NCBI GenBank assembly: GCA_965248925.1
Contig: CBDFLE010000005.1
Coordinates: 607,135-671,134 of the forward strand
DNA from: Candidatus Multivoradales bacterium
Lineage (GTDB): Bacteria; Acidobacteriota; Thermoanaerobaculia; Multivoradales; J023
Direction: 5' to 3'
DNA length: 64,000 nt
Shown here: positions 1 to 64,000 of the stretch, piece by piece
Layout of the letters: every line of letters begins with the position of its first letter
How positions within the stretch are numbered: position 1 is the first letter of the stretch
Program-made: the position numbers and the translations under genes
Notes under the pieces: generated by a model
What the model was told of the DNA's origin: nothing
Seen by the model: the letters and a program-made list of their open reading frames with translations, nothing else
The model's database searches: none

Positions 1-67
1 TTCGATTCCGTGTTCGATAAGTCCATGGAGGCCATGGAACGTGAGTAAAAGGGGTCACCGCCGGCTG

Positions 68-568
68 CTAAACCCTCCCGCCGGTGGCACCGAGAGCTAG
101 CTCTTGTTCGAGATCGAGCCTTGCCGTTTGGATCTGGCTCAAAAGGATTTCGATCTGCCTGCCGGACTCGGTGATTGCGATACGCGCCGTGCCGCCATTC
201 TGATTGGTGAAGTCTTGAAGTTCCCCGACAACGGTGCGCTTACTCTGAGATTCTCCGTCAACGAAGGTCAGGCGGACGAAATGGCCGCAGAAACGGCGGA
301 AGTCGCCAGCGCCGAAGAGCGGCCGATCAAGACCGGGCGAGCTAACTTCAAGCACATACTTGCCGCCGCCGAAATCGTTTAAGTCGAGGATGGGGGAGAG
401 CTGCTTGGAGACTTTTTCACAGTGCTGCAGAGTGGTGCCATCTGGGTGATCCAGAAGGATCTGCAAAACGCCCCGATTGAACTCGGCTTGCAGCAGCCGG
501 CACTCGCAGCTGCTGGCTACGGCGGCGATCTCCGCCTCGAGTTCTGCTGTGATTCGAAGGGCGCTCAC
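68..568 (-). CDS. rimP: Ribosome maturation factor RimP
   Basis: 166-aa ORF with the RimP signature core 'YVLEVSSPGLDRPL' and an acidic C-terminal domain. The stop at 68-70 sits immediately upstream (minus strand) of an ATG that could begin nusA, consistent with the conserved rimP-nusA arrangement. Confidence 0.85.
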   Translation of the reverse strand: MSALRITAELEAEIAAVASSCECRLLQAEFNRGVLQILLDHPDGTTLQHCEKVSKQLSPILDLNDFGGGKYVLEVSSPGLDRPLFGAGDFRRFCGHFVRLTFVDGESQSKRTVVGELQDFTNQNGGTARIAITESGRQIEILLSQIQTARLDLEQELALGATGGRV

Positions 569-810
569 GGGTCGCTGTGTCTCCTACGCCAGTTGCCGGC
601 CGAAACCGATCCCACGCGGCCGTCCGCTGCTTGATAGCGGACGGATGGCCCCGGAAGGCCGCCGTGTTAAACACGGGGTGGGTCCGGGTTTACGCGATAG
701 TTGGCGTTCTTCATGATCAACGGTCGTTACGTTTCTGCCGGTTCTCGCGCGGGACGACCTCTGGGCACTCGCTACTGAAGTCGGTCGGCTTGCAAAAAAA
801 GTTCGGCCAA

Positions 811-836
811 CAAAAAAGGTGGGCGAACTACCCACC
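811..836 (-). terminator. Putative intrinsic terminator on minus strand (hairpin GGTGGG-tagttcg-CCCACC followed by TTTTTTG)
   Basis: Plus strand reads caAAAAAAggtgggcgaactacccacc. On the minus strand this is a 6-bp GC stem with a 7-nt loop followed by a U6 tract. It lies inside an 840-bp non-coding gap between rimP and degP. Confidence 0.4.
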
Positions 837-1407
837 CTCCCGTTGAAGAACTGGCTGGCGCAGTATAGACCAAAGGTTCGGCCAGGCGCAACAAACATAA
901 GTGCCGTCTAAATCTGCGCTTAGGCTCGCTCGGCGGCAGCTGCTGCGGCATCGATTCGGCTCACTTACAGTGGGCTTTGCGGGACCTGCGGGCATTCACA
1001 ACAGATGCTCAAAACCTCAGAGTCGAAAGTCCGTATCGTCCTCTACCGAGGTCATTCCTGCCAAGGCTGGTGCCAATATGGCGCTGCGATAGAAGGGGTG
1101 AGCGGTGGAAGAAGCTGTGATTTGGCCCGTCAGTGGCCGCCGCCGCGAACATAACTCCTTCGACAGGGGCGGATTTTCATCGTGGGTCAAAGGCACTATC
1201 GGCAGCCGGCAGCCGCTGGCAGGGGTTTTGCTAGGCAGGCTAGGAGAGGCCGCGCTGGCAGATACCACCAGAGGCGTGACTCCACTGTCGATGAGAATTC
1301 AGCAAATCCAGGGCCTCAGCGGTCCTTGAGCACGATGGGTCAGAAAAAATAGGCGCGGCCGCACTAGACCTTCCTTAGTAGGCCGGCCGGGTACCACCGA
1401 GGAGAGC

Positions 1408-2928
1408 TTGATGCAGAATCAGCGCGGCCGTCAGATATTCACCTTTGCCCTGGTATTTGGAGCGATGGTCTTTGGCATGGTCTTGGCGGGCAGCTCGGAG
1501 CTGGTGCCGGCTGGCCTAGCAGAGGCCGACACCGCTCCCAGCCGGCCGGTTCAGGTGGCTGCAGCAAGTCCCGTCCAGGGCCTACCCAGTTTGGCGGACT
1601 TGGCCGAGGCGGTGTCGCCGGCGGTGGTTTCCATCCAAGTCACGACTTTTGTCGAAGAACGCCCCCAGAGCGGCAACCCACTGGATTTCTTCCTCAACCC
1701 GAGACGCCGCCGGCAGCCGCAACCCAACCCGGGCGAAGAGCCGGAGCAGCGCCGGGCGCGCTCTTCCGGCAGTGGTTTCGTGATTAGCGCCGACGGCTTC
1801 ATCATCACCAATCACCACGTCATTGACGGTGCTGATGGCTTGACGGTCAATCTTGGCGGCCGCCGCTATCCAGCGGTAGTGAAGGGCGACGATCCGGCCA
1901 CCGATATCGCCCTGATCAAGATCGAGCCCGATGGGCCGATCCCCTACCTTGACCTCGGAGATAGCAACGGCCTGCGGGTCGGCGATTGGGTGATGGTTAT
2001 CGGCAGCCCATTGCAGCTTGAGAATTCCGTCTCAGTCGGGGTGGTCTCGGCCAAGGGGCGGGCGATCAATATCACTGCCGACAGCGGTTTGGAGAAGTTC
2101 ATCCAGACCGATGCGGCGATCAACTTCGGCAACTCGGGTGGACCCTTGGTCGATCTCGCCGGTCGGGTGGTCGGTATCGCCACGGCGATCAACTTCGGTG
2201 CCGAGAACATCGGCTTCGCCGTTCCGGTCGAGACTCTGCGCCAGATCTTGCCGCAGCTGCGCGACAACGGCTCGGTGGAGAGGGGCTATCTCGGAGTCAG
2301 CATCAAGGACCTCAGCTTCGATCTCTCCCAGGCTTTCGGCCTCGATTCGACCGACGGTTCATTGGTCGAGAGTGTCACCGATGACGGTCCGGCCGAGGAC
2401 AGTGGCTTGCGCCACGGCGATGTCATCTTGAAAGTCGACGGCAAGGTGGTACGTAACAATCGCGAGCTGATCGACAATATCTCCAGCCGTCGGCCGGGGG
2501 TCAAGGTGACCTTGACCTTGTGGCGCAATGGCAAGTGGATCGACAAGAAGGTCAAGCTGGGCCAGCGCCCTGGCAGTCAAGTAGCGCAAGTTGATCCCGA
2601 GGTTGAAGAGCACGGCAGCATTGATTGGTTGGGCATCGAATACACCGACTTGAACGCCAACTTGCGCCAGAACCACGGTATAGATAGCGACATTGAGGGA
2701 GTTTGGGTCACCGACGTCGCCGCCACCAGCCCGTTGGTAGACGACACCGCGCAAGTGGTGCCGGGCGATGTGATCACCGAGGTGAATGGTGAGCCGATCG
2801 ACAGTGTCAAACGCTTCGAAGAGCTGGTCGAAGCCGCCGAGTCGGGTTCCTTCTTGCGGCTCTATATCACCAGCTTCAACCCGCAGCGCAGCGGCGCCCG
2901 TTTCTTTGCCATCATACGGGTACCCTAG
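1408..2928 (+). CDS. HtrA/DegP-family periplasmic serine endoprotease (trypsin-like domain plus two PDZ domains)
   Basis: N-terminal TM/signal segment; 'ITNHHVI' (His), 'DIALIKI' (Asp) and 'GNSGGPL' (Ser) catalytic motifs of S1C proteases; two PDZ-like C-terminal regions. GGAGAG RBS 6 nt upstream of the ATG. Confidence 0.9.
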   Translation: MMQNQRGRQIFTFALVFGAMVFGMVLAGSSELVPAGLAEADTAPSRPVQVAAASPVQGLPSLADLAEAVSPAVVSIQVTTFVEERPQSGNPLDFFLNPRRRRQPQPNPGEEPEQRRARSSGSGFVISADGFIITNHHVIDGADGLTVNLGGRRYPAVVKGDDPATDIALIKIEPDGPIPYLDLGDSNGLRVGDWVMVIGSPLQLENSVSVGVVSAKGRAINITADSGLEKFIQTDAAINFGNSGGPLVDLAGRVVGIATAINFGAENIGFAVPVETLRQILPQLRDNGSVERGYLGVSIKDLSFDLSQAFGLDSTDGSLVESVTDDGPAEDSGLRHGDVILKVDGKVVRNNRELIDNISSRRPGVKVTLTLWRNGKWIDKKVKLGQRPGSQVAQVDPEVEEHGSIDWLGIEYTDLNANLRQNHGIDSDIEGVWVTDVAATSPLVDDTAQVVPGDVITEVNGEPIDSVKRFEELVEAAESGSFLRLYITSFNPQRSGARFFAIIRVP

Positions 2929-2930
2929 AG

Positions 2931-4307
2931 GTGGCTAAGGGAAGCGAGCCGGTCAGCAAGGCGATGGTGTTGGTGGTCGACGACGAGTCGTCGATTCGCG
3001 AGAGCCTGCGGATGATCCTTGAGTACGAGGGGTACCGGGTCGACGATGCAGCGAGCGGCGCGGCGGCGTTGGCCAAGGTAGCCGAGCGGGCACCGGAAGC
3101 GGTGTTGCTCGACATCAAGATGCCGGAGATGGACGGCCTCGATGTCCTCGCCGCATTCCGCGAGCGCGGCTACGACATGCCGGTGCTGATCATCAGCGGC
3201 CATGGAGATGTCAACACGGCGGCAGCCGCGACCCGCCAAGGGGCCTATGACTTCTTTGAGAAGCCCCTTGAACGGGACCGGGTTTTGGTCAGTCTGCGCA
3301 ATGCGGTAAGGGCTTACAGGCTTCAGTCCGAGAATCGTATTCGGCGGCACGAACCGGACCGGCTGACCGGTGATTCGCCGGCTTTGGAGGGCCTACGTCA
3401 GACTTTGGCCAAGGCTGCGCCGACCCCCGCTACTGTGCTGATCACCGGCGAGTCAGGAACCGGCAAGGAGTTGGTGGCGCGGGCCATTCACGAGCAGTCG
3501 GCGCGGGCCAACCGGCCATTCATTCAGGTCAACTGCGCCGCCATCCCCGACGAACTCATCGAATCGGAGCTTTTCGGCCACGAGAAGGGTAGCTTCACCG
3601 GTGCGGTGCGCAAACAGATCGGCAAGTTCGTCGCCGCCCACGGCGGCACGATCTTTCTCGATGAGATTGGCGACATGTCGGCCCGCACTCAAGCCAAGGT
3701 CTTGCGGGTGCTGCAAAACGGTGAGGTCGAGCCGGTGGGGGCGACCAACAACACCCGGGTCGACGTGCGGGTGGTCGCGGCCACCAACCGCGACTTGCGC
3801 CAAGGGATCGAGGACGGCGAGTTCCGTGAAGACTTGTTCTACCGCCTCAACGTCATCCCGATTCGCACTCCACCGCTGCGCGAGCATCTCGACGATCTGC
3901 CACAGTTGGTCAGTTACTTCGTCGAATGCTACACCCGAGCCAATAACTACCGTTCCAAGGTCTTCTCTGAAGACGCCCTGGCACACCTTAAGACCTTGCC
4001 ATGGAAAGGTAATGTCCGCGAACTCAAGAACCTAGTCGAGCGATTGCTTATACTCAGCTCAGGCGACGAAGTAAAAAAGCAAGACGTGGTGCAATACACC
4101 TCGGGCGCCCAGGCGGAAATCTCCGAGTCCCTGCTGGCGGTCAAGACGCTGCGCGAGTTTCGCGAAATGTCCGAGCGCCTATTCCTGCTACACAAGCTTG
4201 ACGAGAATGGTTGGAACGTCACCCAGACCGCCCAATCGGTCAAGACCCCACGCTCCAATCTGTACAAGAAGATGGAGCAGTACGACATTCGCCGCGACGG
4301 CTCGTAG
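2931..4307 (+). CDS. Sigma-54-dependent response regulator (NtrC/Fis family: REC + AAA+ sigma-54 activator + Fis HTH)
   Basis: Receiver 'LVVDDE...[11 protein letters not shown]'; sigma-54 interaction domain '[17 protein letters not shown]', '[15 protein letters not shown]', 'DEIGDM', '[10 protein letters not shown]'; C-terminal HTH. Start is ambiguous: GTG 2931 directly after the degP stop, or ATG 2964 (MVLVVDDE). Confidence 0.85.
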
Positions 4308-4368
4308 GCCGTCCCGACCATCAAACGCCCCGAGCGTCAACCGCCCCGACCGGCAACCGCCCCGACCG

Positions 4369-5760
4369 TCAACCGCCATAGTAGCGCCAGTAGACGTAGA
4401 CCGCCGAGATCGCCAGGGTTCCCAGCATCACCGGCAGGCCGTAGGCGACGAAGCGCAGGAAAGAGATCTTGGTTCCCGAGCGCTCGGCGATGCCGAGCAT
4501 GACGACGTTGGCCGAGGCCCCGATCGGGCTGCCGTTGCCGCCCAGGCAGGAACCCAAGGCCAACGACCACCAGACCGGCAGCAGCACTGGGTGGCGCAGC
4601 ACTTGGCAACCCAGCTCTTCGGCCGAGGGACCGAGGATGGTCTCGCCCATGTCGGCCACCAGCGGCGCCATGGTGGCGACGAAAGGGATGTTGTCGAGAA
4701 AAGCCGAGGCAAATCCCGAAAACCACAGCATGGTCATCGAGGTGGCCAGCATCGACTGCTCGGTGGGGTGGGTGAGTTCGATCACTTGCCGCGAGAGATC
4801 GCTCACCAGGCCCACTTTCACCACTCCACCGACGATGATATAGAGGCCGATGAAGAAGAAGATCGTCGGCCACTCGACCTCCGCCAAAATCTCGCGCACT
4901 TCGAGGCGGGAGATCAACAGCAGCACTGCCGCGCCACCCAGGGCGATGGTCGCCGGTTCCAGGTGCAATGCACTGTGGGAGACGAAGCCGATGGTCACCA
5001 GGGCCATCACCATCAGGGATTTGCGGGCCAACACCGGATCCTTGATCAGCTGTCTCGCCGGCATCGACAGCACATGCTGCCGGCGCTGCTCGGAAACCTG
5101 CATGCGACGGCCGAAAAGCAGCCAGACGACAGCCAGCAGGGCGACCATCATCACCACTACCACCGGTGCCAGGTTGACGACAAAATCAGTGAAGCCGAGG
5201 CCCGAGCGCGAGGCGATCATCAGATTCGGCGGATCGCCAATCAAGGTGGCAGTGCCGCCGATATTCGACGCCAGCGCCTCGCCGATCAAGAACGGGACTG
5301 GATCGAGCCCCAACTCGTCGGTGATTAACAGGGTTACCGGCGCGAAGAGCAGGACCGTGGTGACATTGTCCAGCAGCGCCGAGAACACCGCGGTGAAGAT
5401 CAAGAACATCACCAAGATCGGAAACGGTCGCCCACCCGCCAGCTTGGCCAGCTTGACCGCTGACCACTCGAACAGACCGCTGCGGCCGAGAATGTTGACC
5501 AGGATCATCATCCCGATCAGCAAGTAGATCACGTTGTAGTCCACTCCCAAGCGGGGCGAATGGAAGGCCTCGGCCTGGTCGAGGACCTTGAGGCCGATCA
5601 TCAACACCGCGCCGACCAACGCCGCCTTGGTCTTGTTGACCTTCTCCGAGACGATGGCGATCAGGCTGAGCAGAAAAACGGCGACCGCGAGCCAGTAGGT
5701 CGGGTTGCTGGCAGCAATTTCGGCGGTCGTCGCCAAGGCGGAATGCACTTCGGGTTCCAT
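4369..5760 (-). CDS. ArsB/NhaD-superfamily ion transporter permease (polytopic membrane protein)
   Basis: 463 aa, about 11-12 predicted TM helices, duplicated-halves organisation and glycine-rich loops typical of the ArsB/NhaD / DASS permease superfamily. No soluble domain. Confidence 0.65.
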   Translation of the reverse strand: MEPEVHSALATTAEIAASNPTYWLAVAVFLLSLIAIVSEKVNKTKAALVGAVLMIGLKVLDQAEAFHSPRLGVDYNVIYLLIGMMILVNILGRSGLFEWSAVKLAKLAGGRPFPILVMFLIFTAVFSALLDNVTTVLLFAPVTLLITDELGLDPVPFLIGEALASNIGGTATLIGDPPNLMIASRSGLGFTDFVVNLAPVVVVMMVALLAVVWLLFGRRMQVSEQRRQHVLSMPARQLIKDPVLARKSLMVMALVTIGFVSHSALHLEPATIALGGAAVLLLISRLEVREILAEVEWPTIFFFIGLYIIVGGVVKVGLVSDLSRQVIELTHPTEQSMLATSMTMLWFSGFASAFLDNIPFVATMAPLVADMGETILGPSAEELGCQVLRHPVLLPVWWSLALGSCLGGNGSPIGASANVVMLGIAERSGTKISFLRFVAYGLPVMLGTLAISAVYVYWRYYGG

Positions 5761-5831
5761 CGGAGGTGGCTCACTCGGGTCAGTAGAGGTGGGTTTGCAG
5801 GGCCTGCCGCGAAAAGCGGTCTGGCGTTGTT

Positions 5832-6314
5832 CTAGAGTATTTTCGGGGCGACCTTTTCAAGGATAGTCCGCCGCGTCACCATGCCGACGAAGCGTCCGTC
5901 CTCAAGCACAGGCAAGGTCTTGCGCCGCCGCTCGACGATTAGCACCACCGCTCGGGTCAGCGAATCGTCCGGCGCTACCGAGTCGATGTTCTCGCTCATC
6001 AATTCTTTGACCTGACGCCCGGCCAAGCCGTCGAGGCGCTCGGTGAGGAATCCCTTGTGCAGCATCGCCGCCAACTTCTGATCGAGATCAACATAGAGAG
6101 GCACAACGCTGCGCAAGATGTCGTAGATGCCCACCAGGCCGACCAGCCGTCGGTCCTTGTCGAGGACCGCTGCGGTAGCCTGGCGGCTCGCCAGCAGCCG
6201 GGGTAGCAGGCTGGCGAAAGTCTCCTCCGGGGTGGTGGTCAGGGGATTCTCGAGCATGGTGTCGCGGATCAGCATGGGGGTGGTCTCCGGCTCTTGCAAC
6301 AGCTCTTTTGACAT
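5832..6314 (-). CDS. CBS-pair domain protein
   Basis: 160 aa with two tandem CBS motifs ('GLVGIYDILRSV', 'RFVGMVTRRTILEKV'). No other domain. Confidence 0.7.
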   Translation of the reverse strand: MSKELLQEPETTPMLIRDTMLENPLTTTPEETFASLLPRLLASRQATAAVLDKDRRLVGLVGIYDILRSVVPLYVDLDQKLAAMLHKGFLTERLDGLAGRQVKELMSENIDSVAPDDSLTRAVVLIVERRRKTLPVLEDGRFVGMVTRRTILEKVAPKIL

Positions 6315-6492
6315 CTATATCGCGCTGCGCACGGTCAGCCCGCCGCAGCGCGGCAGAGAATACGCTATTCTGTGCTGCGGCAACACCCCCTTGGCGAAAC
6401 GATGCCGAGGGCTGACTTTTGTTGACCACCCTCAAGGGGCATTGCTACGATCCGCTTTCGTGACCCCGATCCCAATCCGACTTGGAGAGTTC

Positions 6493-7638
6493 ATGCATAT
6501 CGAATTGAGCGAAGAGCAAGAGCTGCTGCGCCAGGAAGTGCGGCGATTCGCTGATGAAGTGATCAAACCCAAAGCCAAGGAAATCGACGAGAAGGGCAGT
6601 TTCCCCCGCGATTCCTACGATCTAGCCGGCGAGATGGGGCTGGCGGGTGTTTTTGTTCCCGAGCAGCACGGTGGCGCCGGCATGGACACCTTGTCCTACT
6701 GCCTGATGATCGAGGAAATCAGTCGGGCATGCGCTTCGACCGGAGTGATCCTGTCGGTCAATAACTCGCTAGTCTGCGATCCGTTGCTGAAATTCGGCAG
6801 CGACGAGCAGAAGGAGCGTTTCCTCAAGCCCTTGGCCGCGGGCGAGAAGTTGGGTTGCTTCGCCTTGACTGAGCCCGGCGCCGGTTCAGACGCCGCCGCT
6901 CTGCGCACCACGGCGGTACGTGATGGCGACGACTACTTGCTCAATGGCAACAAGATCTTCATCACCAACGGCACTGACGCTGATCTGGCGCTGGTCTTCG
7001 CCACCGTCGACCCGGCACTCAAATACAAAGGCATCACCGCTTTCATCGTCGCCGCCGACGCTCCGGGATATTCCCACGGCGCGCATGAGTACAAGCTCGG
7101 GGTCAATGCGTCCGGCACCACTGAGCTGGCATTCCAAGATCTGCGAGTACCTGCGTCACAGCGAGTTGGCGAAGAGGGTGACGGTTTCAGAATTGCCATG
7201 GCTACCCTCGATGGCGGTCGGGTCGGAATCGCCGCTCAGGCGGTGGGGATCGCCCAGGCCGCCTTCGAAGAGGCGCTGGCCTACTCACAAGTGCGTGAAC
7301 AATTTGGCACCCCGATTTCTAGTTTCCAGGCTATCCAGCACTACCTGGCCGATATGTCGACCGAACTCGACGCCGCCCGCCTGCTGACCTGGAAAGCGGC
7401 TTGGGCGAAGGAACATCAGAAGCGCTACACCCTGGAAGCCGCCCAGGCCAAGCTCTTCTCCTCGCAGATGGCGCAGAAGGTGACCAATTTGGCGTTGCAG
7501 ATCCACGGCGGCTACGGCTATATCCGCGAGTACAACATGGAGCGCTACTTCCGTGATGCCCGGATTACCGAGATCTACGAAGGTACCAGCGAGATCCAGA
7601 AAATAGTGATCGCCGACTGGGTGTTGAACAAGAGCTAA
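6493..7638 (+). CDS. Acyl-CoA dehydrogenase (short/medium-chain type)
   Basis: 382 aa from [13 protein letters not shown], the canonical ACAD N-terminus. '[14 protein letters not shown]' FAD/substrate motif; C-terminal 'IYEGTSEIQ'. The ORF-track start at 6127 is an upstream in-frame extension lacking ACAD features. Confidence 0.9.
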
Positions 7639-7653
7639 GCCGAGGTAACGAAC

Positions 7654-8805
7654 ATGTCCGAGGTCTTGATGGACTTTGCCCTGAGCGAAGATCAAACACT
7701 GATTCGTGACGAGGTCCGTCGCTTCGCCGAAGAGCGCATCTTGCCCGGCGTGGCGGAGCGCGACCGCAATCACCAGTTCCCGGCCGAGATCATCGCTGAA
7801 CTCGGTGAGCTCGGCTTTCTCGGCATGACGGTGGACGAAGAATACGGCGGCGCCGGATTCGACAGTCTCACCTATCTGCTGGCGGTCGAAGAGTTGGCCC
7901 GGATTTGTCCGGCAACGGCGGTCACCATGACAGTTACTAACTCGGTCTGCTGTTGGCCCATCGGCCGTTTTGGCAGCGAAGAACTCAAGCGGCGGGTTTT
8001 GCCCCAGCTAGCTGGCGAAGGCGCCCTGGGCGGCTTTGGTCTAACCGAGCCTGGCGCCGGCTCCGACGCTGGTGCAATGCGCACCACGGCCAAAAAAGAC
8101 GGCGAGCATTGGCTGCTCGACGGCGAGAAGGCATGGATTACCAATGCCGGAGAAGCCAAATACTTGGTGGTGTTGGCCAAGACTAACCCCGAAGCTGGTA
8201 AGCGCGGGATCACCGCATTCGTCTTGCCCACCGACACCCCTGGTTTCGAGGTGGGCACGGCGGAAGAAAAGGTTGGTCTGAAAGCGTCCCGCACCGCGCC
8301 GATCTACTTCAGCGGTTGCCGGGTGAGTGATGCCAATCGTTTGGGCGCAGAAGGGCAGGGCTTCAAGATCGCCCTCTCGACCCTCGATCATTCGCGTTTG
8401 GGTATTGCCGCCCAGTCGATCGGCATGCATCAGCGGGCGCTAGAACTGGCTACCTCTTACGCCAAGGATCGGCAGCAGTTCGGCCAGCCGATCAGCAACT
8501 TCCAGACCATTCAGTTCAAGCTTGCTGAGATGGCCACCGAGTTGGCGGCGGCTCGCGCTCTGACCTACCATGCGGCAATCGAAGAGCATTCCGCTATTGC
8601 CGGCCGGCTGGCCTCCCAGGCCAAAGTCTACGCCAGCGAGGCGGCCAACCGGGCCTGTTGGGAAGCGGTGCAGATTCACGGCGGCAATGGTTTTTGCGAA
8701 GACTACGAGGTTGCTCGCCTGTTTCGCGATGTGCGAGTGACGACCATCTACGAGGGCACCAGCGAAATGCAACGTCTGGTGATCGCGCGGCACTTGCTGC
8801 GCTGA
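7654..8805 (+). CDS. Acyl-CoA dehydrogenase (second paralogue)
   Basis: 383 aa. '[14 protein letters not shown]', 'QIHGGNGFCEDYEVARLFRD', 'IYEGTSEMQ'. 16 nt downstream of the first ACAD, same strand. Confidence 0.9.
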   Translation: MSEVLMDFALSEDQTLIRDEVRRFAEERILPGVAERDRNHQFPAEIIAELGELGFLGMTVDEEYGGAGFDSLTYLLAVEELARICPATAVTMTVTNSVCCWPIGRFGSEELKRRVLPQLAGEGALGGFGLTEPGAGSDAGAMRTTAKKDGEHWLLDGEKAWITNAGEAKYLVVLAKTNPEAGKRGITAFVLPTDTPGFEVGTAEEKVGLKASRTAPIYFSGCRVSDANRLGAEGQGFKIALSTLDHSRLGIAAQSIGMHQRALELATSYAKDRQQFGQPISNFQTIQFKLAEMATELAAARALTYHAAIEEHSAIAGRLASQAKVYASEAANRACWEAVQIHGGNGFCEDYEVARLFRDVRVTTIYEGTSEMQRLVIARHLLR

Positions 8806-8827
8806 CCCGGCCCGCCCTTCGCCACCC

Positions 8828-8849
8828 GCAAGGAGAATGCTCTCCTTGC
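8828..8849 (+). terminator. Hairpin (9-bp stem GCAAGGAGA / TCTCCTTGC, 4-nt loop) directly after the ACAD stop; possible terminator or RNA-stability element
   Basis: Perfect inverted repeat 23 nt after the stop at 8805. No strong U-tract follows, so it may be a weak or Rho-assisted terminator. Confidence 0.3.
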
Positions 8850-8860
8850 AGCGAAGAAAT

Positions 8861-8881
8861 ATCTGTCTCATAAAGACAGAT
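8861..8881 (+). promoter_or_regulatory. Perfect 8-5-8 palindrome ATCTGTCT-cataa-AGACAGAT; candidate operator upstream of the Cys-rich peptide gene
   Basis: Seen directly in the sequence, 120 bp upstream of the peptide start codon. The spacing and symmetry are typical of a dimeric transcription-factor site. Confidence 0.35.
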
Positions 8882-9000
8882 TGCTAATAAGCTATTGTTG
8901 CCCTCAGACTATGTACTGCTGGATGATTGGCGGTGGGTGGCAGGAGTGTATTCTGCTTTCCCCGGCATAGTGCAGTGCAAGAAAATCAAGGAGAGGAAGA

Positions 9001-9192
9001 ATGCGAAAAGCGATCATCGGAGCTTGTTTGGTCTTCGGCCTGTCATTTGCTTTCGGAATGACCACCGCCGAACCGGCGAAAGCTGCCGGCTTCTGCACCT
9101 ATCGTTGTGTTTGCAGTGTGCCGTACAAATGTTGCGGCAGCGCCTGCAAGGTTACCAACGAGATTCAGTGCCCGCAGGTATTTGACTGCTGA
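9001..9192 (+). CDS. Secreted cysteine-rich mini-protein (predicted signal peptide + 35-aa mature region with 8 Cys)
   Basis: Strong RBS AAGGAGAGG 6 nt before the ATG. N-terminus MRKAIIGACLVFGLSFAFGMTTAEPAKA fits a Sec signal peptide with an AKA|AG cleavage site. Mature AGFCTYRCVCSVPYKCCGSACKVTNEIQCPQVFDC has 8 Cys (4 potential disulfides), including a CC pair. Followed by its own hairpin terminator. Confidence 0.6.
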   Translation: MRKAIIGACLVFGLSFAFGMTTAEPAKAAGFCTYRCVCSVPYKCCGSACKVTNEIQCPQVFDC

Positions 9193-9210
9193 CAGGGCCT
9201 TGAACTTGGG

Positions 9211-9234
9211 AGGAACGGCCATTGCGCCGTTCCT
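9211..9234 (+). terminator. Stem-loop (9-bp stem AGGAACGGC / GCCGTTCCT, loop cattgc) followed by a T-rich stretch; attenuator or terminator between the peptide gene and the TlpA-like gene
   Basis: Perfect inverted repeat 19 nt after the peptide stop, followed by TCTCTTCG. Fits a partial terminator that gives differential expression of the upstream small gene. Confidence 0.5.
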
Positions 9235-9273
9235 TCTCTTCGAACCAGAGAGATTCAACGAGGAGCCCGGCCG

Positions 9274-9861
9274 ATGAGTCGCACATCCCCCCTCAAGGTC
9301 GCCGCCACCGTCCTAGCGATGGTTGCGGTGGCGGTCCTAGGTCTTGCCCTGGGCAAGCGAATGGGACAGCGCCAGATTGCCCCGGAGAGCGCCACCTTCC
9401 AGTTGCCAGAGGTCATCTTGAAGCCCGGTGCCCAGCTGCCGGAGGTAGCGCTGAGCGCCCCTGCCGGTGAACAGCTCAGCAGCTTGCAGTTGCTAGCAGA
9501 GTCCGGTGCAGTGGTGCTGTTCCTGGACCTCGACTGTTCCCCCTGCACCGAGGCCGTGGGCCGCTGGCAAGTGGCTCTCGACGAGGCGACCTTGGGTGAC
9601 GGCCAATGGCTGGAGCAGGTGGATCCCCGCTTGCCGTTGATCGGCATTACCCGCGACGCGATCGACCGCATTGCCCCCTATCGTGCTCTGCACGGCTTGA
9701 CTTTTCCCATTTATCACGATGCTGGCGCACGCCTGCGCGACGATTACTTGATTCAGTCTTTCCCCTTCTACGTGGTGGCCGCTCGCGACGGCAAGGTGCT
9801 CGCCAACGGCGTCGACCAGGTGCTCGCCGCAGACCAGCTAGAGCGGCTGCTGATTCCCTGA
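9274..9861 (+). CDS. Membrane-anchored thioredoxin-fold thiol:disulfide oxidoreductase (TlpA/ResA-like, CxxC = CSPC)
   Basis: N-terminal TM anchor (VAATVLAMVAVAVLGLAL). 'VVLFLDLDCSPCTEA' redox motif in thioredoxin-like spacing. 'FPFYVVAARDGKV' resembles the C-terminal beta-strand region of TlpA-like proteins. Confidence 0.7.
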   Translation: MSRTSPLKVAATVLAMVAVAVLGLALGKRMGQRQIAPESATFQLPEVILKPGAQLPEVALSAPAGEQLSSLQLLAESGAVVLFLDLDCSPCTEAVGRWQVALDEATLGDGQWLEQVDPRLPLIGITRDAIDRIAPYRALHGLTFPIYHDAGARLRDDYLIQSFPFYVVAARDGKVLANGVDQVLAADQLERLLIP

Positions 9862-10055
9862 GCAGAGTTGGGGCGGTGCCGGCAGCAATGTCGCGGAGCA
9901 ACCATCGACGTGCCGGTGGGTGGGATCCGCCGGTTTGAAGAAGCGGTGTTTCTTGGCTGGCCGGAAAGTGTGACGATCTCCTAGCTTTTTGTTAGATTCC
10001 GGGCTTCGGTCGCGAAGCAGCTCAGATCCTCTTCCGTTTGCAGGAGAATCCCGAG

Positions 10056-11399
10056 ATGGCCAACACCATCGTTCTAGGCATGCAGTGGGGCGACGAAGGC
10101 AAGGGCAAGATCGTCGATCTGATCGGCCCGGCTTTCGACGCCGTAGCGCGGTACCAGGGAGGCGACAACGCTGGTCATACGGTCAAATTCGCGGACCGTC
10201 ATTTCTCCCTGCACCTGATTCCATCCGGCATCCTGCATCCGCGCCAGCGCTGTGTGTTAGGCAACGGCATGGTGATCGCGCCCGATGCTTTCTTTGGCGA
10301 ACTCGAACGTCTGGCAGCAGCCGGAGTAGAGGTTACGGGGCGATTGTTCGTCGCTGAGCGCGCCCACGTCATCCTGCCGCACCATGCGGCCCTCGACCGG
10401 GCTCGCGAGGCAGCTCGGGGTACCGCCAAGATTGGCACCACGGCGCGCGGTATCGGTCCTGCCTACGAGATGAAAGCGGCCCGTTGCGGCCTGCGGGTGG
10501 GTGAGCTCGATGGCGTAGCTCTGGAGGAAAGGCTAGCGGCACAGCTCGATCGTGCCTTGCCCGAACTCGAGCGCCTTGGCGGCGAGCCAGTGCCGACGTT
10601 AGCCGAGCTGCTAGTGCAATGCCGAGCTTGGGCGGAGCGCCTGCGGCCCTACGTTTGCGACGGCGCGCGGTTACTCAATCGCTGGATTGCCGAAGGCAAG
10701 GGAGTGCTCTTCGAGGGCGCCCAGGGTGCCTTGCTCGATCTCGATCAAGGCACCTATCCCTACGTCACCAGCTCGAACACCATAGCTGGCGGAGTCTGTA
10801 CCGGCGCCGGGGTACCGCCGGGGCGCATCGACGGGGCCATCGGAGTGATCAAGGCCTACACCACCAGGGTGGGCGGGGGCCCCTTCACCAGCGAACTCGA
10901 CGATGAGACTGGCGAGCACCTACGCGACCGGGGCCAAGAATTTGGCACCACTACAGGTCGTCCACGGCGCTGCGGCTGGTTCGACGCCGTGGCCGCCAGG
11001 CACGCCCAGTTGCTCAACGGCATCGACGTCATGGCGCTGACCAAGCTCGATGTGCTCGACCAGCTCGACGAGATCAAGATCTGCACCGCTTATCGGTATC
11101 GCGGCCAAGAGCTGCAAGATTTCCCCGCCGATGTGGCGGTGCTGGCCGAAGCCGAGCCGGTGTGCGTCACGGTTCCCGGATGGCGCCAAGAGACCGCCGG
11201 CACTCGCGACACCGTCGATCTACCGCCAGCGGCCCGCGACTACATCAGTCGGCTCGAAGACCTGGTCGGGGTGCCGGTTGGCCTGATATCCACCGGCCCG
11301 CGCCGCGAGGAGACCCTGCTGCGACCGATCGCCGTCTTCGATAAGCTCCTCGGTGGCCGTCTAGACCTCATTCTCGACCACCGCGATAGCGGATCCTGA
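10056..11399 (+). CDS. purA: Adenylosuccinate synthetase
   Basis: MANTIVLGMQWGDEGKGKIVD (P-loop), 'GDNAGHTV', 'TTGRPRRCGW'. 448 aa from the ATG at 10056. The ORF-track TTG at 10038 adds 6 unlikely residues. Confidence 0.92.
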   Translation: MANTIVLGMQWGDEGKGKIVDLIGPAFDAVARYQGGDNAGHTVKFADRHFSLHLIPSGILHPRQRCVLGNGMVIAPDAFFGELERLAAAGVEVTGRLFVAERAHVILPHHAALDRAREAARGTAKIGTTARGIGPAYEMKAARCGLRVGELDGVALEERLAAQLDRALPELERLGGEPVPTLAELLVQCRAWAERLRPYVCDGARLLNRWIAEGKGVLFEGAQGALLDLDQGTYPYVTSSNTIAGGVCTGAGVPPGRIDGAIGVIKAYTTRVGGGPFTSELDDETGEHLRDRGQEFGTTTGRPRRCGWFDAVAARHAQLLNGIDVMALTKLDVLDQLDEIKICTAYRYRGQELQDFPADVAVLAEAEPVCVTVPGWRQETAGTRDTVDLPPAARDYISRLEDLVGVPVGLISTGPRREETLLRPIAVFDKLLGGRLDLILDHRDSGS

Positions 11400-11474
11400 G
11401 TGAGCGTCGTAGAATTTCCCTCTTGAGAGAGATGACTCCGGGGAGCGACCTTCGGTATACTCCCGCGTCTCGGT

Positions 11475-11550
11475 GGGCCGTTAGCTCAGTTGGTAGAGCA
11501 GCGGACTTTTAATCCGCGGGTCATAGGTTCGATCCCTATACGGCCTACCA
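11475..11550 (+). tRNA. tRNA-Lys (anticodon TTT)
   Basis: GGGCCGT acceptor stem (G1:U72 wobble), D-arm AGCTCAGTTGGTAGAGC, anticodon loop cTTTTaa, T-arm GGTTCGATCC, 3' CCA encoded. Cloverleaf folds by hand. Confidence 0.88.
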
Positions 11551-12010
11551 CCTAACTCTTTTATAATCAGTTGTTTATGTGGTGCCGCCGAGAAGGCATC
11601 CGGCGCCTGCTGTGTTTCGGTAAGCAAACGGTAAGCAGTGTGAATAACAGCTTGGCGCGTTGTGGAGAAGGTATCGAAGGCGCTACGCCTACTCACGGCG
11701 CAGCAAAGGCTGTGAGCTTCTCTCGCACGTTTCCGAGTAGCTCTTGGGTGAGCTGGCGCTTCTTGATCGCCGTCGTCCAGAGTGAAAGCGCCGCCAACGC
11801 TTCTCGTTCGACGGAGAGCGCTCGGAAGCAGCGGTAGGTGTCAGCCGCAAGCCGTGCCATATCTTCACCGCGACCGTGCTGGAGGTAAAGTCCTGCCAAG
11901 TCGAGCGAGATTACGCCGACATGGTAGGTGGCAGACATGCTGATGAGCTGCTGCCGAGCTTTTCGTAGCAGCAGCTCGGCCTTGCCAGCGGTGCCAAGCT
12001 TGGCGAGTTA

Positions 12011-13378
12011 TGGTCAAGAGTTGTGTATGGAGGATCAGGCGGCGATCCTGTCTTCTCGGATTCCATCGACAAATCTGACACCTCGAATGACATCGGCAAG
12101 TAGCTTGTAGCCTCGGAGTCGATGCCATCGTTTCTCGGCGCTCTGGCAGAGCTTGAAGACCATTGTCAGCATCGTTTGACGCGACAGGCAGCCGCGTGTT
12201 CTCGCAGTTCTCAGCCGCACGGTTGCGAAGGTCGACTCGATGGGGTTGGTGGTGCGCAGGTGGGTCCAGTGTTCGGCCGGAAAATCATAGAACGCGAGTA
12301 GCTCGGTGCGGTCCTTTTCCAGGCAGGTAGCCACCTTCGGGTACTTGGCCTCGTAGATGCGCAAGAAGCCGTCAAAAGCCTCCTCGGCGTTCTCGCGGGA
12401 CTCTGCCATCCAGATCTCATGTAGGGCTTGCTTGGCCTTCGGCTGCACCGACTTGGGCAAGTAGTTCAGGATGTTCCCCGTCTTGTGTACCCAGCAGCGT
12501 TGCTTCTTCGTGTTGCCCCAGACCTGAGCGAGGGCCTTCCAGAAGCCGAGTGCTCCATCGCCAATGGCCAGCTCGGGTTCAGTAGTGAGACCGTGAGTTT
12601 CGAGGCCGCGCAGCATCTCCAGCCATGAGGCTTCGCTCTCGCGATAGCCATCCTCGACGGCGATCAGTTCCTTCTTGCCGTCTTCCGTGGCCCCGATGAG
12701 CACCAACAGGCACAGCTTGGCGTCTTCGAGACGCGCCTTGCAGTGGATGGCATCGGCCCACACGTAGACGTAGCGCCTGCCGGTGAGGTCGCGGCCACGC
12801 CACGCTCCGTAGTCCTTCATCCAGACCTTTTTCAAGCGGCTGATAGTCGGAGCCGAGAGCCCGGGGGCATCCGGACCTAGAAGAGCACCGAGGGCTTCTG
12901 AGAAGTCACCGGTGGAGCTCCCGCGCAGGTAGCGCCAGGGCAGCAGCTCGCCGACACTCTTCGCGCGCCGCAGATAGGGCGGTACGATCTTTGAGTGGAA
13001 CTGAATGCCTTCGCCCTCGATGGCCGCCTGGTCGCGGACGCGAGGGACTCGTACCGGCACACCGCCAAGGCCCATCTGGATCTCGCGCTCAGGTAGGTAG
13101 CCGTTGCGCACCAGGCGTTGGTGCCCAGCCTCGTTGCGCTCCTGCTGATACTCGGTGAGGAAAGAGCCGACCTCGGCTTCGATGGCCTCTGCGAGCAGCT
13201 GCCGGGCGCCAGCGCGAAGAACCTCCGTCAGCGCGTCGCGAGTCTCTTGCGGACGACGCATCGGAACTACTGTATTCTCGGCCACGGCGTATCTCCTCGT
13301 CGTTGAGGGTGAATCGGACTGTGAAAGTCGATTCAGGATACGCCACCTTTTTTTCTCCTCATACACAACTTCCGACCA
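12011..13378 (-). mobile_element. IS256-family insertion sequence (about 1.37 kb) with imperfect terminal inverted repeats
   Basis: Terminal IRs GTCAAGAGTTGTGTATGGAGGA (12013-12034) and TCCTCATACACAACTTCCGAC (13353-13373) are reverse complements apart from 1-2 mismatches or indels. A single transposase ORF lies between them. Sits 460 bp from tRNA-Lys. Confidence 0.8.
12035..13261 (-). CDS. IS256-family (Mutator-like) transposase
   Basis: 409 aa from MRRPQETRDALTEVLRAGARQLLAEAIEAEVGSFL, the typical IS256 Tnp N-terminus. DDE region 'YVYVWADAIH...', 'CWVHKTGNILNY'. The ORF-track start at 13387 is an upstream extension. Confidence 0.85.
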   Translation of the reverse strand: MRRPQETRDALTEVLRAGARQLLAEAIEAEVGSFLTEYQQERNEAGHQRLVRNGYLPEREIQMGLGGVPVRVPRVRDQAAIEGEGIQFHSKIVPPYLRRAKSVGELLPWRYLRGSSTGDFSEALGALLGPDAPGLSAPTISRLKKVWMKDYGAWRGRDLTGRRYVYVWADAIHCKARLEDAKLCLLVLIGATEDGKKELIAVEDGYRESEASWLEMLRGLETHGLTTEPELAIGDGALGFWKALAQVWGNTKKQRCWVHKTGNILNYLPKSVQPKAKQALHEIWMAESRENAEEAFDGFLRIYEAKYPKVATCLEKDRTELLAFYDFPAEHWTHLRTTNPIESTFATVRLRTARTRGCLSRQTMLTMVFKLCQSAEKRWHRLRGYKLLADVIRGVRFVDGIREDRIAA

Positions 13379-13458
13379 TAGCTCCACCAGATGTCGATCA
13401 CCTGGAAGCCGAAGAAGAGCATCGCCTGCGAAGCTAGAGCCTTGAGCAGGCGACCGAT

Positions 13459-14931
13459 TTGCGTGGCTGGTTCTTGTTCAACTCGATCACGGCCGGGACC
13501 TGGCGAGTTGAAGCAGGAAGACCAGGGCTGTCTACAATTCGGCGCCTGGTAGAGGTGGTCGAGAACAGCGAGGTTCGCTTGGATCTGGCACTGGAACCTC
13601 TGGTGACGTTGACGCTGGCTGTCGACCCCATCCCACCGGCCCACGAAGTGACCTGGATGGCACAGCTAGCCGCTCATGCCGGCGGCACAACGCACGAAAC
13701 GGTGATTGACCAAGGCGGCTTGGCTTTCTTCATTGGCCTGGAACCCGGCGGCTATCGACTGACGATTGTTCGTGGAGCTGACGCGAAGGGAGGCGTCCAC
13801 CACCAAGATATCGAGGTGACGGGTGATCAACTGGTGGAAGTTGGTATTCCCTGGGTCCCGGTGCGAGGCCGAGTGCTCCTCGGCAACCACCCGCTTGCCG
13901 AGGCCGACATCGAGCTGCAGACCGGCGGGCTGGATAGTTGGACATTCCAGTCTGACGACGATGGGCGTTTTGAAGGCATTGTTCGGCGGCTCGACCGCGG
14001 TGTTGTTTTCGCCACCGTCACTACCACCGAGCCGCCGATTCACAGCCGATGGCGGGTTCGGACCTACAAGCTCGAAGACGATGGATTGAGTATCGAACTA
14101 GTGATGTCCAAGTCCGAGATCACCGGCTGGGTGTCGACCGCGAGCAGAAGCCCCGCTGCTCAAGCTACGGTCGTTGCCGAGCACCTGCTCGACCAGGTCG
14201 TGGTTCACACCGCCCAGACTGGGACCGACGGCCGCTTTCGCCTTGCCGGTCTTCTACCAGCCCCCTATGTGCTTCGAATCAGAAGCCGCAACGGCACGGG
14301 TGCAGTGCCAGTCGAGGTCGATTTACGCGACTCAGCCCCCAGCGAAGTCCGACTCGAACTCGTAGAATCGCGCCCTTTCACCCTCGCCTTCACGACGCCG
14401 GCCGGTCAGCCCCTCGCCGGTGCAAGGATCAACGTTGTTACCTCCAGGCCGGCGGTGACAACAACCGGCGCTGTTACAGGCCCTGACGGCCGGGCCAAGA
14501 TTCGCCTTCCCCGAACTGCCCAGCGCGCGGTGCTCGATATCGATTCCGCCAGCAGCCCCCTGGAGTCGGTCTGTATCGAATTGCCAGCCGCTCCAGACAA
14601 TGAGCTGGCATTCACCGTCGCCAACACTAGCGGTAAGGTCCGGCTCGACACCAAGGCCGATCCCGCTTTGCCGCCGCTATCCGCCGGCTCGGTCTGGCTG
14701 GTCAACGGCCGCGGCGGCCTGCTGCCAACTCAACGAGCAGTAGGCTCTGATCGCGGGGTGGCCGCGGGCTCCTACGCGGCGGTGTATCACGCTGGCCCCT
14801 CTTGGCGGTTGGCGGATCGAATCTGCGAGCAGCAGGAGAGACCGGGAGTCTCGTGGCAGGTATTGGCCACTGACTCAAGCTTGCGGCTGACTATCGATCT
14901 ACGCTCCCAACAACGCCGCGAGCTACGCTGA
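13459..14931 (+). CDS. Protein of tandem carboxypeptidase-regulatory-like (CarboxypepD_reg / prealbumin-like) beta-sandwich repeats; probably 5'-truncated by the IS256 insertion
   Basis: Recurrent 'G.V.D..G.P..GA.V' and 'TDGRFRLAGLLPAPYVLRI', 'DDDGRFEGI', 'GPDGRAKIRLP' repeat signatures. No signal peptide, and the first repeat looks N-terminally incomplete. The ORF begins 80 bp after the IS right end. Confidence 0.5.
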   Translation: MRGWFLFNSITAGTWRVEAGRPGLSTIRRLVEVVENSEVRLDLALEPLVTLTLAVDPIPPAHEVTWMAQLAAHAGGTTHETVIDQGGLAFFIGLEPGGYRLTIVRGADAKGGVHHQDIEVTGDQLVEVGIPWVPVRGRVLLGNHPLAEADIELQTGGLDSWTFQSDDDGRFEGIVRRLDRGVVFATVTTTEPPIHSRWRVRTYKLEDDGLSIELVMSKSEITGWVSTASRSPAAQATVVAEHLLDQVVVHTAQTGTDGRFRLAGLLPAPYVLRIRSRNGTGAVPVEVDLRDSAPSEVRLELVESRPFTLAFTTPAGQPLAGARINVVTSRPAVTTTGAVTGPDGRAKIRLPRTAQRAVLDIDSASSPLESVCIELPAAPDNELAFTVANTSGKVRLDTKADPALPPLSAGSVWLVNGRGGLLPTQRAVGSDRGVAAGSYAAVYHAGPSWRLADRICEQQERPGVSWQVLATDSSLRLTIDLRSQQRRELR

Positions 14932-15172
14932 AGATCGAGACATTTCAGGTCTGGCGGTAGGACGCTGGCTCGCTTTCGCCGATGACCCGGTCGCTTTCGA
15001 GAGTGATCTTCCGAAAGCTGCTGATGCAGCGGCAGCGGCAGAGGGTGTAGCTCCCGGAGGGCAGCTTGGAGCCTGCTAGAATCCTGCCGACGGCGGTCGG
15101 CCGGGCCTTTGCCTGGCCGGTTGGGCGCCTTGCCGGCGCTCTTGAGATGCAGGATCTTGATTTTAGGAGGAT

Positions 15173-15649
15173 GTGATGATCTACAAAGCCACTGCGCTAT
15201 TTGCCTTGATCTTGATCTTCGCCGTCACCGCCGCTAGCGGCCAAGCCAGCAGAGGAGTGGAGCAACTGCATCGACAGCAGGGCCGCGGTGAGAAGAGCCT
15301 GCTGGCGACCCCCTGGAAAATGGCGGACGAGGCCGAAGGAGTCTTCAAGTTGACCCAAGAGGGCAGCACGCTGTCGGTGGAGTTCTTGAGCGAACTCGAA
15401 ATCGAGCGCTTGATGATTGCTGATGTCGAGGTGGAAGTGGACAGCGAAGGGTGCTGGGTCGCGGAACTCAAGAAGCCGAAGAAGAGCCCCAAGGTGACCG
15501 CGATAATCGGCGACAACAAGCTCTCACTCGATCTCGATCAGCCGGTCTTCCGCAACGGTGTGGCAGTGCTGGTAGTCGCCGCCAAGGATGGCAAGTTGAA
15601 AACCTCTCCCTCGTTCTGGGCCAGCAAGCTGCCGGCCGAGATGCGCTGA
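15173..15649 (+). CDS. Secreted hypothetical protein (signal peptide, no recognisable domain)
   Basis: Hydrophobic N-terminus MMIYKATALFALILIFAVTAASGQA. RBS AGGAGGA 6 nt upstream. 158 aa. No motif recognised. Confidence 0.5.
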   Translation: MMIYKATALFALILIFAVTAASGQASRGVEQLHRQQGRGEKSLLATPWKMADEAEGVFKLTQEGSTLSVEFLSELEIERLMIADVEVEVDSEGCWVAELKKPKKSPKVTAIIGDNKLSLDLDQPVFRNGVAVLVVAAKDGKLKTSPSFWASKLPAEMR

Positions 15650-15676
15650 ACCGACTGAGGAGAACCGAGCCTGCAT

Positions 15677-18598
15677 ATGTCTACTCTGCACAGCTTTCGC
15701 GGGCTCGCCCCGCTGCACTGGGCCGTCGTCTTGGGGCTGGTAGTGGCTGCCGCGACCGCCAGCGGCCAGCCGCGGCCATTGACTTTTGACGATCTGATGC
15801 ACTTCCGCCAGATCCGCCAGCCGCTGCTGTCAGAAGATGGCAAGTGGTTAGCCTACGGTCTGGAACCGGACCGTGGCGATGGCGAGGGTGTGCTGCGTTC
15901 CGCCGACGGCCAACAAGTGCATCGCTTGCAGCGGGGCGCCGAACCGCAGCTTTCAGCCGACGGTCGTTGGGCTGCGTTTGTCATCAAGCCAACTGCCGCG
16001 GAGCTGGAAGAGGCAGAGAAGAAGGGCAAGCAGGGGGAGAAGGACAAGAAGTCTGACGCCGCAGACGGTGCCAAGGCCGGCATGTCGCTGGTCGACACCA
16101 GAAACGGCGGGGTCGAAAGCTATCAACGGGTGGATGGCTTTCAGTTCTCTGACGATGGCGCCTGGCTGGCCATTCATCATTTCCCAGCCGAGACGTTGGC
16201 TGCGGAGGATGAAAGCGAGCTGCCGTCAGTGAGCGGTAGTGGTGAGCAAGCCACCGCCGAATCAGCTGTCGAGCCAGCTGCCGAGGGCGACCAGGAAGAC
16301 GCCAGCCCTGAGCCCCGCGGTCACCTGCGTTTGCGCCATCTGCGCAGCGGCAATGAGCTGCTGATCGAGCAAGTTCGCGAGTTCGCTTTTGACCACCCGG
16401 CTGCGGGCGAACCGGCACAGTTTGTGGCCTGGGTGGTCGATGGCCCTGTGACCACCGCCAACGGTCTGTTTGTCCGACCGCTGCGCCATGATGCCGAGTC
16501 GCGGTTATTGGCAGCCGGGGATAAGCGTTGGCAGGGACAGTTGCAGTGGGCCGATGAATGGCCGAGGCTGGCCTTTCTGCACGGCCACCAGGCTGCCGAC
16601 GACGAGATCGACCAGGTCGCACTCAGCACCTGGGGAGCGGGCGATACTGCTGCGGCGCTGCGGCTCGCTGCCGGCGAGGTCCCTACCGGGTGGCGAATTC
16701 CAAGCGTCAATGAGCTGCATTGGAGCCGTGACGGCGAGCGGCTGTTCTTCGGCTTCCGGCCGCGGTCTGACTCGCCCGAGCTGAATTCGAACAGCGAAGA
16801 TGAAACCGCCGCCGAACCAACGGCGGCAGCCTTCGACCCCTTTGACCAAGATGCTCTGCTAGAGGCTGCTAAGGTGGATGTCTGGCATTGGGACGACCCC
16901 CTCATCAGCCCGCATCAGAAGAAGCGTTGGCAGGAGCGCGACAAAGAGCTGTTCCGCGCCGTGCTCCACCTTGACGACGGCTCTGTGGTGCAGCTGGCGG
17001 ACGATGAAATACCGGTGGTGGTGGCGGTCGACAATCCCCGCTTTGCCCTCGGGCGGAGCGATGTCCCATACCGCAAGCTGATCACCTGGGAAGGGCGCTT
17101 CTACGACTATTGGGCGATTGATTTGAGGAACGGCGAACGACGCAAATTTGCCCTCCGGGTCAGCGATGACCAGGCCTCCCTTTCGCCCGGCGGCGGCTGG
17201 GTGACTTGGTTCCAGAAAGGCCATTGGCAGCTCTACAGCACCGCCACGGGGGTGAGCCGTAACCTCACGGAGAGTCTCGAAGTACCCTTCGCCAATGAGG
17301 ATCACGACTATTCCTATGAAGTTCCAGGCTATGGCGTCGCTGATTGGACCGCCGACGATCAGAGCTTGCTGCTCTATGACAAATTCGATATCTGGCAATT
17401 TTCCACCGACGGCGGCCAGCCTTTGCGCTTGACCTCCGGGCGCGAAGAGCGAGTAAGCCACCGGATGATCGACCTCGACGAGCGACAGGAGGGACTGGAA
17501 AGTGACCAGGATCTGCTGCTGCTGGCCTACCATGACCGGCTGAAGCACAACGCTTTTGTCGGTGCCAAGGTGGGGCAGGCCGGTACCAAGATTCTCTTCG
17601 AGGCCAACAAGCGTTTGAAATATCGCGGTCGAGCTCGGTACGCCAACAGGCTACTCTTCACCCGCGAGAGTCATGCTGAATTTCCCGATCTGTGGATTTC
17701 CGACCTGAAGCTCGAGGGCCGCCAGCGGTTGTCTCAAGCCAATCCGCAGATGGCTGATTTCGGTTGGGGAGCACCGGAGTTGGTGCAGTGGACCAGTCTC
17801 GATGGCGAACCCCTGCAGGGGGTGCTGATCAAACCAGCGGGCTATCAAGAGGGACAGCGTTACCCGGTGCTGGTCTACTTCTACCGCTTCTTCTCGCAAC
17901 GTCTCTATGAGTTTAACGAGCCGGTGATCAACCATCGGCCGAGCTTTCCTCTCTATGCCTCGGACGGCTATGCGGTCTTCCTCCCTGACACCCGATTCGA
18001 AATAGGCAGGCCGGGTCTATCTGCCACTCATTGCCTGGTACCTGGAGTGCAAAAACTGATCGAGATGGGCATTGCCGACCCCCAGCGCATCGGCTTGCAC
18101 GGCCACTCGTGGAGCGGTTACCAAGCGGCCTTTTTGGTCACCCAAACCGATATCTTCGCCGCCGCGGTGGCCGGGGCGCCAGTGTCGAATATGACCAGTG
18201 CCTACGGTGGCATCCGCTACACCTCTGGCCTGGCGCGTCAATTTCAATATGAGCAGGGGCAGAGTCGGATGGGCGGTAGCCTATGGGAGAAGCCCTGGGC
18301 CTACGTCGAGAATTCGCCCCTCTTCTTCGCCGATAAGATCGACACTCCGTTGCTGATCGAATTTGGCGATAAAGACGGTGCGGTGCCCTGGACTCAGGGT
18401 ATCGAACTCTACCTGGCGCTGCGACGGCTGGGCAAACCGGCGATTTTTCTGCAATACCGCGGTGAAGGTCACCACCTGAAGAAGTACGCCAACAAACTCG
18501 ACTACGCAATCCGTATGAAGGCCTACTTCGACCATTACCTGAAGGGCCAGCCGGCTGCTGCGTGGATCACCGATGGCGAACCCTACCAGGGCGATTGA
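15677..18598 (+). CDS. S9-family serine peptidase (prolyl oligopeptidase / dipeptidyl-peptidase type) with N-terminal beta-propeller
   Basis: Signal peptide. Long propeller-like N-terminal region. C-terminal alpha/beta-hydrolase with nucleophile elbow 'GHSWSGY', and downstream Asp/His ('FGDKDGAVPW', 'GEGHH'). Confidence 0.85.
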   Translation: MSTLHSFRGLAPLHWAVVLGLVVAAATASGQPRPLTFDDLMHFRQIRQPLLSEDGKWLAYGLEPDRGDGEGVLRSADGQQVHRLQRGAEPQLSADGRWAAFVIKPTAAELEEAEKKGKQGEKDKKSDAADGAKAGMSLVDTRNGGVESYQRVDGFQFSDDGAWLAIHHFPAETLAAEDESELPSVSGSGEQATAESAVEPAAEGDQEDASPEPRGHLRLRHLRSGNELLIEQVREFAFDHPAAGEPAQFVAWVVDGPVTTANGLFVRPLRHDAESRLLAAGDKRWQGQLQWADEWPRLAFLHGHQAADDEIDQVALSTWGAGDTAAALRLAAGEVPTGWRIPSVNELHWSRDGERLFFGFRPRSDSPELNSNSEDETAAEPTAAAFDPFDQDALLEAAKVDVWHWDDPLISPHQKKRWQERDKELFRAVLHLDDGSVVQLADDEIPVVVAVDNPRFALGRSDVPYRKLITWEGRFYDYWAIDLRNGERRKFALRVSDDQASLSPGGGWVTWFQKGHWQLYSTATGVSRNLTESLEVPFANEDHDYSYEVPGYGVADWTADDQSLLLYDKFDIWQFSTDGGQPLRLTSGREERVSHRMIDLDERQEGLESDQDLLLLAYHDRLKHNAFVGAKVGQAGTKILFEANKRLKYRGRARYANRLLFTRESHAEFPDLWISDLKLEGRQRLSQANPQMADFGWGAPELVQWTSLDGEPLQGVLIKPAGYQEGQRYPVLVYFYRFFSQRLYEFNEPVINHRPSFPLYASDGYAVFLPDTRFEIGRPGLSATHCLVPGVQKLIEMGIADPQRIGLHGHSWSGYQAAFLVTQTDIFAAAVAGAPVSNMTSAYGGIRYTSGLARQFQYEQGQSRMGGSLWEKPWAYVENSPLFFADKIDTPLLIEFGDKDGAVPWTQGIELYLALRRLGKPAIFLQYRGEGHHLKKYANKLDYAIRMKAYFDHYLKGQPAAAWITDGEPYQGD

Positions 18599-18674
18599 CC
18601 GCTGGCCTCGTGTTAGCATGCGGGCGAATTCCGATCGCGCCCCTGACTTCGGTCGGAGCTGGTGATGTCGACTG

Positions 18675-20543
18675 GTGATGTCCAAAAGCGAGCCCAAGAA
18701 GAGTCCTGCCCACGGCGAGCGCGAGTTCGCTAGCGGCATCTTGCCTCTGCTCAACTCCCAGAGCATAGTGCCGTTTCGCCGCGGCAGGCACGCGGGGCGG
18801 AAGGCTGAGGCACAGCTGCCTCAGCGCTACGAGATTCGCGACAGCGACGACGGTCGCACCCTGTATTGCAAGGAAGCACCGGCAGTGGCGGTGCAGCTAG
18901 ATCGATCCTATGCCTTCAGCGAGGCCGAGGCTCGACGGCTCGGCGAGCGGGTGGTGATGCTCGACGGCGCCGGGCAATTCGCGCCGCTGGTAGATTCCAC
19001 CGCCCAGCTCTACAACTTCGACCACCACCGCGACTGTCAGCGTGCCTTCACTTTGGCGACCTGCGAGCAAGCTCTGGTGATGGTCATCAAGGGGCTGGAA
19101 CTCGACAAGGGAGTGTGGACTCTCTACGCCAACGAGCCCGATCTCGACACTATTTTCGCCCTCTGGGTGTTGCTTAATCATCGCCGAGTCCGCAACCTCG
19201 ACACCCGCGGTCGCGATGCCCTGCTTCCCCTGCTGCGCCTCGAGGGTGCGATCGACGCCAACGGCAATGATGTAGCCGAGTTCTGTGGCCTGCCGCGCAA
19301 CCTGCTCCGCAAGACTCAAGCGAAGCTCGACGGCTTGTTCGCCAAAGAGCTGGCGGTCAAAAGCGGCGGTGAGTGGGAAACTCTCGATCACTACCAATAC
19401 GTCATCGAGATGCTCAGTGAAATCGATCAGCTGATCTACCGGCTGGAAGATTTCTCCGACTTCGTCAGCGTCGACAAGGAACTCGGCCATGTCGAGATCG
19501 GTCAAGATCGGGTGGCGGTGCTGGTCAGCGATGCCACTGGCATCTATGAGGTCGAGAAGAGGCTGAAGAAATTCTGGGGGGAGCGCTTGGGCATCGTCGC
19601 TCTGGCCAAAGATCAGCGTCACTGGACCTTGAGGCGGACGGCGTCGTTCGCCGGCATCGACCTCGATCTGGCTTACGCCAAGCTCAACTTGTTGGATCGC
19701 TCAGTAGATGGGCGGCCGGCGGAGAAGCGTTGGGGCGGCTCCGACGAGATCGGCGGTTCGCCGCGACCGGTGGGCACTGCTCTTTCCGCTGGCGAGATCG
19801 CCAAGATCCTCCGCCTGGCCTATCGTCAACCGCCACGTTGGCTAGGCCTCCAGCATGTCGCCATGGCAGCTTTGTGGACCGTTCTGCTGGGCCTACTCAG
19901 CTGGGTTCTGGTTCTTGGCTTGCGTTTCCTGCCGCAACTTCAGACCGAGGTTTTGCGGCCAACGACCGAACTTACGGTCCTTGGCGGAGTCTTGGCGCTC
20001 GCCGCTATTCTCTTCACTTTTGGCCTGGCGCGGCAGCGAACCTACATCTTTGGCTGGCGCCGTCCGGCGGGTTGGGATGGGTTGTTGTTGCTCCCGGCGG
20101 TGCTGCTTGGCGCCGCCATGGGAGGAGCTTGGGCAATTCCCATGGCTGAGCACGGCTTGGCTTCGCCGCTGCTGGCCAGCGTCGCGATCGGCGTCGGTGT
20201 GCTGGGCCGAGAGTTCTGGTTTCGCGGCGTGGTGCACGGTCGTCTCTTGCTAGATGCCCCGGTGATGTCCGTCGGCGGTCCCTGGCTGCTATCTCGAGCC
20301 AGCGCCGTGTCGGCGGTTCTTGGGGCTCTTTTTTGCCTAGGTCTGACGGCCGTTCCACTAGCGGAGGCGCCGGTCTCGACCGTCGGCTGGTTGCGCCCGT
20401 TCCTGCCAGCGCTCGGAGCACTGTTCGCCGGTCTTGGTCTGGGCATGATGCGAGAGCGTTCGCTCAGCGTCTGGCCCGGTGTTCTAGCTCAGCTGCTCGG
20501 TGTTGGCGCCTGGCTGATCTGCCGTCTATTGCTGCTCGGCTGA
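18675..20543 (+). CDS. Two-domain protein: soluble N-terminal domain of unknown function fused to a C-terminal polytopic membrane domain resembling CPBP/Abi intramembrane metalloproteases
   Basis: Residues about 1-380 are soluble with no motif recognised. Residues about 390-622 have about 6 TM helices with 'AEHGLASP' and 'GREFWFRGVVHGRLL' (an EExxxR / FxxxH-like arrangement). The CPBP assignment is tentative. Confidence 0.45.
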   Translation: MMSKSEPKKSPAHGEREFASGILPLLNSQSIVPFRRGRHAGRKAEAQLPQRYEIRDSDDGRTLYCKEAPAVAVQLDRSYAFSEAEARRLGERVVMLDGAGQFAPLVDSTAQLYNFDHHRDCQRAFTLATCEQALVMVIKGLELDKGVWTLYANEPDLDTIFALWVLLNHRRVRNLDTRGRDALLPLLRLEGAIDANGNDVAEFCGLPRNLLRKTQAKLDGLFAKELAVKSGGEWETLDHYQYVIEMLSEIDQLIYRLEDFSDFVSVDKELGHVEIGQDRVAVLVSDATGIYEVEKRLKKFWGERLGIVALAKDQRHWTLRRTASFAGIDLDLAYAKLNLLDRSVDGRPAEKRWGGSDEIGGSPRPVGTALSAGEIAKILRLAYRQPPRWLGLQHVAMAALWTVLLGLLSWVLVLGLRFLPQLQTEVLRPTTELTVLGGVLALAAILFTFGLARQRTYIFGWRRPAGWDGLLLLPAVLLGAAMGGAWAIPMAEHGLASPLLASVAIGVGVLGREFWFRGVVHGRLLLDAPVMSVGGPWLLSRASAVSAVLGALFCLGLTAVPLAEAPVSTVGWLRPFLPALGALFAGLGLGMMRERSLSVWPGVLAQLLGVGAWLICRLLLLG

Positions 20544-20622
20544 GAGCTGCCAAGGTGGATTGGCTTGTGCTAGGATGCGCAGCCGCGGCGCCCCCGAGTC
20601 AGCTGTGGTTCGCGGCTTCAAA

Positions 20623-20699
20623 GTCCCTATCGTCTAGCCAGGTCAGGACTCCAGCCTTTCAAGCTGGCAACACGGGTTCGAATCCCGTTGGGGATACCA
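20623..20699 (+). tRNA. tRNA-Glu (anticodon TTC)
   Basis: GTCCCTATCGTCTAGCC...GGTCAGGAC D-arm typical of tRNA-Glu. Anticodon loop cTTTCaa gives TTC. T-arm GGTTCGAATCC. CCA encoded. Confidence 0.85.
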
Positions 20700-20711
20700 C
20701 GAAGCCGACCC

Positions 20712-20755
20712 CCCTTTTCTTCTCTAGCCATTTCCCTTTTCTTCTCTAGCCATTT
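20712..20755 (+). repeat. Perfect 22-bp tandem duplication (CCCTTTTCTTCTCTAGCCATTT x2) immediately 3' of tRNA-Glu
   Basis: Two identical, directly abutting copies, read directly from the sequence. 13 bp downstream of the tRNA 3' end. Confidence 0.8.
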
Positions 20756-20794
20756 ATAGATACAGTCGGCCCTCACCGCTGGGGGGCGAGTTCG

Positions 20795-21181
20795 ATGCTA
20801 CAAATTTTAGTGGAGTTGTCTGCGCTCTACGGCGGGGCAGCCGAGATCCCAACTGCGGTGGAGCGCCTGCCTGGTCCTGATGGGCAGTTGATCGACCTCG
20901 GTCAGGAAGCTCGAGACCAGCTGCAGCGAGCGGTGGCGAAGCTGCCGCCGCGAATGCGCAGCTGTGTCGAGTTGCGCCTGCAGCTGCTGGGGTATCAGGA
21001 AATAGCTGAGACCTTGGAACTCTCGCCGCAGACGGTGCGGACACAGATATTCATGGCCCGGCGGCGCTTGCGCCACAGCTTGGGGATTGCCGAGGATCTT
21101 GGCGGTTCAAGGGTGGCTACGGCAGCTGCAAGAACACCGCAGTCGGCACCGGCAAAAAGAAACGCTAAAGGGGAGTTCTAA
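20795..21181 (+). pseudogene. ECF (sigma-70 family) sigma factor fragment: regions 3-4 only, region 2 missing
   Basis: 'LPPRMRSCVELRLQLLGYQEIAETLELSPQTVRTQIFMARRRLRHSL' is a textbook sigma-70 region-4 HTH. Nothing upstream in frame encodes region 2 (an in-frame stop at 20758 and the tRNA lie there). Confidence 0.5.
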
Positions 21182-21310
21182 GTGGCCGGAGGTAGCGAGA
21201 GAGGGGGGGATCGTGTCCGGTCGAGTAAGCAGGTTGCGACCTCCGGCCAAGGGAACATTAGCAAACTGTAGTTCTGTCGACTGCCCAAAACTACTAGGCT
21301 TTCGTTCTGA

Positions 21311-21338
21311 GAAAGAGACTCTTGGAAAGAGACTCTTG
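21311..21338 (+). promoter_or_regulatory. Tandem direct repeat of a 14-mer (GAAAGAGACTCTTG x2), each containing the palindrome AAGAGaCTCTT; candidate regulator-binding array upstream of the dipeptidase gene
   Basis: Seen in the sequence about 210 bp upstream of the M19 dipeptidase start. Lies in a lower-GC spacer. Confidence 0.4.
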
Positions 21339-21549
21339 AAATACATGTTGAACGAATGTCGCGCCAGGTGGCAATCGAGCTGCCAAGGTTGGCGCGAACA
21401 CGGCAGCTGTTGTTAGGGCCATTGACCCGGTCGCGGAATTGGCGTCAACATCTCACGGCCAGTGGTGCGTCGCTAGCAGGATGGTGGCTTGCGGTTAGAA
21501 TGCCCTTCCCGGTCCACGGCCGATTCACCACCCGCTGTCAGGAGAACCC

Positions 21550-22857
21550 ATGATCGCTAGAGCTTCTTTCACTGTCTTTCTTATGGGCGCCATTGCTTTA
21601 CCTACTGTTGGCTTGGCCGCCGCTACTTGTCAGGTGCCTGGGCTCGATGCCAAATTCGTGCACCATGCCCGCCAGCTGCTCGACCAAGTGCCGCTGATCG
21701 ACGGTCATAACGACCTCCCCTGGGCGATCCGCGAGCAAGTCGGCAACCGCTTGCGGAAGATCGACCTGAGCGCGGATCTCAGCCTTGCCGAAGAACCCAC
21801 TCACACCGACCTGGGACGATTGGAGCGCGGTGGCATGGGGGCCCAATTCTGGTCGGTGTACGTACCGGTGGATTTAGCGGGAGCCGACGCGGTGCAGGCG
21901 GTGATCGAGCAGATCGACGTCGTTCACCGCCTAGCCGAGCACTATCCTGAGGCCTTTGAGTTGGCGCTCAGCGCGGCCGATGTGCTGCGGATTCACCACG
22001 AAGGCAAGGTGGCCTCGTTGATCGGTATCGAGGGAGGCCACTCGATCGGTGATTCGCTGGCGGTTCTGCGGCAGCTCTACGGTATTGGTGCGCGCTATAT
22101 GACGATCACCCATTGGCGGCATAACAACTGGGCCGATGCCGCCACCAGTAAGCCGGTGCATGGAGGCTTGAGTGATTTCGGCCGCGAAGTGATTCGCGAG
22201 ATGAACAGGCTGGGCATGTTGGTCGACCTTTCGCACGTCTCAGAAGCGACTATGAACGCGACCCTCGATATTGCGCTGGCACCAGTGATCTTCTCCCATT
22301 CCTCGGCCCGCGGCGTGGCTGCCCATCCCCGTAACGTTCCTGACGCGGTGTTGGGTCGATTGAAAGAGAATGGCGGCGTAGTGATGGTGACTTTCGTGCC
22401 CAGCTTCCTCTCCGAAGAGTTGCGTCAACACGGCGCTCGGGAAGATGCTGAAGAGGCCCGCCTGGATACCCTCTTCATCGGCGATCCGGAAGGGCGCGAC
22501 GCGGCTCTTGAGCAGTGGAAGCAAGCCCATCCAGCGCCGCGGGCGACCCTTGCTCATGCCGCCGACCACATTGAGCATATCCGCCGCGTTGCGGGCCTGG
22601 AGCAGGTGGGTATCGGCTCTGATTTCGATGGCATTTCAGCCGTACCGGCGGGGCTTGAAGATGTTTCCTGTTTTCCGGCTCTGCTCGGCGAACTGCTGCG
22701 TCGCGGTTGGACCGACGAGGATATCCGCCAACTCGCTGGCCTCAACCTGCTGCGGGTGATGCGGCGGGCGGAAGCGGTAGCCGGCGAGCTGCGCGCCGAG
22801 CGGCTTTCATCAGACGTGAAGATCGATGACTTCGCCACCGCAATCGACAGCGAGTGA
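21550..22857 (+). CDS. Membrane dipeptidase, peptidase family M19 (renal-dipeptidase-like), secreted
   Basis: Signal peptide. 'VPLIDGHNDLPWAIR' M19 hallmark (zinc-binding His-Asp). 'HSIGDS', 'SHSSARG', 'GIGSDFDG'. Confidence 0.88.
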   Translation: MIARASFTVFLMGAIALPTVGLAAATCQVPGLDAKFVHHARQLLDQVPLIDGHNDLPWAIREQVGNRLRKIDLSADLSLAEEPTHTDLGRLERGGMGAQFWSVYVPVDLAGADAVQAVIEQIDVVHRLAEHYPEAFELALSAADVLRIHHEGKVASLIGIEGGHSIGDSLAVLRQLYGIGARYMTITHWRHNNWADAATSKPVHGGLSDFGREVIREMNRLGMLVDLSHVSEATMNATLDIALAPVIFSHSSARGVAAHPRNVPDAVLGRLKENGGVVMVTFVPSFLSEELRQHGAREDAEEARLDTLFIGDPEGRDAALEQWKQAHPAPRATLAHAADHIEHIRRVAGLEQVGIGSDFDGISAVPAGLEDVSCFPALLGELLRRGWTDEDIRQLAGLNLLRVMRRAEAVAGELRAERLSSDVKIDDFATAIDSE

Positions 22858-22934
22858 CAGCGAGGAAGTAGCCACCCGCCGGCTCCTGCCGCCGAGGTTC
22901 TAGGGCCTGCAATAGTCTCTGAGGAGGATCGAGA

Positions 22935-23741
22935 ATGTTCAACTCGTCTGTGTTCAGTCGTTTCTTACCGGCCGCCCTGGCGCTGACGGCGGTGGGCATT
23001 GTTGGGGTCAGGAGCGCCGCCGCAGGCGATCCGCCAGCCGCACCCGTGCCGATTGTTTTGGAGCTCTTCACTTCGCAGGGTTGTTCGAGCTGTCCGCCCG
23101 CGGATGCCTTGCTGAGTAGACTTGGCGAAGTCGACGAAAAGGGATTCCTGCTGATTCCTCTGTCCTACCATGTCGACTATTGGAACCGGCTGGGCTGGGC
23201 CGATCCTTTTTCCTCCGCGGAGTGGTCGCAGCGCCAGGCAGCCTATGCCCGAGTCCTGCCTGGAGGGCGTCTTTACACCCCGCAGTTGGTGATTAACGGT
23301 CGCCATCACGAAGTAGGCTCAAAGGGCAACCAGGTGGAAAAGCTCCTCGCTGAAGAGGGTCAGCGGCAACCCGCTGCGGAGTTGCAGGTAGAAGCCGAGC
23401 GGATGGCCGGGGGGCGACTAAAAATAGGGGTCGAAGGGCGGCTGCGCTCAGCGGTCGAAGGCTCCCTAACGCTAAGGGTGGCCCTGTGGGAGAGTGGCCT
23501 ATCCACCGCAGTCGAGCGGGGTGAGAACGCCCGTCGTAATCTCGCCAATGACTATGTCGTGCGCCGTTTGAAGAGTCGTCCGGTAGGGCTTAAGAAAGCC
23601 GGCGAAGGTCTTTCCGAGACGCTGACCCTAAGCCTAGATCCCCGCTGGCGCAGCGAGGACCTAGGGGTAGCGGTATTCCTGCAGCGGCGCGACACCTTGG
23701 CGGTGGTGGGTGCGGCGGTGAGTAGAGTGCCCGCTAGCTAG
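22935..23741 (+). CDS. DUF1223-family thioredoxin-like secreted protein
   Basis: Signal peptide. 'LELFTSQGCSSCPPADALL' and 'YHVDYWNRLGWADPFS' are the two signature blocks of DUF1223. Confidence 0.7.
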   Translation: MFNSSVFSRFLPAALALTAVGIVGVRSAAAGDPPAAPVPIVLELFTSQGCSSCPPADALLSRLGEVDEKGFLLIPLSYHVDYWNRLGWADPFSSAEWSQRQAAYARVLPGGRLYTPQLVINGRHHEVGSKGNQVEKLLAEEGQRQPAAELQVEAERMAGGRLKIGVEGRLRSAVEGSLTLRVALWESGLSTAVERGENARRNLANDYVVRRLKSRPVGLKKAGEGLSETLTLSLDPRWRSEDLGVAVFLQRRDTLAVVGAAVSRVPAS

Positions 23742-23986
23742 CTCATTTCACTCTGCGGACATGGAGAAGCGAAGGCAAGTTAGCTATAGTGCTACTCGGC
23801 GGTTGGCGAGGTGCAAGACCTCTGCGAGCCGCCGCATTATTCATCAATTTCAACCGCTTGGCCGAAGGCCCGGGCAGTGCGCCTGGAGCTTGCAACGTGA
23901 TGGCGTTGGCCGGGCGGGCGAGGGCCTGCCGCATGGTCGCGGACGACAAGGAAATAGGGGCATCGGGGGGGACGGGCGAATTCTCC

Positions 23987-25981
23987 ATGCCTGGGCAGAT
24001 CGATGCCCAGTTCAAGAAATTTGCCGACTTTGTGGACCAGTATTCCGGTCTGATCTCGCTCAAGGGCATTTTCTTCGCCAGCAACGAGCCTGAACCGGTG
24101 GGCTCTCAGTTGGTGCTGGACTTTCGCTTGGTAGATGACTTCAGGCTGTTCAACGCGCTCGGCGAAGTGGCCTGGATCGGCACCGATGACGAGCCAGTGA
24201 GGCTCAACGGTCAAGCGGTTAGCGGTATGGGAATCCGCTTTCAAGCGCTGGATGCCAAAGGCCGTAACCTGATCGTGAGAGTGCTGGAAGAGCACGTCAA
24301 CATGGGCGGCGCGCCCTTCGAAGTTGAGAGAGTTCCCCCGGTCGCCCTGCTGGATATTCCTGGTGTGGCGGCGAGGCCTGAACCTGACCTTGATCCCGGT
24401 GTTGCCGAGCAGCTCCAGGCCGAGCCCGAACTAGAGTTCGAGGAAGAAGATGAAGTGCAGCTGGAGGACGAACTCGAGTTGCTCGACGACGACGAGGTAG
24501 AATTGGCGATGGAGGAGCCAGACACAGCGACGCCCGAGGTGACGCCCGAGGCTCCTTCGTTGCCCGAGCAACCGAGTCTCGAAGCCGCGGATGGTTCGCA
24601 GGACGGCCCTGAGGCCGTCGAGGTCATCGCTGGAGCTGAGCTGGCCGACCGTCTGGGCTCTTTGCCCGGGGAACCGAGTACCGCACTTCCCGGTTTTGAG
24701 TTCGGGGAAGACTTCGATGCCCTATTCGAGACCGATTCGGATGCTGATCAACCGCCGCCGGAAAACAGCGAGGAAGACACGGTTAGCGATGTGACTCCGC
24801 CGCAAGCGTCGGTTGCAGCGGCCGCCGACGGGGATGAAGAGAAGCCTCATATCCACCGCTTGAGCAATCCCAGCGACCCCAACGATCGCAGTGGACCGAT
24901 GCCAGACTTGCAGTGGGGAGAAGAGATCCCCGGCTTGGAAAGCGAACTCGCCAACTCCCTGCCACCGGCCAGCGCGCAGCTGGACGATAGCGCCTTGGAC
25001 TCGCAACCAACGAAGCTGTCCAGCAGTGACCTATCGCCTGCCGCTGACGCCGCGGTTGAGGAGAGTGGCGATGTTCTTGGCGATCTCGGGTCGCCAGTGA
25101 CTACGACTGGGGATTTCTTGGTTCCGGCACGCGAGGAGGCCGAGTCGCCATTGGAGGAAACTCAGGACTCCTATGTCGCCTGGCGCCCGGAAGGGCTTGG
25201 CAAGAGGGGGATAGGGAGCGGGATAGCTCAGCGAGCGCGGTCTGCCCGTCCACAACTCCTCGCCCTGACTCTGATCCTTGTCTTGGCCGCTTTGGGCTGG
25301 CTCTATCGCGATACTCTCGTGGGTTGGGTCGGTGTTGGCTCACGGCCAGTTGCCACCGCCGAAGGGCCTGCTGTAGCCGCAGTCGCTCGGCCAGCGATGA
25401 CCGCAGATGAGGATACCGAGCAGCCGGCGCCAGAACCCGTGCAGGAGAGTTCTGTGACGACCGAGCCCTCAGCGGTTGTGGGCACCACGGACCCTTCCTC
25501 GCCGCCCGCCGCAGCAGCGCCCGACGGCTCCGGTGGCGAAGAGACTCCACGCGCCCGAGTTGACGATTCTTTGGCGTCCCCCGGTGGCAGGGTCGCGGTG
25601 GCAGAGCCGTTGATTTCGCGGCAGGGCAGGGCGCAGTCGGCAAGTTTGATTCGGTCCATCACCTGGAGTCAAGAAGGCGACGCTACCGTGGTCACCTTGG
25701 TCGCCGATGGCGAGCTACGATCGTCGCAGCTCAAGGTCAGCCGCTTTCGCAGCCAAGTCCGGCCGCGCGATCTGCTGGTGCTCCGAGGCATAGAGCAACC
25801 TTTCACCGGTGGCACGATGCGCATCGGCAATGATCAGTTGGAACGGATCCGCATCGGTTTCCATCCGGATCACCAACCCAGCCAGCTGCATGTGGTCTTC
25901 GACCTGGCATCGTCGGCGATTGAAACCAGCGCGCCGAGAGTCGAGGGCGATCGACTGGAGATCACTTTCCGCCGTCTTTGA
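23987..25981 (+). CDS. Multidomain protein: N-terminal non-canonical PilZ-like domain - acidic/proline-rich disordered linker - single TM - low-complexity region - C-terminal AMIN-like domain
   Basis: N-terminus (about 120 aa) resembles the Myxococcus-type PilZ family (beta-rich, 'VSGMGIRFQALD' matching the D/NxSxxG-like 'PGMGVRF' block; no RxxxR). Residues about 130-400 are strongly acidic and Pro/Ser-rich. TM 'LLALTLILVLAALGWLY'. C-terminal about 100 aa ('ATVVTLVADGEL...LHVVFDLAS...LEITFRRL') fits an AMIN-type beta-sandwich. The start is uncertain (ATG 23987 or 23933; the ORF-track 23789 extension is unlikely). Confidence 0.5.
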   Translation: MPGQIDAQFKKFADFVDQYSGLISLKGIFFASNEPEPVGSQLVLDFRLVDDFRLFNALGEVAWIGTDDEPVRLNGQAVSGMGIRFQALDAKGRNLIVRVLEEHVNMGGAPFEVERVPPVALLDIPGVAARPEPDLDPGVAEQLQAEPELEFEEEDEVQLEDELELLDDDEVELAMEEPDTATPEVTPEAPSLPEQPSLEAADGSQDGPEAVEVIAGAELADRLGSLPGEPSTALPGFEFGEDFDALFETDSDADQPPPENSEEDTVSDVTPPQASVAAAADGDEEKPHIHRLSNPSDPNDRSGPMPDLQWGEEIPGLESELANSLPPASAQLDDSALDSQPTKLSSSDLSPAADAAVEESGDVLGDLGSPVTTTGDFLVPAREEAESPLEETQDSYVAWRPEGLGKRGIGSGIAQRARSARPQLLALTLILVLAALGWLYRDTLVGWVGVGSRPVATAEGPAVAAVARPAMTADEDTEQPAPEPVQESSVTTEPSAVVGTTDPSSPPAAAAPDGSGGEETPRARVDDSLASPGGRVAVAEPLISRQGRAQSASLIRSITWSQEGDATVVTLVADGELRSSQLKVSRFRSQVRPRDLLVLRGIEQPFTGGTMRIGNDQLERIRIGFHPDHQPSQLHVVFDLASSAIETSAPRVEGDRLEITFRRL

Positions 25982-26010
25982 GGTCAGGAGTTCTACCAAG
26001 CTGGCAACGA

Positions 26011-27585
26011 TCACTGTTCTGGGAAGCTGCCTGGCCCTGGCTTGAGACCGGCCAGCCGCTCGGGGTTGATCTTTGCCTTCACCGTCCGCCGATCAATTCC
26101 CAGTCGCCTGGCGGTCTCGGAATAGCTGCCGTTCTTGGCATAGATCAAGGTGCAGTAGCGGCCCACCAGCTCTTCGGCGCTCAACTCGGCGCCCACTAAT
26201 GCGGCATCGAGGCCATCGTCGGCCAGCTGAGAAGTGTTTGGCGGCAGGTAGCGCCGGCGGATCAGTACATTGCGAACACATTGCTCGAGTTCGCGTACAT
26301 TGCCAGGCCAACGGTAGTCCGGTCCGATGGCCAACCGCCCATTGTCGTCGCGACCGTGAAAAATCCATTCCACAGTCTCCTCGGCCAGACCTTCCGCCTC
26401 CTGCTCATCAACCAGCCGCTTGGCCAACAAAGTGATCAGTTGCTGCAGGTCGTCGTCCGACTCCGCCAGTTGTGCCGCCAGGGAGGGAGTTTCGATGACA
26501 TCGGCGCACAGCCGGTAGTAGAGATCAGCGCGAAAGCTGCCACGCTGGATCAGCTCTTCCATATCGCGGTTGGTGGCGGCGATGATCTTGCCGGCGAAAG
26601 GGCGCGAACGGGTCTCGCCGAGGCGTTCGAAGCTACGGCTCTGCAAAACTCGCAAGAGTTTTACCTGGATTGCCGGATCGACCTCGCCGATTTCGTCGAG
26701 AAAGACAGTGCCGAGTGCGCCGCAGGCTTCCAGCCACCCGGTGCGGTCCTGTTCGGCGCCGGTAAATGCGCCGCGGCGGTGGCCAAAAAGTTCAGACTCG
26801 ATCACTGCCGGCGCCAATGCAGAGAGATTCAGGGGGAAGAAAGAGTCCTCGGGGTCGGCTGGAAAACAGCCTGTGTTGGCGTTAAACGGCAAGTAGCGTG
26901 CTAGTCCGATAGCCCTGGCTACCAGCTCCTTGCCGGTGCCGGAAGGGCCGGTGATTAGGGTTGAGATCTCCCCCATGCGGGGGAAGAGCGAACGCCGGTA
27001 ACGGTGCAAGTCGTGGGTGAAGATGGACTGCCAGACCGTGGCACGCAAGCGCGCGGCCGGCATCGATCCGCCGAGGATGTAGTGAAAGCAGTAGTGAAAG
27101 GCTCGGCGCACTTGGAAGAAGCAGGCGAATAGGTGGTCTGTTTCCAACCTGCCGGGCAGTTCGAGCGGAAGTTCGTTGAACAGACGCGCGACCTCGTCGC
27201 GGAATTTAGGCCAGAACGAGACCGGTCGCGACAGGCCGCTAGCCGTGCTGAGAAAGTGAAAGAAATCCAGCTGGTACTTGTCGTAGAGGAAGTAAGTTGC
27301 GACCTCGTAATAGAGCTGTCGCTCGTGCAGGGTGCCTTGTCGCCCCTGACGCAGGCGATCTCCTACCCGCTGGGTGATCCGAGCTGCCCGGCGCCCCAAT
27401 TCTTGCACATTAGGGTTGGGCAGACGGAAGGACTCGGTGCGATGCCAAACCGTGCCTAAATCGACAAAGTCTTCTCCCAGCGCTAGCTGCTCACAGCGAA
27501 TCCTCTCTGGCAGGAAAGGGTTGCACTGGGTGAGACCGGCGATCGCCTCGGCAAAGTTGTGTTCCTTGGAATCGAAGAGGGGCAT
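26011..27585 (-). CDS. Sigma-54 enhancer-binding protein with a non-receiver N-terminal sensory domain (unknown fold) + AAA+ activator + Fis-type HTH
   Basis: '[16 protein letters not shown]', 'ESELFGHRRGAFTGA' (the GAFTGA sigma-54 contact loop), 'DEIGEV', 'RLLRVLQ', 'IIAATNRD', 'YRWPGNVREL'. C-terminal 'YSETARRLGIDRRTV' HTH. The first about 200 aa have no REC/GAF/PAS signature I can recognise. Confidence 0.85.
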   Translation of the reverse strand: MPLFDSKEHNFAEAIAGLTQCNPFLPERIRCEQLALGEDFVDLGTVWHRTESFRLPNPNVQELGRRAARITQRVGDRLRQGRQGTLHERQLYYEVATYFLYDKYQLDFFHFLSTASGLSRPVSFWPKFRDEVARLFNELPLELPGRLETDHLFACFFQVRRAFHYCFHYILGGSMPAARLRATVWQSIFTHDLHRYRRSLFPRMGEISTLITGPSGTGKELVARAIGLARYLPFNANTGCFPADPEDSFFPLNLSALAPAVIESELFGHRRGAFTGAEQDRTGWLEACGALGTVFLDEIGEVDPAIQVKLLRVLQSRSFERLGETRSRPFAGKIIAATNRDMEELIQRGSFRADLYYRLCADVIETPSLAAQLAESDDDLQQLITLLAKRLVDEQEAEGLAEETVEWIFHGRDDNGRLAIGPDYRWPGNVRELEQCVRNVLIRRRYLPPNTSQLADDGLDAALVGAELSAEELVGRYCTLIYAKNGSYSETARRLGIDRRTVKAKINPERLAGLKPGPGSFPEQ

Positions 27586-27820
27586 ATTGATCAGCTCGTT
27601 GAAAGTGTCAGTCTAGCAGGCCCGTCCGGGGATGAAGGCTGGGTCTTAGGCGCAGCTTGACCCCAGCAATAGGGGAGAGTAGACTGGCGTAAGTAAGGCG
27701 GATAAACCGCTGTGCAAGCCGCCGGTTGAGAAAAGCAATCAGGTGGCACTGAAGCATCCGGGCAGGTAGGTGCGAGGAGACGCGGCTTCTGGGCGGGCAG
27801 TTTTAGAGAGAGACTCCAAG

Positions 27821-27855
27821 GAGTGAATATCTCTTCAATTGAGAGATATTCACTC
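27821..27855. promoter_or_regulatory. 35-bp near-perfect palindrome (14-bp arms GAGTGAATATCTCT / AGAGATATTCACTC around t-CAATTG) in an AT-rich island, with a second 8-bp-arm inverted repeat (GTGATTTT-cttgcc-AAAATCAC) 40 bp downstream
   Basis: Read directly. Local GC is about 40-45% against about 67% for the window. Lies in the divergent intergenic region between the sigma-54 EBP gene and the XRE-family HTH gene. An AGTGA motif recurs four times within 90 bp. Confidence 0.55.
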
Positions 27856-27990
27856 TGCCTTCTCTGGAGTGATCATTAAAAGGCACTAAAAACAGTGATT
27901 TTCTTGCCAAAATCACACTTCTACTGTTCCAAGTCACGTTTGATATAAACTCTTGGAAATCAACGAATTGCCTTCAGGACAGCAAAAGTC

Positions 27991-28482
27991 ATGGTAGTTG
28001 AAAAAGAACTTACTCGCATTCTGACGTTGCTCCGCAACAAGATCCGAGAACGCGGTTTCACCCAGCTCGAGGTCCAGGACGCGCTCGGCTGGGGTCGCAG
28101 CTACATCAGTCAGCTGCTGACTAAGCAGAAGTCTCTTCGGGTTGAGCAGGTGCTGCTCATTCTCAAGGTCATCGGCGTTGAGCCAGTGGAGTTTTACAGT
28201 GAACTCTACCATTTCATGCCGGTAGAGCCTGGCATCCGCAATATCGATGAGTTCGCAGAGGACGGCCCACAGCCTCGCCAGCTGCCGGCGGCCAGTCTCA
28301 CTAGCGACGGCAGTGAACCGGATGCCGATGCTCTTCTGCGCAGCCTCAACGAAGTCAAGCACATGGTTCATGGCGTGCTGCAGGTGATGATGGACAAGAA
28401 CATCATGACCATGGAGGAAATCAGCGACGCGGTGAAGGAGAGCGAACTCAGCAGCCGCGCTGCCGTGAAGAAGCCCAACTAG
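27991..28482 (+). CDS. XRE/Cro-C1-type helix-turn-helix transcriptional regulator
   Basis: 'GFTQLEVQDALGWGRSYISQLLTKQKSLRVEQVLLILKVIG' is a canonical HTH_XRE. Acidic C-terminal tail. The gene and its upstream region have lower GC than their surroundings. Confidence 0.65.
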   Translation: MVVEKELTRILTLLRNKIRERGFTQLEVQDALGWGRSYISQLLTKQKSLRVEQVLLILKVIGVEPVEFYSELYHFMPVEPGIRNIDEFAEDGPQPRQLPAASLTSDGSEPDADALLRSLNEVKHMVHGVLQVMMDKNIMTMEEISDAVKESELSSRAAVKKPN

Positions 28483-28487
28483 GTCTG

Positions 28488-29246
28488 CTAGTCGGAGGGC
28501 TCAAAGCTCTGACTCATCGCCAGCCTGAGCTGGTCGGCGAGTTCCTTGCGTTGGTCTGCAAGGATAGGTGTGCTGCCAAAACGCACCTGGATGTCGATCT
28601 GGGGCAGCTGCAAGAGGCGCAGGAAGTGCGGTGCGAAGTCGCTATCGCCCCACCAAGAGACCCACTCTTGGGCTGAGCGTTGCGGATCCCGCGTGGCGTA
28701 GCTCAAAGTCACATAATGCACCGGCACTGCCCGCTTGGCCGGGTAGTCGAGCAATGAGGGCTTGAAAGGCAAGAGAACATCGCCTCTGCCGGTCGTGCCT
28801 TCGGGAAAGAGCAGCACCCCCAGTCCGCGAGCGCGGCTGTGATCGATCAGCCGCAGCACTCGCAATAGGTCTCGCTTGCGGCTGCGGTCGACAAAGATCG
28901 AATCGGCGGCCCGTAGGATCCCCCCAACTAGCGGCCAGCCCCGCAAGTCTAGCTTGGCGATATAGGCTACATCGACCAAGCTGCCGAGGACGATGATGTC
29001 GAGATAGGTTTGGTGGTTAGAGACCAGGAAGAAGTCTCCCCTCGGCGGCTCTCCCTGACAGTCGACCCGCAGGCCGATCACCCGTCGCAGGGATCTTGAC
29101 CAAGTTCTAAAGATCCAATTTCGCCACCGCAACTGAGCTTTGGGAAACCAGCCGCGGGTAGGCCAGCTGATCAGTAAACCGGCGTAGCTGAGCAGGGTTA
29201 GCAAGGCAATCACCTTGATTCGCCAGATGCGTCGCAGAGTGGACAT
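28488..29246 (-). CDS. Lysophospholipid (1-acyl-glycerol-3-phosphate-type) acyltransferase, PlsC family
   Basis: N-terminal TM. 'FLVSNHQTYLDIIVL' (HX4D catalytic motif), 'FPEGTTGRG' (acyl-acceptor pocket motif). Confidence 0.8.
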   Translation of the reverse strand: MSTLRRIWRIKVIALLTLLSYAGLLISWPTRGWFPKAQLRWRNWIFRTWSRSLRRVIGLRVDCQGEPPRGDFFLVSNHQTYLDIIVLGSLVDVAYIAKLDLRGWPLVGGILRAADSIFVDRSRKRDLLRVLRLIDHSRARGLGVLLFPEGTTGRGDVLLPFKPSLLDYPAKRAVPVHYVTLSYATRDPQRSAQEWVSWWGDSDFAPHFLRLLQLPQIDIQVRFGSTPILADQRKELADQLRLAMSQSFEPSD

Positions 29247-29266
29247 TCAGTTCAGGGCCTCGGCGA

Positions 29267-31996
29267 CTAGCCTGTGTTCTTGAGGCCTTGCGCGATGCCA
29301 TGCACCGTCGCCAGCAGGGCGGCCTGAAGTTCCGAGTCTTGACGGTTGCCAGCGCGCCACCGACGTAGTAGATCCACCTGCAAGAGGCTCATCGGATCAA
29401 CGTAGGGATTGCGCAGCCGGATTGAGCGTTGCAGGGTCGGATCACGGTCGAGTAGCTGCTCTTGGCCGCGCAGCCGCAGCACCCATTCGACCGTCCGCTG
29501 GTACTCCCTTTCAATCCGCGGGAAGAACTCTCGACCGCGGTCGCCGGCAAGAGAGGCATAGCGGGCGGCGATCGCCAGATCCGCTTTTGCTAGCACCATC
29601 TCCAGATCTTCGAACAATGTACCCAGGAAGGGCCAGCCAGCGACCATTTCCGCCAGCGGTTCCTCGCCGTGTTGCTCGACTGCTCGCTCAAGAGCACTGC
29701 CGAGGCCATACCATCCGGGCAGCAAGTGGCGACTCTGAGTCCAGGAGAAGACCCAGGGAATAGCCCGCAAGCTGCCGATTCCCCCTCCCTTGCGGCGCGA
29801 GGATGGGCGTGAGCCGATGGTCATCTTTTCGATCACGTCGATCGGTGTCGCTCGGCGAAAATAGTCGACGAAGCCGTCTGCGTGGTAGACCAGCTGACGG
29901 TAATTGCGCCGGTTATCGCGGGCGATCTGATCGACTATCTGGCGCCAGGCAGCCGGTTGCTGCGGCTCCCGCTCTGCTGCCGGAGCAGGGCTTACAGAGA
30001 CCTTGGCAATTGCTCCCAGAGCCTGCTCCAGGCTGCGCAGAGCGATCCCCCGAAGGCCGTATTTGGCATCGATAACCTCTCCCTGCTCGGTCAGTCGCAA
30101 ATGGCCGGCGACCGCTCCCGGAGGCTCCGCCAACACCGCCCGGTGGGTTTTCGAGCCACCGCGGCTGATGGTGCCGCCACGGCCGTGGAAGACGGTCAGC
30201 TTGACCTGCGCCGCGGCGAGGGTTTCGACCAGGGCGGATTGGGCTTGTTGGAGCGCCCAGCGAGAGGCCGCGATGCCTCCCTCCTTGCTGCTGTCGGAGT
30301 AGCCGATCATCACCATCTGGCGGCGATCACGGCGATCGAGGTGGCTGCCGTAGGTCTCATCCGACGCCATCTTTCCCATCACCTGAGGTGCGGCCTGTAG
30401 ATCCGGCACAGTCTCGAATAAGGGCGCCACGTCGAGGGGGACTTCACCAGCAGCATTGGCCAAGCCGCCCCAGCGGGCTAGCAAAAGGACACTCAACAGA
30501 TCGTCTGCCCCTTGGGTCATGCTGGTGACAAATGGTCCCACGGCACGCTCGCCATAGCGTTGGCGGGCGGTGGCGATGGCAGCGAAGACCGCTAGGGTGG
30601 GCTGGTCAAGATCGCCGGGTGGGCAGGGAGGTGGGGCCGGCGGTGCAGTCAGCAGGCCGCTCAAGAGCTGCGTTCGTTCGGCGGCAGTCTGCTGCGGCCA
30701 GTTTTCTTCACCCAGCAGTCTGCCCACCACCGCCCGGTGCAGCAAAGCGTCTTGGCGCACATCGAGGGTCGCCAGGTGGAAGCCGAAGGTCTCGACCCGC
30801 CGCAGCAGGCGCAGGACGGCGAAGCGCCCCGCATTGTGCCCGCGGTGATGAGCCAAGCTGGCAGCGATCAGCCGCAGGTCGTCGGCCAGCTCTTCCGGGG
30901 TCGCATAAGCGTTTTCTTGGTCTTGGTCGGTAGCCTGCAAGCGGGCGGCGATCAAGCGCAAGAGGATGCGGTAAGGCATTGTTTGATGGCGTGGTTTGAT
31001 CACTTCTGCGGGAAACAGCCGGCGATAGGTCTCGAGCTGAGCGCTGAGGGCATCATCGACGGCGATTTCGCTGCTCGACTGACTGAGTTCGCCGGCCAAG
31101 GTGCGAATTTCACGGCGGTAGAGGGCCAGCACCAATTGCCGATGCCGGGCCAGGGTGGCGCCGATCGAAGCGGCGGTGACATTGGGATTGCCGTCCATGT
31201 CGCCACCCACCCAGGAGGCAAAGCGCAAAATGCCGTTGGGTACCTGCAAGCGCTGCCCCCAGACTCTCTCGATGGCGTTCTCGATCGCTTCGTAGAACGG
31301 TGGCACGGTGAGATAGAGAATGTCGGTCACATAAAACAGCACATGTTCCATTTCGTCGCCGACGGTGGGTCGCTGCGAGGGATTCTGGTCGGTCTGCCAT
31401 GCGGCGGTGATGGCGGAGCGAATCCTTGCCATCGAGGCCTCAAGCTCGGGTGGGGTGAGGGTGCGGTCCAGTTGCTCGACCAAGCGGCGGGCGATCTGCT
31501 GATCTTTCTCCAACAAGCTGCGCCGAGTAGCCTGGGTGGGATGGGCGGTGAATACAGGCTCGAAACTCAGCCGCTCGAGCAAGTGACCAACTTGCTCGAC
31601 GGTGACACCGCTGGCGGCGAGTTCGGCGAAGGTGTGTTCGAGGCTGCCGGGCTGCGCTGTGGTGCCGCGCAAATACTCCCGTCGGCGGCGGATGCGGTGT
31701 ACTTTCTCGGCCAGGTTGACGAGCCGAAAGTAGGCCGAGAAGCCGCGCACCAGACGCTCGGCCGCGGCCGGCGTCAATCCCTGCAGCAGCTCCCGCAGCT
31801 CGCTTTCGGCGTCTTTCTCTCCATCACGCCGCCTGATGGCGCATTGGCGAGCAGTCTCGACCCGATTGAACAGCTCCTCACCGCCCTGTTCGAGCAGCAT
31901 CTCACCGACCAGACTTCCAAGTCTGCGGACATCATCGCGTAGCGGTTGGTCTTTAGCGGCAAACTTTACGACTCGGCGACTCACTACATCTCCCAT
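29267..31996 (-). CDS. ppc: Phosphoenolpyruvate carboxylase
   Basis: 'VFTAHPTQATRR' catalytic loop, 'GYSDSSKEGGIAAS', 'FHGRGGTISRGG', and the universally conserved C-terminus '...NTG'. 910 aa from the ATG at 31996. The ORF-track 32083 start would add 29 aa. Confidence 0.9.
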   Translation of the reverse strand: MGDVVSRRVVKFAAKDQPLRDDVRRLGSLVGEMLLEQGGEELFNRVETARQCAIRRRDGEKDAESELRELLQGLTPAAAERLVRGFSAYFRLVNLAEKVHRIRRRREYLRGTTAQPGSLEHTFAELAASGVTVEQVGHLLERLSFEPVFTAHPTQATRRSLLEKDQQIARRLVEQLDRTLTPPELEASMARIRSAITAAWQTDQNPSQRPTVGDEMEHVLFYVTDILYLTVPPFYEAIENAIERVWGQRLQVPNGILRFASWVGGDMDGNPNVTAASIGATLARHRQLVLALYRREIRTLAGELSQSSSEIAVDDALSAQLETYRRLFPAEVIKPRHQTMPYRILLRLIAARLQATDQDQENAYATPEELADDLRLIAASLAHHRGHNAGRFAVLRLLRRVETFGFHLATLDVRQDALLHRAVVGRLLGEENWPQQTAAERTQLLSGLLTAPPAPPPCPPGDLDQPTLAVFAAIATARQRYGERAVGPFVTSMTQGADDLLSVLLLARWGGLANAAGEVPLDVAPLFETVPDLQAAPQVMGKMASDETYGSHLDRRDRRQMVMIGYSDSSKEGGIAASRWALQQAQSALVETLAAAQVKLTVFHGRGGTISRGGSKTHRAVLAEPPGAVAGHLRLTEQGEVIDAKYGLRGIALRSLEQALGAIAKVSVSPAPAAEREPQQPAAWRQIVDQIARDNRRNYRQLVYHADGFVDYFRRATPIDVIEKMTIGSRPSSRRKGGGIGSLRAIPWVFSWTQSRHLLPGWYGLGSALERAVEQHGEEPLAEMVAGWPFLGTLFEDLEMVLAKADLAIAARYASLAGDRGREFFPRIEREYQRTVEWVLRLRGQEQLLDRDPTLQRSIRLRNPYVDPMSLLQVDLLRRWRAGNRQDSELQAALLATVHGIAQGLKNTG

Positions 31997-32033
31997 CCAG
32001 GGTCTCGGTCCGACGGCGTCTTGGTTGGGCTCA

Positions 32034-32804
32034 TTATGGGCCAGCCGTGGTCGCAGGCGCCAGCACCAGGTAGTCGTTGCCATCGCCTCCAGTGGCGTCG
32101 GCGCCGGCCAAGTGGGCGACCTCTCGCATACCTGAGGCGGCCATCAGTCTGGCGGCTTCTGGCGGCTCGGTGAGATGGCAGTAGCGGGGACGACCTTGCT
32201 CGCCGCCCCAGCTCAGTAGATGGTCGCCAGGCTCGAGTTGGCTGCGGTCCAGCGGCTGACCCGCGAGGTGTCGCGGCCACGGCAAGATCTTGCGCCCCTG
32301 GCGTGGGTCAAGGTCAAAGCGCCACAGCGACGCGGTCAATCGCCCGCCGGGCTGGAGATACCGGCCCAGGCGCCGCAAGAGACGCGAGCGCTGCTCGAAG
32401 CCGGCAATGTGGTGGACCACGCCGAAGAGAGCGATCCAATCGAATTGGCGGCCGCTGAGCCGCTCATCAAGGTGGTTGTCCAACAAATCGAGCTGTAGCA
32501 GGTGGCAACTAGCGAAGCGCTCGGCGAGCTTGTTGCGGGCGGCGGAGAGCAGCTGCTCTGAACTGTCGCAGGCGGTGTAGTCGATCACCTGGCCGCCGAG
32601 CCGATCGGCAAGGAATGCGCCAAAGCGGCCATTGCCGCAGCCGGCATCGAACACCCGCAGCGGACGGCCGAGATCGCCGCAAAGTCGCAGCAGCTCATGC
32701 CACCCCGGCCAGGGACTCTGCCGGGTGCGGTCGAAAGCGGCGGCGTGGTGGTGGTAGAAACCGCGGTTGAGGGCTTGCAGCTGAGCGGAAGTGCGATGGT
32801 CCAT
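32034..32804 (-). CDS. Class I SAM-dependent methyltransferase
   Basis: Motif I 'VFDAGCGNGRFGAFL', motif post-I 'ACDSS', motif II/III region 'FDWIALFGVVHHI', 'LQPGGRL'. Transcribed divergently from the Elp3-like gene. The start is uncertain (32804 ATG preferred over 32882, which would overlap the Elp3 start). Confidence 0.65.
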   Translation of the reverse strand: MDHRTSAQLQALNRGFYHHHAAAFDRTRQSPWPGWHELLRLCGDLGRPLRVFDAGCGNGRFGAFLADRLGGQVIDYTACDSSEQLLSAARNKLAERFASCHLLQLDLLDNHLDERLSGRQFDWIALFGVVHHIAGFEQRSRLLRRLGRYLQPGGRLTASLWRFDLDPRQGRKILPWPRHLAGQPLDRSQLEPGDHLLSWGGEQGRPRYCHLTEPPEAARLMAASGMREVAHLAGADATGGDGNDYLVLAPATTAGP

Positions 32805-32872
32805 CTTGGCTGGATGATACCGTTGGCTGCCAAGACCTGCCGGCCGCGGCAGTAGCCAAACTCGACAGCACC

Positions 32873-34750
32873 ATGAAACCATCGTCCTTTGCCAGTTTCG
32901 ATCCGCGGCAGCACGCCGCTCAGCTAGTGCCGCTGATCACCGAACTCGAGCAAGCCAAGAGCCTGGAACGGCCACGCTACGACCGCATCCTACGGCGCTA
33001 TCCAAGAGCGGGAAAGGGAGCTTTCTCCAAGAGCGAGATCATTCGCGGCGTTCGTCGGCTGGCGGCCACGTTGGGTTGGGATGAGCCGCGGCAGGAAGAA
33101 TTTGTCGAGCGTCTCAAACGCAAACCGGTGCGCACCCAGAGTGGGGTGGCGCCGGTCAGCGTGCTGACCCGCCCCCACCCCTGTCCTGGAAAGTGTATTT
33201 TCTGTCCCAGCGACGTGCGCATGCCGAAGAGCTATCTGTCGCGCGAGCCCGGCGCCCAACGGGCCGCCCAGCATGACTTCGACCCTTATGGCCAGACCCT
33301 CGGCCGCTTGCTGGCCCTGCATCATCTCGGCCATCGGGTGGATAAGGTGGAGTTGATTGTGTTGGGTGGCACCTGGTCGTTCTATCCCCTGGCCTACCAG
33401 ATCGGCTTCATCAAACGTTGCCTGGAGGCGATGAACGACTTTGCTAGCCAGCGCGATCGGGCCGACGCCGGCTCGATTCGCGGTCGGCTGCGCTTTGCTG
33501 AATTGGTCGGCGACGTGGTCGGGCGCGAGGCCGGTAGAACCTACAATCAGCGGGTCAGCAGTTTTCTCAGCGAGCAATTGGAAGGCCAGCTGCGCGACGG
33601 CCAACTGCTCGAGCCAAGCGAAGGGGCGGAGTGGGCGGAACTGGAGGAGGTGCAACGCCAAAACGAGACGGCAGCGGTGCGTTGCGTCGGCATGGTGCTC
33701 GAGACCCGTCCCGATCACATTTCAGCGGCCGAGGTTGTTCACTTGCGTCGCTTGGGCTGCACCAAGGTGCAAATTGGCTATCAGAGCTTGGCGGACGATG
33801 TGCTGCGGGCCAATCGGCGAGGTCACGATGTCGCCGCCACCCGCCGCGCCATGGGCTTGCTGCGTCGGGCTGGTTTCAAGATCCACGCTCATTGGATGGC
33901 CAACCTTCACGGCTCCGATCCGCGGCGTGATGTCGAGGATTTCAAGCGAATTTTCGCCGACCCCGACTTTCGCCCCGACGAACTTAAAATCTACCCTTGC
34001 AGCCTGATCGAGAGCGCCGAATTGATGCGCTACTGGCAGCGCGGCGATTGGCGCCCCTACGACCGAGCGGAATTGCTCAAGGTGCTGACCCGCTGCATGC
34101 TGCTAGTGCCTCCTTGGTGCCGGGTTACGCGAGTTATTCGCGACATACCGGGAGACGACATCTGGGCCGGCAATAGGGTGACCAACTTCCGCCAAGTCCT
34201 CGAACAGGAGCTGGCGCGGCGTGGCTTGGCGAGCCGAGATATCCGCGCTCGGGAGATCGGCCGGCGGCAGCTCGGCGCGGAGCAGCCCCGGCTCGAAGTG
34301 CTGCGCTACGACACCAGCAACAGCCAGGAGATCTTCCTGCAAATGACCACCGCGGAGGGCTGGTTGTTGGGTTTTTGCCGCTTGGCGCTGCCCGGGGAAG
34401 GTTCCTTTATCGAGGAGATTCGGCACAGCGCCCTGTTGCGCGAGCTGCATGTCTATGGGGTGATGGTGGGACTCGGCGAGCAGCAAGGTGGCCGCGCCCA
34501 ACACCTCGGCCTGGGCCGGCGCTTAGTCGCCAAGGCCCGCGAGCTAGCGGCGGCTGAGGGTTTCTTGGACCTGGCGGTGATCTCGAGTATTGGCACTCGC
34601 CCCTACTACCGCACTTTGGGCTTTGTCGACGGTGAGCTATATCAACATCTGGCTCTCGCTGAGAAGCGCCTGCTGCCGCAATGCGGCGTGATAGATTCAT
34701 CGGACAACGGCACCGCTCGGGCTTCGCGGAGCGTACCGACGCTCGCTTGA
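32873..34750 (+). CDS. ELP3-family radical SAM / GNAT acetyltransferase (bacterial Elp3 homologue)
   Basis: Radical-SAM cluster motif 'CPGKCIFCP' (CX3CX2C... wait, CX4CX2C spacing: C-PGK-C-IF-C = CX3CX2C). Elp3-type N-terminal extension. Central TIM-barrel-like region ('IVLGGTWSFY'). C-terminal GNAT fold ('ELHVYGVMVGLGEQQ...GLGRRLVAKARELAAAEGFLDLAVISSIGTRPYYRTLGF'). Confidence 0.7.
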   Translation: MKPSSFASFDPRQHAAQLVPLITELEQAKSLERPRYDRILRRYPRAGKGAFSKSEIIRGVRRLAATLGWDEPRQEEFVERLKRKPVRTQSGVAPVSVLTRPHPCPGKCIFCPSDVRMPKSYLSREPGAQRAAQHDFDPYGQTLGRLLALHHLGHRVDKVELIVLGGTWSFYPLAYQIGFIKRCLEAMNDFASQRDRADAGSIRGRLRFAELVGDVVGREAGRTYNQRVSSFLSEQLEGQLRDGQLLEPSEGAEWAELEEVQRQNETAAVRCVGMVLETRPDHISAAEVVHLRRLGCTKVQIGYQSLADDVLRANRRGHDVAATRRAMGLLRRAGFKIHAHWMANLHGSDPRRDVEDFKRIFADPDFRPDELKIYPCSLIESAELMRYWQRGDWRPYDRAELLKVLTRCMLLVPPWCRVTRVIRDIPGDDIWAGNRVTNFRQVLEQELARRGLASRDIRAREIGRRQLGAEQPRLEVLRYDTSNSQEIFLQMTTAEGWLLGFCRLALPGEGSFIEEIRHSALLRELHVYGVMVGLGEQQGGRAQHLGLGRRLVAKARELAAAEGFLDLAVISSIGTRPYYRTLGFVDGELYQHLALAEKRLLPQCGVIDSSDNGTARASRSVPTLA

Positions 34751-34773
34751 CAAGGTCTTTGGAGGAGCAATCT

Positions 34774-36384
34774 TTGCGCAGAGTTGGCATCTTCGGCTGG
34801 GGTATCGTCGCCCCGCGTTCGCCCGATATTGACGCTTTCACCACCAATCTAGATTCGGCGGAGAGCTGGTTAGAGCCCTTCGATGGCTACGGTCCCGACA
34901 ATTTCCTGGTCGGTAAACCAGCCTTCGATTTCGCGGTCTACCGACCTTGGATCCTGCAACGCTTCAAGCCCAACCGCTTTTCCCAACTGGAGAGCAAGAT
35001 GGGCTTGCCGGTGCAATACGCCATCGGTACTTTCATCCAGGCTCTGGGACAGAATCCCGGCCTCGAAGACGAGCTTCGGCGGCTCGCATCACAAGTGCGA
35101 GTGTACGTCGGCACCGGCCTCGGCGATTTCGGCACCCAATACGAGCAATCGCTGGCTCTCTACCGCGCCCAACGTCGCTGGAATTGTTTCTGGGCTGATC
35201 CGAGTCGCTGCAGCGCTTTGCAGGAGTACGTCGGTGATCGGCGGTCGGTGGGGGATTTGCAGGTGCCGCCGTCGCCATCGGCGGTGTCCGCGGAGGATCG
35301 TATTGAGGCCGAGGACCAGTGGTGGGCCTTCTGGTCCGAGCGCTCCGACGGCCTTGGCCGCTATCTTGAGGAATACCGGGACATCGAATCGATCGCCGTC
35401 GAGGGTGATATCGAATCCGGCAAGCTGGCGGCGATCAAGGAAAAATCCCGCCGCCTGCGCAAACTGCAACAGCGTTGGGCCGCTCCCGAGCCACCGTGGC
35501 AGGCGGTGTCGCCGAACATCTTGTGGAATATTGACAACATTGCCGCCGCTCAGATTTCCATGTTGGGTGGTCTGACCGGTGCCGCGGTGGCGATTTCAGC
35601 CGCCTGCTCGACTTTTGGCGTCACCTTGAAATTCGGCCTCGATGCGATCCGCTCCGGCGAAGCCAAGGCGGTAGTGATTGGGGCCACCGATCCACCGCCT
35701 CACCCGCTGTCCGTCGCCGGTTTCTATCGCGCGCGAGTGATCTCCTCGGATGCCCGCCTGTCCAAACCCCTGACCGAACTGCGCGGTACCCATGTCGCTG
35801 GCGGCGCCGCTTTGTGGATTCTCGGCGATTGGGAGCACATGACTGGCCTCGGTTTCACTCCTCTGGGGATGGAGCCGCTAGCGGTGGGAGTGACTTCCGA
35901 CGCCGACCACATCATCACCCCGTCCCAGGAAGGGCCCATGGCGGCGATGCGCGAAGCTCTGGCGGGAGCCGATTTGCACGGCTCGCAATTGGTGTCGTGG
36001 GATCTGCACGCTACCGCCACCCCGGGGGACTTCAACGAAGTCGAGATGGTGCGTCAGCTGATGAGCGAGAATGTGCTGGTGACCGCCCGCAAGGGCACCT
36101 TCGGCCACGGCATGGCAGCCGGGGGAGGTTGGGAACTGACCGCTCAATATCTGGGCCACGAACGTGGCCAGGTCTTTCCCACACCACTCGCCGCGGGCGA
36201 ACTCAACGCCCAGATCGCTGAGGTCCATCGCCGCTTCACCTTCGACCGGGGTTGCCCGGCCCCGGCTGGTCCGGTGGGTAAGATGTCGATGGGAATCGGT
36301 GGCATCAACGCCTGCGTGATCTCCCGCCCGCACTCGGTCTTGGCCGAGGTGAGGGCGTTCGAAGCTGATGCTGAATCAGCCTGA
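34774..36384 (+). CDS. Beta-ketoacyl synthase, KAS I/II (FabF/FabB) family, with an about 130-aa insertion before the active-site Cys
   Basis: TTG start preceded by GGAGGAG. 'RRVGIFGWGIVAP' KAS N-terminus. Cys-His-His triad: 'SAACSTFG', 'HATATPGD', 'GHGMAAGG'. Insert region (WNCFWADPSR...RLRKLQQRW) has no counterpart in canonical FabF. Confidence 0.78.
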   Translation: MRRVGIFGWGIVAPRSPDIDAFTTNLDSAESWLEPFDGYGPDNFLVGKPAFDFAVYRPWILQRFKPNRFSQLESKMGLPVQYAIGTFIQALGQNPGLEDELRRLASQVRVYVGTGLGDFGTQYEQSLALYRAQRRWNCFWADPSRCSALQEYVGDRRSVGDLQVPPSPSAVSAEDRIEAEDQWWAFWSERSDGLGRYLEEYRDIESIAVEGDIESGKLAAIKEKSRRLRKLQQRWAAPEPPWQAVSPNILWNIDNIAAAQISMLGGLTGAAVAISAACSTFGVTLKFGLDAIRSGEAKAVVIGATDPPPHPLSVAGFYRARVISSDARLSKPLTELRGTHVAGGAALWILGDWEHMTGLGFTPLGMEPLAVGVTSDADHIITPSQEGPMAAMREALAGADLHGSQLVSWDLHATATPGDFNEVEMVRQLMSENVLVTARKGTFGHGMAAGGGWELTAQYLGHERGQVFPTPLAAGELNAQIAEVHRRFTFDRGCPAPAGPVGKMSMGIGGINACVISRPHSVLAEVRAFEADAESA

Positions 36385-37846
36385 GCTGCGTTTCTCTGAA
36401 CGCCAAGCGCAGCAGATCTGTTGGCTGCGGGCGGTAGAGGAAGCCGACCAGGACGGTTTGTTGATCCCCTTGAAGCTACGCTGGCAGGCTGCTGATGAGA
36501 GTCGCCCCGCGGTGATCGACGCTTCTGCCGCGAGTTGGCTAGCGCAGCGCGCAGGGCAGCTCCTCGATCACCTTGGCCACACCCTGCCGGGGCAGCAGGC
36601 GACAATCGATTGGAGTCGTCCAGGTCGTGGCCTGGCGGCTCCGGTCTTGTTGGTCGCTCTGCTTCTCGGTGCTTCCAGTAATGCCTTGGGACCCAGTCGA
36701 CAGGTCAATGTTCTGGCGCTGCCGCTGCTCGGTTTGATCACTTGGAATGTGCTGACGCTGATTCTGGGGGTGGCTGTTCGCTGGCTGCCACAAAGCCGTG
36801 GGGTTGGTTTGGCGGGCCGGCTGGCCAAGCAGTTGCAGCGCTTCGCCAGTCGTTGCCTGGCCCGTCTGCCGCTGCCAGCGGGCGCTGCTGGCAAAGACCG
36901 CAGCCAGCTCTGGCGCCACGCTCGGGCTGCATTCACTGTCAACTGGCTGCCCTTGCAGTTGCCTTTAGTGGTGATTCGCTGCCGGCGTCTACTGCATCTA
37001 TCGGCGCTGGCCCTGGTGGCTGGTGCCGTGGCGGGGATGTACCTGCGGGGCATGGCCTTGGCCTATCGACCCAGCTTTGAAAGCACCTTTCTCAGTGCCG
37101 CCACTGTCGACCGGGTGCTGGCGGTGATTCTGGCGCCGGCGGCAGCTCTTCTAGGGCGCCAAGTTCCTTCGGTGGCCGGCCTCGGTGGTACCCACCAACA
37201 GCTGGCCAATCAGTGGATTCACCTGTGGGCGCTGACCGCGGTGATCTTCGTTCTGGGGCCGCGCTTGCTCCTGGTGGGCGGCGACAGCCTGGCGCTGTGG
37301 CGGCGCAGTCGGGGTTTGCGACTGGTGCTGCCGCAGGCGTATTTGCAGCGGCTGCTGGGAGGTAGTAAGCGGAGTTTGATCGAGCTGCTGCCCTATAGCC
37401 ATCAGCCCTCCTCCCAGGCTATTGAGCGGCTCACGCTACTGCTGATGGACCATGCTGGAGCGCGGGCTGAAATTCGCCTCGCAGCGTCCCTGGACTACGG
37501 CGCCGAGGCTCCGGCCGATGAACCGGGCGCGGCGCTGAGGGTGCTGTGGTTTAGTCTCGCCCAGACTCCTGAAGTCGAAGTTCAGGGAGAACTCTTGCAG
37601 CAGCAGCGCCGTGCCGACGGTAGCCGGCAGCTGTTGCTGATAGTGGACGGCACGACCTATCGACAGCGCCTGGGTAGGGCCGCCACGGCGGGCCGCCGCT
37701 TACAAGAACGGCGGCGGGCTTGGGATCTGCTGGCGGCGGAGTACCAGCTCCAAGTCTTGCACCTGCAGCTCGATGAAGATCTCGGCGAGGCGCAGCTAGC
37801 GGCTTTGCGGCATTCGCTGTGGCCCGCCGCCGAGAGTACGCCCTGA
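36368..37846 (+). CDS. Polytopic membrane protein with Leu/Arg-rich C-terminal region, DUF2868-like
   Basis: About 6 TM helices in the middle, followed by a long charged alpha-helical C-terminus. Placed immediately upstream of a P-loop GTPase, the pairing I associate with DUF2868/DUF3482 operons. Family call is from memory, without an HMM. Confidence 0.45.
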   Translation: MLNQPELRFSERQAQQICWLRAVEEADQDGLLIPLKLRWQAADESRPAVIDASAASWLAQRAGQLLDHLGHTLPGQQATIDWSRPGRGLAAPVLLVALLLGASSNALGPSRQVNVLALPLLGLITWNVLTLILGVAVRWLPQSRGVGLAGRLAKQLQRFASRCLARLPLPAGAAGKDRSQLWRHARAAFTVNWLPLQLPLVVIRCRRLLHLSALALVAGAVAGMYLRGMALAYRPSFESTFLSAATVDRVLAVILAPAAALLGRQVPSVAGLGGTHQQLANQWIHLWALTAVIFVLGPRLLLVGGDSLALWRRSRGLRLVLPQAYLQRLLGGSKRSLIELLPYSHQPSSQAIERLTLLLMDHAGARAEIRLAASLDYGAEAPADEPGAALRVLWFSLAQTPEVEVQGELLQQQRRADGSRQLLLIVDGTTYRQRLGRAATAGRRLQERRRAWDLLAAEYQLQVLHLQLDEDLGEAQLAALRHSLWPAAESTP

Positions 37847-37859
37847 GGCAGGAGCGACG

Positions 37860-39389
37860 ATGCAGCCAACCCAGCAACAGCGTGAGTCCAGCGAGCACTT
37901 ACCGACGGTGACTCTCAGTCTGATTTCCCACACCAATGTTGGCAAGACCACACTTGTGCGTACTCTGCTGCGCCGCGATGTCGGTCAGGTGCTGGACCGA
38001 GCCCACGTCACTGAGGTCAGCGAAGTCTATGAGTTGGCGCGCTGCGACAGCGGCGTGCTGCGCCTCTGGGACACCCCCGGCTTTGGCGACTCGGTGCGTC
38101 TCCTGCGGCGTTTACAGCGCCATGATCGCCCGCTGATGTGGTTTGTGCAGCAACTGTGGGACCGGATCACCGATCGACCCCTGTGGTGCGGTCAACAGGC
38201 GGTGTTGAACGTCCGGGACGAGGCCGATTTGGTACTCTACTTGGTTAACGCCGCGGAAGAGCCGCAGGCAGCTGGCTACGTCGCGCCCGAGCTCGATCTG
38301 CTGTCTTGGATGGATCGACCAGTGGTGTTGGTGCTCAACCAAGTAGGAGAAGCGGAGCTGAGCAGCGAGCTGCGGCGCCAACGGCTGGAGAGCTGGCGGC
38401 GGCACGTCGCCCGCTGGCCGATGGTGCGCGAGGTGGTCGAACTCGATGCCTTCAGTCGCTGCTGGGTGCAAGAGAATCTCTTGTTCGATCGCTTGCAGCC
38501 GCACCTGGGGGCAGCCAAGCAAGAGCTGTTCGGCGAGCTGTCGGCGTTGTGGCTGCGGCGCAATCTGGCGGTGTTCGAGCAAGCGGTCCGAGCCGTGGCC
38601 GAATATCTGGCGCTCACCGCCGAGGATTGCGAGTCTTTGCCTCCAGGCTCGACCGGCTTGAAGCGCATCTTCAGCGATGGCGAAGCAATGGCGGAAGACA
38701 AGCAGCGAGCGATCGAAAGCCTCGGCCAAAGACTGGTGACGCGCACCAGTCAGCTAATGCAGGAGCTGCTCGACGCCCATCAGCTGGAGGGTGAGGCGGC
38801 GATGGAGATCGAGAGCCAACTGGGTGCCTTCTCTGTTGCTGGCGAAGAGGGGCTCGACACCGAACGCGGCGCATTCTTGGGAGGTGTGCTCAGCGGTGCC
38901 CTCGGTGGCCTGGCAGCCGATTTGCTGGCTGGCGGACTCACTTTTGGTGGCGGAGTGCTCGCCGGGGCTATCCTGGGTGCCCTCGGCGGCGCCGGCTTGA
39001 GCCGTGGCTATCGCCTGGTCAAAGGAACCGGTCCGCCGGTGATCGGTTGGTCAGCGGCATTTCTCGAACGCCTGGTCGCCCAAGCGCTGGTGCGCTACCT
39101 GGCGGTGGCGCATTTTGGCCGTGGCCGGGGAGAGTTCGAGGCCCTCGAAGAGCCGCAGCGCTGGGGCGTCGCGGTGGCGGCGGCGATCACCATCCACGAT
39201 GCCGAATGGCAAGCCCTGTGGCAGCGCTTCGGCGAGCGAAAAACCAAGCACCCGGAGCCAGTGGCGCGCTTGCAGTCTCTGCTCGATGCCACCGCGCGGC
39301 AGATTCTCGCCACCGGCTATCCTGAGGCGGCGGCCTGGCTCGGCATCGCCGCCGCTGGTTCGGCCCCAAGCGGCTCCGGCGAAGGTTAG
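37860..39389 (+). CDS. P-loop GTPase (MMR_HSR1/YfjP-like G domain) with C-terminal glycine-zipper membrane segment, DUF3482-like
   Basis: G1 'ISHTNVGKTTL', G3 'DTPGFGD', G4-like 'VLNQ'. C-terminal 'GGVLSGALGGLAADLLAGGLTFGGGVLAGAILGALGGAG' glycine zipper. Confidence 0.6.
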   Translation: MQPTQQQRESSEHLPTVTLSLISHTNVGKTTLVRTLLRRDVGQVLDRAHVTEVSEVYELARCDSGVLRLWDTPGFGDSVRLLRRLQRHDRPLMWFVQQLWDRITDRPLWCGQQAVLNVRDEADLVLYLVNAAEEPQAAGYVAPELDLLSWMDRPVVLVLNQVGEAELSSELRRQRLESWRRHVARWPMVREVVELDAFSRCWVQENLLFDRLQPHLGAAKQELFGELSALWLRRNLAVFEQAVRAVAEYLALTAEDCESLPPGSTGLKRIFSDGEAMAEDKQRAIESLGQRLVTRTSQLMQELLDAHQLEGEAAMEIESQLGAFSVAGEEGLDTERGAFLGGVLSGALGGLAADLLAGGLTFGGGVLAGAILGALGGAGLSRGYRLVKGTGPPVIGWSAAFLERLVAQALVRYLAVAHFGRGRGEFEALEEPQRWGVAVAAAITIHDAEWQALWQRFGERKTKHPEPVARLQSLLDATARQILATGYPEAAAWLGIAAAGSAPSGSGEG

Positions 39390-39390
39390 G

Positions 39391-40659
39391 ATGCTGCCGA
39401 TGCAAGTCTTTTTCACCAACCTGGGTTGCAAGCTCAATCAAGCCGAAGTCGACAAGATGGCGCGGCGCTTTGTCGCCGCCGGCCACCGCTTGGCGCCCCG
39501 TTTAGAGGAGGCGGAGCTGCATGTGGTCAATTCTTGCTCCGTCACCCACTTGGCGGCTCGCGACTCGCGCAAGCTGGCTCGCCGAGGCGGCCGCTTGGTG
39601 GCCGGTTTGCGGACCGTTCTGACCGGCTGTTACGCCACCGGCGCCGCGGACGAAGCCGCTGCTTTGGTAGGAGTAGATCTGGTGGTGACCAATGAACAGA
39701 AAGAGCAGCTGTTGGAGAGAGTTCACGCGGCCTTTCCAGAGATCGTACCGCCGGCGCGAGAGGCGTTGCCAGTGCCCTATGTGCCGCTGGATTTTGCTCA
39801 TGCCCGGGCGCTGGTCAAAGTCGAGGACGGCTGCAATATGCGCTGTTCCTTCTGCATCATCCCCTTCCTGCGGGGGCGCCAGCGTAGCCGGCCTTTGGCC
39901 GAGATCGTCGACGAGGTGCAGGCGCTCAGCGCCGGGGGCTATGCTGAAGTGGTGATTACCGGGGTGCAGATCTCCGAGTATGACGACCAAGGCCGGCGAC
40001 TCTATGATCTGACCCGCGCCCTGCTCGCCCAGCCGGCCGGCGCGCGGTTGCGGCTGACCTCGCTTGCGCCGTGGAAGTTTGACCACCGGCTGCTGGCGCT
40101 GTGGGCCGATCGGCGCCTCTGCCGGCACTTCCACATATCGCTGCAAAGTGGCTCGAGCCGGACCTTGCGGCGTATGCGTCGCCCCTATTCGGCTGCCCAG
40201 TATGCAGAGTTGGTGGAACGCATTCGGGAGCAGATTCCAGGGGTAGCGATCACCACCGATGTGATCGTCGGCTTTCCGGGCGAAAGCGACGAAGAGTTCG
40301 CCGACAGCCTGGCCTTTGTTGGACGCATGGGCTTTGCCAGGCCCCATCTTTTCACCTATTCCGAACGCCCAGGTACCGCCGCCGCCGAGCTTCCTGATGC
40401 CCTACCCCCGGCCATCAAGAAAGAGCGCATGGCGGCGTTCAGACAAGTAGCCCTGCGATCGGATTTAGCTTTTCGCCAGAGCCAGCTCGGCGCCACCCTG
40501 GGGGTGGTCTGGGAGGAGCGGCGCGCTGGGCGGTGGAGCGGTCTGAGCGACAACTACTTGCGGCTATTCGCCGAGTCGACCGCAGATCTCAGCGGGCGCC
40601 AGGGACGGGCGCGGCTGCTCGAGATCGAGGGTCCGGGCGTCACTGCCGAGATCGTATAG
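39391..40659 (+). CDS. mtaB: tRNA (N6-threonylcarbamoyladenosine) methylthiotransferase, MtaB-type radical SAM enzyme
   Basis: N-terminal MTTase domain 'VFFTNLGCKLNQAEVD...VVNSCSVT'. Radical SAM 'CNMRCSFCIIP'. C-terminal TRAM-like region. The ATG at 39391 immediately follows the stop of the upstream GTPase gene. Confidence 0.8.
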   Translation: MLPMQVFFTNLGCKLNQAEVDKMARRFVAAGHRLAPRLEEAELHVVNSCSVTHLAARDSRKLARRGGRLVAGLRTVLTGCYATGAADEAAALVGVDLVVTNEQKEQLLERVHAAFPEIVPPAREALPVPYVPLDFAHARALVKVEDGCNMRCSFCIIPFLRGRQRSRPLAEIVDEVQALSAGGYAEVVITGVQISEYDDQGRRLYDLTRALLAQPAGARLRLTSLAPWKFDHRLLALWADRRLCRHFHISLQSGSSRTLRRMRRPYSAAQYAELVERIREQIPGVAITTDVIVGFPGESDEEFADSLAFVGRMGFARPHLFTYSERPGTAAAELPDALPPAIKKERMAAFRQVALRSDLAFRQSQLGATLGVVWEERRAGRWSGLSDNYLRLFAESTADLSGRQGRARLLEIEGPGVTAEIV

Positions 40660-40668
40660 TCTGCGCCC

Positions 40669-41079
40669 ATGCCGCCCTCTACAGATCACTTACAACCCGC
40701 GACCCATCTCAGAATCGATCCACGGTTCTCTGGACGGCTGGTGAAGTTGGGTCCCGGCGAGGCCGAAGTGGCTCTTGAGACGGTGCCGGAAATGCTCGCC
40801 GACGACCAGGGCCTGGTGCATGGCGGCTTCATTTTTTGCCTGGCAGACTACGCCGCGATGCTGGCGATTAACCAAGCGAATGTGGTGCTTGGCCAGGTAG
40901 AGATGCGATTCTTGCGGCCGGTGAGAGTGGGGGAAACGGTGCTGGCGAAAGCCGTTCTGGCGGGTCGGGAAGGTAAGAAGATGAGGGTCGAGGTCACCGT
41001 CTTGCGGGGTGAAGAGGAGGTAGCGGCGGGGCAGCTAACCTGTTTTGTCCCTGGCCGGCATGTCTTGGCAAAAAACTGA
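40669..41079 (+). CDS. Hotdog-fold thioesterase (PaaI/YbgC-like)
   Basis: 'LVHGGFIFCLADYAAMLAIN' matches the PaaI-family active-site helix. 136 aa. Confidence 0.72.
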   Translation: MPPSTDHLQPATHLRIDPRFSGRLVKLGPGEAEVALETVPEMLADDQGLVHGGFIFCLADYAAMLAINQANVVLGQVEMRFLRPVRVGETVLAKAVLAGREGKKMRVEVTVLRGEEEVAAGQLTCFVPGRHVLAKN

Positions 41080-41104
41080 TCACTGTTGCTGGAGAAGCTA
41101 GAGC

Positions 41105-42856
41105 ATGAGTCAACCATTGAGCGGCGGCGATCTGCTGGCTGAAGTCTTGGTGCAACAAGGTGTCGAGCTGCTCTTCACCCTCTGCGGTGGGCATATTTCA
41201 CCTATTTTGGTTAGCGCCAAGCAGCGTGGTATTCGCATCATCGACGTGCGCGATGAAGCCTCAGCGGCGTTTGCCGCCGATGCCGTTTCGCGCCTGACCG
41301 GCGCTGTCGGGGTGGCGGCGGTCACCGCTGGGCCGGGGGTCACCAACACCCTGACGGCGGTCAAGAACGCGCAGTTGGCACAGTCGCCGATGGTGCTCCT
41401 GGGCGGCGCTACGGCCACCATCCTCAAAGGGCGCGGAGCGTTGCAAGATATCGATCAGATGGCCTTGATCAAACCGCACGTCAAATGGGCGACGGCGGTG
41501 ACTCGGGTCAACCAGCTAGTGCCAGCTCTCGAGCGGGCTTTCCTCGAGGCACGGCGTGGCGTGCCGGGGCCGGTGTTCGTCGAGGTGCCGGTCGATTTGC
41601 TCTACCAACAAGACGTGGTGCGGCAGATTTATGGTGTCGGTCCGCAGGCGGCGGCGCCCAAGAGTCGCAGCGAGTCGATGTTGCGTTGGTATTTGACCCG
41701 GCATCTGCGCAAGATCTTCGGCGGCGCCGAAGACAATCGGGCCAGCGAACCGCAGGCAGTGCAGTCGCCACGGGCCACCGAGGGTCAACTGCGGCACATC
41801 GCCGACGCCATCGCCAAGGCCCAGCAGCCGGTTATTTTGGTGGGCAGCCAGGCGGTAGCCGCGGCCTCGAGAGTCGAAGAAGTGGCGGCCGCCCTCGCGG
41901 CGTTGGAGATTCCCTGTTTCCTGAGCGGCATGGCCCGAGGTCTGCTGGGGGCTGGCCATCGCCTACACCTACGCCATCAACGACGAGCGGCGCTGCAGGA
42001 GGCCGACCTCATCTTGCTGCTGGGCGTCCCCTGCGACTTCCGCCTCGACTATGGCCGTAGCCTGTCGCGGCGGGCCAAGCTGGTGTCGATCAACCTCAGC
42101 GCTGAAGACTTGAAGAAAAACCGCAAACCTCAAATCGGCGTGCTCGCCGAGCCCGGAGACTCGATCATTCGCCTGGCCGCAGTGGTCGAGTCTGGTGCCG
42201 AGCGCTGGGCGTCGTGGTTGGCGTCGCTGCGGCAGCGCGACCTGGAGCGTGAAGCCGACATTGATCGGCGGGCGGCGGTGGCGGCTGGCGGTGGCATTAA
42301 CCCCCTACGCCTGTTTCGTCAGCTCGATGCGGTGCTGGAAGACGATAGCGTGCTGGTGGCGGACGGCGGCGATTTCGTCGCCACGGCTTCCTACACCTTG
42401 CGTCCGCGGGGCCCCTTGCGGTGGCTCGATCCGGGGGTTTTTGGTACCCTGGGGGTAGGCGGTGGCTTCGCGCTGGGGGCCAAGCTGACCCGCCCCGAGG
42501 CCGAGGTATGGCTGCTTTGGGGGGATGGATCCTCAGCCTACACGTTGGCTGAATTTGACACTTACGTGCGCCATCAGGTGCCGGTGATTGCGGTGGTGGG
42601 CAACGACGCTAGTTGGATGCAGATCGCCCGTGAACAAGTCGAGGTGTTAGGGGATTCCTGCGCCACCGATCTACGCCACACCGACTATCACCGGGTGGCC
42701 GAAGGTTATGGCGGCAAAGGGCTGCTGCTCGACCGCGAAGAGGATATTCCGCGAGTGCTCGCCGAAGCCAAGGCCGCGGCGCGTCAGGGCATACCTGTGT
42801 TGGTGAACGTGATTCTCGGCAAGACAGATTTCCGCAAGGGCTCGATCTCGATGTAG
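41105..42856 (+). CDS. Thiamine-diphosphate-dependent enzyme of the acetolactate-synthase / 2-hydroxyacyl-CoA-lyase / oxalyl-CoA-decarboxylase family
   Basis: N-terminal Pyr domain '[11 protein letters not shown]...[29 protein letters not shown]'. Central domain. C-terminal PP domain with '[14 protein letters not shown]...VGNDASW' ThDP/Mg motif (GDG-X24-NN-like). Confidence 0.78.
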
Positions 42857-42987
42857 GAGTGAGTCGCACGGCGCCTCCCTGTGCATGTTTCTTGCACCAA
42901 GTAGCGCCGGGATCGAGTGAAAACTTCCTGCCGCCATAGAGCTTTCCTGCTGTCTGGCCGGCAACTGGTCAAAAAGGACCCAACTAC

Positions 42988-44067
42988 ATGATTAGACAGA
43001 GCTTCCACCGACACCTGCCAGCGCACCACGGTGGCGCTAGCGCTGCCTTTCTGGTGCTGCTGCTGGTGATGGGTGCCGTTACGGCAGGTGCTCAGAGCGT
43101 CAAAGAGCAGCTACGGCGCGAGGCCGAGCGCGCCAAGGCAGATGCTTCCGGGTCGCGGACCGTGGATCCAACGCAGTGGCCCGCGGTGGTGGCTAAGGTC
43201 AACGGCGAGGAGATCCACCGTATCGAATTGATGACCCAGGCCGACTTGATGCGCAGTCAAGTCGTCAGATCCGGAGGCAGCGATCCGGGGGACTCGACCG
43301 CCTTCTACCGCGAAGTGCTCAGCGGTTTGGTGGGCGAGGTGTTGGTGTTTCAGCATGCTCGGGCCACCGACAGCGACGCCACCGCAGAGGAGATTGCGCA
43401 GTCCATCGCCGGCATGCGTAGCCGCTTCGATAATCAAGCAGTTTTCGAAGCCGAGCTCGAGCGCCAAGGCACCAACAGTGAACGGTTGCAGCAGCAGGTT
43501 CATCGGGCGCTGTCGATCCAGAAGTTCATCGATCAGGTGCTGGCACCGCAGATCACTATCTCGGAGGAGGCCAAGCGGGCTTTCTACGCCCAGAACAAGG
43601 ATCGCCTACAGATCCCTGAGCGACGCCGAGTGCGCCACATCATGCTGCTCGCCAGCCGCGATGCTGCCGAGGATATTCGCGCACGAGCCAATGGCCGCGC
43701 CAAGGCGCTACGGGCGCGACTCGGTGGCGAAGCGGATTTCGCCGCGATGGCGCGGGAGCATAGCGAGGACAAGAGCAGCAGTGAAGACGGTGGTGAGTTG
43801 GGATGGGTCGTCCGCAGTGGCCAGCGCCCAGAATTCGAGGCCGCGGCTTTTTCGCTGCGAGAGCCCGGCGAGATCAGCGGCGTCGTCGAGACAGCCGCCG
43901 GTTTCCACATCTTGCAGTTGGTCGAGTCGCAGCCTGCTCGGGCAAGAAGTTATGAGGAGACCGAGGAACAAATCGGCAAGCACCTCAAAGACGGCGAGAT
44001 GCAGCGCGCCGTACAGCGCCAGGTCGAGACCTTACGCGGCCGAGCGCAGATCGAGATCGGCATCTAG
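42988..44067 (+). CDS. SurA/PrsA-like periplasmic peptidyl-prolyl cis-trans isomerase (parvulin domain)
   Basis: Signal/TM N-terminus. SurA-like N-terminal chaperone region. Parvulin domain 'RVRHIMLL...GGELGWVVRSGQRPEFEAAAFSL...GFHILQL'. Confidence 0.72.
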   Translation: MIRQSFHRHLPAHHGGASAAFLVLLLVMGAVTAGAQSVKEQLRREAERAKADASGSRTVDPTQWPAVVAKVNGEEIHRIELMTQADLMRSQVVRSGGSDPGDSTAFYREVLSGLVGEVLVFQHARATDSDATAEEIAQSIAGMRSRFDNQAVFEAELERQGTNSERLQQQVHRALSIQKFIDQVLAPQITISEEAKRAFYAQNKDRLQIPERRRVRHIMLLASRDAAEDIRARANGRAKALRARLGGEADFAAMAREHSEDKSSSEDGGELGWVVRSGQRPEFEAAAFSLREPGEISGVVETAAGFHILQLVESQPARARSYEETEEQIGKHLKDGEMQRAVQRQVETLRGRAQIEIGI

Positions 44068-46223
44068 GAGCCGGGTGACTCTGCTGGCGGCGGCGCTCGG
44101 CGAACCGTCAGCGGAGCTCGGCAGGTGATGCCGCCGTTGCGGGCCGAGAACCAAGCAACGTTCTCGTACAGCGGATCCACCTCGAGCAAGTAGCTCCCTG
44201 CTTCCTCTGGCGCGGTCACGCTCAGCCAGGTGGTTAGCTCAGCACCCGCGGCGACCGCCTGGGAGAGATCAGTGCGTTGTCCCTCGCCGGCCAGCACCTC
44301 GCCGTCAGCGCGCAGCCAGTGGTAGCTCATGCGGACTCGGGCGGCGCCGCGGGCTGGCCAGGAATAGTCGCTGATATTGCGCAGCCGGGCTAGGGCCTGC
44401 AGCTGACTACCGGCGCTGACTTCAGCAGGTGCGCTACAGCTCAGCCACTGCAAATGGAATAGATCTCGTTCGAGTTCGTCGGCGGCGCCCAACCAAGTCA
44501 ACTCGGCGCCGACGGCAAAGGTGGCGGCCAACGGTGGCGCCGCCGCGGCATCTCGCCAACCGGGCCTCTCACCCGAACCAGCGCTGAGCTCCAAGCGATA
44601 GAGATAGAGTGCGCTGCCAGCGGCCGTGCGCAGTTCACGCCCCGTCCCCAGCGCCAGTCGCAGCCGTTGCGTGTCGCTGTTACCACCAGCCAGCTGCTGC
44701 TGATCCACTGACGAAGCCAGGGTAGTAGTGCTACCTTGCCGCGCCCAGCTGCGCAAGTTGATGGCGATGTCGGTCAGCCGACGGGGGCTTTCCAACCAAA
44801 GTTCATGCGGTCGCGGTCCGGCGATAGAGAGCAGCCGATCTCTGACCAGCAAGACATCTTTCTTGGCGAACCACAGCCGGCCCTCGGGCAGCTGCTGGGC
44901 CTGCCAGCCGGGTAGTTCGGCAAGGCGCCAGATCTCGAGCGGCAACCAGCGCCAGGGGAAAGCTCGGGTGTGGGCGGCAAGGGGGCCACCTGGGGCGGCA
45001 CTGCCAAAGGGTTGAAGGGTTAGGGTGAGTAGTAGAGGAGCAGCCAAAGCAAAGCCCGCCAAAGTCGCCACTTGCATTCGGCGGCTCTGACCTAGCGGAC
45101 CGGCAAAGGCAAAGAACAGGGGTAAGGCCGCCAACCACCGCGGCTCGCCAAGTTCAGCCGCCAATTCCCTCTCCTCAATCTGCCCGGCGAGCAGCAGGCC
45201 ATAGGCCAGCAACGCCAGCAGCAGACGCCCTCGTCGTCCGGGCGCCGAACCTAGGCCAGCCAAACCCAAGAGTAGGGCGGGGATAACGAATGGGAAGTAG
45301 GGTAGGAGTCCCCGGTAGCGGCCTGCCAAAAACGTCACCAATTGGTGACGCGGCGGCGCGGCCGGCACCTTCTCCAGGCTTCTGGCTGACGCTAAATCCA
45401 AGGCTGTGGGTACCGTCGGACTAGAGACTCGCACGCGCAGTGCCGCGTCGCTGCTCACGGGCCAGGCGCGGCCGTTCCAGGCCAAGCTCAGCAAGGCGAC
45501 CAATGCCAGAGTGGCGCCAAGTCCCAACAGCCAGCGGGCCGCCAACCGCGGGCCGCCGAGCAACAGCAACTCGACCCACAACAAGGCGCCGACCACCGCC
45601 GCCAAGGGCTGGTGGATGATCGCCAGACCGAGGACCGCACCACTCAGCACCAGCCCTCCAGGGCGTGTTCGGCGACGACCGGCGGCGGGCCACGCCAGGA
45701 ACAACGCCAGCGCCACCGCTGCCAGAACCAGGATCTCGGCCCGATAGCGGAAAACGTAGGGCCAAGGCAAACCCAAAGCCAAAGCGCCGCCGGCAAAGAG
45801 CAGAGCCCCCCCGCCCAGCTTCCCGTCCTGGCTCAGTAGGCGGGCGCAGCAGTACCAGGCAAGTAGCCACAGCAGAAGATTCAGCAGCAACGGCCCGGCG
45901 GCCCCTAGCGCGGCCCAAAAAGGAGCCGCCAAAAGGGCGTAGGGCAGAGCTTGGGCGTAGGTTGGCTCCCCTTGCAGCCCGCCTTGCGGGGCAACGGCGA
46001 GGGCAATCTGCACTTCGCCGGCGTAGGGGAAGTTGGCATAGAGGGCTTCCAGGTCTGCAACATCCAGGTGCAGATCGGCTGTGTCCGCTAAGCTAGCTAT
46101 CTGCAGCAACACCGTGGGTTCGGTGCCGTCCAGGCTCAACGGCCGGCCGGGCTTCTCTAGGGTCAGAGGAAAGAGCAACAGGGCGGCGGCGATAGCCGCC
46201 AGGGTAAGGCGGGTAGTAGACAC
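44064..46223 (-). CDS. Large polytopic membrane protein (about 10+ TM helices) with C-terminal soluble domain; possible GT-C-fold glycosyltransferase-like protein
   Basis: Long hydrophobic N-terminal two-thirds with aromatic-rich loops ('FWAALGAAGPLLLNLLLWLLAWYCC'), then a C-terminal soluble region. The start is uncertain (GTG at 46223 abutting the upstream CorC gene, or an overlapping ATG at 46280). Confidence 0.4.
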   Translation of the reverse strand: MSTTRLTLAAIAAALLLFPLTLEKPGRPLSLDGTEPTVLLQIASLADTADLHLDVADLEALYANFPYAGEVQIALAVAPQGGLQGEPTYAQALPYALLAAPFWAALGAAGPLLLNLLLWLLAWYCCARLLSQDGKLGGGALLFAGGALALGLPWPYVFRYRAEILVLAAVALALFLAWPAAGRRRTRPGGLVLSGAVLGLAIIHQPLAAVVGALLWVELLLLGGPRLAARWLLGLGATLALVALLSLAWNGRAWPVSSDAALRVRVSSPTVPTALDLASARSLEKVPAAPPRHQLVTFLAGRYRGLLPYFPFVIPALLLGLAGLGSAPGRRGRLLLALLAYGLLLAGQIEERELAAELGEPRWLAALPLFFAFAGPLGQSRRMQVATLAGFALAAPLLLTLTLQPFGSAAPGGPLAAHTRAFPWRWLPLEIWRLAELPGWQAQQLPEGRLWFAKKDVLLVRDRLLSIAGPRPHELWLESPRRLTDIAINLRSWARQGSTTTLASSVDQQQLAGGNSDTQRLRLALGTGRELRTAAGSALYLYRLELSAGSGERPGWRDAAAAPPLAATFAVGAELTWLGAADELERDLFHLQWLSCSAPAEVSAGSQLQALARLRNISDYSWPARGAARVRMSYHWLRADGEVLAGEGQRTDLSQAVAAGAELTTWLSVTAPEEAGSYLLEVDPLYENVAWFSARNGGITCRAPLTVRRAPPPAESPGS

Positions 46224-46225
46224 CT

Positions 46226-47332
46226 TCAAGAGCGCTCTGGATCCGGTGGGGTGTCCCGCTTCTCGACATCGTGGCGCCACCTACGCATGCTCTCCAAGCG
46301 GCGTTCGCGCAACTTGATCGCCTCGGCTCGGAGATCGATCACCCGATCCGACTCGTCGAGAATCTCTACTCCCAAGGTGGTCTCGACCAAGTCTTCCAAG
46401 GTCACCAGGCCGCTGATGCCACCGTATTCGTCGGTGATCAGAGCAAGATGCTCGCGAGTTTCGATCAAGCGACGCATCACCCGACCGATCACCTGGCCTT
46501 CTTGGATAAAGAGAGCCTTGCGCAGGAATTTTGTGATCGGAGTCTGGGGATCCTGGTCGTTGGCTGCCGCGAGCAGCACATCCCGTTGCAATACGAACCC
46601 CGTCACGTTGTCGTGGTTGTCTTTGTACAGTGGAATGCGGGAGAAAACCAACGTGTCTTCAGCGGCCAGAAAATCCGCGATAGTGGCCTCTGCCGGCAAC
46701 ATGCCGATCACCGTCCGCGGGGTCATGATGTCCTCGACCTTGATCTCGCCGAGGCGCAGAACGTTGCTCATCAACTTCGAATCTGCCGCTGGCAGTGAGC
46801 CTTCTCGAGCCGCCAAATTGACCATCGCCGCCAACTCGGCGCGAGAAATGCTGGAGGATTCTTCCTTGCGCGCTAGCGAGCGGGTGATGAACCGCAGCAC
46901 CCAGAGGGCAGGTTTGAGCAGTATGGTGAGCCAATGGGTGACCCGCGCCACAAAGCCGACCAGCTGCGAGGCGTACACCGTGCCGAGGGTCTTGGGGATG
47001 ATCTCGGTCACTACCAACATCAGCAAAGTCAGCAGGCCGCCGAACAATCCCACCCAGGCGTCACCGTAGATCGCTGCAACTTGGGCGCCCGCAAGCGCCG
47101 CGCCACTGGTATGAGATACCGTGTTCAGGGTCAGGATCGCGCTGATCGCATCGTCCAGGCGATCTTGTTTGAGTTCGAACAATAGGGCCGCGCCGCGATC
47201 TCCCTTGCCCCGGCGGTGCTCGAGTTCCGGCAATCTGGAGGACAGTAGTGTTGCCTCCAAGACCGAGCACAGAAACGACAGCGTCAGGGTCGCCGCCACG
47301 GTGGCGACCAAGATCATCAGGGTCAAACTCAT
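46226..47332 (-). CDS. CNNM/CorC/TlyC-family protein (DUF21 membrane domain + CBS pair + CorC_HlyC)
   Basis: N-terminal 4-TM DUF21. CBS pair ('IMTPRTVIGMLP...GFVLQRDVL', 'ALITDEYGGISGLVTLEDLVE'). C-terminal transporter-associated domain. Confidence 0.85.
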   Translation of the reverse strand: MSLTLMILVATVAATLTLSFLCSVLEATLLSSRLPELEHRRGKGDRGAALLFELKQDRLDDAISAILTLNTVSHTSGAALAGAQVAAIYGDAWVGLFGGLLTLLMLVVTEIIPKTLGTVYASQLVGFVARVTHWLTILLKPALWVLRFITRSLARKEESSSISRAELAAMVNLAAREGSLPAADSKLMSNVLRLGEIKVEDIMTPRTVIGMLPAEATIADFLAAEDTLVFSRIPLYKDNHDNVTGFVLQRDVLLAAANDQDPQTPITKFLRKALFIQEGQVIGRVMRRLIETREHLALITDEYGGISGLVTLEDLVETTLGVEILDESDRVIDLRAEAIKLRERRLESMRRWRHDVEKRDTPPDPERS

Positions 47333-47410
47333 GCCAGTTGGGTCCTCATTTCTGCTCCCCGATCATACCCAAGATCAGTGATCGGCGTCGGGCGGCTTGC
47401 GGGGTCGGCC

Positions 47411-48376
47411 TCAACCCTTCGGGTCGGGCTCCACCCAGGTGCCAGTCTTGCCCGCCATGGCGTCGATCAAGGTGTCGGCGTCGGTGATCAGCGCTTTGCT
47501 GCCGGTGTGTTCGACAAAGCGGCACGCGGCCTCCATTTTGGGCCCCATGCTGCCGGCGGGGAATTGGCCGGCGGCCAGGTGCAGGCGCGCTTCGCTGGCC
47601 GACAGGCGGGCCAGAGGACGCTCGTTTGGCTGACCGAAATTGAGCACCACTTGGGTCACGCCAGTGAGGATGAAGAGTTCACTCGCTCGCACCTGCTCGG
47701 CCAGCACCTGAGAAGTGAAGTCCTTGTCGATCACCGCCTCAACGCCGCGCAACAGTCCCCGCTCGCTGCGCGCCACCGGTATGCCGCCACCGCCGGTGAC
47801 GATTACCAAAGCTCCGGAGTCCACCAAGACCTGGATCTGATCACACCCGATAATATTGATCGGCAATGGCGAAGGCACCACTCGCCGCCAGCCGCGCCCG
47901 ATGTCTTCGCGCATCAGCCAGCCTTGCTGCTGGCTTAGCTCGCTTGCTTCGTCGCCAGTATAGGCCGAACCGACAAACTTGCTCGGTTGGTCCAGGGCCG
48001 GGTCAGTGGGATCGATCTCGACCATCGTCATCAGAGCACAGACAGGAGTTTCCAGACCACGTGCCAGCAGCTCGTTGCGCAGCACCCTTTCGATCATGTA
48101 GCCCATTCCGCCTTGCAGGTCGGCGACCACAATGTCCAAGGGAAGCTCAGGTGCTTGGCCGCGGGCTAGTTCGACGCGGATCATCTGGTTGCCGACCTGC
48201 GGTCCGTTGCCGTGGGTGAGAACGACTTGGTAACCTCGCTGCACTAACTCGGCAATGATCTGCAAGCTGCGCCGCAGATTGCGATAGTCCTGCTCGACAC
48301 TATCGTCGGTTCCTGCTCGGGTGATGGCGTTGCCGCCGATTGCTACCACGACTCGACGGTCGACAGCTGGCTGCAT
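47411..48376 (-). CDS. arcC: Carbamate kinase
   Basis: 'VVVAIGGNAI', 'VVLTHGNGPQVG', 'GGGGIPV'. 322 aa from the ATG at 48376 with an AGGAG RBS. The ORF-track 48613 start is an extension. Confidence 0.82.
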   Translation of the reverse strand: MQPAVDRRVVVAIGGNAITRAGTDDSVEQDYRNLRRSLQIIAELVQRGYQVVLTHGNGPQVGNQMIRVELARGQAPELPLDIVVADLQGGMGYMIERVLRNELLARGLETPVCALMTMVEIDPTDPALDQPSKFVGSAYTGDEASELSQQQGWLMREDIGRGWRRVVPSPLPINIIGCDQIQVLVDSGALVIVTGGGGIPVARSERGLLRGVEAVIDKDFTSQVLAEQVRASELFILTGVTQVVLNFGQPNERPLARLSASEARLHLAAGQFPAGSMGPKMEAACRFVEHTGSKALITDADTLIDAMAGKTGTWVEPDPKG

Positions 48377-48579
48377 GGGAAGGGCTCCTGAGTCTCGAAC
48401 ACTCGCCGGGGATTCTGGAGGCGGTATTGTAAGCCAATCGGAGGTATGAGAACAGGCCCCGCGCGATCGGCCCTTGGCCGCCAGTCGGCCGTCGTTGGCG
48501 GCCTGAGGAGACAAGAGCTGCCGTACACGATAGACTTCCCCGGTGAGGGTAGTAGGGGGAAGAAAAAGCTGGCCAGCAT

Positions 48580-48611
48580 GGCAACTAACCGGCGCGGCAA
48601 CTGACCGGCGC
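48580..48611. repeat. Two tandem 16-bp direct repeats GGCAACT(A/G)ACCGGCGC (1 mismatch), with a third partial GGCAAC 20 bp downstream
   Basis: Read directly. In the 520-bp intergenic region between arcC (minus) and the LuxR-type response-regulator gene (plus). Confidence 0.5.
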
Positions 48612-48895
48612 ACTAGTTAGCCAGTATGGCAACAGCTTGGTCTCGGTGATCGCCAACTGCAACTGCACTTGAATAGAGCGATCGCATTGAGCGCATTCGA
48701 GTTTCTCGTCGCAGTCCAGCGGGCTGGCTGGTGAGGCGTCCGCTTCTCGCGGACCGGCGCTGGCCATTCCCCCCCCAAATGCAGCCCGCTGCATGCCGCG
48801 GTGCTAGGGTTCAGTACTGTCAAGCGGCAGAGTATCTGAGTACAATTGCGTTACGTCTCTTCTCGTAGCGAGCAAACTTAGGGAGTCAGGCCGCA

Positions 48896-49588
48896 ATGGG
48901 GAAAAAGATCCGCGTACTGGTGGCAGAAAGGCAGCCAGCGACCCGCGAACAGATCCAGAAGTTGATCGCCGAGCAGGTGGAGATGGAGGTGGTCAATGTG
49001 GCGACCTCAATGGATGAGATTTTCAGTCAGACCGAGCAGGATCCACCGGACGTTCTGCTGCTCGATCTGAGCATGCCAGGCAGCGGTTTGCGCGCCCTCG
49101 AGCAGCTCGCCGAGTTGCGGCCTGGGATGCGGGTCATCGTCTTGGCGACCCACGTAGAGACGACGCTTTTGCGTTCGGTACTGGCCTTCGGCTCGCTGGG
49201 CTACGTGGTGCACAAAGACAACCACCGCGAGCTGCTGTCGTCGATCAAAAAGATCTGCAGCGGCCGTTCCTACATCGACGTACCCACCGGTGGCCTGCAA
49301 CTACCGCCAGGACTAGATCCACGATCACCGAGGTTCGAAGAAGTGCGAGGCAAGTTGGCATTGCTGAGCAAACGCGAGAGCGAGGTTCTAGAAGCGGTTG
49401 CCTTTGGCTACACCAACCGCGAGATCGCCGCTCGCATCGGAGTCAGCGTCAAGAGCGTTGAGACCTACCGCTATCGCTTGGCGGAGAAACTCCAGTTCAA
49501 AAGCCGCGCGGACCTGGTGCGTTTTTCCCTTGAAGCAGGACTCTTGCAGGTTGGCAAAGAGGTCTTCGACGGTCCTCTGCCCTCTTAG
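48896..49588 (+). CDS. LuxR/NarL-family response regulator (REC + LuxR-type HTH), orphan
   Basis: Receiver with 'VLLLDLSMPG' (phospho-Asp) and 'RVIVLATH'. C-terminal 'LSKRESEVLEAVAFGYTNREIAARIGVSVKSVETYRYRLAEKL' LuxR HTH. No histidine kinase in the window. Confidence 0.85.
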   Translation: MGKKIRVLVAERQPATREQIQKLIAEQVEMEVVNVATSMDEIFSQTEQDPPDVLLLDLSMPGSGLRALEQLAELRPGMRVIVLATHVETTLLRSVLAFGSLGYVVHKDNHRELLSSIKKICSGRSYIDVPTGGLQLPPGLDPRSPRFEEVRGKLALLSKRESEVLEAVAFGYTNREIAARIGVSVKSVETYRYRLAEKLQFKSRADLVRFSLEAGLLQVGKEVFDGPLPS

Positions 49589-49680
49589 CAGCCAGGGCAG
49601 GAGGCAAGTAACCTCCAGCCTCGAGCCACCGTACCTCGGCCCTTTTCTCACTTTCAGAATCGCTAGATAGTTTCTCGCGC

Positions 49681-50394
49681 CTATTGCTCGATGGGATCGA
49701 ATTCGGCGAAACCGGCCAAGGCATGGGCTGAAAAGCTGCCTTCGGAGATCCAGTCCCGCAAGAAAAAGCCATGGTCTAGCATCGGCAGGGCATTGTTGTC
49801 TGGCCGTCGGATGTTGGTCATGGTGAAGGCAAAGTCCTCTTGCAGCGCCACCGCACCGTCATTCACTCCAACACCTTGCAACAGCGGGTAAGTGGTGAAC
49901 TTGATCGACCGATCCACCGCCTCGGAACTCTGCAAGGTAGCGGTCGCGCCGAGAGTCGCGATGTTCGGTGAAAGGGAAGTCAGGAGCGCATTCTCAAAGC
50001 TGATTGCCAGTAAATTCTGACCGCTACCATTGAGGCGGAAAGAGGCTACGCCGTCGACATCCCAGCTATGCACCCAATTGCCGCCACGGGCGCTCAGCGT
50101 GTAGCCGCTGATGTGACCGACGAAGGTGAAAGTGGCGGGGAAGATCACCACGCTGCCGCTGCCGTCGTTGTTGAGGTCGATCATCAGGTCCACATTGACC
50201 GCCGAATCAACGCTGAAAGCCGCGGCGTCGTTCAAATCGGCCGGCATTGAGCCGCCGGAGTTGCCGCGAAAGGTGGGCCCATCGTGATTGTCGTCCGACG
50301 CGAAGCTGAATGTAATCGCCGCCACCGGCGATGTGGCCAATAACACGCCAATAGCCAGAACGCAGAGCCAGCTGGATAAGGATCGTAGTTGCAT
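49681..50394 (-). CDS. Secreted hypothetical protein (signal peptide; beta-rich, Asn/Asp/Gly-rich)
   Basis: ATG 50394 with GGAGGA RBS. 'MQLRSLSSWLCVLAIGVLLATSPVAA' signal peptide. 'DLNNDGSGSV' calcium-binding-like loop. No family recognised. Confidence 0.45.
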   Translation of the reverse strand: MQLRSLSSWLCVLAIGVLLATSPVAAITFSFASDDNHDGPTFRGNSGGSMPADLNDAAAFSVDSAVNVDLMIDLNNDGSGSVVIFPATFTFVGHISGYTLSARGGNWVHSWDVDGVASFRLNGSGQNLLAISFENALLTSLSPNIATLGATATLQSSEAVDRSIKFTTYPLLQGVGVNDGAVALQEDFAFTMTNIRRPDNNALPMLDHGFFLRDWISEGSFSAHALAGFAEFDPIEQ

Positions 50395-50614
50395 GAGCTT
50401 CCTCCTCAGAAAGCCGTGGTTTGCCCCAGAAAGTGAGCTGAGCAACACATGTTAGCAATCTCTGACTTGCCACGGCGATGCAGGAGATTTCTCTCGCTCT
50501 GCCGTTTCACTCGCCAGCGAAGCGCGCCTCCGCTGAATCAGCCGCGGCGTCGGGAACACATTCGCTGGGCAAAGAATTGGAACCAAAACGAGGCAAAGAC
50601 GGTCCAATATCTAG

Positions 50615-51100
50615 ATGAACCTACTCGATCTTCTGCGCCATGAAGCGCCGCTGAGTCTGGATGGCTTGACGGCAGGCGTAGCTCTCTTTTGGCCGGTCAT
50701 CGGAGCCGAGATCCTAGCGGTCGGCAGCCGCTATCGTGGTACGACTAGACGCGGTAGCGTGGCAGAGGCCCTCTGGCCTCTGCTGCAAGGGCGGCTACTG
50801 CTACCAATTCTTCTGTGGGGCCTGATTTCAACTCGCTCGCTTTCAAGGGCGGTCTGGTACGCAAGTGTTTCGCACGGCCCCTCGTGGGAAGAACTCTTGA
50901 CCTCCTTGGCGCTATCCATGTTCCACGGCGGCCTATTGCTGGCCACGGTGATGAGCCTTCGCACTGTGTGGCTTTCACCTCGCGGCCTGCTTGCGGCTCA
51001 CACTGGCTTGACCGGAGTCCATCGAATCACCTTTCAAATCGTGCTGACTTCGGTAGTCTTCTTACAGGTTCTCATTCTGCTGATTCTCACCCGACTCTGA
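50615..51100 (+). CDS. Small integral membrane protein (about 4 TM), hypothetical
   Basis: 161 aa, four hydrophobic segments. No motifs recognised. The coding call rests on length and hydropathy only. Confidence 0.35.
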   Translation: MNLLDLLRHEAPLSLDGLTAGVALFWPVIGAEILAVGSRYRGTTRRGSVAEALWPLLQGRLLLPILLWGLISTRSLSRAVWYASVSHGPSWEELLTSLALSMFHGGLLLATVMSLRTVWLSPRGLLAAHTGLTGVHRITFQIVLTSVVFLQVLILLILTRL

Positions 51101-51261
51101 CTTGCCAACTGAAGTTGCCGCTAGGAGATCGCCAAGGAAACAGCGTCCTTGGGTTGGCGGTAGGCTCACCAGGAGCGGCGCCACGAGATTTCTTCATCAG
51201 GGGGGCAAGATTGCTAACACTACCCAGGCGAGGGTCCAGGAGGAGTCAATTCCTGGCTTGG

Positions 51262-53148
51262 TCAATCTCCCAACAGCAGTTTGAGTCCTTCGATCTTCTG
51301 ATTGATCTCCCCTAAGCCAAGATCGCGGTAGCGGTTGGGTAGGAAGCGGCTGTCGGTGCATTCCTTGGTGGCCACCAAATCCATCAACTGCAAGCGCTCG
51401 ATGTGGGCCGAGGGGCGCATCTCCTCGATCACCCCGGAGACTATTTCGGCCACCGGCTTGGCACTCTCGCCTTCATCTTGGGTCGCGTGTAAGCGCAAGG
51501 CGCGCACCAGGATGCCTTCCATCTCGTTACCGCCGATCTGGTTGTTGTCGGGCAGGGGAGGCAGGTCTTGTTGGTCGATCTCGAGTCCGACTTTGCGAGT
51601 CATGGCCCAGAACAGCTCGTGACGGCTCTCGGCGTCGCCAGGGGGGAAGAGGGGAATGTGCACATCGAGCCGGCCTTGGCGCTTGAGGTCGACCTCCAGC
51701 AGGTCGGGGCGGCTGGTGGCGAAGACCCACAAGATCTTGCCGCGGTTGCGGGTGTCGCTCATCTCCTTGGCCAGCATGCCGTAAATGCGGCCGGAAAGGC
51801 CCGAATCACTCGAATCGCCGCCTCGCTTGCCGGTCATCTGATCGGCTTCGTCGACGAAGACGATCACCTGGCCCAGAGCGCGCAAGATGGTGAAGATGCG
51901 CTCCAGGTTGCCCTCGGTGGCACCCACCCAACGTTCGCGAAAGTTTTTCATTTCGACCACCGGGATGCCGACTTCTCCGGCCCAGCAAGTCACTAAGAAA
52001 GTCTTGCCGGTGCCGATGCGACCGCAGAGCAAGTAACCCATGGGCAGGGCGCGAGTGCGGCCGGCTTTGAGCAAGGCGGCGTCTTGGCGCAACCAGGCTT
52101 TGGCCTCGTGATGGCCGGCGACATCGTCGAGGGTGCGCTTCGACTCGATGAAGGCAATGCGGCCGAAGGCCTCCTTCTCGATCAGCTCTTTCTTCACTCG
52201 CGTCAAGTAGTCGCTGGTGATGCGCTCGTCGCCTTCGAGAGCCCGCCGCACCAGGGAGCGGACGTTGACCCGCGACAGGCCTACCAACTTGGCGGCCAAG
52301 GCTTCACGATCGACTTCGCAAACATGCTCGAAGTCTGCCACCTGGTCGGTTAGGTGGTGGACGAAGCGGCGGATCTCAGCCGCCTTGGGCAGAGTCAGTT
52401 TGATTTTTGACGAATAAGGGCTCTCGACCAGCAGCCGGTTGAGATCGGCCAGGTTCTCGGTGATCAGTACGTTGGCGATCACCGCCTGGGTGATCGACGG
52501 ATCGGAGCCCCAGTCGAGCAGCCGAATCAGGGTCTGGCTGAGATCACCCGAGAGGTGCAGGGCTTCGCCCTGGGGGGCGATGAAGTGGGCATAGTCGATC
52601 ACCACGGCTACTTTCAGTGGCGCCCGCACCCGCTGACCCTGGTCGTCGAGGTCGGTGCGGTGCTGGCTGCCGCGGATGAAGCGATCGATGATCTCCAACG
52701 CCCGCTTGGCGTCGCGCGGCAGCTGGTTGGCTAGGTTCAGGGTCTCCATCTTGTCCTTGCCGGTGCTGGGCAGGGAGGCCCAAGAGGTACCCTGGAAGGT
52801 GTCAAAGGCCTTGAGGAAACGATGCACATGGTCGCCGCCCTTGCGCACCCGGATGCCGCGGCCGCGGTCGTAGTGCAGCACGACATCGAAGGGAGCGAAC
52901 ATCACCTCGGTGAGGAAGGTGCGCAGCGAGACGTAACGCTCTCCCTTGGCCCCGGTGGCGGCCGGCGCGGCGACTTCGTCGGCATCGCCAAACGCATCAC
53001 GGCGCGGATCGCCGGCTAGAGGGCCCGCCGGCGCTGGCGCCGGCACCAGATCAGCGACGTTGCCATAGAGGATGAACTGGCTCGCCGAACCGCTGCGAAA
53101 GACATTGCGCATTTCCCCGGCCCAGGCCGGCAAGGAGGCTTCGCTCAT
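51262..53148 (-). CDS. AAA+ ATPase, classic clade, single C-terminal AAA module with about 350-aa N-terminal region of unknown function
   Basis: Walker A 'GRIGTGKTF', Walker B 'VIVFVDEADQM', sensor-1/SRH region 'ILWVFATSRPDLLEVDLKRQGRLD' (second-region-of-homology Arg). The spacing 'VEMKNFRERWVGATEGNLERIF' between the Walker motifs resembles Vps4/katanin/FtsH-type modules. Last gene of the pspA operon. Confidence 0.8.
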   Translation of the reverse strand: MSEASLPAWAGEMRNVFRSGSASQFILYGNVADLVPAPAPAGPLAGDPRRDAFGDADEVAAPAATGAKGERYVSLRTFLTEVMFAPFDVVLHYDRGRGIRVRKGGDHVHRFLKAFDTFQGTSWASLPSTGKDKMETLNLANQLPRDAKRALEIIDRFIRGSQHRTDLDDQGQRVRAPLKVAVVIDYAHFIAPQGEALHLSGDLSQTLIRLLDWGSDPSITQAVIANVLITENLADLNRLLVESPYSSKIKLTLPKAAEIRRFVHHLTDQVADFEHVCEVDREALAAKLVGLSRVNVRSLVRRALEGDERITSDYLTRVKKELIEKEAFGRIAFIESKRTLDDVAGHHEAKAWLRQDAALLKAGRTRALPMGYLLCGRIGTGKTFLVTCWAGEVGIPVVEMKNFRERWVGATEGNLERIFTILRALGQVIVFVDEADQMTGKRGGDSSDSGLSGRIYGMLAKEMSDTRNRGKILWVFATSRPDLLEVDLKRQGRLDVHIPLFPPGDAESRHELFWAMTRKVGLEIDQQDLPPLPDNNQIGGNEMEGILVRALRLHATQDEGESAKPVAEIVSGVIEEMRPSAHIERLQLMDLVATKECTDSRFLPNRYRDLGLGEINQKIEGLKLLLGD

Positions 53149-53153
53149 CGGGT

Positions 53154-54029
53154 CTATTCTCCTTGTAGGGCGCTGGGTAGGCGAGGCAAATCGGGGACCG
53201 GGCTGTCGAGTTCGCTGCCCAAGTCACCCAGCAAGTCGGCGTGCTGTTCCATCCACAAGCTGGTCTCCTGCATTGATGAGCTGACCTGATCGAGGCGACT
53301 CGACAGCTGATCGGCGCCGCCGCTGACCGCGGTCTCCTCACGGATCAACTCGACTTGGCCCTCGATGCGCCGCAACTCGGCATCAATCACATCGAGACTC
53401 TCGCGGGCGCGGGCGAAATTATCTAGCCGCTTGCCGGTGATCTCCAACGTGCTCCGCAGCGATCGCGCCAACGCCGGTTGGGCCTCGGCGTCGATTCCTT
53501 CCAGCCGCTCTTCGAGTCGGGTGATCTCGCCGCGCAGGCCGTCCGGGTTGAGATTGTGCAGGTTGGCCATGATCGCCCGCCGCGATGAGAGCAGGCGGAG
53601 AAAGATCCGCAGCATCTGGTTGAGGCCATGATTTCGTAGTTCGCCGACGTTGCCCAGGCTGTCTCCACGGTCCTGGCGCAAACCGAGAATGCGGCGACAC
53701 TGGTCGAGCAGCTGGCGATAGCGCTGCCTGCTGTCTGCCGATAGACGGCTCAAGGTGTCACCGATTCTGGCCTCATAGTTCTCTTGCACCGCCAGCAAGC
53801 GTTCGCCCTGAATCAACTTTTGAAACCTGGCACTGCTGGCCATCCCGAAGAGGTAGGTCAACTCGCCAGCAGCCCCCAGCAGCCAGAAGCCGGGATTGGC
53901 GATACCCAGCACGCCGAAGATGCCCAAGGCCATCCAATTGGCCGGCAACTGGCCCAGCAGTGGCAGGCTAGCCCTGCGGCTGAAGGCTTCCTTCAGATAG
54001 TCGCCGAATCCGAGCGGCCTCGCCATCAA
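53154..54029 (-). CDS. Membrane protein with 2 N-terminal TM helices and a long C-terminal coiled-coil region (TelA/XpaC-like architecture)
   Basis: TMs '[33 protein letters not shown]'. Heptad-rich C-terminus ('[20 protein letters not shown]...[17 protein letters not shown]'). 4-nt overlap with the upstream ABC ATPase gene and a 5-nt gap to the AAA+ gene. Confidence 0.5.
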
Positions 54030-54904
54030 TCTGCCTCTGCTTTTGCCAGGGTCCTCGCCACCTCGCGCACCGCGTCGCGAAAATCACTGCGCTCCTGCAC
54101 CAACAGCGGATCGGCCAAGCGATCGGGAGGGAAGATATCGTCGAAAGTGTGGGCGATAGTGCCTGGTGCCGAAGACATTACCCACACCCGGTCACCGAGG
54201 TAGACCGCCTCGGAAAGGGAGTGGGTGATCAGGAAAACGGTGGCCTCGACCTCGTGCCAGAGTTCGGTGATCAAGCGCTGCATTTCATAGCGAGTAGGTT
54301 CGTCCAAAGCCGAGAAAGGCTCGTCCATCAAGATAATGCGCGGCTTGAGCACCAGGGTGCGAGCGATCGCCACCCGCTGCTGTTGGCCGCCGGAGAGCTG
54401 CTTGGGGTACTTCTTCTCGTGCCCATCGAGGCCCACTCGGCGGATCAGCTGCATCGCCCGGTCTTCCATTTCCGAGCGGCTCAAGCCCAGCTCGCGCTTG
54501 GCCAGTTCGAGACCGAAAGTGACGTTACGCAGCACGGTGAGGTGGGGAAAAGAGCTGTAGCGCTGAAAAATCTGGCCCCGGTCACGGCCCGGCCCGGTGA
54601 CTTCCTGGCCGCGAACCTTCACCGAGCCCCGAGTCGCCGGATAGACGTCGGGGAAGCCCTGAATCAGATTGAAAATCGTTGACTTGCCACAGCCGGAAGG
54701 GCCGATCAGCGAGATGAACTCTCCCTTGTCTTTGACATCCTCGACGCGAAAATCAACATCGCGAATGGCGGTGTAGGCACGCGCCGTGCCGGGATTGAAG
54801 GTCTTCTCAACGCTGGCGAATTCCACCACCGGCGGTTCTTGACTCGCCAATCCGGCCGTTGCCTGGCCGGCTGCCGCGCCAGCCTTCTCCTGGGAGCCAC
54901 TCAT
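54026..54904 (-). CDS. ABC transporter ATP-binding protein (NitT/TauT nitrate/sulfonate/bicarbonate-type)
   Basis: Walker A 'GPSGCGKST', signature '[13 protein letters not shown]', Walker B '[11 protein letters not shown]', H-loop 'ITHSL'. Confidence 0.9.
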
Positions 54905-55932
54905 CGATGGGCCTCACGGTAGGGAAAGAGCTTGTGGCCGAGCATCTGCCACAGCTTGTCGGTGAGGAAGGCGACGGTCACGATCAGCAGAATGATCAAA
55001 TAGATGTGCGGGCGGAGTTCGCCGCGGCGCTGTGAAATGAGGATCATGCCGCCGACTCCCTTGCCGATGTCGACCATCTCGACCAGGATGATGTAGCTCC
55101 AACCGATGCCAAAACCGAGGCGCATGGCCTGGAAGACATCTTGCCACGACACCGCCAGCAGCACCTTCAAGACCGCTTGTAGCTTGCTGGCGCCGAGGGT
55201 GTAAGCGGTCTTGAGATAGATCTCGTCGACCCCTTCCACCGCGGCGACGATCAACGGCAACATGTAGATCGAGAAGGCCATGGCCAGAAAAGCGACCTTC
55301 TGCTTTTCGTCAGTGCCGAAGAGACTCAAACTGAGTGGCACCAGGGCGGGAATCGGCAAGTAGGCGCCGAAAACCGCCAGCGGGTTGAACATCGCCTTGA
55401 TCTTGCTGAAAGCACCCATCAACAGACCCAGGGGAAAGGCGATCGCCAATCCCACCGCGAATCCTGCTAGCACTCGGCCGAATGAAATTCCCAGATGGCG
55501 GACCACCGCCCGATCGAACCACAGGGAGGGGAAGGACCGCGCCACCTCCAGTGGACTGGGGAGGATGACCGAGGAGATCATCCGCGATTCCACCGTCGGG
55601 CCGGCGGTCACCCCCCACCACAGAGCGAGGAGGGCGAGGATTGGCGTCAGACCCAACAGCCAATGCATCCAAGTAGGTACGTCTTCGCGAATGCGCAGCC
55701 AGCCGAAGGGGCCGCGCGAGGGTGGAGGAGCGCCCGCCTCGAGCAGTTCGTCAACCTCTTCCTGGTCGGTAGCCGCCCCTTCTTCGTCACTCTGGCTAGG
55801 CTCGTCGCCGTCGTTGTAGAACAAAGACAGCAGGCCGCCGTCGTCGTCTTCCTCCGCTGTGGTTGGGTTGCCGGCGGCGGATGCATCGACGGGCGACGGC
55901 GGCTGGCGCCTATCTTGGCCGCGATCACTCAA
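54901..55932 (-). CDS. ABC transporter permease (NitT/TauT family) with acidic N-terminal extension
   Basis: 6 TM. EAA-like loop '[24 protein letters not shown]'. About 90-aa D/E-rich cytoplasmic N-terminus. 4-nt overlaps on both sides. Confidence 0.85.
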
Positions 55933-55936
55933 GGCT

Positions 55937-57667
55937 CTACTGTGACTCCGGCGGGTAAACCGAGACCTCGACCCGACGGTTCAAGGCGTGGTTGTCGGCA
56001 TCGCCGAGATCGGCGGGTTCGTTCCAGCCCATCCCTTCGATGACGAATTTGTTGGGATCGAACTGATACTTCTCGACCAAGACCCTACCCACCGCTTCGG
56101 CGCGCTCGGCGGAAAGCTGCTTCACGTCCTCGAAGCGCACCCCACGGCCGCGCATTGACCCGTCAGTGTGGCCGACGATGGCCACCACCGCGCGCTCGTA
56201 TTGGCCGGCCAGTCGGGCGACTCTTTCGAGGGTGCCGTCGACCGTCGGATCGTAGAGCGTGCCGGTCAAGCCATTACCGTCGTCATCGTGCTTCGGCTCG
56301 TAGAGATTCGATGAGTTGGGGTAGAAGTTGATGCGGATGGTCTGGGTCAGAATCGGCGACTCGGCCCGCACCTTGGAGTAGGTGGTGGGCACGAAGCTGG
56401 TGTGGTATTCATCCTTCTGATGGGCGAAAGTGCCTTCGCTGTCGAGGGCCTTAAGGATGCTGAAGTCCATCACTTCATCAAAGCGGGCCGGCGTGCCGAT
56501 CAGGCCCAACTCGCGGTAAACAAAGGTGATGTTCTTCCAGGTCCGCTCGAAGTTGGCGGGCTCGTTCTGGTTGAGGAAGAACGCCTTGTTCTCGGCGAAG
56601 TTGGTGCGGTGGGCGTCGGCTTCCATGCCTTGCACCTCACCGACGGGCATGCCGTAGCCCTCAGACATCCATTGGAAAGCGTTGGCCTTGAAGCTGTCGT
56701 CCTGGCCCAGCTGTTCCATCGCCTTGAAGATCCCCGATACCAATCCCTTGACGATCTCCGGGTGATCCTTAGCGAAGTCGGCCCGCACCGCCCAGATATC
56801 GGCGATCAGCTTGTTGGCTTCCACCGTGGTGGTGAGAATCTTGGTGCCGGCGACCTTCTCCGGGATGTTGTAGATGTCCGGTGCCCAGGAGACACAAGCG
56901 TCGATCGATTTGTCGGCGACAAAAGCGGCCGCCGCCTCGAACGCGCTGGCAGTGAACTTGTGGTTGATCTCGCTCGGTTGAATGCCGGCATTGAGCAGCA
57001 GGTTGTTGAGGAAGTATTGCGAGGGGCTGTTCTGAGCATAGACCACCGTCTTGCCTCGCAGATCCTCGGCGGTCTCGATGTTGCCGCGCACGACGATGCC
57101 ATCGCCACCGTTGGACCAGTCGATCAGCTGCGGGATGCGGGGCGCGGTGCGTGAGTCCTGCATCAAGCCGGGGGCGAAGAGCACCATCATGTCCAGGGTG
57201 CCCCACAACACATGGCTATTGCCCGAGGCATAGGCGTCGCGGGCCACCACCGGATCGTCGATCAACTTCAGATTAACCTTGAAGCCGTGCTCCTTGAAGA
57301 AGATGCTGTCCTCGTTGGGAGCGAAACCACCGTTGGCGGCGACGATCGGCAACCAGCCAATCCAGACATTGATCGGGAACTGGACAACTTTTTCGCTGTC
57401 GTCCCACTTGTAGTTGCTGACCCCCTGTACCGGAGGCAGCTTCTCTGACGCCACGTAGGCGTATTCGTTGACTGTCGTCACCCCCTGAGTGTCGGGAGCC
57501 TCGATCAGCTGCTGGTCTTTGAACGCAGCCAAGTCGATGTCTGCACTGCCCTTGCCTGAAGGCGCGATCAGGTCGCGAAAGTAGTAACCCGCGCCACCGA
57601 GCAGCGCCAGGATGAAGAGTAGAAGCACCAACTTGCCGAGAGCAGTCGGTCCGGTTTTTTCAGCCAT
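55937..57667 (-). CDS. Fusion protein: NitT/TauT-type ABC substrate-binding domain + C-terminal OmpA-like peptidoglycan-binding domain
   Basis: N-terminal TM/signal anchor. About 330-aa SBP region. C-terminal 'AVVAIVGHTDGSMRG...LSAERAEAVGRVLVE...NRRVEVSVYP', the OmpA/MotB signature. Confidence 0.72.
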   Translation of the reverse strand: MAEKTGPTALGKLVLLLFILALLGGAGYYFRDLIAPSGKGSADIDLAAFKDQQLIEAPDTQGVTTVNEYAYVASEKLPPVQGVSNYKWDDSEKVVQFPINVWIGWLPIVAANGGFAPNEDSIFFKEHGFKVNLKLIDDPVVARDAYASGNSHVLWGTLDMMVLFAPGLMQDSRTAPRIPQLIDWSNGGDGIVVRGNIETAEDLRGKTVVYAQNSPSQYFLNNLLLNAGIQPSEINHKFTASAFEAAAAFVADKSIDACVSWAPDIYNIPEKVAGTKILTTTVEANKLIADIWAVRADFAKDHPEIVKGLVSGIFKAMEQLGQDDSFKANAFQWMSEGYGMPVGEVQGMEADAHRTNFAENKAFFLNQNEPANFERTWKNITFVYRELGLIGTPARFDEVMDFSILKALDSEGTFAHQKDEYHTSFVPTTYSKVRAESPILTQTIRINFYPNSSNLYEPKHDDDGNGLTGTLYDPTVDGTLERVARLAGQYERAVVAIVGHTDGSMRGRGVRFEDVKQLSAERAEAVGRVLVEKYQFDPNKFVIEGMGWNEPADLGDADNHALNRRVEVSVYPPESQ

Positions 57668-57717
57668 CGGAGTTCCTCCGTTGTTTTCTAGTGCAAGAAG
57701 TTTCTAACCAGCGGCAA

Positions 57718-58476
57718 TCAGCCTTCACTGACGCCGGGGCCCATGTCCTTGATTGGGACCGCAGATTCTGCGGCCGGGGCGGCGCTCTCGTCCACCGGCA
57801 TATCGAGGCCATAGGTAGCGGCGAACTCGGCCAGCGCCTGGTCGGCCAGCGCAGCTTGTTCGGCGTCTTTGAGGTCCACTTCACTGATGTCGATCGAGGA
57901 CTCGGCGACCCGCGCTCGGCCAGCGGCCTTGTCACGGCGCTCGGTGAGGTAGTCCTCAACACGGTTCAGGGTGTCGCCGGATCCGCCGATCTCGGTGATC
58001 ATGCCCTGGGCCATCTCTTGCAGTTCGGCCTGGGCTTCGAGCATCTGCGTTTCGCTGAGCATGCGCTTCAACGAATCGATCTTGGCCTGCGCCTCGCGCA
58101 CCGCCACATCGCGGGACTTGACCAGCTTCTTGTAGGTGCCATCGGCGGCCTCGAGCTGGCCGCGATTCTCCTCCAACTGCTCACGCACCGTCTTCAGTTG
58201 CAAGGCGTACTGGCCGGCGGCGGCGCGATTGCCCACTTTGAGGTTGGCGGCGGCCTTGGCGGCCAGCTGGCTGTCCTGCTTCTCCAGATTCTTGACCTGG
58301 CGCATCAAGCGCTCGACAAAGGCCGCGTGATTGGCCAGGCTCTCGTTGAAGCGCGAGATCTGACTGCGAAGGTTCTCCTTCTCGGCCTCGATCAAGGCCC
58401 GCGGGTTGGACTTCTCGATGCCGGAGATAAACAGGCTCAGGAAGCCCTTGAAGAGGTTGCTGAGGCGTCGAAACAT
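57718..58476 (-). CDS. pspA: PspA/IM30 (Vipp1) family protein
   Basis: 253 aa from 'MFRRLSNLFKGFLSLFISGIEKSNPRALIEAEKENLRSQ', matching the PspA/Vipp1 N-terminal amphipathic helix and helix alpha1. Coiled-coil throughout. AAGGAGA RBS. The ORF-track 58617 start is a non-coding extension that runs through the promoter. Confidence 0.8.
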   Translation of the reverse strand: MFRRLSNLFKGFLSLFISGIEKSNPRALIEAEKENLRSQISRFNESLANHAAFVERLMRQVKNLEKQDSQLAAKAAANLKVGNRAAAGQYALQLKTVREQLEENRGQLEAADGTYKKLVKSRDVAVREAQAKIDSLKRMLSETQMLEAQAELQEMAQGMITEIGGSGDTLNRVEDYLTERRDKAAGRARVAESSIDISEVDLKDAEQAALADQALAEFAATYGLDMPVDESAAPAAESAVPIKDMGPGVSEG

Positions 58477-58608
58477 GGGCGGCGTCTCCTTCAGACACCG
58501 CGGCTTCCTCGAAGGCTGGCCGCGGCTCGCGTCGTTCGCCGGGGAGGGTAGCGGAGCAGCAAAGCGCCCGGCATCGTACGTGGTGAATTTCAATCGTGGG
58601 GCGATTCT

Positions 58609-58625
58609 AGCAAACATCTAGCCAA
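58609..58625 (-). promoter_or_regulatory. Candidate sigma-54 (-24/-12) promoter for the pspA operon: TTGGCTAgatgtTTGCTa on the minus strand
   Basis: GG and GC dinucleotides at exactly the consensus spacing (TGGCAC-N5-TTGCW; mismatches only at -22/-21), about 135 bp upstream of the pspA start. A 6-bp-arm inverted repeat GCCACC-N6-GGTGGC (58641-58658) lies 16 bp further upstream. Confidence 0.45.
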
Positions 58626-58871
58626 TAAGGCGCGTCTGCGGCCACCGACAGAGGTGGCGGCGAATTCTTCCCACAGCTGTCTAAACGTCGCCTTTGCAGA
58701 TAGGTACGGCTACCAGACCGGCGCTATTCGGTCAGCCGATCTAAAGCTGCTCTCTTCGGCCGCCAGGGGTATCAAGAAGGCTTCTGGGGAGTAGCCGCAG
58801 TCGGGCGCCGCTCCTTGTCCCGCCTTGGCAAGCGGCTAGCTGGTTGGCGCTAGCGCAACTGAGCCAGGACC

Positions 58872-60326
58872 CTAGGGCGAAACGCTAGTCCACTCGCTGG
58901 TACTGTTGGACTCGAAGCCATCCTCGAAGATCTTGCCAACGGTGCCGGTGTTAACGGTGATACCGAAACCCGTAGCGGTAGCGAAATCGACGCTGACCGA
59001 GATTGACGCGGCGGCATCGACAAAAGTTTCGCCAACCGTCCACATGGTACCCGCATTGTCACCGAAATTGGCCGGGGGATCGGCATCGTCCACCGCCCAA
59101 GAGGGTTCCGAGCGACCGACCACTACCTGGTGGATAATCACCGCGTCGCCGACGAGTGCTGCTTCGTAGTCGCCGCCGCGCAGCCGAGCTTCGACTGTGT
59201 ACCAATGCGAGCTATCGATCGCAATACGCACCAATTGAAAATTGCTGGCGCCGATCAGAGAAGTGCGGTCGAGCAAGATCTCGGTGCTGCTGTCGGCCGG
59301 CGGCTCGAAGCGCCGCGCCGGCGCGAACCAACCGAGGGAGTCCTTGTGGTAGGCATTCACATGCTTGCCCAACCGGCCGTAGGTGCCGTCCACGACGGAG
59401 TAGGAGGTGGCAGAACTCATCACGTCCCAAGGGCTGTCGTAGGGATTGGAATCGCCGTCAAAATTGTTGGCGTGGGGTAGGCCGAATCCATGTCCCATCT
59501 CGTGGGCGATCACCCCTTCGTCGGCGTAGCCCCAGGGCGGCTCCCAAGTCGTGCGCCAAGTCTTCGCCACCCCATCGAGGGTGGCGAAGCGGCTGCCGCC
59601 CCAAGCGCAACAGTCAAGCAAGCCGTTGAGCATGATGTTGATGCCTGCGAAGGGATTGCCGCCGCCCGAGAAGTCGACAAACGGGTCCGCCGCGGCTGTG
59701 CAATCGTTGAAAATAAGATTCAGGTTGGCGTTGGTACCGCTGCCCGGAGTGGGTACGTAGCTGTTATGGGTACCGGGTAGGGCCACCCAATCTATTGCCG
59801 TCGAGCCGATGATGTCGATTTGGCCGGCTGAGACCTCACGCCAAAAGTGATCCAGCCCGCCGGGTGCGTTGGCATACATGCCGTTGAAGAAACCCTGGTC
59901 CCGCGGCTCGGTAGCTACGTCCGAGAACTTACACAGCAACGATACCCAGGGCTGGGAACCGCTGACTACCCCACGCGCATCAGTTTCGCCGAGCAAGCGG
60001 ATGGCGGCGACGTCAAAGTGCTGCTCGCCAGCGGCGGCTTGGGCGGCGAGGCGGGGGAAAACCCGCACGCGCCGACCGTCCCATCTGGCCACGCCACCGC
60101 GCAGCAACTCGAAGCTCATGCTCAGCTCCCGGCTGACTCCTTGTTCGTCGGTGAGCAGAATCCTGCGCGGGGTGGCGATTACGGCACCGGGCTGCGAATC
60201 GCCCCAGACGATGCTCAACCAACCGACTACGGAGGGCGCGAGGTCAGCGGCGAGCGTCGGGGCCGCCAGCAGCATGGTCAGCAGACAGAAGGCGGCGGAG
60301 CACGATGGCACTTTGAAGGAGGTCAT
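58872..60326 (-). CDS. Secreted zinc metalloprotease with metzincin-type HEXXHXXGXXH motif
   Basis: Signal peptide 'CLLTMLLAAPTLAAD'. 'VIAHEMGHGFGLPHANNFDG' zinc-binding motif. Large N-terminal pro/beta region. C-terminal about 90-aa beta domain ending 'FEDGFESNSTSEWTSVSP'. Confidence 0.72.
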   Translation of the reverse strand: MTSFKVPSCSAAFCLLTMLLAAPTLAADLAPSVVGWLSIVWGDSQPGAVIATPRRILLTDEQGVSRELSMSFELLRGGVARWDGRRVRVFPRLAAQAAAGEQHFDVAAIRLLGETDARGVVSGSQPWVSLLCKFSDVATEPRDQGFFNGMYANAPGGLDHFWREVSAGQIDIIGSTAIDWVALPGTHNSYVPTPGSGTNANLNLIFNDCTAAADPFVDFSGGGNPFAGINIMLNGLLDCCAWGGSRFATLDGVAKTWRTTWEPPWGYADEGVIAHEMGHGFGLPHANNFDGDSNPYDSPWDVMSSATSYSVVDGTYGRLGKHVNAYHKDSLGWFAPARRFEPPADSSTEILLDRTSLIGASNFQLVRIAIDSSHWYTVEARLRGGDYEAALVGDAVIIHQVVVGRSEPSWAVDDADPPANFGDNAGTMWTVGETFVDAAASISVSVDFATATGFGITVNTGTVGKIFEDGFESNSTSEWTSVSP

Positions 60327-60445
60327 TCATTTTCCTCGGGAAATAATAGCTCAGCGTATGCAAAACTCACTATAACACGCATGGACCAGCGGCCGTTGGG
60401 GTCGGGCAAAACCTGTCGGCAGCTGGAGTCTTTGTCCCTTTCGCC

Positions 60446-61627
60446 CTAGTTGAAATCGATCTGGTAGCGGCCTTCAGCCATCAGCAGGACGGCCTGATCG
60501 TGTTCAAAGTGCAGCTCAACAGCAAGCACTTCAACCCTTGGTTGGGTTTCCCGCAGATAGACCCGATCGATGTGCACCACTGCTTCGGGTCGGCTGAAAT
60601 CAGCCGCGCCTACCTGCCCGCCGAAGTGGTCGCTGCGTCCGAAGGCGATGTGCAGACCCAGTTTCTCGTCGAGCAGAATCTCACCTACCGGGCGGACGCC
60701 GAAATCCGCCAGCACTCCCAGGCCAAGTTCGGCCAAATTGCCATAGGCCGGCTCGGCACTCAGGCGGGCAGCCTCGCTTTTGGCGACCGCTCCCCCAGCC
60801 TCAACCGCCACCGCTCGATTGCGGTCGATACGGTAGATCACAACTTCGCCGTCCAGCTCCACTGGCAGGGTGCCGGCACTAAGGCTGGGATCGCCATCCT
60901 GCTCCCCTTCATAGGGCACGATGTAGGACTCGCCGGAGGGCAGGTTGCCGGCGTTACCCGGCTCTGGCAGCAGGCCGCCCGAAGCGTGGGCGGTGCGGTG
61001 GCGCAAGTCGAGAATCAGCCGATGAGTCTTGCCGGCGGCAGCGAAGCGAAGCTCGGCTCGCTGGGCGCGGTCGAGCAAGCCCTTCAGCAGCCGCACTCGA
61101 CGATCGATCTCCACGTAGTCGAGGCGCAGCGCCGGCACCATGGCGCTGCTGAAACCGGGCAAAGTGGCGGCCCGCAGCTGGTGCCGCGGCGCCGCCAGCT
61201 TAAGCGGTGCGGTGGTCGACAGTTCAGTGGGTGCCAGCAGCAGGTCGAGGCGGTTGAAAATCTCACTGAAGGACTCGCCGCGGTTGGGATCGAGCTGATC
61301 CGCATCGGTAGGCAGGTCGCCTGCCTGGTAACGCCAGGCGGTCGCTGGCAAGTCGGCGTTGTTCCGCCGCGCGTTGCGATAGAGGTAGAGTTCGATTTCC
61401 AGCCCTAGCTGGTCCTGTTGGGCGCGGAGACGCTGATACCAATCGAGCGCCATTTGCCGCCGCTTCTGCCAGCCGGAATGGTCGGCCAGTTGGGCATCCG
61501 GCAGATCGGTGATGACCGCTAACCGACGATCCTCGTCACGCAAGCTGAAAACCCGGCGGACAAGATCGACCAGCTCGTCATCAGAGAGCCGCAGATCACT
61601 GGTAGAGGCGGCGGGGGAGTAGGTCAT
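60446..61627 (-). CDS. Hypothetical protein, possibly M29-family (aminopeptidase T-like) aminopeptidase
   Basis: About 394 aa, the same size class as M29 enzymes. 'GNLPSGESYIVP' resembles the conserved GNxPsGE block of aminopeptidase T/PepS. The assignment is from memory only. Confidence 0.35.
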   Translation of the reverse strand: MTYSPAASTSDLRLSDDELVDLVRRVFSLRDEDRRLAVITDLPDAQLADHSGWQKRRQMALDWYQRLRAQQDQLGLEIELYLYRNARRNNADLPATAWRYQAGDLPTDADQLDPNRGESFSEIFNRLDLLLAPTELSTTAPLKLAAPRHQLRAATLPGFSSAMVPALRLDYVEIDRRVRLLKGLLDRAQRAELRFAAAGKTHRLILDLRHRTAHASGGLLPEPGNAGNLPSGESYIVPYEGEQDGDPSLSAGTLPVELDGEVVIYRIDRNRAVAVEAGGAVAKSEAARLSAEPAYGNLAELGLGVLADFGVRPVGEILLDEKLGLHIAFGRSDHFGGQVGAADFSRPEAVVHIDRVYLRETQPRVEVLAVELHFEHDQAVLLMAEGRYQIDFN

Positions 61628-61647
61628 CAGTGGATCCTCACCACGGC

Positions 61648-62790
61648 TCAAACCGATGCCGCCAGCTCGACCAACCTGTCGCCGATGACTGCTACACGCC
61701 AGCCGCGAAGCGCCTCGGGGAGAATCATCTCGCTGCCTTCGAGGCTGCGACGCAGAGTGTCTTCCACGCTGCGTCGGTTGGACAGCAGCTCTGGCGGGAC
61801 ATTGAGCTCAGCAGCCACGGCACTGACCTCCTGGCGCATCCTCGCCACGGTGCTCTTGTAGGGTCGCAAATCCGCGCCCTGGGAGAGGTCGGGGGGCAGG
61901 CACTCCTCGGCTAAGGAGCGTGCATCGGCGACCAACTGTAAGATTCTGGCACCGTAGCGTTGCACCAAGCCTGCCTCCATGCCCCTTATCTGGCTCAACT
62001 GACGCTGGGTTTCTGGCATCCGCTGGGCAATGTCGACCAGCAGATGTTCGTGGATGACGAAGTTGCGAGGTAGATCCCGGCTTCGAGCTTGCTCCTCGCG
62101 CCAAGCGGCGAGCTGCTGCAAGGCGCCGCGGCGTCGCCGGTCGAGGCGGCCACCGCCCTTGATCTTGCGATAGACCTGCTCCGGCTCAGGTAGGAAACGG
62201 TGCGGGTCCATCAATCCCTCAAGATCCTCCTGCAACCAACTCAGCCGGCCGAGCTGCTCGAGTTCGGCACTCAGTAAGCGATGCAGCGGCAGCAGGTAGA
62301 GCACATCGAGCGCGGCGTAGCGTAGCTGGGCCGCGGACAAAGGACGTCGGGTCCAGTCGGTGCGGGTCTCTCCCTTGGGCAGGGCAACGCCGAAAAAGCG
62401 CTCGACCAAGCGGCTATAGCCCAGCGAGTAGCCATGACCGGCGAAGGCGGCGGCGAGCTGGGTGTCGAACAAAGGCCGTGGAAAATCGTCGCCCAGGCGA
62501 TGTAGGACTTCGAGATCTTCGCTGCAAGAATGGAAGACCTTGGCCACCTCTCGGTTGGCCAGCAGCTCCAAGAGGGGTGTCAGATCCAGTTGCAGAGGAT
62601 CGACCAACCAGATCTGTTGCTCGGTCGCCACTTGCAGCAGACCGAGACGGGCGTAGAAGGTGCGCGTACGCACAAACTCGGTATCCAAGGCTAAAGCACT
62701 GGCGTCTTGCCACTGGGCAGCGGCCTGGTTGAGTTCATCCTGGTTTTTCACCAGAGTGGATGCGAGTTGGGGAATCGTTTCAGCGGTCAT
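61648..62790 (-). CDS. rnd: Ribonuclease D
   Basis: DEDDy 3'-5' exonuclease domain 'LALDTEFVRTRTFYARLGLLQV...VFHSCSEDLEVL...QLRYAALDVLYL'. HRDC-type C-terminal region. 381 aa from the ATG at 62790. Confidence 0.8.
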   Translation of the reverse strand: MTAETIPQLASTLVKNQDELNQAAAQWQDASALALDTEFVRTRTFYARLGLLQVATEQQIWLVDPLQLDLTPLLELLANREVAKVFHSCSEDLEVLHRLGDDFPRPLFDTQLAAAFAGHGYSLGYSRLVERFFGVALPKGETRTDWTRRPLSAAQLRYAALDVLYLLPLHRLLSAELEQLGRLSWLQEDLEGLMDPHRFLPEPEQVYRKIKGGGRLDRRRRGALQQLAAWREEQARSRDLPRNFVIHEHLLVDIAQRMPETQRQLSQIRGMEAGLVQRYGARILQLVADARSLAEECLPPDLSQGADLRPYKSTVARMRQEVSAVAAELNVPPELLSNRRSVEDTLRRSLEGSEMILPEALRGWRVAVIGDRLVELAASV

Positions 62791-62937
62791 CAGTTCTCGG
62801 TAGTAGCTCGGAGTTGATTGGCGGGGTAGCCCGCAAAAGCAGCCGGGGGGCTGCAAGAGGGGAGGATCTATCGTCGCCCTATCCTACCAGGCAGGGTGCG
62901 GCTATCTCTCCAATCGAGCCTCGGCGTGGGGAGAAAT

Positions 62938-63681
62938 CTAAGGCCTTTTCCGGTGTCGCGCCGCTAACAAGTCGGCCCAGCCGTGTCGCTTCGCCTGCCA
63001 GCCCGCGATGGGTAAGAGGGCGAGCAGTAACAACGCCAGAAGGGTAGGCCTAAGCTGCGGCCGCAGGCCATCGCTGGATTCGCCCAGGCGCAACATGCGG
63101 TCGGCGGCCCAGCCGTAGGTCAGAGTGCCGGGAACGATGCCGATCAAGGTGGCCAGCGCGAAGGGAAAGAAGCTGATGCGGGTCAGTCCACAGAGCAGGT
63201 TGAGCAGGGTGAAGGGCAAGGACGGCAGGACCCGCAACCAGAGTACGATCCAACCGTCGAACTCCGCAGTCTGGCGGTCGAGTCGCAGCAATGCTGGATG
63301 GCTACTTAGCCTTCGCGTGATCCACCGCCGAGCCAGACCACGCGCTAGCAAGAAAGAACCGCAGGCGCCCAGCGTGCCACTGCACACAGCGACTCCAACC
63401 GCTGGCCACAATCCCAGTATGGCGACAGCGGCGATTAGCAGCAGAGTGGCGGGAATACCTAGTAGGGTGCCGAGAGCGAAGGCTACCGTCGCTGCCGGAT
63501 ATGCCCAAACGCCCAGTTTCTCCGCCAGCTTGGCCAGAGTTTGCCCAGAGGGCAGTGCCCACTCAGACCAGCTCCACCAGGCCAATAGAACTAGCGCTAG
63601 AATCCCCACTGTGAGCAGCGCCGGGCTGCGAGGTAAGCGCCGTTGGCGGTTCAGCGGCCCACCCCAGATCGAGGCTGGCAC
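62938..63681 (-). CDS. DedA/TVP38 (SNARE-associated) family membrane protein
   Basis: About 5-6 TM. Conserved Gly/Pro-rich re-entrant-loop region 'GTLLGIPATLLLIAAVAILG' and 'GIVPGTLTYGWAADR' typical of the DedA family. Confidence 0.55.
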   Translation of the reverse strand: MPASIWGGPLNRQRRLPRSPALLTVGILALVLLAWWSWSEWALPSGQTLAKLAEKLGVWAYPAATVAFALGTLLGIPATLLLIAAVAILGLWPAVGVAVCSGTLGACGSFLLARGLARRWITRRLSSHPALLRLDRQTAEFDGWIVLWLRVLPSLPFTLLNLLCGLTRISFFPFALATLIGIVPGTLTYGWAADRMLRLGESSDGLRPQLRPTLLALLLLALLPIAGWQAKRHGWADLLAARHRKRP

Positions 63682-63737
63682 CAGCGGGAGCGGCGCCGAG
63701 CTGTGGATCTTTTCTTTGCTTCCATCGTAGTTTTATT

Positions 63738-64000
63738 ATGCCTCTAATCGATTTCTTGAGCCACCTCCGCTATCCCACCACGGATTGGGACTTGGCACCC
63801 TACCTTGAGTTGCGCCGCCAGCGCGATGCGCTGCTGCGCTGGCCGGTGGCCGCTCTCGCCTGGCTGTCGCTGCCTCCAGCCGCGGTCAGCCTAGCTGGAG
63901 TGGCCTTGGCGGCCGGCACCTTGTGGACTTTCGGCGCCCGCCCGCTGCTGGCACTCCTGGCCTTTCTTGGAGCGCTGCTCGCCGACGCGCTTGACGGTGC
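63738..64000 (+). CDS. CDP-alcohol phosphatidyltransferase family protein, N-terminal part (runs off the 3' end of the window)
   Basis: ATG 63738. Hydrophobic N-terminus. Translation ends at the window edge with '...ALLADALDG', the start of the D(X)2DG(X)2AR...G(X)3D(X)3D signature. Confidence 0.5.
   Translation, partial: MPLIDFLSHLRYPTTDWDLAPYLELRRQRDALLRWPVAALAWLSLPPAAVSLAGVALAAGTLWTFGARPLLALLAFLGALLADALDG

Follow-up and report, generated by a model that had tools for sequence, protein, structure and literature searches.

The question raised by this locus was whether a short open reading frame with eight cysteine codons and the thioredoxin-fold gene behind it form a functional pair and, if so, how the enzyme acts on the peptide. 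The locus lies in a stretch of 64 kb that is called the window below. All positions are those of the window, and both genes, their ribosome binding sites, the encoded segments and both hairpins are on the plus strand. We give an even chance to the explanation that a Sec-exported miniprotein with four disulfides is made together with a dedicated thiol-disulfide oxidoreductase, with unequal expression of the two across an intercistronic hairpin. Together, the peptide and the oxidoreductase constitute a two-gene unit that is conserved in uncultured soil bacteria and had not been described before.

The peptide gene (9001–9192) comprised 63 codons and encoded the 63-residue precursor of an eight-cysteine miniprotein, MRKAIIGACLVFGLSFAFGMTTAEPAKAAGFCTYRCVCSVPYKCCGSACKVTNEIQCPQVFDC. 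A Shine–Dalgarno sequence, AAGGAG (8988–8993), was read 7 nt 5' of the ATG codon, in agreement with the 63-codon frame and excellent ribosome binding site described in the first-pass annotation. GGAGG-type sites were also found 5' of the peptide genes at other loci. A sigma-70 promoter scan of the window locus gave no match, and TTGAC-like boxes were seen at several homologous loci. The N-terminus of the precursor had a Sec-type layout, composed of MRK, a hydrophobic core and AKA|AG, and a signal peptide of 28 residues (9001–9084), cleaved after AKA, was predicted from these sequence features. The A-x-A site was kept across the family alignment directly before [AG]-x-C, which fits the Sec-type signal peptide proposed earlier. 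The N-terminus would accordingly represent a Sec signal and not a RiPP leader, and no RiPP modifying enzyme (radical SAM, LanM, YcaO etc.) was present at any locus. A lipoprotein reading of the sequence IGAC (Cys9) was rejected because Cys9 was missing in nearly all homologs. The mature miniprotein (9085–9189) would contain 35 residues, and the spacing of its eight cysteines (3, 1, 5, 0, 3, 7, 5) was identical to that previously claimed.

The peptide open reading frame is a real, conserved gene under selection, and its cysteines are essentially invariant. The frame was kept in the orthologous locus L003, with a dN/dS of 0.095 between the two genes, and all eight cysteines were kept in 118 of 119 distinct mature sequences. 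Orthologs lacking the frame, or cysteines free of purifying selection, had been named beforehand as evidence against the reading, and the comparisons showed the opposite. The family was revealed only through the gene neighbours of the enzyme, followed by a profile search; a word-indexed search with the single peptide gave two proteins, and the first GTDB scan gave none. The profile search yielded 223 proteins at E ≤ 1, with at least 120 protein clusters among the matches listed, and the 120 listed matches all had E ≤ 2e-20 and lengths of 62–72 residues. The named sources were MAGs of Acidobacteriota (Thermoanaerobaculia), Krumholzibacteriia and Latescibacteria. Mature sequences were 46–91% identical across phyla and contained neither hypervariable loops nor tandem paralogs. 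Aromatic, Pro, Lys and Gln positions were conserved, and no His or Met was conserved in the family. The peptides were mildly cationic, with a mean net charge of +1.75, and the 59 sequences used in the pattern tests contained approximately 20% Cys and 8% aromatic residues, with conserved Tyr/Trp/Phe positions. Pfam and NCBIfam searches with 68 members gave signal-peptide noise only and no family model, no relatives of the peptide were found on viral contigs, and literature and motif-string searches returned nothing on the family.

The AF2 model of the mature peptide was of moderate confidence (pLDDT 75.6) and was composed of three antiparallel strands without a helix. In the modelled strand register, C4 would lie opposite C17, and C16 opposite C21. 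No relative of the peptide was found in the PDB by sequence or by predicted fold. An alignment of 68 sequences proved too divergent to be scanned by pattern. The cis-defensin pattern C-x(2,18)-C-x3-C-x(2,12)-C-x(4,17)-C-x-C (PMC11561630) matched none of 59 sequences, and neither did the WAP, hevein, beta-defensin or LTP patterns. A cis-defensin fold, in which a helix is packed on a sheet, was rejected on this result and on the helix-free model, and WAP, hevein, beta-defensin or LTP identity was rejected on the pattern result. The peptide resembled cis-defensins (xanthusin etc.), knottins, WAP and hevein domains and conotoxins in its small size, signal peptide and many cysteines, and its cysteine order, C-C-C-CC-C-C-C, equalled that of conotoxin framework XIII. 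However, it differed from these groups in the unmatched defensin, WAP and hevein patterns, the missing helix and the empty PDB search, and the knottin, defensin or conotoxin likeness suggested in the first-pass annotation was reduced to the number of cysteines.

The oxidoreductase gene (9274–9861) encoded a CxxC thioredoxin-fold protein of 195 residues and of the N-terminally anchored ResA/TlpA/Etrx/SdbA type, with the Shine–Dalgarno sequence GAGGAG (9260–9265) read 8 nt 5' of its start. The N-terminal hydrophobic helix (9289–9369; residues 6–32 in the AF2 model, core 9–27) would form the membrane anchor, and its hydrophobic 19-mer had a mean Kyte-Doolittle value of 2.49. In the AF2 model, this helix was joined to a thioredoxin fold with the CxxC motif at the N-terminus of helix 1. 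The two cysteines of the active-site motif CSPC (residues 88–91; 9535–9546) were invariant among 10 aligned partners, and the dipeptide between them varied. Trp98 and Pro164 (codon 9763–9765), which occupies the cis-proline position of the thioredoxin fold, were also invariant in the alignment. The residue before the first active-site cysteine was Asp, Glu or Asn in all 10 partners instead of the Trp of W-C-x-x-C, and the motif was LD[LP][DEN]-C-x-x-C. Of the membrane-anchored, TlpA-like CSPC protein claimed earlier, the anchor helix, the motif and the fold were recovered in the model.

The best PDB folds identified by Foldseek were Etrx2, ResA, DsbE, SdbA, StoA and TlpA (E 1e-9 to 1e-7), and the sequence profile of the enzyme also pointed to ResA/StoA/Etrx/TlpA relatives. 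The window enzyme scored 23.8 bits with AhpC-TSA (cut-off 26) and 17.6 with the ResA model NF002854 (cut-off 170), and AhpC-TSA/Redoxin matches were recorded for partners at other loci. When the window enzyme was compared with ResA, CcmG (DsbE), TlpA, StoA and Etrx, the fold, the N-terminal anchor, the CxxC position at the start of helix 1 and the conserved proline loop were shared, whereas the Trp before the first cysteine was missing and the scores were under the Pfam and NCBIfam cut-offs. Furthermore, no ccm, res, sco or msr gene was located nearby, and the conserved partner was the miniprotein instead. SdbA of Streptococcus gordonii (PDB code 5um7), another structural relative, is an oxidase that forms disulfides in secreted proteins and is required for bacteriocin production (PMC5112981). 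It differs from the window enzyme in being a general oxidase of a Gram-positive host that does not adjoin one dedicated small substrate.

The enzyme gene was found 43–93 nt 3' of the peptide gene, on the same strand, in 11 of 20 independent lineages, and the first-pass proposal to look for the peptide and TlpA pair in other genomes was thereby answered. The paired lineages spanned at least three phyla, and pairing was present in all five peptide subclades. From the enzyme side, all three non-self homologs (84, 40 and 34% identity) had a family peptide gene directly upstream. The pairwise divergences of peptide and enzyme were correlated (Mantel r = 0.66, p = 0.0002), and the peptide was more conserved across phyla than the enzyme. 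In the remaining nine lineages the peptide gene had no adjoining enzyme, and the enzyme is therefore dispensable in those genomes or encoded elsewhere in them. Thus, the layout of a peptide gene followed by a redox enzyme, as proposed earlier, recurred in 11 lineages but was not obligatory.

The genes flanking the pair changed with each lineage (ACAD/purA; RadC/TyrRS; Ni-SOD; GDSL lipase/permease; CarboxypepD_reg/T2SSE; STAS/GreA). These neighbours were housekeeping genes, different in every lineage, and no third gene was conserved. The gene upstream of the window pair encoded an acyl-CoA dehydrogenase. Rfam searches of the locus and of the whole window detected two tRNAs only. In none of the 11 lineages with the pair did a ccm or res gene or CcdA/DsbD adjoin it, and the annotated parts of the window contained none of these genes. 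A cytochrome-maturation (ccm/ResA) role was rejected on these gene contexts; an enzyme with its usual ccm/ResA partners, which the first-pass annotation had stated as a finding against its own reading, was not what the 11 pairs contained. The module also contained no DsbB/VKOR or CcdA/DsbD partner.

The two genes were separated by a hairpin (9211–9234) with arms at 9211–9219 and 9226–9234, which formed 9 perfect base pairs around a 6-nt loop. The stem started at the 19th nucleotide after the peptide stop codon, and its stability was −15.2 kcal/mol. When the spacer was shuffled 500 times with its dinucleotides preserved, no stem of 9 bp appeared, and only nine perfect hairpins of at least 9 bp were present in the 64 kb. 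The tail, TCTCTTCGAA, contained 4 T in 10 nt and was weakly T-rich; the stem and its position were as described in the first-pass annotation, but the T-rich tail held only in this weak form. In L003, the stem was unchanged and extended, and the loop was different. Because counting of perfect stems misses G-U pairs and bulges, folding energies were compared with those of dinucleotide shuffles at the paired loci. All 12 paired spacers contained a hairpin, and they folded better than their shuffles with p values of 0.003–0.073. The stems were mostly 9–17 bp long, started 10–28 nt 3' of the stop codon and were unrelated in sequence. The U-tract of a canonical intrinsic terminator was missing at all 12 paired loci (0–4 T in the 10-nt tails), and the intercistronic hairpin of the window was passed over by the terminator scan. 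The hairpin may act as a partial terminator or as an mRNA-stabilising 3' structure. Of the private attenuator proposed earlier, a strong hairpin at every paired locus was confirmed, whereas the label of attenuator is an interpretation because the hairpins lack U-tracts.

A further hairpin (8828–8849), GCAAGGAGA atgc TCTCCTTGC, with 9 perfect base pairs and a 4-nt loop, was located 23 nt after the stop codon of the acyl-CoA dehydrogenase gene, belonged to the same nine perfect hairpins of the window and was kept with one mismatch in L003. This is probably the 3' end of the acyl-CoA dehydrogenase transcript, which would insulate the peptide gene on its upstream side. The first-pass annotation did not mention it, although position 8828 was its start coordinate. 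The 8-5-8 palindrome reported about 120 bp upstream was found at 8861–8881 as ATCTGTCT cataa AGACAGAT. It ended 120 nt 5' of the peptide ATG and had one mismatched arm in L003. The terminator scan flagged it as terminator-like for the minus strand alone, and it could serve as an operator or form a minor hairpin. A repeated-element origin of the intercistronic hairpin and the palindrome was rejected because each was unique in the window.

Most characterised proteins of the ResA/TlpA type are reductants and not oxidants, and TlpA keeps ScoI and CoxB reduced for copper loading. By analogy, the enzyme could be a reductant that keeps the eight cysteines free, and the miniprotein could be a periplasmic thiol binder of Cu(I), Zn, Cd or a similar metal, or a sacrificial redox buffer. 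The nearest solved relatives, ResA, StoA, Etrx and TlpA, agree with this proposal in being mostly reductants, CxC and CC motifs occur in metallothioneins too, and the stronger conservation of the peptide than of the enzyme would suit a physiological function better than an antagonistic one. We nevertheless consider it unlikely, since aromatic residues, Pro, Lys and Gln recur at fixed positions in the family, about 8% of residues are aromatic beside the 20% Cys, no His or Met is conserved, and the peptide is predicted at pLDDT 75.6 to form a regular three-stranded sheet with cross-strand cysteine pairs. Moreover, no metal-handling gene recurred near the peptide loci, and the oxidising compartment reached after export favours disulfides. 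A thioredoxin domain on the cytoplasmic side, holding the Cys-rich precursor reduced and export-competent before Sec translocation, appears highly improbable. In most homologs, the basic residues after the anchor helix equalled or exceeded those of the N-terminal flank, which made the positive-inside rule ambiguous and would permit this orientation, but fold relatives with the same N-terminal anchor are extracytoplasmic enzymes, and in the already reducing cytoplasm a dedicated enzyme seems unnecessary. We infer that the catalytic domain is periplasmic.

The nature of the pair was also compared with that of bacteriocin loci. PedC (pediocin PA-1), BlpG(St) and BdbA/BdbB (sublancin 168) serve disulfide-containing bacteriocins, and in each system a small exported cysteine peptide is encoded beside a thioredoxin-fold CxxC protein dedicated to it, which enhances the formation of native disulfides (PMC4919988). 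Those loci belong to Firmicutes; their peptides contain two disulfides and have a double-glycine leader or are glycosylated, and an ABC transporter and an immunity gene are present as well. The window pair has instead four putative disulfides, a Sec signal and presumably diderm hosts, with no transporter or immunity gene, and neither of its partners is related in sequence to theirs. A peptide that is small, exported, disulfide-rich and mildly cationic could be an antimicrobial or toxin that leaves the cell after Sec-dependent export, and the oxidoreductase could then mature it or protect the producer by inactivating it at the membrane; a hairpin after the structural gene is also typical of peptide antibiotic operons. 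This is quite unlikely, as no ABC exporter, outer-membrane route, immunity gene or regulator was conserved with the pair across the loci, Sec would deliver the peptide only to the periplasm of producers assumed to be diderm, and the family, well conserved across phyla, lacks hypervariable loops, tandem paralogs and viral relatives. The structural gene, immunity gene and dedicated exporter of class II bacteriocins were not found together, since no third gene was conserved; the missing exporter and immunity gene argue against a classical bacteriocin locus, and the bacteriocin likeness raised in the first-pass annotation was not supported. Finally, the two genes could be merely co-inherited or co-regulated neighbours, for instance envelope-stress genes, with no enzyme–substrate relation. 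The unpaired lineages, about half of the total, are in line with this, but the constant strand and 43–93 nt spacing in 11 lineages of at least three phyla amid otherwise changing neighbours, the invariable pairing seen from the enzyme side, and the chemically specific match of an exported Cys-rich peptide with a thiol-disulfide enzyme leave it little probability.

In the favoured explanation, a miniprotein with its dedicated oxidoreductase, the first gene would yield a Sec-exported precursor whose signal is presumably cleaved, and the 35-residue mature part would be a miniprotein with a compact beta-sheet fold that four disulfides hold together. The second gene would provide a membrane-anchored extracytoplasmic CxxC enzyme acting on the miniprotein cysteines, most likely a dedicated oxidase or isomerase that steers the eight cysteines to one native pairing. 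The peptide gene would be translated from its own ribosome binding site, with a strong hairpin on either side, and most transcripts probably stop at the downstream hairpin or are stabilised by it, so that the peptide would be made in large and the enzyme in small amounts. A role of the miniprotein in the envelope of the producer is more probable than one as a released toxin, because the pair is not accompanied by an exporter or immunity gene and because the enzyme has been conserved less well across phyla than the peptide. Several observations weigh against the favoured explanation: nine of the 20 lineages lack an adjoining enzyme, the characterised ResA/TlpA-type proteins are mostly reductants, the module has no DsbB/VKOR or CcdA/DsbD partner, the charges around the anchor helix are ambiguous as to topology, the hairpins have no U-tract, and the peptide model is of moderate confidence.

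Disulfide-rich miniproteins are valued as stable drug and probe scaffolds, and to our knowledge nearly all of them are eukaryotic, with few bacterial examples. More tentatively, and as a possibility we rate as somewhat doubtful, the peptides may represent a new four-disulfide class whose fold lacks a relative among solved structures and which has been co-evolving with a folding catalyst of its own since before the divergence of several soil phyla. They could then serve as stable bioactive scaffolds, inhibiting a conserved target in the envelope or acting on it as antimicrobials, and the two genes would offer a natural cassette with which Gram-negative hosts could be made to produce knotted peptides rich in disulfides. 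The finding adds a widespread, strongly conserved bacterial miniprotein family from phyla of which hardly any members have been cultured. It also exposes a gap in the family databases, since neither Pfam nor NCBIfam offers a model for its 120 or more protein clusters. It would give a substrate to one branch of the large, mostly unassigned TlpA/ResA-like family, and it offers a testable two-gene system for how eight cysteines reach a single pairing in the bacterial envelope.

The peptide gene (9001–9192, + strand, 63 aa) was preceded by an AAGGAG ribosome-binding site 7 nt upstream of its ATG, in agreement with the 63-codon ORF and good ribosome-binding site of the first-pass annotation. The N-terminus, composed of MRK, a hydrophobic stretch, and AKA followed by AG, had the layout of a Sec-type signal peptide, as previously proposed. 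The 35-aa C-terminal part, the predicted mature miniprotein (9085–9189, + strand), contained the eight cysteines expected, with 3, 1, 5, 0, 3, 7, and 5 residues between them. The orthologous region, on a metagenome contig (L003), contained a pair of acyl-CoA dehydrogenase genes, the small ORF, a thioredoxin-like gene, and a further gene at the purA position. Absence of the small ORF from such a region had been named as evidence against it; the ORF was kept in L003, where 5 of 63 residues were changed, every change being conservative. The two peptide genes showed 12 synonymous and 5 non-synonymous differences, and dN/dS was 0.095 for the peptide gene, 0.12 for its mature part, and 0.19 for the neighbouring enzyme. 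Judged from sequence comparison, the small ORF is a genuine gene. Tandem acyl-CoA dehydrogenase genes (6127–7638 and 7654–8805) were located directly upstream of the locus, an arrangement also found in L003.

A single-sequence search with the window peptide retrieved one relative only, exhaustive HMMER searching with a profile built from two sequences retrieved six further cluster representatives, and a twelve-member profile matched 223 proteins at E ≤ 1, with 120 among the matches listed. These 120 all had E ≤ 2e-20 and a length of 62–72 aa. They were annotated as 'hypothetical' or unnamed, had no Pfam domain, and, where names were given, came from Thermoanaerobaculaceae, Thermoanaerobaculia, Polarisedimenticolaceae, other Acidobacteriota, Krumholzibacteriia, and Latescibacteria MAGs. 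Scanning 68 members against Pfam and NCBIfam returned signal-peptide noise only, a PDB sequence profile search with the family gave no match, and a literature search, motif strings included, found no description. The family is sizeable and previously undescribed in the searchable literature and databases.

All eight cysteines were kept in 118 of 119 distinct mature sequences compared from the matches listed, which bears out the predicted constraint on these positions. The commonest spacing among the 119 was 3, 1, 5, 0, 7, 9, 5; that of the window peptide had the shortest loops and was unique. Conserved non-cysteine positions included an aromatic residue following Cys1, [KR] ahead of Cys2, S/N-x-P-[YH]-[KR] preceding the CC pair, a Lys following Cys6, and a Gln two residues past Cys7, which was invariant in the family alignment. 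The search with the two-sequence profile also returned a large repeat protein (P0012, 739 aa) with five copies of a '...KCICPAPYKQVGNIC...' unit, which partially matched the peptide profile over its N-terminal half (E 1e-5), a resemblance that may stem from convergence or mark a distant module.

The mature peptide was modelled by AF2 with a 59-sequence alignment (pLDDT 75.6) as three antiparallel strands (residues 4–9, 12–17, and 20–23). With two-residue turns, the strand register of the model would set C4 facing C17 and C16 facing C21, and C8 and C10 would then be free to tie down the C-terminal C29 and C35. The suggested defensin likeness was not upheld, as none of the 59 members matched the published search pattern for bacterial defensins (PMC11561630). 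Nor did any of the 59 match the patterns for WAP, hevein, beta-defensin, or LTP proteins.

The enzyme gene (9274–9861, + strand, 195 aa) encoded the anticipated TlpA-like protein, with a CSPC motif at residues 88–91. Its AF2 model (pLDDT 72.5) contained a hydrophobic N-terminal helix (residues 6–32) and a thioredoxin fold, with Etrx2, ResA, DsbE, SdbA, StoA, and TlpA as the best PDB folds. The family profile matched solved TlpA-like thioredoxins, ResA, StoA, Etrx, and some BCP peroxiredoxins. The window enzyme scored 23.8 bits on Pfam AhpC-TSA against a cut-off of 26 and far under the cut-off for ResA; several partners in other loci had recorded AhpC-TSA or Redoxin matches. Among ten aligned partners, the CxxC cysteines, Trp98, and Pro164 were invariant, and the internal dipeptide varied (SP, GS, PP, EG, DG, AP). 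Unlike most of this fold class, the family lacked a Trp preceding the first active-site cysteine. An 18-residue insertion was common only to the window enzyme and L003 and was of low confidence in the model (residues 108–119).

The pair recurred in other genomes, as the first-pass annotation had anticipated. Searching outward from the enzyme, we found a 63–70-aa eight-cysteine gene directly upstream of each of the three non-self homologs (84, 40, and 34% identity). From the peptide side, the enzyme gene was located downstream on the same strand, 43–93 nt away, in 11 of 20 independent lineages (window/L003, L004, L006, L007–10, L012, L016, L018, L021, L022, L024, and L025), and nine were unpaired (L001, L002, L011/14, L015, L017, L019, L020, L023, and L026). 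The pair is conserved but not universal. Paired loci were found in each of the five subclades of the peptide, which suggests that the two genes were paired ancestrally, with loss or relocation coming later. Over 12 paired loci, the pairwise identities of the two genes were correlated (Mantel r = 0.66, p = 0.0002), and the peptide was the more conserved partner (46–91% versus 28–85% identity). The genes flanking the pair differed from lineage to lineage in all cases, and no third gene recurred in the loci compared, be it for an ABC exporter, an immunity protein, a protease, or a radical-SAM enzyme. No ccm/res gene or CcdA/DsbD was found near the pair in the neighbourhoods examined, so the enzyme is not a ccm/ResA component beside its usual partners. 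A GDSL-type lipase gene on the minus strand adjoined or was near the pair in L007 (3691–4920), L024 (4826–5941), and L025 (6735–8063), which may reflect synteny left over within a single phylum or a loose association.

The intercistronic hairpin (9211–9219/9226–9234, perfect 9 bp, loop 6) started at the 19th nt past the peptide stop, as annotated; of its T-rich tail, some T was present (4 in 10 nt), but the tail was weak and the hairpin went uncalled in the terminator scan. It had a folding energy of −15.2 kcal/mol, and 9 bp was reached by 0/500 dinucleotide shuffles of the spacer. An upstream hairpin (8828–8849, perfect 9 bp, loop 4), which begins at the first coordinate of the region given in the first-pass annotation, lay 23 nt past the stop of the acyl-CoA dehydrogenase gene; only nine perfect hairpins of this kind occurred in the 64-kb window, and these two bracketed the peptide gene. 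The 8-5-8 palindrome was found again at 8861–8881. All 12 paired spacers contained a strong stem-loop, mostly of 9–17 bp (−15 to −36 kcal/mol), beginning 10–28 nt past the peptide stop and folding better than dinucleotide shuffles (p 0.003–0.073). At least six of the 12 were unrelated in sequence; in L003 the window stem was unchanged and extended, with a different loop. Most unpaired peptide genes also ended with a hairpin. The structure is conserved and, because none of the hairpins has a U-tract, we infer its action as partial termination or stabilisation of a 3' end after processing. In the Polarisedimenticolaceae locus L004, the 12-bp intergenic hairpin (670–712) ended 2 nt ahead of the enzyme start codon and held the sole GGAGG in its 5' arm, which suggests that it would limit enzyme translation as well as transcription. 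In L001, L006, L007, L015, L018, L020, and L023, a box resembling TTGAC(A) lay at similar distances of ~50–70 nt upstream of the peptide start, which suggests that these peptide genes are transcribed from promoters of their own; no clear match was seen in the window or in L003.

Elsewhere in the window, the strongest palindrome was AT-rich (27821–27855, 14 perfect bp, 7-nt loop; GAGTGAATATCTCT tcaattg AGAGATATTCACTC). A tRNA-Lys(UUU) gene (11475–11550) was followed ~0.5 kb on by a Mutator/IS256-family transposase (12035–13387, minus strand) just downstream of purA, and the site may be an insertion hotspot. A DUF1223 protein (22935–23741, Pfam E 1e-56) was encoded 13 kb from the locus without a link to the pair.

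The favoured reading, with about an even chance of being right, is a two-gene module in which the miniprotein would be exported by Sec and carry four disulfides, a dedicated membrane-anchored oxidoreductase would catalyse or proof-read its oxidative folding, and the hairpin would keep peptide output high relative to enzyme. ResA and TlpA are reductants within the enzyme's fold class. The same class includes an oxidant, SdbA (PMC5112981), and homology therefore does not tell in which direction the enzyme works. A reductant role, in which it would keep a thiol-bearing or metal-binding peptide in the reduced state, is unlikely. Since there are basic residues at both ends of the anchor helix, the charge rule does not fix the topology. 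By analogy with its relatives, the enzyme domain is probably periplasmic, and a cytoplasm-facing holdase is very improbable. Linkage without direct interaction between peptide and enzyme is improbable.

PedC, BlpG, and Bdb are dedicated oxidoreductases for disulfide-containing bacteriocins and offer a working analogy to the oxidative-folding module (PMC4919988), but the locus has neither an exporter nor an immunity gene, which excludes the pair from this group. A released antimicrobial whose partner enzyme serves maturation or self-protection is a doubtful reading. The principle of a cysteine-containing peptide with a private oxidoreductase is already known; the peptide family, its predicted fold, the enzyme branch, the hosts, and the minimal hairpin-separated architecture are undescribed in the literature and databases searched. 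The pair is unaccompanied by export or immunity functions, its hosts are presumably diderm, and conservation of the peptide across phyla is strong; a site of action in the envelope of the producer is therefore more likely than release as a toxin.

Follow-up and report, generated by a model that had tools for sequence, protein, structure and literature searches.

PilZ proteins are the most widespread effectors of c-di-GMP, and AMIN is a recognized module for targeting proteins to septal and polar peptidoglycan. The stand-alone Xanthomonas PilZ proteins XAC1133 and XC1028 (PDB entries 3cnr, 3dsg, 4fou and 7lkm) are soluble, comprise about 117 amino acids and bridge PilB and FimX. They have neither an RxxxR arm nor a [DN]xSxxG motif, have been described as having "trivial c-di-GMP binding", and act as protein-protein adaptors rather than nucleotide receptors. 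AMIN domains target the amidase AmiC to the septum and the secretin PilQ to septal and polar peptidoglycan (PMC2572700; PMC10653833; as summarized in PMC12403147). None of the AMIN architectures listed in PMC2572700 includes a cytoplasmic signaling domain.

Three other systems resemble parts of the protein described here. HubP/FimV proteins have a LysM domain that binds peptidoglycan in the periplasm, a single transmembrane helix and an extensive, highly acidic cytosolic part with a protein-interaction module at its end; polar targeting of HubP requires its LysM domain, which also suffices for it, and the highly acidic cytosolic modules of HubP are where clients bind (PMC8789113). AMIN-bearing FliO, found in Campylobacterota and others, is also bitopic; its AMIN domain lies in the periplasm and a small beta domain in the cytoplasm, and it has been proposed to anchor its machine to the envelope (PMC12403147). 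Lastly, LapD couples a cytoplasmic c-di-GMP-type domain to an output on the periplasmic side of the inner membrane. Our literature search found no paper joining PilZ and AMIN across the inner membrane.

We confirmed that such a PilZ-TM-AMIN architecture exists in the open reading frame at 23987–25981 of the window (the whole 64,000-nucleotide stretch of DNA that was analysed). The product is predicted to be a single-pass membrane protein with a PilZ domain inside, an acidic linker, a transmembrane helix, a spacer and an AMIN-fold domain outside. A sequence-only reading of this DNA had proposed the same order (PilZ-like domain, acidic proline-rich disordered region, transmembrane helix, second disordered region, AMIN-like domain), and all its structural claims held. 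It had also called the architecture unusual and knew of no description of it. Undescribed it does appear to be, but not singular, as a large Acidobacteriota family has it as its usual layout. The features are:

23987–25981, + strand: whole gene, 664 amino acids plus stop, ATG start at 23987
23933, + strand: alternative annotated ATG start, giving 682 amino acids, as in the database copy
23987–24301, + strand: predicted cytoplasmic PilZ-fold domain, residues 1–105 (Pfam PF07238, AF2 model, Foldseek, profile against PDB sequences)
24305–24328, + strand: short conserved motif GGxPF[DE][VL] (GGAPFEVE, residues 107–114), right after the PilZ helix (family N-terminal alignment, orthologues)
24329–25198, + strand: predicted cytoplasmic acidic, proline-rich disordered linker, residues 114–404 (composition)
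25199–25252, + strand: positively charged juxtamembrane patch GKRGIGSGIAQRARSARP, residues 405–422 (positive-inside signal)
25253–25306, + strand: predicted single transmembrane helix QLLALTLILVLAALGWLY, residues 423–440 (hydropathy maximum 1.9)
25307–25627, + strand: predicted periplasmic Ala/Pro/Ser-rich spacer, residues 441–547, about 107 amino acids (composition, family comparison)
25628–25975, + strand: putative divergent AMIN-fold domain at the C terminus, residues 548–663, 116 amino acids (AF2 model, Foldseek, Pfam matches of homologues)
27991–28482, + strand: XRE-type HTH_3 protein, 163 amino acids (Pfam HTH_3, E 4e-9), the conserved downstream neighbor of orthologues

The enclosing frame in the list of open reading frames spans 23789–25981 on the + strand. 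Because the N termini of orthologues align with the ATG at 23987, we favor this start over the ATG at 23933.

The sequence-only reading had put forward Pfam scans for PilZ and AMIN and structural models of both termini as checks. At the N terminus, Pfam PilZ (PF07238) matches residues 23–101 at 27.5 bits, above its cut-off of 22.5 bits, and so the failure of the HMMs at both ends that was to count against the reading did not occur. The AF2 model of this domain (pLDDT 91) has the six-stranded beta-barrel of the PilZ fold, followed by a C-terminal helix at residues 90–105. The top 14 Foldseek matches in the PDB are all PilZ domains, the best being Xanthomonas 7lkm, 4fou, 3dsg and 3cnr (best E 1e-5), and a profile of the N terminus searched against PDB sequences also found Xanthomonas PilZ as its best match (E 9e-10). 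The best NCBIfam match is TIGR02266, the Myxococcus xanthus PilZ paralogous family, with which the domain shares the GMG[IV]RF block (GMGIRF, residues 80–85) and the C-terminal helix. However, its score of 47.5 bits lies under the TIGR02266 cut-off of 68.7 bits, and the PilZ-AMIN family was seen in Acidobacteriota only in the scans made here.

If this is a PilZ domain, is c-di-GMP its signal? The RxxxR arm is absent with either start codon, as the earlier reading had stated; the aligned columns read GGTGE, versus RIFRR in canonical relatives. At the [DN]xSxxG site the window protein has LISLKG (residues 22–27), in which the serine and glycine are kept and the D/N is lost. To judge from these motifs, the PilZ domain of the window copy is degenerate, without canonical c-di-GMP-binding motifs, and c-di-GMP is unlikely to be its signal; it might conceivably bind a nucleotide in a non-canonical way. 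The Xanthomonas proteins share the lack of both motifs, and in them, as in the window domain, the barrel is followed by a C-terminal helix and a tail. Unlike them, the window PilZ domain is fused through an acidic tether of ~290 amino acids to a transmembrane helix with a periplasmic domain beyond it, and its scanned surroundings contain no pilus genes.

One alternative is that the protein is a c-di-GMP receptor that signals from the inside out, with nucleotide bound to PilZ altering how the periplasmic AMIN-like domain is clustered, or what state it is in, and through this some process in the periplasm. The PilZ HMM score above its cut-off and the presence of intact RxxxR and [DN]xSxxG motifs in about half of the family, with the same architecture, fit this idea, and LapD offers a precedent for c-di-GMP-driven periplasmic output (PMC3032553). 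We nonetheless consider it quite unlikely. RxxxR is missing from the window copy, and so is the D/N of the second motif; the same holds for its clade (four representatives of which keep [DN]xSxxG). Structurally, the non-binding Xanthomonas PilZ proteins are its nearest matches. In addition, a disordered linker of ~290 residues and a single transmembrane helix would make a poor conduit for conformational signaling, and no HAMP or dimerization module is present. LapD itself differs in that it has a degenerate EAL domain, HAMP and two transmembrane helices and binds c-di-GMP, whereas the window copy has a disordered linker and no binding motifs.

Since the best PDB matches of the N terminus are the PilZ proteins of PilB-PilZ and PilZ-FimX complexes, and PilQ is among the fold matches of the C-terminal domain, another alternative is an accessory role in the type IV pilus. 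The protein would bind the PilB ATPase through its XAC1133-like PilZ domain, and its AMIN-like domain would place it where the pilus machine assembles, as in PilQ. We think this very unlikely, as there are no pilus genes among the ~18 larger open reading frames of the window that were scanned, at the orthologous locus L057 or in the conserved operon of the sister clade described below.

The motif GGxPF[DE][VL] is kept across the family N-terminal alignment and in orthologues, and is a candidate partner-binding peptide. The linker that follows (291 residues) contains 78 D/E, 9 K/R and 36 P, corresponding to 27% D+E, 3% K+R and 12% P, with a pI of about 4; the string singled out in the earlier reading, EEEDEVQLEDELELLDDDEVELAMEE, is residues 152–177. 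That reading was right about the acidic, proline-rich character of the region and underestimated its length at about 270 residues. The linker sequence is not conserved among orthologues and its length varies (family median 195 amino acids, 19% D+E).

The low-complexity middle of the protein, together with the poor performance of word-index searches with it, raises the question of an artefact: a mis-called or mis-assembled frame, or a chance fusion of two genes. Mis-assembled repeats had been named as a possible source of the acidic region; this is ruled out, as Tandem Repeats Finder reported only three trivial 1.9-copy repeats there and no real tandem repeats. An identical protein is present in public data on a 2.36-Mb contig. 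Moreover, of 150 independent 50%-identity clusters whose representatives were listed, most show this architecture, and so do 56 genomic loci. Because the layout is conserved family-wide, we regard an artefact as refuted, with a residual likelihood close to nil.

Topology was assigned from hydropathy and the positive-inside rule. Because the positively charged patch GKRGIGSGIAQRARSARP precedes the single transmembrane helix, the N terminus is placed in the cytoplasm and the C-terminal domain is predicted to lie outside it. Across the family, a median of 4 K/R is found in the 15 residues before the helix versus 1 after it, and a transmembrane helix separates the PilZ and C-terminal domains in 83 of 84 members. 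The spacer beyond it has a family median of 97.5 amino acids and 18% P. Some paralogues consist solely of a hydrophobic, signal-peptide-like N-terminal leader (judged by eye) and the C-terminal domain in two or three copies, which suggests that this domain works outside the cytoplasm.

What is the C-terminal domain? It has nine beta strands and a pI of 10.3, and its AF2 model is confident (pLDDT 97, pTM 0.89). The four best Foldseek matches are all AMIN domains (AmiC 4bin and PilQ 3jc8, 4av2 and 4aqz; whole-domain TM about 0.61–0.68, probability 1.00), with AmiC 4bin at E 9e-4 and TM 0.67. Pfam AMIN (PF11741), the second HMM proposed by the sequence-only reading, fails on the window protein: one scan gives a partial match of 13.5 bits against a cut-off of 20.5 bits (E 0.08), and the scan of the full-length protein gives none. 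However, it is the sole recurrent Pfam family among the homologues, being matched by 15 of 71 homologous C-terminal domains at E ≤ 0.1 (best 3.3e-7) and by 5 of 91 full-length family proteins (best E 7.6e-9). Because the Pfam model fails on the window protein, the assignment rests on the fold search and the AMIN-matching homologues. A family profile of the domain retrieved no AMIN chain among PDB sequences, so the relation to AMIN structures is visible by fold comparison alone.

On these models, the domain probably represents a divergent branch of AMIN, in agreement with the AMIN-like module first proposed, and is presumed to be a peptidoglycan-targeting module. It shares with the AMIN domains of AmiC and PilQ a two-sheet, all-beta fold and a predicted periplasmic location, and differs in its position, lying C-terminally in an inner-membrane protein, where theirs are N-terminal in a secreted amidase or secretin. 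In FliO, too, the AMIN domain is N-terminal, and the cytoplasmic part is FliO, within the flagellar export gate, rather than PilZ. A sizeable branch of AMIN escapes the current Pfam model, so that Pfam-based surveys of domain architectures would miss the PilZ-AMIN fusion.

As the AMIN HMM scores below threshold and the PDB profile search gave no AMIN chain, the ligand could be something other than peptidoglycan. Specifically, the C-terminal beta-sandwich may be a protein-protein module, interacting for example with the secreted tandem-domain paralogues or an outer-membrane partner, in which case the protein would be a trans-envelope scaffold unrelated to murein. That the branch is divergent and mostly missed by Pfam AMIN, that leader-bearing paralogues carry two or three copies, and that the next-best fold matches after AMIN are CS and alpha-crystallin-type sandwiches would all be compatible with such a role. 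We judge it unlikely, given that AMIN domains account for all four of the best structural matches and that the family is associated with a cell-wall amidase lacking AMIN, which fits murein targeting.

How widespread is this architecture? An exhaustive search of representatives of 50%-identity clusters yielded 735 with homologues of the C-terminal domain. Because of the low-complexity linker, word-index searches were nearly useless: the full protein gave 2 matches, the domain profile 10 fragments and the C-terminal 244 amino acids none. All 56 confirmed genomic loci are in Acidobacteriota, and in the scans made here the family is confined to this phylum, mostly to Thermoanaerobaculia. The locus scan used a subset of seven sequences, as the 71-sequence alignment was too diverse, and its narrow single peptide pattern may bias this taxonomic picture.

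In a neighbor-joining tree the family separates into two clades. The window protein belongs to a clade of ~40 representatives, of which four keep [DN]xSxxG only and the rest have neither motif. In the sister clade of ~42 representatives, all have [DN]xSxxG and 32 also have RxxxR; an example is the gene at locus L035, whose N terminus begins MVDYSNIPRDSRRVPLE. By its motifs, the window copy appears to be of a c-di-GMP-blind paralogue type.

Given this architecture, we lean slightly toward a role for the window protein as a peptidoglycan-anchored hub or adaptor resembling HubP/FimV. The AMIN-like domain would bind peptidoglycan, probably septal or polar as for AmiC and PilQ, and so fix the protein at an envelope landmark, and the PilZ domain and acidic tether would recruit cytoplasmic clients. 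We infer peptidoglycan binding and localization from the fold models; a cytoplasmic signal could in this way be coupled to a fixed envelope position. HubP/FimV serves as a working mechanistic analogy, with an AMIN-like domain replacing LysM (PMC8789113). The proteins are not homologous, as HubP/FimV has LysM and TPR with the N terminus out and the window protein has AMIN-like and PilZ domains with the N terminus in. Pfam found no LysM or TPR in the window protein, which is thus an analogue and not a member, and the acidity of its linker, unlike that of HubP/FimV, does not come from regular repeats. If correct, this hub would be an Acidobacteriota counterpart of the HubP/FimV landmarks and would provide a direct physical route from cytoplasmic second-messenger or adaptor signaling to a fixed cell-wall site.

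The sister clade offers a link to the cell wall. In 32 of the 56 loci the family gene adjoins an Amidase_3 gene (PF01520, E 9e-48), whose product is membrane-anchored and has no AMIN domain of its own; the family genes at these loci are all motif-bearing or N-terminally unresolved. An MreB-like gene (PF06723, E 4e-24) follows the amidase in 31 of the 32, the remaining locus (L017) ending first. Both genes lie downstream of the family gene in all but L016, with gaps of about 100 nt where checked, an arrangement that is apparently an operon. Since this clade keeps both c-di-GMP motifs and this operon, the ancestral role suggested for the family is to connect positioned hydrolysis of the cell wall with the c-di-GMP state of the cytoplasm or with a cytoskeletal element, AMIN being provided in trans. 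If this model is right, the sister clade offers a test case for c-di-GMP-linked control of an amidase of cell separation to which AMIN is supplied in trans. A scan of larger open reading frames of the window turned up neither amidase nor MreB-like, pilus or division genes around the window copy, for which the link to the cell wall is therefore borrowed from the sister clade.

More speculatively, and in our view with a rather low probability, the family may constitute an undescribed envelope-organizing system of Acidobacteriota in which AMIN has been split from the amidase and is carried instead by a PilZ protein that spans the membrane. In canonical members, cytoplasmic c-di-GMP, possibly with an actin-like filament, would decide where or when a septal-type amidase acts. 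The window copy, as a c-di-GMP-blind paralogue, would rely on the same peptidoglycan anchor to position other clients, perhaps among them the XRE-type HTH protein encoded nearby; a transcription factor would then be sequestered at the membrane or at a landmark.

The conserved neighbor of the window copy is this XRE-type HTH protein and not the convergent sigma-54 activator, with which synteny had been envisaged in the sequence-only reading. The activator gene is absent from the orthologous loci, and no plus-strand match to the -24/-12 sigma-54 pattern lies upstream of the PilZ-AMIN gene; the 40 occurrences of this pattern in the whole window, against 34 expected, are at chance level. We therefore rejected a link to the activator. 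A RodZ-like reading of the HTH protein found no support either, as all that this protein matches are generic XRE-type HTH models and repressors.

The gene order PilZ-AMIN, HTH_3 and convergent acyltransferase is found at L057, L058, L059 and L062. The window HTH_3 protein is 54% identical to the neighbor of P0002 and 48–57% identical to those at L058, L059 and L062, which are encoded ~400 nt downstream on the same strand. Because of this ~400-nt gap and of a gene inserted between the PilZ-AMIN and HTH_3 genes in the window, the HTH protein may be a syntenic bystander. It is also possible that it is a partner of the PilZ-AMIN protein or the product of a co-regulated gene. A comparison of the intergenic region upstream of the HTH gene showed only a short conserved block.

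Read from the ATG at 23987, the gene lies within a long ORF (23789-25981, + strand) and encodes a 664-aa protein; an alignment of orthologues shows that they also begin at this codon, which had been chosen from the sequence alone. An identical protein in public data (P0001, from a 2.36-Mb contig) has the ATG at 23933 as its annotated start (682 aa), and the choice between the two starts does not affect the domains. The other features of the window that concern us are:

12035-13387, - strand, Mutator-family (IS256-like) transposase gene (Pfam Transposase_mut, E 6e-59)
18675-20543, + strand, 622-aa ORF without a Pfam match, soluble in its N-terminal half and hydrophobic, probably multi-pass, in its C-terminal half
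ending at 23741, + strand (same strand), upstream gene for a DUF1223 protein
26011-27585, - strand, sigma-54-type activator, convergent and downstream
27991-28482, + strand, XRE-type HTH_3 protein of 163 aa, downstream of the activator
28488-29246, - strand, acyltransferase, after the HTH_3 gene

The PilZ-like N-terminus proposed in the sequence-only reading is recognized by Pfam (PF07238, aa 23-101, 27.5 bits against a cut-off of 22.5), and its best NCBIfam match, below threshold (47.5 against 68.7), is TIGR02266, a Myxococcus xanthus paralogous family. A 43-sequence alignment of the family gave an AlphaFold2 model (pLDDT 91, pTM 0.83) in which a beta-barrel precedes a helix (aa 90-105). The best PDB fold matches of this model are all stand-alone Xanthomonas PilZ proteins (7lkm, 4fou, 3dsg and 3cnr), with the canonical receptors MotI, YcgR, MapZ and Alg44 ranked below them, and a sequence profile again finds Xanthomonas PilZ proteins (E 9e-10). 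From their PDB titles, which include a PilB-PilZ complex (7lkm), PilZ-FimX (4fou) and "trivial c-di-GMP binding activity" (3dsg), Xanthomonas PilZ is a protein adaptor. Following the PilZ helix is a family-wide motif, GGxPF[DE][VL], which reads GGAPFEVE at aa 107-114 of the window protein.

Could this domain sense c-di-GMP? The RxxxR arm is absent whichever start codon is used, as the earlier reading had it, and the site of [DN]xSxxG reads LISLKG; by sequence, the N-terminus is thus a PilZ family member that fails both motif tests for the canonical c-di-GMP-binding class. A neighbour-joining tree of family N-terminal domains separates two clades. All of the approximately 42 representatives in the first carry [DN]xSxxG, and 32 carry RxxxR as well (e.g., PPRIFRRVPF...NISLGGMF). 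In the second (approximately 40 representatives, among them the window protein, P0002, P0006, P0049, P0057 and P0115), both motifs are missing except in four proteins that have [DN]xSxxG only, so the loss is old and clade-wide rather than the decay of a single gene. That the window protein is an inside-out receptor for c-di-GMP, as the PilZ fold and the motifs of the sister clade might suggest, is accordingly improbable.

Between PilZ domain and membrane lies the acidic, proline-rich disordered region noted earlier: aa 114-404 (291 aa) contain 78 D/E, 9 K/R and 36 P, with a pI of about 4, and the acidic run that the sequence-only reading quoted occupies aa 152-177. Since Tandem Repeats Finder detects nothing in the gene beyond three trivial matches of 1.9 copies, repeat mis-assembly is ruled out as the source of this region. 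The predicted single transmembrane helix (aa 423-440) is indeed the sole hydrophobic segment, and the GKRGIGSGIAQRARSARP immediately before it predicts an N-in orientation. A 107-aa spacer rich in Ala, Pro and Ser follows. In orthologues, which range from 562 to 999 aa in total, the linkers keep their composition and not their sequence or length. Early in the acidic linker, orthologues at four loci (L057, L058, L060 and L061) share the motif F-x-A-P-W-G-x-E-L-P-x-x-P-x-E-x-L-[ED]; at the same spot in the window protein (aa ~146-165; 24422-24481), a plain acidic run, LEFEEEDEVQLEDELELLD, replaces it.

The C-terminal domain, proposed to resemble AMIN, formally fails the HMM check suggested in the sequence-only reading, as its Pfam AMIN score (13.5 bits, E 0.08) falls under the 20.5-bit cut-off. 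Structure prediction and relatives argue for the proposal. An AlphaFold2 model of the ~115-aa domain, built on a 71-sequence alignment, has nine strands (pLDDT 97, pTM 0.89), and the first four Foldseek matches in the PDB are all AMIN structures: Escherichia coli AmiC (4bin, E 9e-4, TM 0.67), M. xanthus PilQ (3jc8), and PilQ from Neisseria meningitidis, both as 4av2 and as the isolated B2 domain (4aqz). Unrelated beta-sandwiches rank next, with far poorer statistics. AMIN is the only recurrent Pfam family among the 71 isolated domains (15 matches, best E 3.3e-7) and reaches E<0.01 in 5 of 91 full-length relatives (best 7.6e-9); a sequence profile of the domain found no AMIN entry among PDB chains. 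We conclude from the predicted fold and the AMIN-positive relatives that the domain is a divergent AMIN-fold branch, mostly missed by the current Pfam model. It is unlikely, if somewhat less so than c-di-GMP reception, that the domain is instead a protein-binding sandwich unrelated to murein, a reading to which the sub-threshold Pfam score and the lower-ranked sandwiches would be congenial and the four leading AMIN matches would not.

Used as the query in an exhaustive HMMER search, the C-terminal 130 aa retrieved 735 cluster representatives at E<=1e-3, 146 of them at E<=1e-10. Nineteen representatives consist of a hydrophobic leader, signal-peptide-like as judged by eye, and copies of this domain, with nothing else; such proteins suggest that the domain is extracytoplasmic. 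They are ~290-470 aa long (P0005, P0010, P0024, P0029, P0030, P0039, P0043, P0045, P0050, P0055, P0067, P0068, P0079, P0081, P0094, P0117, P0121, P0141 and P0149; one such gene lies at 5806-6936 of locus L019) and have two copies each, except P0050 with three.

In most of the best 150 representatives, the domain is C-terminal in proteins of 400-1000 aa. Of 151 proteins, 90 have a PilZ-like N-terminus according to a family HMM (Pfam PilZ matches 51 of 91 scanned relatives), and a strong hydrophobic helix separates the two domains in 83 of the 84 proteins that have both. K/R residues number a median of 4 in the 15 residues before this helix and 1 after. The cytoplasmic linker (median 195 aa, 19% D+E, 16% P) is net negative in 73 of the 84, and the window protein, with a net charge of -64 across the 308 residues between PilZ domain and helix, lies at the long, acidic end. 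The PilZ-TM-AMIN architecture is therefore a family trait, and the chance that it is an artefact is negligible. With each GTDB species represented by one genome, a scan confirmed the family at 56 loci, all in Acidobacteriota: mostly Thermoanaerobaculia MAGs, with one from Holophagae and one from 'Ca. Multivoraceae'. This taxonomic limit is provisional, since the scan relied on just one narrow peptide pattern. Two same-strand family members occur in L005 (adjacent) and in L006 (other ORFs between), and the family thus expands by local duplication.

What might the canonical clade do? An Amidase_3 gene (PF01520, E 9e-48) adjoins the PilZ-AMIN gene in 32 of the 56 loci; in 31 of these it lies downstream on the same strand, and in L016 it lies upstream. 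An MreB-like gene (PF06723, E 4e-24; ~80% identity between loci) follows the amidase in all but L017, which ends first; in L016 both genes are upstream, and in L042 the MreB-like gene is present with no amidase detected. Where coordinates were compared, approximately 100 nt separate the PilZ-AMIN and amidase genes, as in L035:

4879-6330, PilZ-AMIN
6436-7497, Amidase_3
7512-8522, MreB-like

The cluster is an apparent operon of Thermoanaerobaculia (L007, L011, L012, L016, L017, L020, L023-L026, L029-L031, L033, L035-L041, L043-L045, L047, L049, L051 and L054), and further along are often an M50B-like membrane protein, a small HTH_31 protein and a TPR protein. Canonical motifs are present in 21 of the 32 amidase loci, with an N-terminus that, on crude ORF calls, is typically MVDYSNIPRDSRRVPLE...NISPGGMF; in the other eleven, the N-terminal calls are truncated or over-extended or do not match the pattern used. 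The one amidase representative scanned carries a membrane anchor at its N-terminus and lacks an AMIN domain. An AMIN-less amidase beside an AMIN-bearing PilZ protein suggests that, in this clade, a cell-wall amidase receives its AMIN targeting in trans, with c-di-GMP exerting an influence.

For the window protein, we lean toward a peptidoglycan-anchored adaptor or hub. The AMIN domain would fix the protein in the wall, and the ~107-aa periplasmic spacer would reach across to the murein; partners in the cytoplasm would be recruited, with no need for c-di-GMP, by the PilZ domain, the GGxPFEVE peptide and the acidic tether. AmiC is targeted to the septum by its AMIN domain, and AMIN domains were predicted to localize periplasmic complexes (PMC2572700). 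As a whole, the protein is proposed to work like HubP/FimV, to which it is not homologous: HubP has a periplasmic LysM domain that is necessary and sufficient for polar targeting, a transmembrane segment, a large, highly acidic cytosolic region whose acidic modules are bound by clients, and TPR (PMC8789113). None of the ten AMIN architecture types in PMC2572700 has a cytoplasmic signaling domain, apart from an AMIN-bearing FliO (PMC12403147) we found no other AMIN protein described that is bitopic in the inner membrane, and a full-text search for PilZ with "AMIN domain" returned no description of the fusion, its single match being an unrelated paper on the flagellar motor. We rate the domain architecture and the AMIN branch as new, built from known kinds; the greater interest is at the level of the family, in the operon with an amidase and an actin-like protein.

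The context of the window clade differs from that of the canonical clade yet is also conserved. No amidase, MreB-like, pilus or division genes were found near the window copy; even with PilQ among the fold matches of one domain and a PilB-PilZ complex among those of the other, a pilus accessory factor seems a poor prospect, slightly more so than a c-di-GMP receptor. Instead, at L057 (the locus of P0002) and the metagenomic loci L058, L059 and L062, an HTH_3 gene lies ~400 nt after the PilZ-AMIN gene, and its product is 48-57% identical to that of 27991-28482, as conserved as the accompanying PilZ-AMIN protein or more so. In the three metagenomic loci, a convergent acyltransferase ~50% identical to 28488-29246 comes next. 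The suggested synteny with the sigma-54 activator does not hold: the activator is absent from all four loci, and in the window it therefore appears to have been inserted between two conserved genes. It has an AAA+ domain (aa 206-361), an N-terminus of ~200 aa without a family match and no receiver domain, and its best NCBIfam matches, RtcR and NifA, are far under their cut-offs. No sigma-54 -24/-12 pattern was found upstream of the PilZ-AMIN gene, and across the window such patterns are no more frequent than chance would give.

The only models that the HTH_3 protein matches are generic ones of XRE-type repressors, and its C-terminal ~90 aa have no family match; the HTH_31 protein of the sister-clade cluster is distantly similar to it (31% over 80 aa). 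Upstream of its gene, in a ~400-nt spacer of lower GC that is otherwise unconserved, a block at 27660-27700 (consensus ~GGCG-GTAA-N4-GGCGTAA) recurs in the intergenic regions of L058, L057 and L062 and may act as an operator or as part of a promoter.

Follow-up and report, generated by a model that had tools for sequence, protein, structure and literature searches.

To which gene does the long palindrome between two neighbouring regulator genes belong, and does it act as DNA or as RNA? The palindrome (35 bp, 27821-27855, assigned to neither strand) lies within the window, i.e., the whole 64-kb stretch of DNA analysed here, between a minus-strand gene encoding a sigma-54 enhancer-binding protein (EBP, 524 aa, 26011..27585) and a plus-strand gene encoding an XRE-family regulator (163 aa, 27991..28482). 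We give a probability of roughly one half to the reading, based on sequence comparison, that the palindrome represents a conserved XRE operator in the form it takes in the window, with an XRE dimer binding the central dyad to provide autoregulation. The locus would most likely represent ordinary regulation, with a few loose ends.

The palindrome reads GAGTGAATATCTCT-TCAATTG-AGAGATATTCACTC, its 14-nt arms being 100% complementary. It is present in a single copy in the 64-kb window, even when two mismatches are allowed. No other perfect inverted repeat there combines arms of at least 12 nt with a loop of at most 15 nt, and block shuffling the window 60 times gave longest perfect arms of 8-13 nt, never reaching 14. 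The first-pass annotation had described the palindrome along with a second inverted repeat and four AGTGA motifs, and all of these are indeed present. The second repeat, GTGATTTT-N6-AAAATCAC (27895..27916, also without an assigned strand), was found by an inverted-repeat search and forms a hairpin of -6.7 kcal/mol (z -3.2); at the aligned position, L081, the nearest relative, whose regulator has an identical helix-turn-helix, bears a different one, ACAGA-N6-TCTGT. The AGTGA motif occurs four times in 27800-27990 (27822+, 27850-, 27868+, 27894+) vs. 0.29 expected; one lone copy overlaps a TGATCA palindrome in the plus-strand GGAGTGATCA (27866..27875), which is not kept in L081. The low GC content attributed to the whole of 27600-27990 holds for 27800-27990 (38%) but not for 27600-27799 (60%), which is near the window mean of 62%.

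Such a sequence might be a REP-like or mobile-element repeat, or a replication accident devoid of function. Chance alone would come near to giving one perfect 14-nt inverted repeat per few Mb (our own estimate is ~0.005 per 64 kb), and the outer arms are not conserved. However, the palindrome is single-copy in the window and absent from the viral contigs in which it was sought, so the REP-like spread that the first-pass annotation had considered was not observed in either set, and its centre coincides with a positionally conserved dyad. We regard this explanation as very unlikely.

The centre of the palindrome, ATCTC-N9-GAGAT (27829-27847), is one instance of a fixed-spacing dyad that recurs 5' of XRE orthologues; the 8 bp that flank it on either side are specific to the lineage. 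Within the window alone, WTCTC-N9-GAGAW was found once vs. 0.23 expected, which is not significant. Across loci, the 12.9 kb of DNA that precede XRE orthologues contain TCTC-N9-GAGA 7 times vs. ~0.1 per shuffle (~70-fold enrichment), and 151 kb taken from elsewhere in these loci contain it 3 times; TCTC-N7-GAGA occurs 9 times in the same 12.9 kb, again vs. ~0.1 per shuffle, and 6 times in the 151 kb. This fixed-spacing test is more informative than the comparison of the best perfect inverted repeat of each related locus with shuffles, which gave heterogeneous results, significant in some loci only. In four loci (the window, L081, L084 and L090), the dyad is positioned -161 or -162 relative to the ATG; overall, its position ranges from -87 to -162, and its distance to the proximal promoter varies. 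The aligned sites yield TTTCTCT-N7-AGAGAAA, symmetric to 2 bp past the core; the central 7-9 nt do not pair consistently, and farther out only the window is symmetric. The exact dyad is found in only ~8-9 of ~15 syntenic orthologues, the remaining ones bearing AGAGATCTC-type or other arrangements. It occurs with or without an EBP gene nearby, no adjacent EBP being present in L083, L084, L086 and L090.

The protein that would bind this dyad is, by its profile match and its predicted five-helix fold, an XRE-family (HTH_3) transcription factor. The HTH_3 match scores 36.8 bits (Pfam cut-off 23); the helix-turn-helix (28033-28194) is followed by a disordered linker and two C-terminal helices, and the AlphaFold2 model has a pLDDT above 90 over residues 1-72. 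The DNA-binding domain hardly varies: 44 columns are identical across 30 orthologues, and the window and L081 agree completely over the first 80 aa. The target of this domain should therefore be conserved as well. An antitoxin-type XRE protein of the HipB kind finds no support: model TIGR03070 gave 18.5 bits vs. a cut-off of 71.65 and no toxin-like neighbour of the gene was found; the genes around it encode the EBP, an OlsA-like acyltransferase and PEP carboxylase. The first-pass annotation had proposed a repressor/operator pair with the XRE protein as the candidate partner. The recurrent fixed-spacing dyad and the invariant helix-turn-helix support such a pair, if short of proof; that XRE is the dyad binder, and the sign its regulation would have, we infer.

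Among solved structures, C.Esp1396I comes nearest in fold to the DNA-binding domain of XRE (TM 0.8, rmsd ~1.5 Å, 25% identity). Restriction-modification (R-M) controllers such as C.Esp1396I and C.AhdI bind dyad operators as dimers and tetramers, on a 35-bp operator GACTnnnAGTC-nnnn-GACTnnnAGTC (PMC2504287). The window palindrome is also 35 bp long and may be written in a similar two-dimer layout, box-ATA-box-N7-box-TAT-box, with A/T-rich 3-bp spacers (PMC2504287). The sub-site centres, however, are 20 bp apart here rather than ~15 bp, and the outer boxes are not kept in L081; the related idea that each 13-bp arm is a dyad of its own (AGTGA-ATA-TCTCT), in the manner of a C-box pair, likewise finds no support from L081. 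An R-M controller (C) protein was rejected as an identity for XRE: there are no R-M genes nearby, the C-box GACTnnnAGTC is absent from 27586-27990, and the protein is twice as long. Another comparison is with the autoregulated Cro/cI-type XRE proteins, lambda cI and 434 Cro, which share with this system the HTH_3 domain, a dyad of ~17-21 bp upstream of the protein's own gene and several sites between two promoters. In contrast to them, the XRE protein here (163 aa) ends in a C-terminal module of two helices after a disordered linker, its autoregulatory binding is putative, and its gene is chromosomal and syntenic across the phylum rather than phage-borne. The XRE-family protein SinR of Bacillus subtilis also combines an XRE-type helix-turn-helix with a C-terminal helical oligomerisation module; it recognises multiple similar half-sites in varied orientations with the consensus GTTCTYT (PMC3163267). 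Here, too, copies stand in varied arrangements upstream of the target, and the resemblance of GTTCTYT to the TTTCTCT half-site may be coincidental; no sequence relationship with SinR was found beyond the generic helix-turn-helix, and no SinI-like partner was seen.

Could the palindrome act as RNA instead? It lies within the predicted leader of a distal promoter, and a hairpin there might act on the XRE mRNA through its stability, processing or read-through. On the plus strand the hairpin has a very high stability (-22.3 kcal/mol, z -5.8), the leader as a whole also surpasses shuffles in folding (z -3.4), and complementarity near the core is retained while the arm sequences vary between loci. 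However, the palindrome folds equally well from either strand, and TCTC and GAGA keep a fixed linear spacing although the bases between them are unpaired. Further counter-evidence comes from L081, which retains 12 of the 14 nt of the left arm and the GAGAGA but not the right outer arm, and whose region folds no better than shuffles (z +0.75). Since L081 keeps the core without a stable fold, the conserved thing is the DNA core and not the hairpin. Rfam covariance models gave no match at E<=1 in 27000-28600 and nothing relevant in ten related loci, and no U-run was found. A terminator scan of 27400-28200 returned no terminator-like sites; as an intrinsic terminator, the palindrome was rejected, its stem being A+T-rich and followed by UGCCUUCU. 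The idea of a distinct small RNA with its end at the palindrome was dropped because the scan found no terminator in the window and only one of 13 related leaders has a canonical one. We consider an RNA role improbable.

The operator reading places the dyad between two predicted promoters, both of them consensus predictions only. The distal one, a sigma-70-like TTGACC-17-TAGACT found by a consensus scan (27657..27685, plus strand), points at the XRE gene. The same promoter stands before XRE orthologues in 15 loci or more, for instance as TTGACC-18-TATAAT in L081 and TTGACC-17-TAGAAT in L083. The proximal region (27941..27980, plus strand) is nearly identical in L081 and includes the extended -10-like TGATATAAA at 27941-27949, as well as the homologue of the relatives' CTTGAAA-N17-TAGAAT promoter in the form of TTGGAA (27953-27958) and a degenerate CAGGAC (27975-27980). 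In addition, CAGTAGAAT was found in 9 of 43 relatives vs. 0 expected. On the plus strand, transcripts are predicted to begin at ~27692 and ~27953, and on the minus strand at ~27600.

Immediately 3' of the distal -10 hexamer lies a tandem GGCG(G)TAA repeat, GGCGTAAGTAAGGCGGATAA (27686..27705, plus strand). Its unit GGCGGTAA was found in 11 of 43 upstream regions vs. 0.7 expected; among 140 loci, the tandem is confined to those bearing XRE. At the transcription start, the GGCGGTAA-N3-GGCGGTAA tandem is phylum-wide and matches no known element. This offers another explanation, in which the dyad is the site of another factor and XRE binds the tandem, or neither element. Known from at least 15 non-redundant loci with XRE, the tandem is more widespread than the dyad and could itself be the real operator of XRE. 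Its orientation is invariably that of the XRE gene, and its place immediately behind the -10 hexamer is one that repressors classically occupy. The AGTGA motifs, being window-specific, suggest that further factors act at the control region. Against this explanation, dimers of the XRE fold normally read inverted rather than direct repeats (PMC2504287), and the dyad enrichment is strong and specific to XRE upstream regions. We consider it unlikely, though it is the most serious competitor of the operator reading.

Under the operator reading, an XRE dimer would most likely bind (A/T)TCTC-N9-GAGA(A/T) at 27829-47 and thereby exert feedback on its own transcription. The control region would be an ancestral unit composed of the distal promoter, the GGCGGTAA tandem at the start, a leader of ~130 nt, the dyad, further AGAGA/TCTCT-type sites, the proximal promoter and the XRE gene. 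A regulator bound at the dyad, ~140 nt 3' of the distal start, could block elongation; it would also sit ~100 bp 5' of the proximal promoter. The perfect 14-nt arms would be a recent, lineage-specific extension that answers no conserved requirement; template switching during replication, correcting a quasi-palindrome, is the probable origin of the outer arms. Were this so, the palindrome as a routine autoregulatory operator would be one more example of a well-understood kind. More useful would be its context, which provides a DNA motif, open to testing, for a regulator that hardly varies across Acidobacteriota; experimental genetics in this phylum is, to our knowledge, very scarce.

Gene order indicates how the EBP gene came to lie beside this region. 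The ancestral order across Acidobacteriota is PilZ, XRE, OlsA, and an EBP gene between PilZ and XRE is found only in close relatives of the window. Judged by synteny, the EBP gene is an inserted piece, a later arrival in the window's clade, and the upstream region belongs to the XRE gene. The EBP gene would have entered between PilZ and the control region with its own short promoter, for which an extended -10 element picked by eye, TGCTAGACT (27610..27618, minus strand), is a candidate; it is kept in L081 (TGCTAGACT) and appears as TGCTAATAT in L142. As the synteny of the XRE region is conserved across Acidobacteriota and the inserted piece is the EBP gene, a horizontally acquired switch, which the first-pass annotation had also suggested, finds no support for the XRE region. 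A PQQ-propeller gene separates XRE and EBP in L006, and 27600-27800 was considered as its remnant; no similarity was found. Direct DNA alignment of the window with L006 also gave no similarity, the two being too distant.

The EBP itself is, by sequence, a bacterial enhancer-binding protein: its Sigma54_activat domain (PF00158, residues 206-361) scores 156.9 bits vs. a cut-off of 20.2 (E=5e-46), and the AAA+ sigma-54 interaction module (aa 206-445, 26251..26970, minus strand, as are all EBP features) carries Walker A GPSGTGKE (aa 213-220, 26926-26949), GAFTGA (aa 272-277, 26755-26772) and Walker B VFLDEIGE (aa 294-301, 26683-26706). At the C-terminus (aa 479-517, 26035..26151), a putative Fis-type helix-turn-helix gives weak HTH_8/HTH_28 matches below the Pfam cut-off; its RRLGIDRRTV (26080-26109) belongs to an RRLGxDRRTVKxKI conserved across the family. 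Full-length homologues at 52-58% identity occur in many phyla.

In its overall layout, the EBP resembles NtrC, DctD, XylR, NorR and PspF: a GAFTGA-bearing AAA+ core is followed by a putative Fis-type helix-turn-helix at the C-terminus, and a ~200-aa N-terminal module occupies the regulatory-domain position. Unlike in those proteins, the module is not REC, GAF, PAS, V4R or FHA, and is predicted to be all-alpha with eight helices (aa 1-205, 26971..27585; AlphaFold2 pLDDT 89, pTM 0.87). Residues 1-205 matched no Pfam family at E<=10, those five included; NCBIfam matches to the EBP cover the AAA+ core only, and searches with the domain gave no match among PDB sequences or, with Foldseek, among solved structures in the PDB (best E=1.1). 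The novel sensory domain proposed earlier is therefore without a match in these collections, but it belongs to a large existing family of 1,291 clusters at 50% identity from at least 590 species genomes, uncharacterised yet widespread, in which it is always N-terminal in proteins of ~500-560 aa. A Cys/His-rich signature had been highlighted in it and did not hold up: the columns of CEQ and HYCFHY are variable, those of C21 and C155 have Cys in the majority of members only, and H151 alone is nearly invariant.

The neighbouring EBP might also use the palindrome as its upstream activating sequence. The two adjoin, and EBPs bind dyads ~100 bp from their promoters. However, the EBP family has a site of its own: TGTACAT-N3-ATGTACA stands upstream of 59 of 80 family members vs. 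10 matches in 566 kb elsewhere, and the motif ..GSYxExARRLGxDRRTVKxKI.. is common to the window EBP and to members carrying such sites. The window EBP retains this family recognition helix, yet the family site is missing from the window at up to three mismatches, the best intergenic match having six. Up to two mismatches, the intergenic region 27586-27990 has no sigma-54 (-24/-12) promoter, and the 90 matches to TGGCAC-N5-TTGC in the window (76 expected) are at chance level. The dyad is also present in loci without an EBP. A link between palindrome and EBP thus finds no support; we consider this the least probable of all the explanations, and the EBP would not use the palindrome.

A broader reading is offered tentatively, as a joint claim that we rate below our main one: the window EBP may be an orphan copy, transplanted beside the control region of another regulator, of an undescribed EBP family, and at the same time the GGCGGTAA-N3-GGCGGTAA tandem may represent a novel type of operator or an RNA signal at the 5' end. 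Comparison alone defines a large family of sigma-54 activators whose sensor domain is unannotated, whose binding motif is clear and for which there is a probable target operon. A gene for a VIT-vWA protein lies divergent to the EBP gene in 30 of 80 related loci and is followed by one for a protein that passes the rhombosortase model TIGR03902. From this arrangement, the apparent target of the family in many genomes is probably a sigma-54-driven operon of a VIT-vWA surface protein and a rhombosortase. The literature searched contains no report of sigma-54 control of rhombosortase operons, nor any account of how this operon is regulated. These loci resemble rhombosortase/GlyGly-CTERM sorting in pairing the two genes, and the window differs in that neither gene is found in its 64 kb. 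The C-terminal tail of the VIT-vWA protein is Gly-rich, transmembrane and basic.

The genes for the sigma-54 enhancer-binding protein (EBP; 26011-27585, minus strand, 524 aa) and the HTH_3 regulator XRE (27991-28482, plus strand, 163 aa) are divergent and separated by a gap of 405 bp. Within it lies the palindrome GAGTGAATATCTCT-TCAATTG-AGAGATATTCACTC (27821-27855), whose 14-nt arms were confirmed to be perfect, as the first-pass annotation had claimed. A scan of the 64 kb found no other perfect inverted repeat with arms of at least 12 nt and loops of up to 15 nt, and the palindrome exceeded all of the 60 block shuffles, where the longest perfect arm was 8-13 nt. A REP-like spread was not seen within the window, the palindrome being single-copy at up to two mismatches. 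The second inverted repeat, GTGATTTT-N6-AAAATCAC (27895-27916), and the four AGTGA motifs (0.29 expected in 27800-27990) were also found as described; in the comparison with L081, the window's nearest relative among the related loci, neither had a counterpart. The AT-rich region had been drawn over 27600-27990, but the low-GC island is confined to 27800-27990 (38% GC), while 27600-27799 has 60% GC and the whole window 62%. Except for the extent of this island, the observation is real.

Comparison of the intergenic region across genomes showed that the centre of the palindrome is a conserved, fixed-spacing dyad upstream of the XRE orthologues. In 12.9 kb of XRE-upstream DNA, TCTC-N9-GAGA occurs seven times and the nested TCTC-N7-GAGA nine times, as compared with about 0.1 for either spacing in shuffles and with three and six occurrences, respectively, in 151 kb of other DNA from the same loci; with a spacing of 6 or 8, no occurrence was found in the XRE upstream regions. 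The window, L081, L084 and L090 have the dyad at position -161 or -162 relative to the ATG; in L142, L086, L083 and L087 it lies at -87 to -136. The aligned sites yield the consensus TTTCTCT-N7-AGAGAAA with an invariant core. Its symmetry extends two more positions on each side in 5-6 of eight loci, the central 7-9 nt show no consistent complementarity, and symmetry further out exists in the window only, where the dyad ATATCTCT-TCAATTG-AGAGATAT is extended by GAGTGA/TCACTC.

The XRE protein has an HTH_3 domain, and in its structural model a five-helix DNA-binding domain (1-72), predicted with confidence, is joined by a disordered linker (78-110) to two C-terminal helices. Its orthologues are widespread in Acidobacteriota and share 44 invariant columns in the DNA-binding domain; the L081 protein is 83% identical to that of the window, and the helix-turn-helix is 100% identical over the first 80 aa. 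Since the XRE gene lies downstream of the dyad and its helix-turn-helix is invariant, XRE is the most economical candidate to bind this site. The proposed operator gains support from this comparison, and a link between the palindrome and EBP does not. The solved structures closest in fold to XRE belong to restriction-modification controllers, for example C.Esp1396I (TM 0.8, 25% identity). Members of this fold bind to dyad operators in dimeric form, or to 35-bp operators as pairs of dimers (PMC2504287). SinR, of the XRE family, reads the half-site GTTCTYT, which is similar to the dyad half-site, in several arrangements (PMC3163267). Both likenesses are analogies and not memberships.

Folding of both strands as RNA showed that the hairpin of the window palindrome is very stable on each (-22.3 kcal/mol, z -5.8, and -20.1 kcal/mol, z -4.0). 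The aligned region of L081, which retains the left arm (12/14) and GAGAGA, folds no better than shuffles (z +0.75). The fixed linear spacing, the invariant core, the unpaired centre and the loss of the hairpin in the nearest relative speak for a dimer that recognises the dyad as duplex DNA. Relative to L081, the left arm is conserved, and in place of the right outer arm there is, as a block, the left arm's exact complement. Quasi-palindrome correction by template switching would yield such block replacements, and we infer that the perfect arms arose in this way; with such an origin, their length and perfection are not necessarily a sign of an unusually tight operator.

Genes in this neighbourhood follow a conserved order: PilZ(+), XRE(+), OlsA-like acyltransferase(-), methyltransferase(-) and ELP3-like(+). 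This order is found without EBP in L083, L084, L085/86, L088 and L090, and partly in L110. Only in the window, L081 and L142 does EBP by itself separate XRE from PilZ; in L006 an extra PQQ-propeller gene accompanies it there. Judged by this distribution, EBP is an inserted element, and the XRE upstream region is ancestral, passed on by vertical inheritance, so that the idea of a horizontally acquired switch finds no support in a locus whose gene order is conserved. When compared with L083, L084 and L086, EBP resembles a clean single-gene insertion (25982-27656) that parts the PilZ gene from the control region of XRE, with margins of about 30 and about 70 bp on its two sides; no repeats flanking it were seen by eye. 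The PEP carboxylase gene (29267-32083), which in the window lies between the OlsA-like and methyltransferase genes, follows OlsA in L081 and XRE in L082 and is absent from this place in L084, L085/86 and L088, where OlsA is directly followed by the methyltransferase; it is a second lineage-specific insertion in the XRE neighbourhood. At its N-terminus, the 730-aa product of the PilZ gene (23789-25981) carries a PilZ/TIGR02266-type domain; its middle is very long, acidic and of low complexity, and a transmembrane segment is probable. In many Acidobacteriota this gene shares synteny with XRE. In L006, the membrane-anchored PQQ-like beta-propeller gene (PF13360; 2177-3907) lies directly upstream of EBP in the same direction, and its product may serve that EBP copy as a partner or sensor.

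On the XRE strand, a strong sigma-70-like distal promoter, TTGACC-17-TAGACT, is predicted at 27657-27685, with TTGACC-18-TATAAT in L081, TTGACC-17-TAGAAT in L083 and TTGACA-17-TAAAAT in L102. Directly 3′ of it, GGCGGTAA-N3-GGCGGTAA is present in at least 15 non-redundant loci (window 27657-27705 for promoter plus tandem, L081, L083, L084, L086, L088, L090, L094, L098, L100, L102, L110, L142, L143 and L006), always on the XRE strand and 147-452 nt ahead of the ATG. Of 43 upstream regions, 11 contain GGCGGTAA (0.7 expected), and the AGAGA/TCTCT-rich motifs TTCTCT, AGAGAT and GAGAAA are each found in 12-15 (3-4 expected). The tandem may serve as an operator, as a discriminator or as a 5′ RNA element, and it could be the real XRE operator. 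The leader body shows no conservation between the window and L081, and no Rfam family was found in window 27000-28600 or in the ten related loci scanned. In many relatives there is a proximal promoter, CTTGAAA-N17-TAGAAT, some 10 nt upstream of the ATG. The window and L081 have a degenerate form of its -10 hexamer, CAGGAC, with an extended -10-like TGATATAAA a short way upstream. In our working model, centred on the dyad, XRE dimers would occupy this site and possibly also neighbouring AGAGA/TCTCT-like sites, thereby limiting XRE transcription from the distal promoter, some 140 nt upstream of the dyad; bound XRE could, in addition, influence the proximal promoter about 100 bp beyond it. EBP would be transcribed from its own short promoter, with the candidate extended -10 TGCTAGACT (27610-27618, minus strand), conserved in L081 and, in the form TGCTAATAT, in L142, back-to-back with the distal XRE promoter. 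We infer here that XRE binds, with what sign it regulates and where the two transcripts start.

By eye, TGGCACT-N7-TCCGG(G)CAG is common to the window leader (27743-27765) and that of L142; it resembles a -24 element, yet has TC instead of GC at the -12 position. One relative, L086, bears a canonical intrinsic terminator, ACCGAG-AATGGCAC-CTCGGT followed by TTTTT, about 105-125 nt upstream of the XRE ATG and just before the dyad, and its distal transcript may end before the XRE gene.

The context of the EBP family was compared across 80 related loci (L001-L080). In 30 of them EBP adjoins a divergent gene for a VIT + vWA protein of about 700 aa with a Gly-rich, transmembrane, basic C-terminal tail, followed in 27 loci by a rhomboid-family protein; the one such protein scanned, from L047, passes the rhombosortase model TIGR03902 (120 bits vs. 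a cut-off of 84). Examples of this divergent operon are L002, L004, L012 and L047. A -24/-12 match (e.g., TGGCACGTCTCTTGCT) is present on the VIT-gene strand in 18/30 loci and on the opposite strand in 0/30. No paper connecting rhombosortase with sigma-54 was found in the literature searched. With up to three mismatches, 59 of the 80 loci have the dyad TGTACAT-N3-ATGTACA no more than about 150 bp upstream of the EBP start, often with two or three copies in phase at about 15-150 bp (L036 TGTACATTCTATGTACA, L002 TGTACATTTTATGTACA), vs. 10 hits elsewhere in the same loci (566 kb). The window EBP retains the family recognition helix, RRLGIDRRTVKAKI. The TGTACAT-N3-ATGTACA site was not found in the window, L081, L006 or L142, nor were VIT-vWA and rhombosortase genes found in the window, which leads us to conclude that its EBP is an orphan copy with its target elsewhere.

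EBP contains a clear sigma-54 interaction domain (PF00158, E=5e-46) with Walker A, Walker B and GAFTGA motifs and a conserved, probable C-terminal helix-turn-helix. Residues 1-205, regarded at first as a novel sensory domain, indeed gave no Pfam family at E<=10, no NCBIfam model (matches cover the AAA+ core only) and no PDB sequence match. The AlphaFold2 model (pLDDT 89, pTM 0.87) is all-alpha with eight helices, and Foldseek found no match to it in the PDB (best E=1.1, TM <0.3). A search with these residues retrieved 101 relatives. Full-length relatives (505-530 aa, 52-58% identity) are found in taxa including Acidobacteriota, Methylomirabilota, Binatia, Planctomycetota and Nitrospirota. Near-invariant positions include N22, P23, E32, G37, W47, H151, R181, W185, S187 and F189. 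The Cys and His residues previously emphasized are not conserved, and a metal or redox centre is thus not indicated. What did not stand is the domain's uniqueness: a profile search of 1.84 billion representatives (E<=1e-3) gave 1,291 clusters, the domain being always N-terminal in proteins of about 500-560 aa, and at least 590 species genomes encode it. It is a widespread uncharacterised family, unannotated rather than unique.
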